DNA of 6,155 nt from a virus: IMG/VR virus record IMGVR_UViG_3300000330_000030, positions 1 through 6,155 of that record; one strand, written 5' to 3'. The notes below the pieces were generated by a model. The model saw only the letters and a program-made list of their open reading frames with translations, was not told the origin of the DNA and did not search any database. Of this stretch, positions 1 to 6,155 are shown one piece after another. A program made the translations under genes and the position numbers. Positions within the stretch are counted from its first letter, which is position 1. The number at the start of each line of letters is the position of its first letter.

Positions 1-54
1 AACATTCATATCACCAAGCAAGCGACGATATTTTTCCTGATTCAAGAGAATCTG
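1..54. repeat. Terminal direct repeat, copy 1 (identical to 6102-6155). It is the overlap of a circular genome assembly.
   Basis: I compared the two ends base by base. AACATTCATATCACCAAGCAAGCGACGATATTTTTCCTGATTCAAGAGAATCTG occurs at 1-54 and again at 6102-6155. A minus-strand reading frame stays open across the implied junction. Confidence 0.95.
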
Positions 55-207
55 AGTCATATCACATTGAATCAGATCACCGTCAGGAGTCTCATCATAC
101 ATGACCGGATCATAAACAGAAGCCTGATAGCACGGATTACCTTCCTTCAGCTCAGGAACATACGAACTCTTTTCAAAATTCTCATTTTTATACGCAAAAC
201 TTCTCAT
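1..207 (-). CDS. N-terminal part of a 147-aa protein whose frame crosses the circular junction and continues in 6101..5865. Possible internal scaffolding (VP3-like) protein.
   Basis: Hand translation of the minus strand from ATG 207..205, which lies 10 nt after the VP1 stop at 218-220. It gives MRSFAYKNENFEKSSYVPELKEGNPCYQASVYDPVMYDETPDGDLIQCDMTQILLNQEKYRRLLGDMNV..., in frame with the 5865..6146 ORF through the repeat. About 54% of third codon positions are T, the same bias as in VP1. An alternative upstream ATG at 234..232 would overlap the VP1 3' end; the in-frame stop is at 240..238. The functional label rests only on size, position next to VP2 and a DxNxNNIL-like segment, so it is weak. 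Confidence 0.7.
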   Translation of the reverse strand, partial: MRSFAYKNENFEKSSYVPELKEGNPCYQASVYDPVMYDETPDGDLIQCDMTQILLNQEKYRRLLGDMNV

Positions 208-217
208 AATCAATACA

Positions 218-1936
218 TTAATAAGGTAAACCATTTCTATCCAAATTCTGCACAGCATAAACTTGGAAATTAACATTACATAATAACTGGTCGTATGCAA
301 CAGAACAGTTCTGGCCTGAAACCTGAGGCTCAAAGATAGAGTTCAATTGCTGAGGACGAACCTTCATAGACTGATAAGACCAAGTACCAGAAGAGGTGAG
401 AATATCCCAACCATCAATAGGGGCAGACCAAGACTGGTAAGCCATGCCAGAGCGGAATGCAGCGTGAACAGTATCAATGTTAGATTTCCATTGCCAATAC
501 CGAAGGTTATAACCAAGAGAACCAGAAACGGTACGAGACGGGTTATTCTGTAAATTCAAAGCAGGGACAGGCTGCATACCTAACTGATCGAACGCAGGTT
601 GGGGGAAGTCGGTAATAGCCGTAACAGTCAACTGAGGGTTCTGACCTGTCAGATTCCAGTCAACCATAGGAACAGCATGATATACACACATAATTACCTG
701 ATGTTCGGCACCGCAGTCATAAGTCAGCGTATGGCCAGAAGCTGAACCTACACCTTTACCAGCGATTACGGCTTGAGAGTTATCAGCCTCTAAATTAGTA
801 TTCAGGACTTCGTTAATATTGATCACATTTGACCAACCTCCGATATAATGTGCATGATTGCCCATATATTCAGGAGCCTTAATACCGAATTGAGCAACCA
901 TCTGATCTGAATAGTCCTTGCTAGAGAATTGCACTACTTCTTTCCAACGCTGTAAGTATTCAGTTGCGCGGATTGAAAGAGCAGATAAATCTGAATTCAA
1001 AACAACATTACGAGGACTAGCAATACTAGAAACAGTCACATTAGAAGAACCATCGGCAACACGAAGGGGAGAAGACAAAGGAAGAGTAACAATACGATTA
1101 GAAGCAGCTCCACCCATGTCATAAGACGAAGGCAAAACAGCTACCGAACCATACTGAGAATTAGGAAGCATACCCATGAAATAGTCCTTCGGATAATTGG
1201 CATAACGGAGCTGGAGCATCTCAGGGGCAAGATTCAATTGCGATTTACCGTCCCAATAATCAACATTGTAAGCATAAGCCAGGTGCTTTTCCCATTGAGA
1301 TTCAGAGAAGAAGTCATAGTAGATCTTCTGATAAGCCAACAACGGAAGAAGATTGACAGTCTGGCTAGCACTATAAACCAAAGGATTATCAGCATCGGCA
1401 GTTTTATCTAGACCTAAATAGGCTTTGGTAATAAGATCTTTAGCGTCATTTGTGGAAGAGAGGAAAGAACCATATCCAAGCATATCCAATACCTTAGAAG
1501 CGCCATAAACATATGGCAAGCCAGCATCATCGAGGGTATCCTGAGTAACAATCGTCCGAAGACTCAATGACAACAAACTCAACGTTGTATTCGGTACAGA
1601 AGTCAACATCTCGGTGTTAGCAGTATTACTAGCAGCAGACGTCATATAATCCGTCATCTGAGTAAACGCCTGCGGAAGAGCACGAGAAATCAAGCGTAAC
1701 GGCACAGCGTAAAAGTCATAATACTCCTTAATACGGGTATATGCAGCCGTATTAACGGGAACAGTACGAGTAAACCAATCGGAAGAGATACGATACTTGT
1801 TGCCAGGAATAGCTATCTGCCAATAACAAGGAAGGATCTCTCCAACTTTTGCCGTAAATAACTTTTTGCTAGATAAGTCAAAGGAAGAGCGATGGACAGC
1901 AACTTTCGCTCGGTCTAGCGGATTAAAATCACTCAT
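218..1936 (-). CDS. VP1: Microviridae major capsid protein (VP1 / F-like)
   Basis: 572-aa ATG-initiated ORF. The N-terminus ...VHRSSFDLSSKKLFTAKVGEILPCYWQIAIPGNKYRISSDWFTRTVPVNTAAYTRIKEYYDFYAVPLRLI carries the conserved microvirus capsid signature (RSxFDLS ... GxLxP ... PG ... F/YxVPxR). Size is typical, and third-position T bias is strong in this frame. Confidence 0.95.
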   Translation of the reverse strand: MSDFNPLDRAKVAVHRSSFDLSSKKLFTAKVGEILPCYWQIAIPGNKYRISSDWFTRTVPVNTAAYTRIKEYYDFYAVPLRLISRALPQAFTQMTDYMTSAASNTANTEMLTSVPNTTLSLLSLSLRTIVTQDTLDDAGLPYVYGASKVLDMLGYGSFLSSTNDAKDLITKAYLGLDKTADADNPLVYSASQTVNLLPLLAYQKIYYDFFSESQWEKHLAYAYNVDYWDGKSQLNLAPEMLQLRYANYPKDYFMGMLPNSQYGSVAVLPSSYDMGGAASNRIVTLPLSSPLRVADGSSNVTVSSIASPRNVVLNSDLSALSIRATEYLQRWKEVVQFSSKDYSDQMVAQFGIKAPEYMGNHAHYIGGWSNVININEVLNTNLEADNSQAVIAGKGVGSASGHTLTYDCGAEHQVIMCVYHAVPMVDWNLTGQNPQLTVTAITDFPQPAFDQLGMQPVPALNLQNNPSRTVSGSLGYNLRYWQWKSNIDTVHAAFRSGMAYQSWSAPIDGWDILTSSGTWSYQSMKVRPQQLNSIFEPQVSGQNCSVAYDQLLCNVNFQVYAVQNLDRNGLPY

Positions 1937-1952
1937 AATTAATTAATTTAAA

Positions 1953-3767
1953 TTAGACCATACGGTTAAATATATCATTTGCATCATTCAATTTTTTATG
2001 CTTAATCATATTCCGACAGACGGTAGAAGCACGGAAATAAAGACATTTTTGTAAGTCGTCGAGCGACCCATTATCAAAGGCACTTCTTGTATCGGGTTTC
2101 GCAGATTTGAAGTAATTACAAGTCGCGAGAGATGGGATTCTGGGGTCATCAAACGGTACTCGTATTTGTTCTTTAATAGGACGAATAAATCCGTCTGCAT
2201 ATTCTCCGTCTTCACCGATACCAATGGTCGCCATCTCGCATCCTTCGGCTGGTACATAGAAATACCGAAACATAGGGGCAGGCAAAGTCTGTTGTATTCG
2301 CAACGAATCACACATTCGTACATAGTCCGCTTTCTTTTCATACTCTATGCCTTTTTTAATGATATAATTAATACGGGAGGTATAAATATACAAATCGTCG
2401 CCAATGCCAGGGAGATTCCAATTGCGGAGGAACTTAGAGACATAAAGGAATAGCCGATATAACTTATTAATAAAATATTCAACATCGACATCGCTAGAAC
2501 TGTTAACGAACCTAGTAAGGCACCTAGCATTATGTAGTACAATCTTATCATCATCAGTCAATATATGATTTAAAGTTATATATTTATAATAAGCACGCAC
2601 TATAGATAGAATAGAATTACTATCATAATCTACAATGCCGAAACGTGCGATTCTTTTTGGCGCTGATGCAACTGAGCAAATAACTCTATATATCGCAACA
2701 GCATCATCATAGCGAGCTCCTGAGAATCTGGGGAATAAGGAACGGATATACGATATGGGGGGAGTTGACTTGACAACGATTCCATTAAAATTATACTCTC
2801 GTCCATTAATGACCGAATCGATTTTTTGCTCAATTTGCGCATAGACATCTTCACCTTCATCAAATGTTTCACCTTTTTCAAAGAATCCGAGAGACGCTCT
2901 TGAGCGGGGTTTAAACGCACGGCATGAGCGATAAAGAGAGGGAGCAGAAGCCAAGCTGTTAACGTAACTCGCAACGTATGAAGCGCATCCACCGTTGGAA
3001 CGTTGGATATCTGAACGACCGAACTTCCAACTTTTATTATGACACTCTCGAAGGACATCGGCGATTTCCTGCGAGTTGAAGAATAGTAACAAATGGAAAT
3101 GTGGGCGGAAATGGACTGGGCCATACTCGCCAACAGCGTAAAATGATATCTTTTCATTAGTGTATTTATCTAAATGTCTACGTAAACGTTTAATATAATT
3201 CTGAACATCAACATAGTTCAGATAAGGGATAAGATTATTACCGTATCTACAGGAAAGTTCTCCATCTTTACCGTAAGGTGTAGCGGATTGCGTCTTATCA
3301 ATAAAGGAACGGATAGCATCCATAGAAAGAAACCAATTATCTTTAATCGGCTCATACTGACCTGATTCACGGTTATATGGAACTGTACCCTGTACCTGTG
3401 TAAAGTATATATGGCGCAATTGTTGTGAGTCTGTACAACAATATTTGGATATCGGAACAAACGAATGTTTTTCATAACCATAAACAACACCAGAATCGCT
3501 TAAAACATCATCATATTCAGAATAATATACCTCACAATTAAATAGAGGAATGTGTTCATTATCGTAGGTGAGCGTAACAAACCAACAATGCTTAAAGGCA
3601 CTTCCAGCGGTCTTCACACGCATGGACGCCTTTTGAGCTCGCTTGTGTATACAATAATCGCATTGACCGCAATCTATAGCGATACGCTTACCTGTATATC
3701 TGTTAGTAACGAACGAACGATGTTGACAATGGTCAGCAGCTTTAAGCAACTCTGGTGTATATTTCAT
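1953..3767 (-). CDS. VP4: Replication initiation protein (VP4 / A-like HUH rolling-circle endonuclease) with a long C-terminal extension
   Basis: 604-aa ORF. It has an N-terminal Cys cluster, CGQCDYCIHKR. RCR motif I is FVTLTY (3564-3581). The HUH motif is RPHFHLLLFF (HFHLLL at 3084-3101). The two-tyrosine motif is YVASYVNS (2955-2978), comparable to the YxxxY catalytic motif of phiX174 protein A. I verified each by back-translation. Its ATG overlaps the peptidase stop (ATGA at 3764-3767). Confidence 0.92.
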   Translation of the reverse strand: MKYTPELLKAADHCQHRSFVTNRYTGKRIAIDCGQCDYCIHKRAQKASMRVKTAGSAFKHCWFVTLTYDNEHIPLFNCEVYYSEYDDVLSDSGVVYGYEKHSFVPISKYCCTDSQQLRHIYFTQVQGTVPYNRESGQYEPIKDNWFLSMDAIRSFIDKTQSATPYGKDGELSCRYGNNLIPYLNYVDVQNYIKRLRRHLDKYTNEKISFYAVGEYGPVHFRPHFHLLLFFNSQEIADVLRECHNKSWKFGRSDIQRSNGGCASYVASYVNSLASAPSLYRSCRAFKPRSRASLGFFEKGETFDEGEDVYAQIEQKIDSVINGREYNFNGIVVKSTPPISYIRSLFPRFSGARYDDAVAIYRVICSVASAPKRIARFGIVDYDSNSILSIVRAYYKYITLNHILTDDDKIVLHNARCLTRFVNSSSDVDVEYFINKLYRLFLYVSKFLRNWNLPGIGDDLYIYTSRINYIIKKGIEYEKKADYVRMCDSLRIQQTLPAPMFRYFYVPAEGCEMATIGIGEDGEYADGFIRPIKEQIRVPFDDPRIPSLATCNYFKSAKPDTRSAFDNGSLDDLQKCLYFRASTVCRNMIKHKKLNDANDIFNRMV

Positions 3768-4060
3768 ACTCTTTTATCAATTAATTGATGACGATTTCTT
3801 GAACTAAAGGATATATGCATGAATCCATCATAAAGAATAAACTGGTCAAATGCAACATTATCCATAATATAAGTTACCAACTGGCTATAAGTTGTAGAAC
3901 CATAAGGCTTGAAGTCAATAGCTTCGCCTTTAAGATGCTGAGAATTAGGAGCTCCTCCAGCAGTTCTATTCTGAAAAACAGTCCGAAGCGCGCTCGTTAT
4001 TGTAAAATGGAAGTTAAGCTGTAGCAAATCATCCAAAAAAGACATAAGGGCAGGATTCAT
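3764..4060 (-). CDS. Zinc D-Ala-D-Ala carboxypeptidase-like peptidase (Peptidase_M15 / LAS-type cell-wall hydrolase); candidate endolysin or entry enzyme
   Basis: 98-aa ORF. SALRTVFQNRTAGGAPNSQHLKGEAIDFKP ... GFMHISF matches the M15 signature SxxR...N...GG...SxHxxGxAxD ... H. The predicted zinc ligands are H42 (3935-3937), D49 (3914-3916) and H82 (3815-3817), giving H-x6-D...H. There are ATGA overlaps at both ends (4057-4060 and 3764-3767). Confidence 0.85.
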   Translation of the reverse strand: MNPALMSFLDDLLQLNFHFTITSALRTVFQNRTAGGAPNSQHLKGEAIDFKPYGSTTYSQLVTYIMDNVAFDQFILYDGFMHISFSSRNRHQLIDKRV

Positions 4061-4143
4061 AGACCTATAGCATTAAGTATATAACCAAGAGCTGCACTAA
4101 CAGCTCCAATAATAATCTTCCAAATATTATTTTTAGTTGCCAT
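4057..4143 (-). CDS. 28-aa single-pass membrane peptide (MATKNNIWKIIIGAVSAALGYILNAIGL), translationally coupled to the peptidase; holin/spanin-like candidate
   Basis: ATG at 4143..4141, and the TGA stop overlaps the peptidase ATG (ATGA). It has a 22-residue hydrophobic stretch after a short polar N-terminus. 18 of 28 third codon positions are T (64%), matching the coding bias of this genome. This indicates the frame is the translated one in this segment. Confidence 0.55.
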   Translation of the reverse strand: MATKNNIWKIIIGAVSAALGYILNAIGL

Positions 4144-4330
4144 TTTGAGTTGTTTTAACAGGTTCGACGAATTGATTCTCTTCTTTAATAGAATCCACAA
4201 TAACAACAAGACCCAACGGAGAAATTCGCTCAGAATAATTTCCAAGGCCATCCAAAGAATTGACAATATAAGGCGCAATAACATCACGACCTGAATTTTT
4301 CTCCTTAATTGAAATAATAAATTTTTGCAT
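4133..4330 (-). CDS. Hypothetical 65-aa protein, first gene after the non-coding region
   Basis: ATG-initiated ORF MQKFIISIKEKNSGRDVIAPYIVNSLDGLGNYSERISPLGLVVIVDSIKEENQFVEPVKTTQNGN. 35 of 65 third positions are T (54%). The overlapping 93-aa frame scores about 19% T over the same stretch, so this is the primary coding frame. I recognise no motif. Confidence 0.7.
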   Translation of the reverse strand: MQKFIISIKEKNSGRDVIAPYIVNSLDGLGNYSERISPLGLVVIVDSIKEENQFVEPVKTTQNGN

Positions 4331-4477
4331 AATTCCAAATTTTAAACGTTAATAATACTGAGTTAGCTTCTACAGGGGACAAAGAAAAACATTATTTTTT
4401 ATATATGCAAAATTCTACGGATATTTTTTTAGGCATGGCCTTGTGTGAGTTCAACGTTTATAGACAAGGAAAGAGAG

Positions 4478-4500
4478 AAACTGAGAGGGTAACTCAGTTT
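4478..4500. other. Perfect 8-bp stem with 7-nt loop hairpin (AAACTGAG-AGGGTAA-CTCAGTTT)
   Basis: Seen directly: 4478-4485 is the exact reverse complement of 4493-4500. It is nested inside a 7-bp outer pairing, AGTTCAA (4448-4454) with TTGAACT (4511-4517). It is immediately followed by the mini-palindrome TGCGTTCGCA (4501-4510). Confidence 0.7.
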
Positions 4501-4521
4501 TGCGTTCGCATTGAACTAGGG

Positions 4522-4639
4522 GCTTCGCATGATTAAAAGTGGATGTAAACAAAGTGTATAGGCACGACAAGCCAATTAGTCTTGTCTTTGCGCACCGACG
4601 TGCTAAAGTACCGCTTCGCTTTAAGGTAGGTCGCTTCGC
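4522..4639 (-). repeat. Three copies of the heptamer GCGAAGC on the coding/packaged-sense strand (plus-strand GCTTCGC at 4522-4528, 4613-4619, 4633-4639)
   Basis: Exact matches read from the sequence. The last two sit in a repeated 9-mer, CGCTTCGCT (4612-4620 and 4632-4640), 20 nt apart. d(GCGAAGC) is known as an unusually stable DNA mini-hairpin. Confidence 0.85.
4541..4576. repeat. Bipartite direct repeat, copy 1 (GGATGTAAACAA - 10 nt - CACGACAAGCCAAT)
   Basis: The 12-mer at 4541-4552 is identical to 4716-4727. The second module at 4563-4576 matches 4743-4757 apart from one extra G in copy 2, and they share the exact 9-mer CAAGCCAAT. GACAAG (4566-4571) also pairs with CTTGTC (4581-4586) to form a 6-bp hairpin. 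Confidence 0.8.
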
Positions 4640-4715
4640 TCCATTTTTCGACCAGGCCCTACGCGGGCAGCGGGTGTATATCGCTCAAGCGCCGCGATGG
4701 GCTTTTAGTCCTGAA

Positions 4716-4757
4716 GGATGTAAACAAGAAAGGCCTACTCATCACGAGCAAGCCAAT
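4716..4757. repeat. Bipartite direct repeat, copy 2 (GGATGTAAACAA - 15 nt - CACGAGCAAGCCAAT)
   Basis: See copy 1. The 12-mers are exactly 175 nt apart, and together the two copies bracket the G+C-rich core. Confidence 0.8.
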
Positions 4758-4806
4758 CAAGAATAAACTAATAGACACAGAAGATAAAAAAACTACTTAC
4801 TATATA

Positions 4807-5865
4807 CTATTCAAATGTACCAATAAAATTGCCAGCACCAGAGGCTATAGAACTAAGGCCACGAGAAGCAGATTCCCAATAATGGGTACGACCTTTTTTC
4901 CGAGACAAGTCTGCACCATATTCATATAGCCTTTGCTTAGCCTTATCGGTATCATACTGAATATGCTTACGTAATTTAACATTAGCAGAATCATAAGATG
5001 CATCACGATACTGCAACTGATAAGCAGCATTCGAAGCCTTAATCAAAGATTCAGCAGTGCTTGAAGCAATATCATTAGATATCTTTTGACCAGAAGCCTG
5101 AGCAGCCGTTAATATAGCACGTTGGAGTTCAGTCTGAATCTGCTTTTCCGTAAGAGCACCATTTAACTGAAGATTAGCCAAAGTCTGACCTTTAATAAAT
5201 AAGTCGGCTTGTTGTTGTTCATCAAGATAACGGTTTAAAATACGTTGAGCATCAGAGTTCAAAAGAATCTGAGTTTCTTGAGCAGCAGACAATCGTTCAG
5301 CGAACTGAAGATTCTTTAATTCCTGAGCCTCTGTAGATTGGTCTAAGGAGGCAGAGATACGACCAGTTTCCTTATTCCAATAGCCAGACTGACCAACAGC
5401 CAGATTTTTCCAATTAGTCAAACCTTTATAATAATCAGCAATTTGAGGAGTAATAGAATCAATATAATTAGATTCTGACTGAGCCTTTTTCGCTTGGGCA
5501 AGAGAAGCTAAAGAATTAAAGACATTGGAAAAATTGGGCTTAAAAGCCTGCATAGACGGAACAGGAGCGGCAGTAGCAGCAGCACCACCAGAGGCAGGAG
5601 CTTTAGAACCAGCCATAGCGGCAGAACCTTGAATAAACGGATTCAAACCACGAGCAATCATAGCATTCGGAGAATTGTAAGCATTATTCATACCCCACAT
5701 TCTCTCTTGCCAATCACGCTGAAGCTGAGATTGCTCGGCATTGAACGCGTTTTGTTCTCGCATCACACGGAGGTTAACCTTATTCTGATGATTTTGGTTA
5801 ACCATGCCTACCACATTGTCGGTAAGATTACCGACAGTGGAAGCAATCGCATCGAAGAGACCCAT
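4807..5865 (-). CDS. VP2: Minor capsid / DNA pilot protein (VP2, H-like)
   Basis: 352-aa ORF whose ATG overlaps the upstream stop (TAATG at 5863-5867). The N-terminal LQRDWQERMWGMNNAYNSPNAMIARGLNPF resembles the ...ERM..N.A.....M...GLNP signature I associate with gokusho/alpavirus VP2. It is followed by an Ala/Gly/Pro linker (GGAAATAAPVP) and a long Q/L/A-rich helical-looking region, as in H-type pilot proteins. Size and synteny fit. Confidence 0.75.
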   Translation of the reverse strand: MGLFDAIASTVGNLTDNVVGMVNQNHQNKVNLRVMREQNAFNAEQSQLQRDWQERMWGMNNAYNSPNAMIARGLNPFIQGSAAMAGSKAPASGGAAATAAPVPSMQAFKPNFSNVFNSLASLAQAKKAQSESNYIDSITPQIADYYKGLTNWKNLAVGQSGYWNKETGRISASLDQSTEAQELKNLQFAERLSAAQETQILLNSDAQRILNRYLDEQQQADLFIKGQTLANLQLNGALTEKQIQTELQRAILTAAQASGQKISNDIASSTAESLIKASNAAYQLQYRDASYDSANVKLRKHIQYDTDKAKQRLYEYGADLSRKKGRTHYWESASRGLSSIASGAGNFIGTFE

Positions 5866-6155
5866 TAAACGTTAGGTGCAGGGGCGGACGCATCAGGAGC
5901 GGGCGCTGCACTTTGCTCTGCCAACACAGACTTAGCGAACTCAGTCAATTCCGAATGTTGAGAAGCCAATTCAGATAATACAGCCTGACGTTCAGACATT
6001 GTTTGACAATGACGGGAAATAACAGCATTAAAACGCTCTTCATCCGTCATACCATCCATCACAGTAGACTGCGTAGGATGCATCTGAGCCAATATATTAT
6101 TAACATTCATATCACCAAGCAAGCGACGATATTTTTCCTGATTCAAGAGAATCTG
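5865..6155 (-). CDS. C-terminal part of the junction-spanning 147-aa protein (same gene as 1..207). The ORF-track TTG start at 6146 is an edge artefact.
   Basis: The frame is open to the window edge (…QILLNQEKYRRLL…). 6102-6155 duplicates 1-54, so the ORF continues upstream to ATG 207..205. The C-terminus is helical-looking and ends in an Ala/Pro tail (AAPAPDASAPAPNV). The stop overlaps the VP2 ATG. Confidence 0.8.
   Translation of the reverse strand, partial: QILLNQEKYRRLLGDMNVNNILAQMHPTQSTVMDGMTDEERFNAVISRHCQTMSERQAVLSELASQHSELTEFAKSVLAEQSAAPAPDASAPAPNV
6102..6155. repeat. Terminal direct repeat, copy 2 (identical to 1-54)
   Basis: Exact 54/54 identity with the window start. Confidence 0.95.

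Follow-up and report, generated by a model that had tools for sequence, protein, structure and literature searches.

A 28-residue membrane peptide and a trimmed M15 peptidase form a candidate lysis module in a gut microvirus

In a 6,155-nt stretch of viral DNA (hereafter the window), whose source is a gut microvirus, an ssDNA phage of about 6.1 kb, we found a 28-aa membrane peptide gene coupled to a 98-aa zinc peptidase gene, and we put at roughly 55% the probability that the two form a miniaturised lysis module with two components, akin to a holin-endolysin pair. The two ORFs are real, under selection and tightly linked. The features concerned, in transcription order, are as follows.

4133..4330, minus strand: ORF65, a conserved 65-aa protein and the first of an overlapping gene chain (from the ORF and its conservation)
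4057..4284, minus strand: possible 75-aa long form, MLLRLILSILWMALEIILSEFLRWVLLLLWILLKKRINSSNLLKQLK followed by the 28-mer, which overprints ORF65 (from stop depletion and an upstream ATG)
4057..4143, minus strand: membrane peptide ORF, 28 aa, with a single predicted span (from the ORF read and its conservation)
3764..4060, minus strand: M15 (LAS-type) zinc peptidase, 98 aa, N-terminally trimmed and without a signal peptide (PF08291, PHROG 894)

The ends of the window repeat 54 nt, which makes the genome 6101 nt long. Every gene in the ORF list lies on the minus strand. Pfam and PHROG searches found a Phage_F capsid match (E 1e-18) together with a Rep domain and pilot-protein PHROGs, and complete GenBank microvirus genomes aligned with 75-80% nucleotide identity over more than 85% of the window length. 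An Rfam search of the whole window gave no matches, and long alternative-frame ORFs inside Rep (e.g. 2630..3157, 175 aa) were dismissed because their lengths fell within the resampling null. The hosts are probably Bacteroidota. Cellular homologues of the peptidase, at most 51% identical to it, come from mixed taxa, many of them from Bacteroidales. As prophage copies of the peptide motif were found in none of 185,579 species genomes, no direct host assignment was made. The gene chain runs, 5′ to 3′, from ORF65 through the peptide and the peptidase to Rep. Of 119 related contigs, 118 carry ORF65 at about 80% identity, and it is still recognisable in the clade with a second peptide type (type 2) and in the genome mar63; Pfam, PHROG and NCBIfam searches with it returned no match. 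The peptide ATG is located within the 3′ end of ORF65, by 8-10 nt. The initial annotation had described a 28-aa single-span ORF whose stop overlaps the peptidase ATG, and a peptidase stop that overlaps the Rep ATG in turn, and both were confirmed at the base level, with bases 4057-4060 and 3764-3767 each reading tcat on the plus strand, that is, ATGA.

By profile match and predicted fold, the peptidase is a genuine member of the M15 family, with an intact catalytic core and a trimmed N-terminus. It matched Pfam Peptidase_M15_3 (PF08291) at 45.5 bits (E 9.3e-12), well above the gathering cutoff of 23.2, and PHROG 894, 'endolysin', at E 6.6e-18. The motifs S40-Q-H42-L-K-G45-E-A47-I-D49 and F-M-H82-I-S are present in the translation. 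Within and upstream of the SxHxxGxAxD motif, R26, S40, H42, G45, A47 and D49 are invariant in an alignment of 14 diverse sequences reaching down to 42% identity, and in that of 43 close relatives R26, S40, H42, A47 and D49 are again invariant, with G45 at least 90% conserved; D72 and H82 are invariant in both sets. H82 (F-x-H-I/V-S), the candidate third zinc ligand, falls inside a predicted strand (81-84). The AF2 model reached a pLDDT of 87.8, and its best Foldseek matches in the PDB were LAS-type enzymes, with 1lbu at the top (probability 1.00, E 0.012) and VanY and LdcB beside it. Against BFVD, 27 matches were obtained at E <= 1e-3, of which the named ones were nearly all viral M15/M15A peptidases and the top ones viral 'Peptidase M15A' proteins. 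Sequence searches of the PDB gave weak matches (E 0.00092-0.018, 2mxz and 1lbu), and the HMMER alignments place H42 and D49 opposite the motif H and D of both. The M15 assignment that the initial annotation had made for this 98-aa ORF was borne out by the profile search and the structure prediction that it had proposed as checks, and its predicted ligand residues by their conservation.

The same annotation had placed the enzyme at the lower size limit of its family, and this too was correct. The match spans profile positions 42-107 of 108, leaving positions 1-41 (the HF..EF region) unmatched, and homologues in other microviruses, tailed phages or bacteria measure 126-234 aa against 98 aa here, the longer ones having 27-50 additional N-terminal residues. 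Precomputed PF08291 assignments were found on all 120 relatives among the matches listed, with lengths of 94-99 aa, and the translation holds no N-terminal hydrophobic segment. Since the N-terminal ~40 profile positions of the family are missing, murein cutting by the trimmed 98-aa form is putative. The peptidase itself is already known, so that the peptide is the added element here. GenBank relatives (Dulem, bajarodmic, mar, OP549867) carry a 'peptidase' annotation. Roux et al. 2012 (PMC3394797) already proposed an M15_3 peptidase as a microvirus endolysin, and Kirchberger et al. 2022 (PMC9239249) refer to such genes as 'lysis-associated accessory genes'. The initial annotation was right to allow that the peptidase might not be new, given sporadic M15-like ORFs in metagenomic Microviridae surveys.

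The peptide, MATKNNIWKIIIGAVSAALGYILNAIGL, starts at an ATG at 4143 and stops at 4057-4059. It has a polar and basic N-terminus (MATKNN, K9) followed by a predicted span of 19-22 residues that runs up to the C-terminus, with a Kyte-Doolittle 17-residue maximum of 2.06. The summed insertion free energy of the 19 residues I10-L28, computed with approximate scale values, is marginal at about +1.3 kcal/mol. Gly, Ala, Ser and Thr make up 40-50% of the last 20 residues, and K9, G13, S16, A17, G20, N24 and G27 share one helical face. The codon-position entropy of 0.31/0.03/0.91 (type 1, 88 unique sequences) shows a coding-type substitution pattern and argues for strong purifying selection on the peptide as such; type 2 gave 0.05/0.01/0.45. 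The peptide is the best-conserved coding segment of the genome. Its mean identity to the window is 93.8% versus 62-80% for other genes, a figure biased upward because the set was picked by the peptide motif. It comes in three or more sequence types, 27-29 aa long. Pfam, PHROG and NCBIfam searches gave no holin-family match for the peptide (best phrog_1893, E 0.21, and phrog_937, E 0.39), the PHROG search found no similarity to known single-gene lysis protein families, and the peptide, well short of the roughly 60-150 aa of canonical holins, ends with its span, lacking a charged C-terminal tail. Neither the database records of the relatives examined annotate it, nor was a description found in the full-text literature open without subscription. 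Standard gene callers skip the ORF; at 87 nt including the stop, it is below what we take to be the minimum gene length of Prodigal.

Conservation of the 28-aa ORF in relatives, on which the initial annotation had staked its reading, was found: its entropy is of the coding type, as given above, and of the 93 evaluable loci in a set found via the peptidase, 92 have the ORF directly 5′ of the enzyme gene. In a set found via the peptide motif, the peptidase lies 3′ of the peptide in 110 of 119 contigs, and it follows the type 2 peptide in 47 of 47. A third peptide type occupies the same slot in one contig (L089). The proposed coupling of the two partners therefore stands at these counts, and it does not hold for nine genomes without the peptidase or for mar63, which has the peptidase and in which no peptide ORF was found in the usual place or elsewhere. 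In type 2, the peptide is mostly in the peptidase frame, with its stop and one codon between, and spacings of 3, 9, 16, 21, 32 and 56 nt occur in all three frames. MG945328 and MG945336 have a similar ORF of 29-30 aa (A-V/I-C-A-A-L/I-S-Y), which overlaps the peptidase gene at its 3′ end and whose DNA pattern had 0 matches in IMG/VR; these two genomes have only a recombined ~700-nt peptidase region in common (PMC9239249). In cellular and prophage homologues, many from Bacteroidales MAGs, a multi-span holin-like protein of 65-130 aa ends just 5′ of the M15_3 gene.

The nine genomes (L095, L129, L134, L144, L151, L154, L169, L177 and L185) retain the peptide, which indicates that it works without the enzyme. 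All their other genes are present, and no replacement enzyme was found among them. They are diversified, with two pilot gene types that are 52% and 73% identical to that of the window, and a Rep neighbour-joining tree, itself star-like, scatters them. A spacer of about 52 nt, in which no convincing peptidase remnants were detected, is common to the seven that can be aligned, so that, judged from sequence, the peptidase-less junction probably arose once. Because the outgroups carry the peptidase, its loss is more parsimonious than ancestral absence.

In the reading that we favour, ORF65, the peptide, the peptidase and Rep would be translated as an overlapping chain, as their junctions (11 nt shared at the first, ATGA at the other two) suggest. 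The 27-28-aa peptide would enter the inner membrane, its basic N-terminus staying on the cytoplasmic side; its small and polar helical face may permit oligomerisation, and once enough had accumulated the membrane would be breached or de-energised. The signal-less 98-aa M15 zinc peptidase, cytoplasmic until then, would reach the murein and cut peptide stems or cross-links, and the cell would burst. As the most conserved coding segment, and one that survives loss of the enzyme, the peptide would be the core component, and the peptidase consequently an accessory that adds efficiency. How the peptide sits in the membrane, whether it oligomerises and opens holes, which bond is cut and that lysis follows are all inferences. 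For a module count the enzyme assignment, the linkage, the selection on both ORFs, the gene-order analogy with cellular homologues and the prior endolysin proposal. In a canonical holin-endolysin system, loss of the endolysin abolishes lysis, and the nine peptidase-less genomes count against the module. So do mar63, where the enzyme occurs without the peptide, and the single short span, which would have to make holes wide enough for an 11-kDa protein; a near-invariant span is more typical of a binder of a specific partner. Of the resemblance to a minimal holin-endolysin pair that had been suggested at the outset, the gene order, as in the cellular and prophage homologues, was upheld, and the likeness of the peptide to a holin was not, with the missing holin-family match and the missing charged tail counting against it.

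The 28-mer occupies the 3′-terminal part of an open frame of 93 codons (4057..4338) that reaches back to a TTG at 4338, and it is possible, though less likely than not, that the true product in this clade is an overprinted, holin-sized membrane protein of 73-93 aa. Such a protein would begin with a hydrophobic region of ~30 residues, continue in a basic linker and end in the conserved span, its C-terminal TMD; the 28-mer would then be no more than the final third, or a second isoform that starts internally. In this clade, the peptide frame stays open for at least 53 more codons across ORF65, far beyond chance. In the window, 0 stops were observed in this frame over ORF65 versus 4.1 +/- 1.7 expected, a depletion specific to this frame, with five control genes fitting the null, and the frame is stop-free in 81-86% of 85 relatives versus a simulated 0.9% (P 0.009); the relatives are not independent, however, and a column shuffle still leaves 72% of sequences stop-free. 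Synonymous-site variability of ORF65 is lowered, with a third-position entropy of 0.64 versus 0.90 in neighbouring genes, and W24, L26, L29 and W30 of the long form are invariant in 52 sequences. An in-frame ATG is found 46-47 codons 5′ of the peptide start in 74 of 87 loci, and some upstream ATG in 86 of the 87; public gene callers already output the long form in 209 clusters, labelled 'hypothetical'. This upstream ATG, on the other hand, falls on the GAT|G of an Asp-Val that is conserved in ORF65; three loci (L032, L040, L055) have a shortened frame with only 10-35 open codons upstream; and in the type 2 clade, where two-thirds of the genomes contain stops (1.05 observed versus 1.65 expected), the long frame is not conserved. 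Moreover, the internal ATG at which the 28-mer starts is conserved although the residues that follow it and the overlapping ORF65 tail vary. AF2 gave a single continuous, featureless helix for the 75-aa form (pTM 0.40), which is uninformative on topology, and the long form, at 73-78 aa, reaches holin size yet also ends with the span. A holin-sized form of 73-78 aa may exist in this clade, in which case the 28-aa peptide may be no more than its C-terminal span, or else a shorter isoform.

It is rather unlikely, in our judgement, that the peptide alone is the lysis effector and the peptidase a later, dispensable add-on, although its persistence, with no other candidate gene, in diversified peptidase-less genomes would fit such autonomy, as would a second-position entropy of 0.03 in the most conserved coding segment. 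Lysis proteins down to 37 aa (LysM) are also documented. The peptide would then bind and block a conserved host enzyme of the inner membrane that supplies murein precursors, or else set off the host's autolysins; among known effectors, phiX174 E acts on MraY and levivirus LysM on MurJ. Against it speaks the tight, repeated pairing with a muralytic enzyme, seen in more than 90% of genomes and in two gene orders; three to four divergent types in one slot fit generic membrane action better, and similarity to the known single-gene lysis families is lacking. A self-sufficient peptide with a conserved inner-membrane target, and a peptidase that was horizontally acquired and is losable, is correspondingly doubtful. 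More unlikely still is a role outside lysis, in which the peptidase would be a virion-associated or entry murein cutter and the peptide would serve an unrelated membrane function such as superinfection exclusion or the anchoring of replication or assembly. Tailed phages do have M15A domains within their tail and baseplate proteins (BFVD matches to Gp5-type and 500-1190-aa proteins), and nine genomes have the peptide without the enzyme; the enzyme, however, is encoded in a non-structural block beside Rep, away from the capsid, scaffold and pilot genes, and the repeated physical coupling of both genes argues for a shared role. The entry enzyme that the initial annotation had offered as its alternative is disfavoured because the enzyme is dispensable where the structural genes are intact. 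We consider it highly improbable that recoding fuses the span to the peptidase, by a -1 frameshift at CTA_TGA or, in type 2, by stop read-through, yielding a SAR-type endolysin that is tethered and then freed on depolarisation. SAR domains are rich in Gly, Ala and Ser and weakly hydrophobic, and the composition and marginal hydrophobicity of the span are of this kind; the usual frame and spacing of type 2, and an N-terminal hydrophobic segment in two cellular homologues (L276, L280), also agree with it. The fusion was rejected, as no slippery heptamer precedes the peptide stop, the spacing and frame of type 2 vary, the peptide persists without a downstream peptidase and lies 3′ of the enzyme in MG945328 and MG945336; nor was a fused homologue seen among the 120 matches listed.

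To our knowledge, lysis by microviruses outside the phiX174 group is largely without an assignment, although gut viromes contain these phages in abundance. Since 2012 the peptidase by itself has been considered for this role, and the favoured two-component module adds the peptide as a second component. The peptide and the minimal 98-aa M15 core may be of interest for lysin and protein-antibiotic work. If the peptide alone lysed cells, it would show how two-gene lysis can arise step by step from one-gene lysis, and, if self-sufficient, it would be smaller than any known phage lysis protein and an intermediate between single-gene and holin-endolysin lysis in ssDNA phages.

The closest known genes are the M15_3 genes of other Microviridae, which belong to the same Pfam family, are gut host-associated, lie beside Rep and have a proposed endolysin role. 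Their products in the other lineages sampled are 126-147 aa long versus 98 aa here, and the accessible text of the two papers (PMC3394797, PMC9239249) describes no transmembrane partner; Kirchberger et al. state there that overprinted genes were left out (PMC9239249). The M15_3 cassettes of tailed phages and prophages (Tannerellaceae, Parabacteroides, Muribaculaceae) have the same order, a membrane protein and then a signal-less peptidase, and the same logic of a cytoplasmic enzyme dependent on a membrane lesion. Their membrane protein, however, has 65-130 aa, at least two spans and charged tails, compared with 27-29 aa, one span and no tail here, with no detectable sequence homology between them, and their enzyme of 130-160 aa retains the HF..EF segment that is missing here. 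In the R...SxHxxGxAxD core, the peptidase resembles the T5 endolysin (an L-alanyl-D-glutamate peptidase, 2mxz) and the zinc DD-peptidase of Streptomyces albus (1lbu), the latter being its best structural match; these enzymes have 137 and 213 aa, the C-terminal half including H82 is unaligned in sequence, and bond specificity is not transferable. Like phage 21 S21-R21 and P1 Lyz, the region combines a weakly hydrophobic Gly/Ala/Ser-rich span, a small membrane protein and a small enzyme; unlike in those pinholin and SAR systems, the span is separate from the enzyme, and, with no signal anchor on the enzyme, a pinhole would not free it. phiX174 E and LysM (37 aa) are likewise tiny membrane proteins of minimal genomes with overlapping or embedded genes, and, as with single-gene lysis proteins, the peptide is kept in genomes without a muralytic enzyme (the nine relatives, the window itself having the peptidase); it differs from them in sequence and, in more than 90% of genomes, in being paired with a murein peptidase.

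All genes of this microvirus genome lie on the minus strand, in the following order.

Features of the genome in minus-strand 5′–3′ order
5865–6146, minus strand: internal scaffolding gene, first, running on across the window ends
4807–5865, minus strand: pilot gene, second, after the scaffolding gene
4133–4330, minus strand: ORF65 (65 aa), third, between pilot gene and peptide
4057–4143, minus strand: peptide ORF (28 aa), fourth, between ORF65 and peptidase
3764–4060, minus strand: peptidase ORF (98 aa), fifth, between peptide and Rep
1953–3767, minus strand: Rep gene, sixth
218–1936, minus strand: capsid gene, last

The plus-strand bases are tcat at both 4057–4060 (peptide/peptidase junction) and 3764–3767 (peptidase/Rep junction), so that on the coding strand each junction is an ATGA overlap. 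The initial annotation had described a 28-aa single-span peptide joined in this way to a compact M15 zinc peptidase, and through it to Rep; translation and the junction bases read from the window confirmed all of its coordinates and features. An exact 54-nt direct repeat was found at the window termini (1–54 = 6102–6155), which is the assembly overlap of a circular contig, and the circular genome is thus 6101 nt. The ORF at 5865–6146 represents the 3′ portion of the internal scaffolding gene; read across the junction and without the duplicate, that gene starts near 207 and encodes ~147 aa.

Among 93 evaluable loci identified through the peptidase (14 GenBank genomes, 78 of 80 fetched IMG/VR contigs and the window), 92 carry a 26–31-aa ORF with a C-terminal hydrophobic span, whose end coincides with the peptidase ATG or lies immediately upstream of it. 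In one relative, L042, the ORF is 37 aa long when counted from its closest in-frame ATG, outside this range, and the GenBank microvirus mar63 is the sole exception, having no such ORF before its peptidase. In 88 loci the peptide is of type 1 (..N-I-W-K-I-[IV]-I-G-A-V-S-A-A-L-G-Y-[IV]-L-N-[AS]-I-G-L), with entropies of 0.31, 0.03 and 0.91 bits at the three codon positions (88 unique DNA sequences), compared with 0.80, 0.50 and 0.90 bits for the first 30 peptidase codons. Such free synonymous variation around an unvarying peptide is the signature of a translated product under strong constraint. Type 2 (MKSETKSKIWSAIIAAAVSLLTSIAQIFS; entropies 0.05, 0.01 and 0.45) was found in 47 further contigs, where the peptidase adjoins it in 47/47, and the relative L089 has a third type in this position. 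The GenBank records of relatives inspected contain no annotation of the peptide, whose ORF, at 87 nt, is probably shorter than the length cutoff that Prodigal normally applies. Judged by its sequence conservation, the peptide ORF is a real gene, tightly coupled to the peptidase gene.

The peptide begins with a polar, basic segment of net charge +2, and its span, I10–L28, is only marginally hydrophobic, with a sum of about +1.3 kcal/mol (approximate Hessa scale values). In a helical-wheel projection, K9, G13, S16, A17, G20, N24 and G27 fall on a single face, with I, L, V and W elsewhere, a pattern that would suit helix–helix packing or channel lining.

The 98-aa protein matched Pfam Peptidase_M15_3 at 45.5 bits (gathering cutoff 23.2) and PHROG 894 'endolysin' with an E value of 6.6e-18. 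Its translation contains the motifs ...TSALR26...S40QH42LKGEAID49...FMH82IS, and R26, N31, G36, S40, Q41, H42, G45, A47, D49, D72, Q73, Y77, F80, H82 and S84 were invariant across 14 sequences with identity down to 42%, among which D78 varied. An AlphaFold2 model built from a 43-sequence input (pLDDT 87.8) had 1lbu (probability 1.00), VanY and LdcB as its top PDB matches, the Streptomyces zinc DD-peptidase 1lbu being the nearest PDB structure to the predicted fold; its best matches among viral models were named 'Peptidase M15A' and included the peptidases of other microviruses. On profile and modelled fold, the ORF is a real M15 family peptidase with a predicted zinc site. It covers only positions 42–107 of the 108 in the Pfam profile, and its homologues in other microvirus lineages (126–147 aa), in a Bacteroides tailed phage (132 aa) and in cells (mostly 130–160 aa) all have an N-terminal extension, so the earlier remark that the enzyme stands at the lower size limit of the family holds. 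No signal peptide was found in the 98-aa protein.

This peptidase is an already known gene. Roux et al. 2012 (PMC3394797) found M15_3 genes in 11 microviruses and argued for their horizontal acquisition and endolysin role, and peptidases are listed among lysis-associated accessory genes by Kirchberger et al. 2022 (PMC9239249). Its counterpart is annotated as 'peptidase' in complete GenBank genomes 75–80% identical to the window, and >200 protein clusters of 94–99 aa, on ~6.1–6.3-kb contigs, match it in public data. In PP511396 (L002), PP511322 (L005) and PP511323 (L006), the GenBank peptidase CDS starts at an upstream in-frame ATG and is 124 aa long, a start that is probably too far upstream, because the added codons overlap the conserved peptide ORF, which is read in a different frame.

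The peptide motif, used as a query against IMG/VR, retrieved 119 contigs, all microvirus-sized, of which 110 have the peptidase downstream of the peptide, while in the remaining nine (L095, L129, L134, L144, L151, L154, L169, L177 and L185; 5.4–6.15 kb) the peptide is followed by Rep ~52 nt on. These nine genomes hold Rep, capsid, pilot, scaffold and ORF65 and no additional gene, tblastn found no peptidase anywhere in them (E ≤ 10), and in most of them the peptide ends in ..GYILSAIGV. The ~52-nt spacer from peptide stop to Rep ATG is homologous among the seven alignable genomes and contains no recognisable enzyme remnant in these. In a poorly resolved Rep tree all nine fall within one peptidase-bearing clade. 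Their pilot genes are of two different types, which indicates a diversified, viable lineage. The peptide thus appears to work without the peptidase.

A further arrangement was found in MG945328 (L224) and MG945336 (L225), microviruses of different families that share only a recombined peptidase region, ~700 nt in length (PMC9239249). In both, the peptidase 3′ end is overlapped by a 29–30-aa hydrophobic ORF (~5404–5493 in MG945328), MTKEQLNKISNALCALISAVCAALSYFFS and MLTKEKLTRISNGICALISAICAAISYFLS, whose core A-[VI]-C-A-A-[LI]-S-Y is similar to the type 1 A-V-S-A-A-L-G-Y. The presence of this small ORF with the recombined region in two families suggests that peptide and peptidase may move together as a cassette. 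No more copies of this peptide were found in IMG/VR with a degenerate DNA pattern.

In the window, the peptide frame runs for 93 codons without a stop and spans all of ORF65. When ORF65 synonymous codons were resampled with the genome's own codon usage, 4.1 ± 1.7 stops were expected in the peptide frame of the window and 0 were observed, and the same resampling reproduced the observed stop counts in capsid, Rep, pilot, peptidase and scaffold genes used as controls. The frame is stop-free in 81–86% of 85 relatives versus a simulated probability of 0.009, these relatives being kin to one another and still 72% stop-free after a codon-column shuffle. At least 53 open codons precede the peptide ATG in 82/85 loci, and only 10–35 in the other three. 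An in-frame ATG 46–47 codons upstream, present in 74/87 loci, arises as a side effect of an Asp-Val pair (GAT|G) conserved in ORF65; from it, a long form of 73–78 aa would open with a hydrophobic stretch of ~30 residues, followed by a basic linker and then the conserved span. Automated gene callers have reported this ORF in 209 clusters, each labelled 'hypothetical' and lacking a Pfam domain, and AlphaFold2 returned an uninformative single helix. Most type 2 genomes have stops in this frame, and the 27–29-aa unit is the part common to all clades. For the window's clade, a long isoform of holin size is plausible, with the odds against it. ORF65 itself (~80% identity) occurs in essentially all relatives, is recognisable also in the type 2 clade and mar63, and matches nothing in Pfam, PHROG or NCBIfam; constraint on its synonymous sites is unusually strong, with a third-position entropy of 0.64 bits versus 0.90 in neighbouring genes.

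A conserved non-coding island of ~290 nt (4441–4730, coding strand minus) is located between ORF65 and the pilot gene; its G+C content reaches 0.52 versus 0.30–0.40 in the flanks, and blastn detected it in 113–118 of 119 relatives. No other nucleotide stretch of the genome is as conserved (mean column entropy 0.28 bits per site), and the island shows no three-base periodicity. RNAalifold on 30 diverse sequences predicted 44 pairs, of which 14 show compensatory double changes and almost none are broken; in the hairpin CTGAGTTACCCTCTCAG (~4484–4500) a CG↔UA change occurs in 15 sequences. The island has no Rfam match and may act either as a complementary-strand origin or as a structured leader for the ORF65–peptide–peptidase–Rep block. 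A 175-aa ATG-initiated ORF (2630–3157, minus strand) was also seen in the Rep +1 frame, with similar 183-aa ORFs in relatives. Nothing indicates that this ORF is a gene, since 14 stops in that frame versus 19.2 ± 3.5 fit the synonymous-resampling null (longest open run 179; simulated mean 121, maximum 310).

The best-supported reading of the region is a miniaturised holin–endolysin-like module, in which the membrane peptide would make a lesion or de-energise the membrane and thereby give the signal-less M15 peptidase access to murein. The leading alternative is a peptide that acts autonomously in single-gene lysis. A classical holin without endolysin kills and does not lyse, and in the nine peptide-only genomes either the peptide brings about release alone or a further, undetected factor exists. 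We infer that, of the two components, the peptide arose earlier or is the more essential one, with the peptidase as an accessory. That dispensability, together with the position of the peptidase gene in a non-structural block, disfavours a virion entry enzyme. Frames and spacings that vary between genomes, the peptide-only genomes and the occurrence of the peptide downstream of the peptidase exclude an enzyme fused to a signal anchor.

Neither the records inspected, in their annotation, nor the openly readable papers that could be searched describe a micro-peptide coupled to the enzyme, the extreme degree to which it is conserved, its enzyme-free persistence or the possible overprinted long form. 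The peptide–peptidase pair makes gut microvirus lysis directly testable, each functional step of the holin–endolysin-like module standing as a prediction. This reading is supported by analogy with cellular M15_3 homologues, in which a 65–130-aa multi-span protein typically ends directly before the peptidase gene, the same order as in the window.

Follow-up and report, generated by a model that had tools for sequence, protein, structure and literature searches.

The conversion of the single-stranded genome into duplex DNA, the first step of every microvirus infection, has to our knowledge been mapped only for the Escherichia coli phages phiX174, G4 and their kin, and we know of neither replication origin for the gut microviruses of Bacteroidota. 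In the Microviridae the coding strand is the packaged strand. The complementary-strand origin of G4, like those of St-1 and alpha3, depends on DnaG primase and lies between genes F and G. The single-strand origins of rolling-circle plasmids are dispensable, exchangeable cassettes, and CTTG/ATA is the nick-site motif of phiX174 and the pC194-type replicons. The Bacteroides sigma-A promoter consensus consists of TTTG (-33) and TAnnTTTG (-7), separated by about 19-21 nt. Mini-hairpins of the C-GNA-G type are found at the priming origins of G4 (GCGAAAGC) and of St-1 and alpha3 (GCGTTAGC) and at RSF1010 ssiA (CCGAAGG); they are extraordinarily stable as DNA and weak as RNA, r(GCGAAAGC) melting at 39 C, and are poorly bound by single-strand-binding protein (PMC13037366). 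Intergenic hairpins with compensatory substitutions in the reekeekee- and roodoodoo-microviruses have been proposed, though not shown, to be the start of the negative strand (PMC9865509). Bacteroides phage phiHBP1, whose host is Bacteroides fragilis, has been described as the first cultured Bacteroidota microvirus (PMC13064476).

The DNA analysed here, referred to as the window, is a stretch of 6,155 nt from the IMG/VR virus record IMGVR_UViG_3300000330_000030. Within its 468-nt intergenic gap (4339-4806) lies a structured element of ~275 nt (4716-4443, minus strand) that, on the combined evidence, may well be a complementary-strand origin folded in the packaged strand.

Layout of the intergenic gap

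All long ORFs of the window are on its minus strand, and the gap was therefore read on that strand. They abut or overlap one another (1953-3767/3764-4060, 3764-4060/4057-4338 and 4807-5865/5865-6146), and the gap holds only short ORFs of 39-75 aa, which bears out the picture of overlapping genes around a large gap without a credible ORF given by an earlier, sequence-only reading. On the minus strand the order is pilot-gene stop, terminator, ~275-nt element, A-tract, promoter, 5' UTR and first gene (Table 1). The 468 nt are a composite control region made up of these parts and not a single island; the gap is structured, as the sequence-only reading had it, and under strong selection. We propose that the gap is the replication and transcription control region of the genome.

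Table 1 Features of the intergenic gap and its edges, listed in the direction of the coding (minus) strand; positions are those of the window
Feature	Position	Strand	Description
Stop codon of pilot protein gene	4807..4809	-	TAG; VP2-like gene 4807-5865; upstream gap edge
Intrinsic terminator	4722..4754	-	Hairpin GGCTTGCTC-GTGAT-GAGTAGGCC (4754-4732), then TTTCTTGTTT; terminator scan
12-nt direct repeat, copy 1	4716..4727	-	Exact; coding strand TTGTTTACATCC; flanks 5' domain
5' domain	4553..4716	-	G+C-rich, modular; alignment A1 and pair counts
Ha	4698-4680	-	5' domain helix
Hb	4668-4656	-	5' domain; GCCC-GCGTA-GGGC
Mini-hairpin GCGAAGC	4639-4633	-	5' domain
Second GCGAAGC	4619-4613	-	5' domain; occupies position of variable hairpin Hc
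Hd	4603-4592	-	5' domain helix
He with 3-bp extension	4591-4562	-	5' domain helix
CCTATAC	within 4553..4716	-	Invariant in 5' domain
12-nt direct repeat, copy 2	4541..4552	-	Linker between 5' and 3' domains
3' core domain, 93 nt	4443..4535	-	In every relative; A2 pair counts, covariance model R1
TAAT.A, AT-rich	within 4443..4535	-	3' core
Mini-hairpin GCGAAGC	4528-4522	-	3' core
CCCTAG	4521-4516	-	3' core; near-invariant
Hh	4517-4510 with 4455-4448	-	3' core; three-way junction
Hi	4509-4502	-	3' core; three-way junction; GC-GAAC-GC
Hj	4500-4478	-	3' core; three-way junction
CTTGTCTATAAAC	4468-4456	-	3' core; unpaired, largely invariant
Tail CTCACAC	4449-4443	-	3' core
A-tract	4424..4430	-	Between element and promoter; kept in relatives
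Bacteroidota-type promoter	4380..4411	-	-33 TTTG (4411-4408), 20-nt spacer, -7 TTTCTTTG (4387-4380)
5' UTR motif TAACTCAGTATTATTAACG	4347..4365	-	TTATTAA core nearly invariant; 25-29 nt before ATG
ATG of first downstream gene	4328..4330	-	65-aa ORF 4133-4330; downstream gap edge

The G+C content of positions 4591-4700 is 60.0%, as had been estimated, against 41.0% for the whole gap and 40.2% for the remaining genome, and the G+C coincides with the stems. The description of this part as compositionally foreign did not stand: it is vertically conserved in the clade, and a plasmid search gave no similarity to it or to the element as a whole. A protein-coding gene in the gap was considered and rejected. 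Comparison of relatives showed no codon periodicity in the gap, the lengths of 47 among 58 polymorphic indels are not divisible by 3, and a frame open through the region is lacking in 103 of 108 relatives, so that no trace was found of the unrecognised coding signal that the sequence-only reading had named as a refutation. The two plus-strand ORFs of the gap had no credible Pfam or PHROGs match. Several 'hypothetical protein' annotations overlie the element and were judged spurious.

The terminator at 4754-4722, for which the scan gave 10 pairs including 5 G-C, a loop of 3 nt and TTTCTTGTTT as tail, has the features of an intrinsic (rho-independent) terminator, namely a G+C-rich hairpin and a T-run on the coding strand past the last gene, and it lies upstream of the structured element. 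The 12-nt direct repeat is a member of a reiterated TATACAYC-like motif. The -7 box has one mismatch to TAnnTTTG, and TTTG-N20-TTTCTTTG was scored as a Bacteroidota sigma-A promoter. The strict form TTTG-N17-23-TAnnTTTG occurs in 84 of 130 relatives, 77 of these with N19, and T[AT]nnTTTG in all 130. A scan for sigma-70 promoters, which are not relevant to the host, showed no excess over shuffles. The 5' UTR motif, which is absent from phiHBP1, loosely resembles the phiX174 viral-strand origin CAACTTGATATTAATAACA, a resemblance only.

Conservation and covariation of the element

The element is carried by more than 130 related microvirus genomes. The five pairings listed in the sequence-only reading are exact, and all match helices maintained across 108-127 related genomes: the 8-bp hairpin of 4478-4485 with 4493-4500, the 7-bp stem of 4448-4454 (AGTTCAA) with 4511-4517 (TTGAACT), the 6-bp hairpin of 4566-4571 with 4581-4586, the GCAC/GTGC hairpin at 4592-4603 and the ATCGC/GCGAT pairing at 4680-4698. 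Of the 5689 cells scored in the entire element 96.5% are paired, a share that falls to 24-46% once the 3' partners are displaced by 1-3 columns; two-sided changes affect 21 pairs (273 cells), and none of 500 shuffles reaches the observed values. The 3' core has 99.2% of cells paired and double changes at 12 of 19 pairs. With distant relatives included the figures are 98.8% and 16 of 19, from an alignment that is model-fitted and leans towards structure. Base pairing is maintained by compensatory change, and the structure is under strong selection. Conservation and covariation in relatives, one check proposed in advance, are thus present; another, folding energy, was indistinguishable from that of shuffled controls. 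For the whole gap the coding strand gave z of -1.12 as RNA and -1.19 as DNA and the other strand -0.41 as DNA, and the separate domains ranged from +0.22 to -1.98.

RNAalifold, applied to the trimmed alignment, predicted pairing of 15-18 with 58-61 and of GGAGCGG with CCGCTCC. These pairings were replaced by the local Ha, Hb and Hc because 22:34, 52:58 and 98:110 covary and because the long helix cannot form in genomes of the window and L009 types. A correlation left over at 81:105 (GC 96, AT 7) may be an alternative pairing in the majority type. A whole-genome conservation scan showed several 20-nt windows in the Rep and VP1 genes that are conserved as strongly as the element. Mean column identity is 0.90 in the 5' domain, the highest of the genome, 0.895 in the 3' core and 0.71-0.87 in the genes; the element is the most conserved part of the genome.

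The two domains differ in their distribution. The 5' domain is absent or replaced by a terminator in four genomes: in L247, L257 and L271 a terminator lies directly before the core, and in L263 a different sequence is in that place. With the covariance model R1 the core was located at the corresponding intergenic site of Dulem virus 236, Dulem virus 256, MT135333 and phiHBP1. In phiHBP1, with the element at positions 2328-2600 of record PV598014, a terminator is followed by G+C-rich hairpins, the core, an A-tract and the promoter, as in the window. Distant relatives show drift of the unpaired motifs. We propose that the 93-nt 3' core is the indispensable part and the 5' domain an accessory, exchangeable module.

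The position of the element relative to transcription varies with hairpin Hc. Among 115 genomes with a strong Hc, 108 have no separate terminator and the element abuts the pilot-gene stop, whereas genomes with a weak Hc have a spacer of 70-230 nt in which a terminator equivalent to that of the window is found. Hc followed by GGTATTTT scores as a terminator in 110 relatives and, in most, probably doubles as the operon terminator. Since the element is conserved in genomes with and without a preceding terminator, Ha, Hb and the mini-hairpins are kept whether or not they can be transcribed.

Of the 7-mer X-C-G-N-A-G-X' the element has 346 copies on its coding strand, compared with 5 on the opposite one. 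C-GNA-G density is 10.8/kb on the coding strand of the element, 0.16/kb on the opposite strand and ~0.6/kb elsewhere in 111 genomes; in the window, the element holds three of the four GCGNAGC copies of the genome and none on its other strand (shuffle probability 0.0008). In Hi the closing C-G pair is invariant and the next pair covaries freely (GC 74, CG 40, AT 11). At covarying positions of the core there are 207 double changes and only 3 wobble cells; G-T pairs poorly in DNA, whereas RNA usually tolerates G-U. Whole-element counts of G-T against A-C (222 vs 97) were set aside, about half of the G-T cells coming from one invariant pair and the alignment of He being subject to shifts. The invariant T-G pair closes Hh in the main clade and is C-G in 3 distant relatives, and a minority of loops are GAAA, the classic RNA tetraloop. 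Covariation and strand bias alone cannot separate RNA from DNA, because mRNA and packaged strand share their sequence. We infer that the functional molecule is DNA rather than RNA.

Candidate functions of the element

Among the candidate functions given in the sequence-only reading, the complementary-strand origin is favoured by the new evidence; a viral-strand origin and a structured RNA are each possible but unlikely. The element is on the coding strand in a non-coding gap, and in the window it lies outside the operon, with a canonical terminator before it and a promoter after it. After injection, host single-strand-binding protein would coat the genome, while the three-way junction, together with the G+C-rich hairpins and most of all the C-GNA-G mini-hairpins, would stay folded and free of it. 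A short invariant single-stranded stretch, CCCTAG just 3' of GCGAAGC together with CTTGTCYATAAAC in the junction, would be exposed, and the first complementary strand would be begun there by a host priming enzyme. We infer both the priming function and the enzyme, for which DnaG primase, as at the G4 origin, is a first guess and RNA polymerase, as at the M13 and ssoA origins, the alternative. As to a phage-encoded primase or partner, Rep had no PDB or NCBIfam match beyond its HUH domain. The modular 5' domain, lost in some genomes, fits the exchangeable single-strand origins. Against a complementary-strand origin, the element begins a few nt past the pilot-gene stop in most relatives, so that there the transcribed 3' UTR probably takes in 110 nt or more of its 5' end; the invariant T-G pair that closes Hh is more usual in RNA, and folding energy is no better than that of shuffles.

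A viral-strand origin is the first rival: the 3' core would be the site at which the phage Rep binds and nicks to start and end rolling-circle synthesis, with the nick proposed in an invariant unpaired stretch, for example CTTG/TCYATAAAC or TAAT.A, presented by the hairpins. The core is present in every relative, including those without the 5' domain, and its invariant unpaired segments suggest sequence-specific recognition, but these motifs drift in distant relatives. CTTG recalls the nick site of phiX174 and pC194-type replicons, and no conserved CTTGATA occurs elsewhere in these genomes; Rep acts on the strand that bears the mini-hairpins, and phiX174 has a CCCC-GAA-GGGG hairpin just 3' of its own origin. 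Plus origins, however, are usually short with at most one hairpin, and a multi-helix structure of 93-275 nt is more typical of single-strand origins. Nor can conservation place the viral-strand origin, because several 20-mers of Rep and VP1 equal the element, and the origin could hide in the Rep gene as it does in phiX174. The 30-nt phiX174 origin CAACTTGATATTAATAACACTATAGACCAC was not found: the search gave only a loose TAACTCAGTATTATTAAC (13/19) and CTTGTC, and no conserved CTTGATA anywhere. The TAACTCAGTATTATTAAC likeness, absent from phiHBP1, is a lead only. A likeness of the core (CTCTTGTTCCAAAC...AACAACACTCAAC) to f1 Rep binding, noted by eye, was rejected, the best local alignment lying elsewhere (P = 0.08, not significant). 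A complementary-strand origin in the 5' domain and a viral-strand origin in the core could both be present.

A structured RNA is just as doubtful a reading: once transcribed, the element would control stability, processing or termination in the 3' UTR of the long operon, or would be a non-coding RNA in its own right. The coding-strand covariation fits RNA equally well, and the invariant T-G (U-G) pair, the minority GAAA loops and the size, 275 nt with about ten helices, would suit a complex RNA. In the 108 of 115 strong-Hc relatives without a terminator before the element its 5' half is very likely transcribed, but a canonical terminator precedes the fully conserved element in the window, L001, L014, L016, the L009-L011 group and phiHBP1, and in every genome examined the core is downstream of a terminator or of the terminator-like Hc and upstream of the promoter, with no promoter of its own seen. 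Helices of 2-3 bp closed by C-GNA-G are unstable as RNA (PMC13037366), and wobble is nearly absent at covarying sites. The Rfam (15) scan that had been suggested matched no family to the element (4443-4716) at E up to 10, one chance-level match (E 4.4) touching only the gap's edge at 4339-4351, and ARAGORN found no tRNA or tmRNA. A bolder form, that the element is not a replication signal and belongs to a new class of large structured non-coding RNA of gut Bacteroidota microviruses (~275 nt, about ten helices, universal core), is somewhat less probable still; such an RNA would arise through read-through transcription or an unrecognised promoter, and it would be a ribozyme or have the host as its target, for instance by countering defence systems. 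If true, it would be the first complex structured RNA known in the Microviridae.

That the hairpins serve only as a transcription boundary (terminator, insulator or upstream promoter element of the single operon) is very improbable. The terminator-like Hc with GGTATTTT in 110 relatives, the complementarity between Hc strength and the presence of a separate terminator, and the position directly upstream of the promoter all fit such a role, but one hairpin, not ten, is enough for a terminator, the whole element is retained in genomes that already have a canonical one, and termination explains neither the invariant unpaired sequence nor the covarying three-way junction.

Least credible is an integration site, in which the folded strand would form a dif-like site for host XerC/XerD, like that of CTX phage and that suggested for microvirus prophages of Bacteroidetes: although proviruses of related microviruses are flanked by dif-like sites, some with a second one (PMC3091885), and the gene order described for them would suggest an attachment site in the same intergenic position, the best matches to the dif consensus (DBBBCSBATAATRTAYATTATGTHAANT) are weak (12-13 of 18 fixed positions), scattered and none in 4443-4716, and the helices are at most 8 bp against a site of 28 bp. 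A scan of bacterial genomes with a 16-base pattern, too short to establish absence from them, gave at least 120 stretches; among the matches listed none matches the element, nhmmer showing chance 16-mers and no real match.

More than 130 genomes support the base-pair model of the element, a sharply bounded origin candidate, and the presence of the core in the cultured phiHBP1 makes the origin question directly testable. A complementary-strand origin here would connect C-GNA-G DNA mini-hairpins with priming sites outside the coliphages and their plasmids as well, and R1 would mark the origin-proximal gap in metagenomic microvirus genomes.

Comparison with known priming origins

Like the G4 origin, the element occupies the packaged strand of a microvirus intergenic gap and has several hairpins and the presumed role of staying free of single-strand-binding protein. 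At its annotated primer start G4 has GGACGGC-GAAA-GCCGCCGTCC as a hairpin and next to it CTACTG, the origin being assigned to the G of CTG; in the element GC-GAA-GC is followed by the near-invariant CCCTAGTTG. In both G4 (...GCGAAAGC...CCCTACTG) and the element (GCGAAGC-CCCTAGTTG) a C-G-closed GAA(A) mini-hairpin stands immediately 5' of a short conserved single-stranded stretch, a likeness that is short and was found by eye. As to the start trinucleotide, CCCTAGTTG follows the mini-hairpin where G4 has CCCTACTG, and CTG is the preference of E. coli and may not be that of Bacteroides DnaG. Stable hairpins including a GCGNAGC or GCGNNAGC mini-hairpin, as in a G4-type origin, are present by covariation and density (10.8 vs 0.16/kb). 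The two differ in architecture, G4 having three tandem hairpins in 136 nt and the element a three-way junction and a modular 165-nt domain, and in host, that of the element being Bacteroidota. R1 matched nothing in the G4 genome at E up to 10, and neither sequence nor model shows detectable homology with the G4 origin.

With ssoA, ssoT, ssoU and the M13/f1 minus origin the element shares a length in the range of 150-300 nt, a high degree of structure, strand specificity and non-coding status. Single-strand origins likewise occupy an untranscribed gap beside the promoter and plus-origin region and are modular and dispensable, and the f1 gap has terminator, hairpins, origins and promoter in the same order. 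Of the features of an ssoA-type cassette, strand specificity and modularity of the 5' domain were seen in the element. The ssoA motifs CS-6 (TAGCGT) and RS-B were not found as such in an alignment checked by eye; TAGCAC or TAGCGC, also noted by eye, is in the 5' arm of Hd and not in a terminal loop, whereas in ssoA CS-6 (TAGCGT/A) is in the terminal loop and RS-B at the stem base. Single-strand origins mimic a promoter for RNA polymerase, and no mimic of the Bacteroides -33/-7 promoter was seen in the stems of the element.

RSF1010 ssiA and ssiB and the hairpin promoters of phage N4 are initiation signals on single-stranded DNA built on CCGAAGG and GCGGAGC mini-hairpins (PMC13037366), and these heptamers also occur in m1, m2 and Hi of the element. 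They are read by dedicated plasmid or phage enzymes, the RepB' primase and the N4 virion RNA polymerase, respectively, and no enzyme of this kind is recognisable in the 6.1-kb genome. The hairpins of the reekeekee- and roodoodoo-microviruses, which belong to unrelated clades, are one or two and simple, whereas the element has about ten helices, two domains and an enrichment of mini-hairpins, in more than 130 members including a cultured phage.

Genome organisation and the non-coding gap

The genome in the window is that of a microvirus, circular and 6101 nt long, positions 6102-6155 being a terminal assembly overlap that repeats positions 1-54 (54 bases, read directly). All genes lie on the minus strand of the window and were named with Pfam and PHROGs. 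The nearest relatives, at 70-80% identity, are faecal, saliva and vaginal genomes recorded as 'Dulem virus' and 'Microviridae sp.'. In the Microviridae the coding strand is the strand packaged, and the relevant strand is therefore the reverse complement of the window, on which sequences are given throughout. Rep is 604 aa long; Rep profiles matched only residues ~21-271 (Pfam PF23343 at residues 184-270), and the C-terminal ~330 aa had no sequence match in Pfam, NCBIfam or the PDB. The stop codon of a 28-aa ORF overlaps the M15 peptidase start (ATGA). This ORF, apparently without annotation in the records inspected, is kept in nucleotide and peptide sequence in relatives, and its product could be a small membrane protein that partners the endolysin.

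Coordinates of features in the window
Feature	Position	Strand	Basis or description
Major capsid protein	218-1936	-	Pfam/PHROGs
HUH Rep	1953-3767	-	Pfam/PHROGs
M15 peptidase	3764-4060	-	Pfam/PHROGs
28-aa ORF, MATKNNIWKIIIGAVSAALGYILNAIGL	4057-4143	-	Between 65-aa ORF and M15 peptidase; hydrophobic core
65-aa ORF	4133-4330	-	
5' UTR motif, TAACTCAGTATTATTAACG	4347-4365	-	Near-invariant TTATTAA(C) core, 25-29 nt before ATG
3' core	4535-4443	-	Universal domain of the element
12-nt exact direct repeat, GGATGTAAACAA (plus strand)	4541-4552 and 4716-4727		Brackets the 5' domain
Canonical intrinsic terminator	4754-4732 + TTTCTTGTTT	-	Between pilot-gene stop and element
Pilot protein	4807-5865	-	Pfam/PHROGs
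Perfect -7 box, TACATTTG	4812-4819	-	TCTG 19 nt upstream; inside pilot gene end, just before terminator
Scaffold-like ORF	5865 onwards	-	

The gap at 4339-4806 contains a structured element of ~275 nt. No long ORF was found in the gap, bearing out the sequence-only reading, which had seen no credible ORF there, and its G+C-rich island (4591-4700) is 60.0% G+C against 40.2% in the remainder of the genome. A coding signal that this reading might have overlooked was sought in the codon phase, indels and open frames of relatives, and none was found. Variability of the element is flat by codon phase (0.075, 0.091 and 0.088), 47 of its 58 polymorphic indels have lengths not divisible by three, and 103 of 108 copies lack a frame open across the whole element. 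'Hypothetical protein' features over the element differ between records, examples being a 108-aa ORF in Dulem virus 242 (L005, 789-1115) and a CDS in phiHBP1 (L287, PV598014, 2326-2736), both over the structured element and terminator. These genes are probably false calls, since their frames are not kept in relatives.

Conservation and covariation of the element

The gap is kept in 34 GenBank phage records. A 28-nt core pattern matched 102 IMG/VR contigs, nearly all of them ~6-kb microviruses, and two more patterns matched ~25 additional contigs. When 108 distinct copies were aligned, the conserved block extended from ACTARRAGCCCATC to CAACTCACAC (window 4716-4443). The mean column identity of its two domains, 0.90 and 0.895 versus 0.71-0.87 for genes, is the highest of all features in a 46-genome whole-genome alignment.

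A 53-pair structure model was curated by hand, starting from RNAalifold and an all-against-all covariation listing and corrected wherever double changes backed local helices. Across the 108 copies, 96.5% of 5689 cells are paired, a share that drops to 24-46% once the 3' partners are displaced by 1-3 columns; two-sided changes occur at 21 pairs (273 cells), and the observed pairing values were reached by 0 of 500 shuffles. Examples of the covarying forms are ATCGC/GCGAT, ATCAC/GTGAT and ATCC/GGAT; GCAC/GTGC and GCGC/GCGC; GGCAAG/CTTGCC, GGCAGG/CCTGCC and GGCAGA/TCTGCC; GTTGTGT/GCACAAC, GTTCAAT/GTTGAAC and GTTGCGT/GCGCAAC; and TTCGAG/CTCGAA, TCCGAG/CTCGGA, TTTGAG/CTCAAA and ACTGAG/CTCAGT. The five pairings listed in the sequence-only reading are all exact and correspond to helices Hj and Hh of the 3' core and He, Hd and Ha of the 5' domain, every one covarying. 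Folding energy, which that reading had proposed as a measure, did not distinguish the gap from dinucleotide shuffles: whole-gap z was -1.12 (RNA parameters) and -1.19 (DNA parameters) for the coding strand and -0.41 for the other strand, and per-domain values ranged from +0.22 to -1.98. A finding that would fail on thermodynamics alone is rescued by conservation and compensatory change in relatives, and the gap core is strongly supported as a new structured element.

Trimmed columns 81 and 105 of this alignment also correlate (GC 96, AT 7; GGAGCG[G/A]AGCGAC with TT[C/T]CGCTCC). This would fit an alternative long helix, GGAGCGG/CCGCTCC, competing with the local 5' domain helix Hc and the first mini-hairpin (a C-GNA-G-type loop), and might act as a conformational switch in genomes of the majority type; those of the window type are unable to form this helix.

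Domain structure and the composite control region

Only the last ~95 nt of the element are present in the relatives L247, L257, L263 and L271, as found by nhmmer with separate domain profiles. A canonical terminator replaces the 5' part in L247, L257 and L271, a different sequence stands there in L263, and the 5' domain is reduced to a fragment in L242. The 3' core is the essential part of the element, and the G+C-rich 5' domain is an accessory module, probably doubling in part as terminator. The core comprises an AT-rich TAAT.A box, a near-invariant GCGAAGC mini-hairpin, a near-invariant CCCTAG, a three-way junction of helices Hh, Hi and Hj, a largely invariant unpaired CTYGTCYATAAAC and a TCACAC tail; Hi has a 2-3 bp stem, a C-G closing pair and a loop of GAA, GGA or GAAA. 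Among 127 distinct copies of the core, 99.2% of cells are paired, 12 of 19 pairs are double-changed (207 cells) and wobble pairs occur in just 3 cells. A core covariance model also matched far more distant genomes, each time on the coding strand and in the gap that follows the pilot gene: Dulem virus 236 (E 7e-8), Bacteroides fragilis phage phiHBP1 (E 2e-6), Dulem virus 256 (E 6e-5) and MT135333 (E 2e-4), with two weaker candidates at the same position in other genomes. Inclusion of the distant sequences raised the number of double-changed pairs to 16 of 19, in an alignment fitted to the model and so biased towards structure.

The 12-nt repeat, together with GATATACACC and CCTATACAC, gives 3-4 copies of a TATACAYC-like motif, which may represent iteron-like protein sites or a scar left when the 5' domain was inserted or deleted. 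The inter-domain linker tolerates insertions (L012, L013, L041, L043, L045 and others; alignment columns 230-300), including a ~35-nt hairpin, CCTAGATCTATTAGTAATGGATCTAGG, in ~15 genomes. L065 (2362-2746) carries TTTGTCAAGTCCAGGACTTACAC three times in tandem, and in Dulem viruses 254 and 255 (L006, L007) ~150 nt, including a 50-aa ORF, are inserted between pilot gene and element.

The gap as a whole forms a composite control region. The element of most relatives starts a few nt after the pilot-gene stop, and the internal Hc there is GGAGCG-TTC-CGCTCC followed by GGTATTTTAG, which scored as a terminator in 110 genomes; 108 of 115 strong-Hc genomes have no separate terminator. Hc is reduced to a mini-hairpin in the window, L001, L014, L016, L070 and L272, and to GGAC-GTTA-GTCC in L009-L011. 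These genomes have a 70-230-nt spacer, in which the terminator scan was positive in 5 of the 6 mini-hairpin genomes; in L009-L011 a terminator is visible by eye only. As the two arrangements are complementary among relatives, Hc is probably the operon terminator of most genomes. Downstream of the element lie an A-tract, a Bacteroidota-type promoter (TTTG-N20-TTTCTTTG in the window) and the 5' UTR. TTTG-N17-23-TAnnTTTG is present in 84 of 130 relatives (N19 in 77 of the 84), T[AT]nnTTTG in 130 of 130, and the TTATTAA core of the 5' UTR motif in 130 of 142. In every genome examined, the universal core is downstream of a terminator or of Hc and upstream of the promoter. The -7 box at the pilot gene end belongs to a class expected by chance ~1.5 times per strand.

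PhiHBP1, reported as the first cultured Bacteroidota microvirus in a paper that does not discuss the element region (PMC13064476), has the same order as the window: terminator, G+C-rich region, core, A-tract and promoter, the last being aTTG-N20-TATGTTTG ahead of the Rep ATG in phiHBP1. Its G+C-rich region contains GCGGAAGC, GCGAAGC and ACGAAGT mini-hairpins, and Hi of its core is another GCGAAGC. The element is now testable in a cultured phage-host pair.

Candidate functions and known counterparts

We give about an even chance that the element is a complementary-strand origin folded in the packaged DNA. Covariation is unable to decide between RNA and DNA, since the mRNA and the packaged strand share one sequence; the position, loops and wobble scarcity of the element lean towards DNA. 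Its position outside the operon speaks against a structured RNA, which we consider unlikely, although most relatives probably transcribe its 5' half. Covarying positions show almost no wobble pairs, as would be expected if G-T is a mismatch, but the main clade has a single invariant T-G pair, which is C-G in three distant relatives. The mini-hairpin loops are strand-biased and DNA-type: in 111 genomes, the X-C-G-N-A-G-X' heptamer occurs in the element 346 times on the coding strand versus 5 on the opposite strand (10.8 versus 0.16 per kb; elsewhere in the genomes each strand has ~0.6 per kb). In the window, three of four genomic GCGNAGC copies lie inside the element and none on the other strand, and Hi always closes with C-G, its adjacent pair being free to covary. 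C-GNA-G motifs are the 'mini-hairpin DNA' of Hirao and colleagues, which have exceptional stability in DNA form, are far less stable in RNA form (melting point of r(GCGAAAGC), 39 C) and are poorly bound by single-strand-binding protein (PMC13037366).

A viral-strand origin or Rep site is improbable as an account of the element; the viral-strand origin of these phages may also lie within the gap. Candidates are the unpaired CTTG/TCYATAAAC of the core and, in the 5' UTR, a TTATTAAC box that shares 13 of 19 positions with the phiX174 origin, and no conserved CTTGATA was found elsewhere in the genomes. Against this, the conservation of several 20-mers within Rep equals that of the element. The 5' UTR motif, absent from phiHBP1, loosely resembles the phiX174 origin CAACTTGATATTAATAACA and could mark the region nicked by Rep, or be no more than a translation-initiation context. 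A by-eye likeness to f1 Rep-binding repeats was not significant. That the element is a transcription boundary only is very improbable; in the window it lies wholly beyond the termination point, yet Ha, Hb (also of the 5' domain) and the mini-hairpins are equally conserved. Least probable is a dif-like attachment site, a XerC/XerD site of the kind put forward for prophages of Bacteroidetes microviruses (PMC3091885), which was searched for and not found in the element. A plasmid search found the element in none, and among the matches listed 0 of 120 bacterial genome stretches match it, with a scan pattern too short to establish absence.

No description of the element was found in the literature. 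Gaps of two other microvirus clades contain hairpins with compensatory changes, put forward as unproven start sites of negative-strand synthesis (PMC9865509). In phiX174 (L274, 4280-4340), the viral-strand origin is followed at once by the hairpin CCCC-GAA-GGGG, whose GAA loop is closed by C-G as in the type enriched in the element. The annotated G4 record gives a primer region, ATGGACGGCGAAAGCCGCCGTCCCTACT, with complementary-strand synthesis beginning at the G of CTG. A C-GAAA-G-capped hairpin is followed by CCCTACTG in G4, and GC-GAA-GC by CCCTAGTTG in the element. The core covariance model had no match in the G4 genome and detects no homology, and this short likeness, found by eye, may serve as a lead on the priming start site, not as evidence of membership. 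Mini-hairpins are located where primase starts in G4 (GCGAAAGC) and in St-1 and alpha3 (GCGTTAGC), and also in RSF1010 ssiA (CCGAAGG) and the N4 hairpin promoters (GCGGAGC) (PMC13037366).

Follow-up and report, generated by a model that had tools for sequence, protein, structure and literature searches.

The microviruses phiX174 and G4 both carry a DNA mini-hairpin of the Hirao type, d(GCGNAGC)/d(GCGNNAGC), at their complementary-strand origins. In phiX174, the only viral-strand GCGAAGC lies at positions 2358 to 2364 in the F-G intergenic region, which agrees with the statement in the initial annotation of our locus that this motif recurs at replication origins, that of phiX174 included. In G4, the only GCGAAAGC lies at positions 3977 to 3984, within the annotated primer RNA of complementary-strand synthesis. 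The G4 origin is a noncoding viral-strand region with several hairpins, one of which bears the motif. The primase-dependent origins of St-1 and alpha3, also in the F-G intergenic region, contain GCGTTAGC. The primosome assembly site of phiX174 (the n'/PriA hairpin) is a single hairpin region recognized by PriA. Outside the microviruses, ssDNA hairpins capped by CCGAAGG, GCGGAGC, or GAA triloops serve as initiation sites in RSF1010 (ssiA, which carries CCGAAGG, and ssiB, both used by the RepB' primase) and in the promoters of the N4 virion RNA polymerase. The origins ssoA, ssoT, ssoU, and ssoW of rolling-circle plasmids are orientation-specific and noncoding; each is a highly structured region, a few hundred nucleotides in length, that functions solely as ssDNA and relies on host enzymes. 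Conserved intergenic hairpins with compensatory changes have also been proposed as negative-strand origins in reekeekee- and roodoodoo-microviruses (PMC9865509).

We analyzed a 6,155-nt stretch of viral DNA, IMG/VR record IMGVR_UViG_3300000330_000030 (here called the window). We found GCGAAGC four times in the window, always on the minus strand (3921 to 3927, 4522 to 4528, 4613 to 4619, and 4633 to 4639). A strand-specific count thus bore out the initial annotation, which had described a cluster of three copies on this strand (4522 to 4528, 4613 to 4619, and 4633 to 4639), a repeated 9-mer, CGCTTCGCT, with 20-nt spacing (4612 to 4620 and 4632 to 4640), and a single further copy in the peptidase gene. 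That fourth copy (3921 to 3927) is read as the codons GGC GAA GCT, encoding G45-E46-A47 of the peptidase motif SQHLKGEAID, and it merely reflects the coding of Gly-Glu-Ala in the zinc motif. When the whole window was shuffled with its dinucleotides preserved, GCGAAGC occurred 0.67 times on average on both strands, and four copies were reached in 1 of 200 shuffles. We also shuffled the intergenic region (4339 to 4806) in the same way 5,000 times. The three copies on its sense strand compare with a shuffle mean of 0.034 and a maximum of 2, so that three or more were reached in none of the 5,000 shuffles, as expected from the earlier claim that the cluster is unlikely to be due to chance. The Pfam-supported genes (capsid F, Rep, and M15 peptidase) are all on the minus strand, and therefore the motif strand is the mRNA-sense strand. 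In the Microviridae the mRNA-sense strand is the packaged strand, which places the motifs on packaged DNA, as had been proposed.

The three clustered GCGAAGC motifs proved to be real, strand-specific, and conserved parts of a folded noncoding element of about 285 bases on the packaged strand of this gut microvirus. The element (4441 to 4724, minus strand) consists of a 5' domain (approximately 4546 to 4724) and a 3' domain (approximately 4444 to 4545). It is present in more than 100 related microvirus genomes, and we aligned 87 non-redundant copies. In 107 related genomes, GCGAAGC occurred inside the element 164 times on the sense strand (5.2 per kb) and not once on the antisense strand; on the sense strand outside the element, its density was 0.05 per kb. 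Position is conserved as well, with an exact GCGAAGC at 4522 to 4528 in 82 of the 87 relatives. The initial annotation had stated that a heptamer lacking strand bias or positional conservation in related genomes would speak against its reading; both strand bias and positional conservation were observed.

Our curated structure of the element has 50 pairs in 11 helices. Across the 87 copies, 97.5% of the paired cells are canonical, compared to 24 to 45% when the partners are slid. Both sides have changed at 21 of the 50 pairs, and the observed values were reached by none of 500 shuffles. The covariation score of the curated structure is 0.173, compared to 0.055 or less for the slid versions. We found 105 G·T and 3 A·C combinations at the element's pairs, two poorly aligned helices being left out; G·T is in large excess over A·C, and therefore the fold is on the sense strand. 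Comparison of the aligned copies thus supports all 11 predicted helices on this strand. The curated structure departs from RNAalifold at two places. RNAalifold paired 4633 to 4639 with 4522 to 4528 (GC/GC plus tandem G·A), a pairing that shows no covariation, and the variant ACGAAGT favors a local hairpin. It also paired GCCC (alignment columns 36 to 39) with GGGC, which we replaced by a local GCCC-GCGTA-GGGC hairpin with perfect covariation (CG in 83, TA in 4). An all-against-all covariation listing was too noisy for direct use. When the 468-nt intergenic region was folded whole, the z-scores were only about −1.1 to −1.3 for both strands, whether treated as DNA or as RNA, and thus uninformative.

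The element is noncoding: its stop-free runs span 30 to 99 amino acids, and lengths show no mod-3 pattern. We found no coding potential in it, and the ORFs annotated across it in public records are probably spurious. A scan of the window against Rfam 15 gave no match at an E value of ≤1; in five related genomes, the sole match was a chance snoRNA (E = 0.53). A tRNA/tmRNA scan found none.

We found that the conserved unit is a C-GNA-G mini-hairpin at four fixed positions and not the exact heptamer singled out in the initial annotation. The most conserved exact copy, H7 (4522 to 4528), stands at the start of the 3' domain. Among the 87 relatives it reads GCGAAGC in 82 and GCGGAGC in 4; the remaining one has ACGAAGT, in which the two bases of the outer pair have changed in a compensatory way. 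Outgroups have GGCGAAGCC or GACGAAGTC at this position. H3 (4633 to 4639), in the 5' domain, has an invariant stem. It is GCGAAGC in the window and GCGGAGC in most relatives (loop GGA in 75, GAA in 12). H9 (4502 to 4509) is GCGAACGC, the reverse complement of the window's letters there, and takes the form T-[G/C/A]C-GAA-G[C/G/T]-A in relatives. It had been noted as a sequence related to the motif; it is in fact the homologous mini-hairpin with the clearest stem covariation. Its outer pair is GC in 52, CG in 27, and AT in 7 of the 87 relatives, its inner C-G pair is the same in all 87, and its loops include GAA, GGA, GTA, GAAA, GAAC, and others. At this position outgroups have CCCGAAGGG or CCCGTAGGG. 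The H4 position is occupied in most relatives by an ordinary 6-bp hairpin (GRAGCG-NNN-CGCTYC), which covaries (GC in 50, AT in 32). In the window it is replaced by the GCGAAGC at 4613 to 4619, a copy confined to the window's own lineage. Three of the 87 relatives have AAAGCGAAGCGG at H4, one has GCGTAGC, three have GGAC-GTTA-GTCC, and the rest have the 6-bp hairpin. In this alignment, an ordinary 6-bp hairpin is interchangeable with GCGAAGC, GCGTAGC, or GGAC-GTTA-GTCC at the H4 position.

These hairpins have the features of the Hirao motif. The element holds three exact GCGAAGC copies, and relatives have GCGGAGC, GCGTAGC, and GCGAAAGC at the same sites. They have a C-G closing pair, G and A at the loop ends, and an outer pair that is exchanged at H9 and, in one relative, at H7 (to AT). 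The strand that carries them is the gene-carrying strand, which exists as ssDNA when packaged. Nearest-neighbor folding does not predict the 2-bp mini-hairpins, and its model has no term for the exceptional thermal and nuclease stability that defines the motif.

The 3' domain is the universal core of the element. From 5' to 3' it comprises H7, the 5' arm of H8, H9, H10, a single-stranded tract, and lastly the other (3') arm of H8. This architecture is kept in outgroups whose capsids are only 31 to 37% identical, with different helix sequences. H8 is a long-range helix (4448 to 4517, with 4510 to 4517 pairing with 4448 to 4455) that encloses H9, H10, and the tract; it shows compensatory changes at three of its eight pairs and one invariant T·G, and in outgroups its arms are wholly different in sequence but still pair. 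Hairpin H10 (AAAACTGAG-TTACCCT-CTCAGTTT, 4478 to 4500) has changed on both sides at seven of eight pairs, and when 18 sequences were folded as DNA without constraints, it formed in 17 of them. An inverted repeat between the H10 arm and a downstream origin-like motif (4484 to 4501 and 4354 to 4371) was set aside, as the complementarity occurs in only 3 of 121 genomes; in these three, the H10 arm sequence is the same as in the window. The pyrimidine-rich single-stranded tract in the H8 loop (…CTTGTCTATAAAC, 4456 to 4477) is conserved: CTTGTC[C/T]ATAAACG is nearly invariant, and outgroups keep CTCTTGTCTTATATA.G. This tract is a candidate template for the start of a primer.

The remaining hairpins of the 5' domain also covary. 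H1 (4680 to 4698) has a pair that is GC in 73, AT in 8, and CG in 4 copies, and H2 (4656 to 4668) is the GCCC-GCGTA-GGGC hairpin described above. H5 (GCAC-GTCG-GTGC, 4592 to 4603) has AT in 68 and GC in 19 at pair 145-152, and its loops include C-GGA-G in 23 and C-GNAG-G in 44 copies. In H6/H6a (4562 to 4591), pair 165-181 is GC in 42, GT in 24, and AT in 18. All of these features are on the minus strand.

Like the known origins, the element is a noncoding viral-strand region with conserved hairpins. Compared to G4, it is larger (about 285 nt, whereas the F-G intergenic region of G4 has 136 nt, 3884 to 4019), it has four or five mini-hairpins where G4 has one, and its long-range helix encloses two hairpins. 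We detected no sequence similarity; nhmmer searches of the phiX174 and G4 genomes with the element profile gave no match at an E value of ≤10. The host here is also probably not an enterobacterium, and priming is a candidate function. The C-GTTA-G loop of St-1 and alpha3 is also present in some relatives of the window. At the phiX174 primosome assembly site, the context AAGCGAAGCG..GGTA resembles AAGCGAAGCGGTA at 4610 to 4622 of the window, but the likeness extends over only about 13 nt. The loop variants of RSF1010 and N4 recur at H9 and H3 of the element. Those systems, however, use single 40-nt hairpins and element-encoded enzymes; a Pfam scan of the eight ORFs in the window recognized no primase or RNA polymerase gene. 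The ssoA CS-6 consensus TAGCG[T/A] occurs in only 1 of the 87 element copies, and we found no plasmid homologues of the element. The reekeekee- and roodoodoo-microviruses differ in having one or two simple hairpins, with no mini-hairpin motif or multi-helix domain described (PMC9865509).

We lean, with modest confidence, toward the view that the element is a single-strand initiation signal, an ssDNA origin from which the complementary (minus) strand is synthesized. According to this model, incoming ssDNA would be coated by host SSB. The C-GNA-G mini-hairpins, which are exceptionally stable as DNA and are reported in the literature to bind SSB poorly, would prevent the element from unfolding and leave it accessible. 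The single-stranded tract, being exposed, would then serve a host priming enzyme as the place to begin an RNA primer; candidates are primase (as in G4), the primosome (as in phiX174), and RNA polymerase (as in M13 and ssoA). Extension of this primer by DNA polymerase would yield the double-stranded replicative form. Both the priming function and the acting host enzyme are proposals.

An alternative, which we consider unlikely, is that the element acts as RNA, for instance as a structured 3' untranslated region (UTR) or terminator of the late transcript (capsid to pilot protein), as an element that governs processing or stability, or as a small noncoding RNA, with GCGAAGC forming RNA triloops. 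Covariation alone cannot separate ssDNA from RNA, because the packaged strand is also mRNA-sense, and the fold on this strand suits either molecule. G·T pairs are frequent (one position has them in 24 of 87 copies), and an invariant T·G is also present; such pairs are at least as typical of RNA. Among four other clades, represented by 59 non-redundant outgroup genomes, mini-hairpins are about fivefold enriched on the noncoding sense strand (160 in total, compared to 31.1 ± 5.1 in dinucleotide shuffles). A protein database search with the capsid had returned close relatives only and no outgroups. The outgroup counts were 115 for C-GNA-G, 28 for C-GNYA-G, 17 for C-GNRA-G, and 1 for C-UNCG-G; the controls C-ANG-G (reversed loop) and G-GNA-C (flipped closing pair) gave 12 and 15. 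By these counts, the loops obey the rules of DNA mini-hairpins (GNA and GNNA) and not those of RNA (UNCG and GNRA). Stems of only 2 to 3 bp depend on special loop stability, which favors DNA over RNA. With GNA triloops such stems are weak as RNA; r(GCGAAAGC) melts at 39°C, far lower than the DNA form (PMC13037366). As noted earlier, no Rfam family was matched.

Promoters and terminators were called solely by pattern matching. In the window, the element occupies the space between two such sites: a terminator-like hairpin with a T-rich tail (4732 to 4754, minus strand), which directly follows the pilot-protein (VP2) gene and immediately precedes the element, and a Bacteroidetes-type promoter match (TTTG-N20-TTTCTTTG, 4380 to 4411, minus strand) about 30 nt after the element. 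This is the only such promoter match in the window on either strand, and it is our one basis for inferring that the host belongs to the Bacteroidota. A promoter match follows the element by 30 to 50 nt in 102 of 108 relatives. Only 3 of 108 genomes have a match upstream of the element and none has one inside it, while antisense matches occur in 3, which argues against the RNA reading. Hairpin and T-run sites lie ahead of the element in the relatives L010 and L016 and directly ahead of the 3' domain in L278, L281, and L283, natural variants that lack the 5' domain; that of L283 scores as terminator-like. In most relatives, however, the element starts 0 to 20 nt past the VP2 stop codon with no intervening terminator. 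There, the 5' domain, to which two of the three copies in the window belong, probably forms part of the transcript as a 3' UTR. In relatives, H4 with GGTATTTTAG also scores as an intrinsic terminator, as the RNA reading would have it. The universally conserved 3' domain nevertheless lies downstream of the terminator-like hairpins and upstream of the promoter. We infer that DNA, and not RNA, is what folds. Sense-strand covariation, DNA loop rules, transcription context, and the phiX174 and G4 precedents together support the original suggestion of a function carried out by folded ssDNA.

Somewhat less probable still is that folded ssDNA serves another step, such as recognition by Rep or the termination of viral-strand synthesis, a link between replication and packaging, or binding to the inside of the capsid. 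The evidence for a packaged-strand fold supports such a role as well as it does priming. Some 80 nt downstream of the element is a conserved AT-rich sequence, TAACTCAGTATTATTAAC (4348 to 4365, minus strand), that resembles the phiX174 viral-strand origin, CAACTTGATATTAATAAC, but this match is weak by itself, since 31 of 200 shuffles also match. Although a GAGCG pentamer occurs four times in the 5'-domain consensus, as binding repeats might, known microvirus Rep origins are short sequences of about 30 nt. We know of no sequence-specific packaging signals in the Microviridae. Moreover, the precedents for mini-hairpins (G4, St-1, alpha3, phiX174, RSF1010 ssiA, and N4) are all sites of priming or transcription initiation.

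It is very improbable that the folded strand is a dif-like site for the host's XerC and XerD recombinases, used for CTX-phi-like integration of the kind suggested for Bacteroidetes microvirus proviruses. Within the element, GGTGCGCA matches the beginning of the XerC arm of E. coli dif. The proviruses of Bacteroidetes microviruses have dif-like sites on either side, some with a second CTX-like site (PMC3091885), and enterobacterial gokushoviruses have a dif motif in the noncoding region after VP2 (PMC7062461). However, the consensus core ATAATRTAYATTATGT of the 28-bp site was absent from the window at three or fewer mismatches, several relatives have lost the segment that contains TGTATACAT, and a 28-bp site does not account for 285 conserved nucleotides. 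We also looked for prophage copies or host homologues of the element; among the matches listed, at least 120 to genomes, all were chance and none was an integrated copy. Two longer contigs, of 9.6 kb and 11.1 kb, were head-to-tail concatemers. Finally, the reading of the cluster as chance or composition, for which one could cite the 52% G+C of positions 4501 to 4700 compared to about 40% elsewhere, is refuted by the shuffles of the region, the lack of antisense copies in the element across 107 genomes, the conserved positions of the motifs, and their covarying stems.

To our knowledge, the route from ssDNA to the replicative duplex has not been described for microviruses outside the phiX174/G4 group, and we know of no mapped origin in the very abundant gut microviruses. 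If the element is a complementary-strand origin, it offers experimenters a defined stretch of about 100 nt to mutate, one that is shared by lineages with capsids only about 30 to 37% identical. Clusters of C-GNA-G on the packaged strand could, more tentatively, be a general signature of complementary-strand origins in several animal-associated (gut and oral) microvirus clades, with the 3' domain representing an undescribed class of single-strand initiation signal for Bacteroidota-type priming machinery; we regard this broader proposal as possible but somewhat doubtful. The rule of C-GNA-G hairpins on the noncoding sense strand could help to locate candidate origins in uncultured ssDNA phages and, together with gene orientation, could indicate the packaged strand in their genomes. 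These results extend the DNA mini-hairpin from isolated cases (G4, phiX174, RSF1010, and N4) to a recurring, covarying evolutionary feature.

By gene scan and comparison with annotated relatives, the window appears to be a complete microvirus genome, and its recognizable genes all lie on the minus strand: capsid F (218-1936), Rep (1953-3767), an M15 peptidase (3764-4060), a small gene, and the pilot protein VP2 (4807-5865). The small gene is listed as an ORF at 4057-4338 with a TTG start at 4338. Its real start is ATG 4330 (MQKFIISIKEK…, 65 aa); the relatives all begin at the equivalent ATG and not at the TTG. We found that the 468-nt gap between the pilot and small genes (intergenic region 4339-4806) is conserved like the genes, with 74-84% identity among relatives versus 70-80% genome-wide. 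A 17-nt probe from the gap retrieved 113 viral contigs, and all except four chance matches are ~6-kb microvirus genomes that carry a conserved element (4441-4724, minus strand). A profile search found the element in 48 of 49 further contigs (capsids 63-89% identical), on the gene-sense strand every time. It was not found in a search of plasmids, and it matched no Rfam family and no tRNA. The clade is sharply bounded, with capsid identity of at least 68% within it and at most 37.5% beyond. L295 and L296, public contigs whose 9.6 and 11.1 kb exceed one genome length, each consist of circular-genome units joined head to tail; neither is a prophage embedded in host sequence.

The element is noncoding: stop-free runs in its copies span 30-99 codons, and copy lengths follow no mod-3 pattern. 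GenBank records leave it unannotated or place it under inconsistent "hypothetical protein" calls. Because of the frame-breaking indels and the covariation, the CDSs that enter or cross it (L005, 2520-2846; L001, 2238-2486; L002, 2242-2538; L011, 2211-2459) are probably spurious. Full-text searches of the literature found no description of the element.

To define the fold, we used an alignment of 87 element copies less than 93% identical to each other. The curated structure has 50 pairs in 11 helices. These are 97.5% canonical, compared to 24-45% when partners were slid by 1-3 columns, and 21 pairs have changes on both sides. The covariation score was 0.173, versus at most 0.055 for the slid versions, and was matched by 0 of 500 shuffles. 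Overall, there were 139 G·T cells against 48 A·C cells; once two poorly aligned helices were set aside, the counts were 105 and 3. The G·T excess indicates that the fold sits on the window minus strand.

The initial annotation had reported three clustered GCGAAGC heptamers on this strand and considered chance unlikely. An exact count located them at 4522-4528, 4613-4619, and 4633-4639, and we confirmed both the 9-mer repeat with 20-nt spacing and the neighboring GCGAACGC at 4502-4509. Shuffles of the intergenic region gave a mean of 0.034 copies and reached three in 0 of 5,000 trials, so chance is indeed an unlikely explanation. The whole window holds four copies, all on the minus strand, versus a mean of 0.67 in dinucleotide-preserving shuffles. 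The fourth (3921-3927) encodes G45-E46-A47 within the peptidase zinc-binding motif SQHLKGEAID, and thus coding accounts for it. The strand bias extends to relatives: in 107 unique genomes, the element contains 164 sense copies (5.2 per kb) and 0 antisense copies, and the density outside it is 0.05 per kb.

We found that the mini-hairpins belong to the covarying fold, each at a fixed position. H7 (4522-4528, minus) is GCGAAGC in 82 of 87 copies, GCGGAGC in 4, and ACGAAGT in 1. H3 (4633-4639, minus) is GCGGAGC in 75 and GCGAAGC in 12. In H9, which is GCGAACGC in the window (minus), the closing C-G pair never changes and covariation marks the outer pair (GC 52, CG 27, AT 7); loops in relatives include GAA, GGA, GTA, and GAAA. 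H5 has the loop C-GGA-G or C-GNAG-G in 67 of 87 copies. The GCGAAGC at 4613-4619 is restricted to the window's own small lineage, where it substitutes for H4, a 6-bp hairpin (GRAGCG-NNN-CGCTYC) that itself covaries in the others (GC 50, AT 32). The site reads GCGTAGC in one relative and GGAC-GTTA-GTCC in another lineage. By sequence comparison, a mini-hairpin can thus take the place of an ordinary hairpin, and the swaps give direct evidence of the heptamer working as a structural hairpin module. We are highly confident that these heptamers serve as conserved hairpin modules in a single-strand element that folds.

Between helices H6 and H7, at about 4530-4561 (alignment A2 columns 199-264), lies an insertion hotspot with 0 to ~150 extra nt in relatives. 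An extra hairpin, CCCTAGATCTATTAGTAATGGATCTAGG, is present in about one-fifth of them, and a ~150-nt insert in L014 and L287. Separately, the segment 4716-4757 (minus; ATTGGCTTGCTCGTG…TTGTTTACATCC), within which the terminator-like hairpin after VP2 lies, shares both ends, the direct repeats D1 and D3, with element-internal 4541-4576 (ATTGGCTTGTCGTG…TTGTTTACATCC). This arrangement suggests that part of the element was duplicated in the window's lineage.

We then took a census of N-C-GNA-G-N' and N-C-GNNA-G-N' motifs with a complementary outer pair in more distant microviruses. Eight GenBank outgroup genomes had 30 motifs in noncoding sense DNA (6.6 per kb), 4 in noncoding antisense DNA, and 45 in coding sense DNA (1.0 per kb); dinucleotide shuffles predicted 4.2 ± 2.0 against 29 observed. 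Across 59 nonredundant genomes from four further clades, noncoding density was 4.5 per kb sense and 0.7 antisense, and coding density was 0.9 sense and 1.3 antisense. Sense exceeded antisense in the noncoding DNA of 51 of the 59, and the total was 160 versus 31.1 ± 5.1 in shuffles. Loop and closing-pair controls gave C-GNA-G 115, G-GNA-C 15, and C-ANG-G 12. Among tetraloops, GNYA (28, GTTA foremost) exceeded GNRA (17), and C-UNCG-G, the RNA favorite, occurred once. By this census, the rules followed are those of DNA mini-hairpins, and the motif rule generalizes across microvirus clades.

Because the packaged strand is also mRNA-sense, the strand of the fold alone does not separate DNA from RNA. 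We think it likely that the element acts as DNA. Stems of 2-3 bp need loop-specific stability, which is large in DNA and small in RNA: the Tm is 39 °C for r(GCGAAAGC) and above 76 °C for the DNA forms (PMC13037366). The loop census likewise obeys DNA, not RNA, rules. Transcription context also favors DNA. Across both of its strands, the window has a single match (TTTG-N20-TTTCTTTG, 4380-4411, minus) to the Bacteroidetes consensus promoter pattern TTTG … TAnnTTTG. In 102 of 108 relatives, the match lies 30-50 nt after the element (upstream, 3; inside, 0; antisense, 3). A terminator-like hairpin and T-run (4754-4732, minus) follow the pilot gene, and thus the whole element of the window falls within the single predicted nontranscribed gap. 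As a counterweight, the 5' domain (~4546-4724) is probably transcribed in most relatives and may have a second or different role: there the element begins 0-20 nt past the VP2 stop codon, and H4 plus GGTATTTTAG is itself terminator-like. The 3' domain (~4444-4545) alone consistently has a terminator-like site on one side and a promoter-like site on the other. The promoter match suggests that the host belongs to Bacteroidota and that the genome is transcribed as one unit along its full length.

GTAGAA flanks the promoter at 4413-4418 and 4368-4373 (minus; CCGTAGAAT … CTGTAGAAG). Both copies recur in relatives, the TAGA of the second does not vary among 13 that were aligned, and the pair could be an operator or Rep-binding repeat. 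The interval separating promoter and small gene contains TAACTCAGTATTATTAAC (4348-4365, minus), which is similar to the viral-strand origin of phiX174, CAACTTGATATTAATAAC (3 mismatches); the match is weak alone, with 31 of 200 shuffles giving one. All 13 aligned relatives keep its core TTATTAA[C/T], some of them reading ACAACTATTATTAAC, and it may be the Rep nick site.

Four reduced relatives (L278, L281, L283, and L287) retain the 3' domain alone: H7, the long-range helix H8, H9, H10, and the single-stranded tract. In the first three, a hairpin and then a T-run immediately precede it, with a terminator-like score in L283. Outgroup genomes of the same gene order have the same 3' architecture in different sequences. 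H7 is GGCGAAGCC or GACGAAGTC; the H8 arms are TGAGTTTG/CAAACTCA, CACTTTTG/CAAAAGTG, GTCATTTT/AAAATGAC, or TCACTTAT/ATAAGTGA; H9 is CCCGAAGGG or CCCGTAGGG; the H10 hairpin is new in sequence; and the tract is kept as CTCTTGTC…TATA..G. Of 18 sequences folded as DNA without constraints, 17 formed H8 and H10.

Known initiation signals contain similar hairpins. In phiX174, the F-G intergenic region holds a hairpin "ahead of gene G" that the primosome recognizes (PMC9865509). The initial annotation had named phiX174 as a case of the heptamer at a replication origin; the sole viral-strand copy in phiX174 (2358-2364) lies in that region. Window 4610-4622 (minus), AAGCGAAGCGGTA, resembles phiX174 2356-2371, AAGCGAAGCGCGGTA, and is too short for a homology claim. 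The sole GCGAAAGC in G4 (3977-3984) is within the annotated "RNA primer of replication" (3970-3997), which adjoins the annotated origin of complementary-strand synthesis. St-1 and alpha3 carry GCGTTAGC, RSF1010 ssiA carries CCGAAGG (RepB' primase), N4 hairpin promoters carry GCGGAGC and GAA, and tandem mini-hairpins bind SSB poorly (Hirao review, PMC13037366). The St-1/alpha3, ssiA, and N4 variants are all present at homologous positions in the element. The element appears to be alike in function to the G4 and phiX174 single-strand initiation signals, and to plasmid sso elements. By sequence it is a member of none of these: nhmmer gave no matches to the two phage signals, the sso motif CS-6 is missing, and no homologue turned up in plasmids.

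We slightly favor the hypothesis that the element is a complementary-strand origin. According to this model, SSB would coat the ssDNA on entry, and the mini-hairpins would withstand melting, so that the 3' domain would stay folded and expose the conserved pyrimidine-rich tract within the H8 loop. Host primase, primosome, or RNA polymerase would begin a primer on this tract, and the complementary strand would then be completed; we infer both the acting enzyme and the primer start point. We see it as an ssDNA element with several helices and mini-hairpins, specific to microviruses associated with animals (gut and oral).
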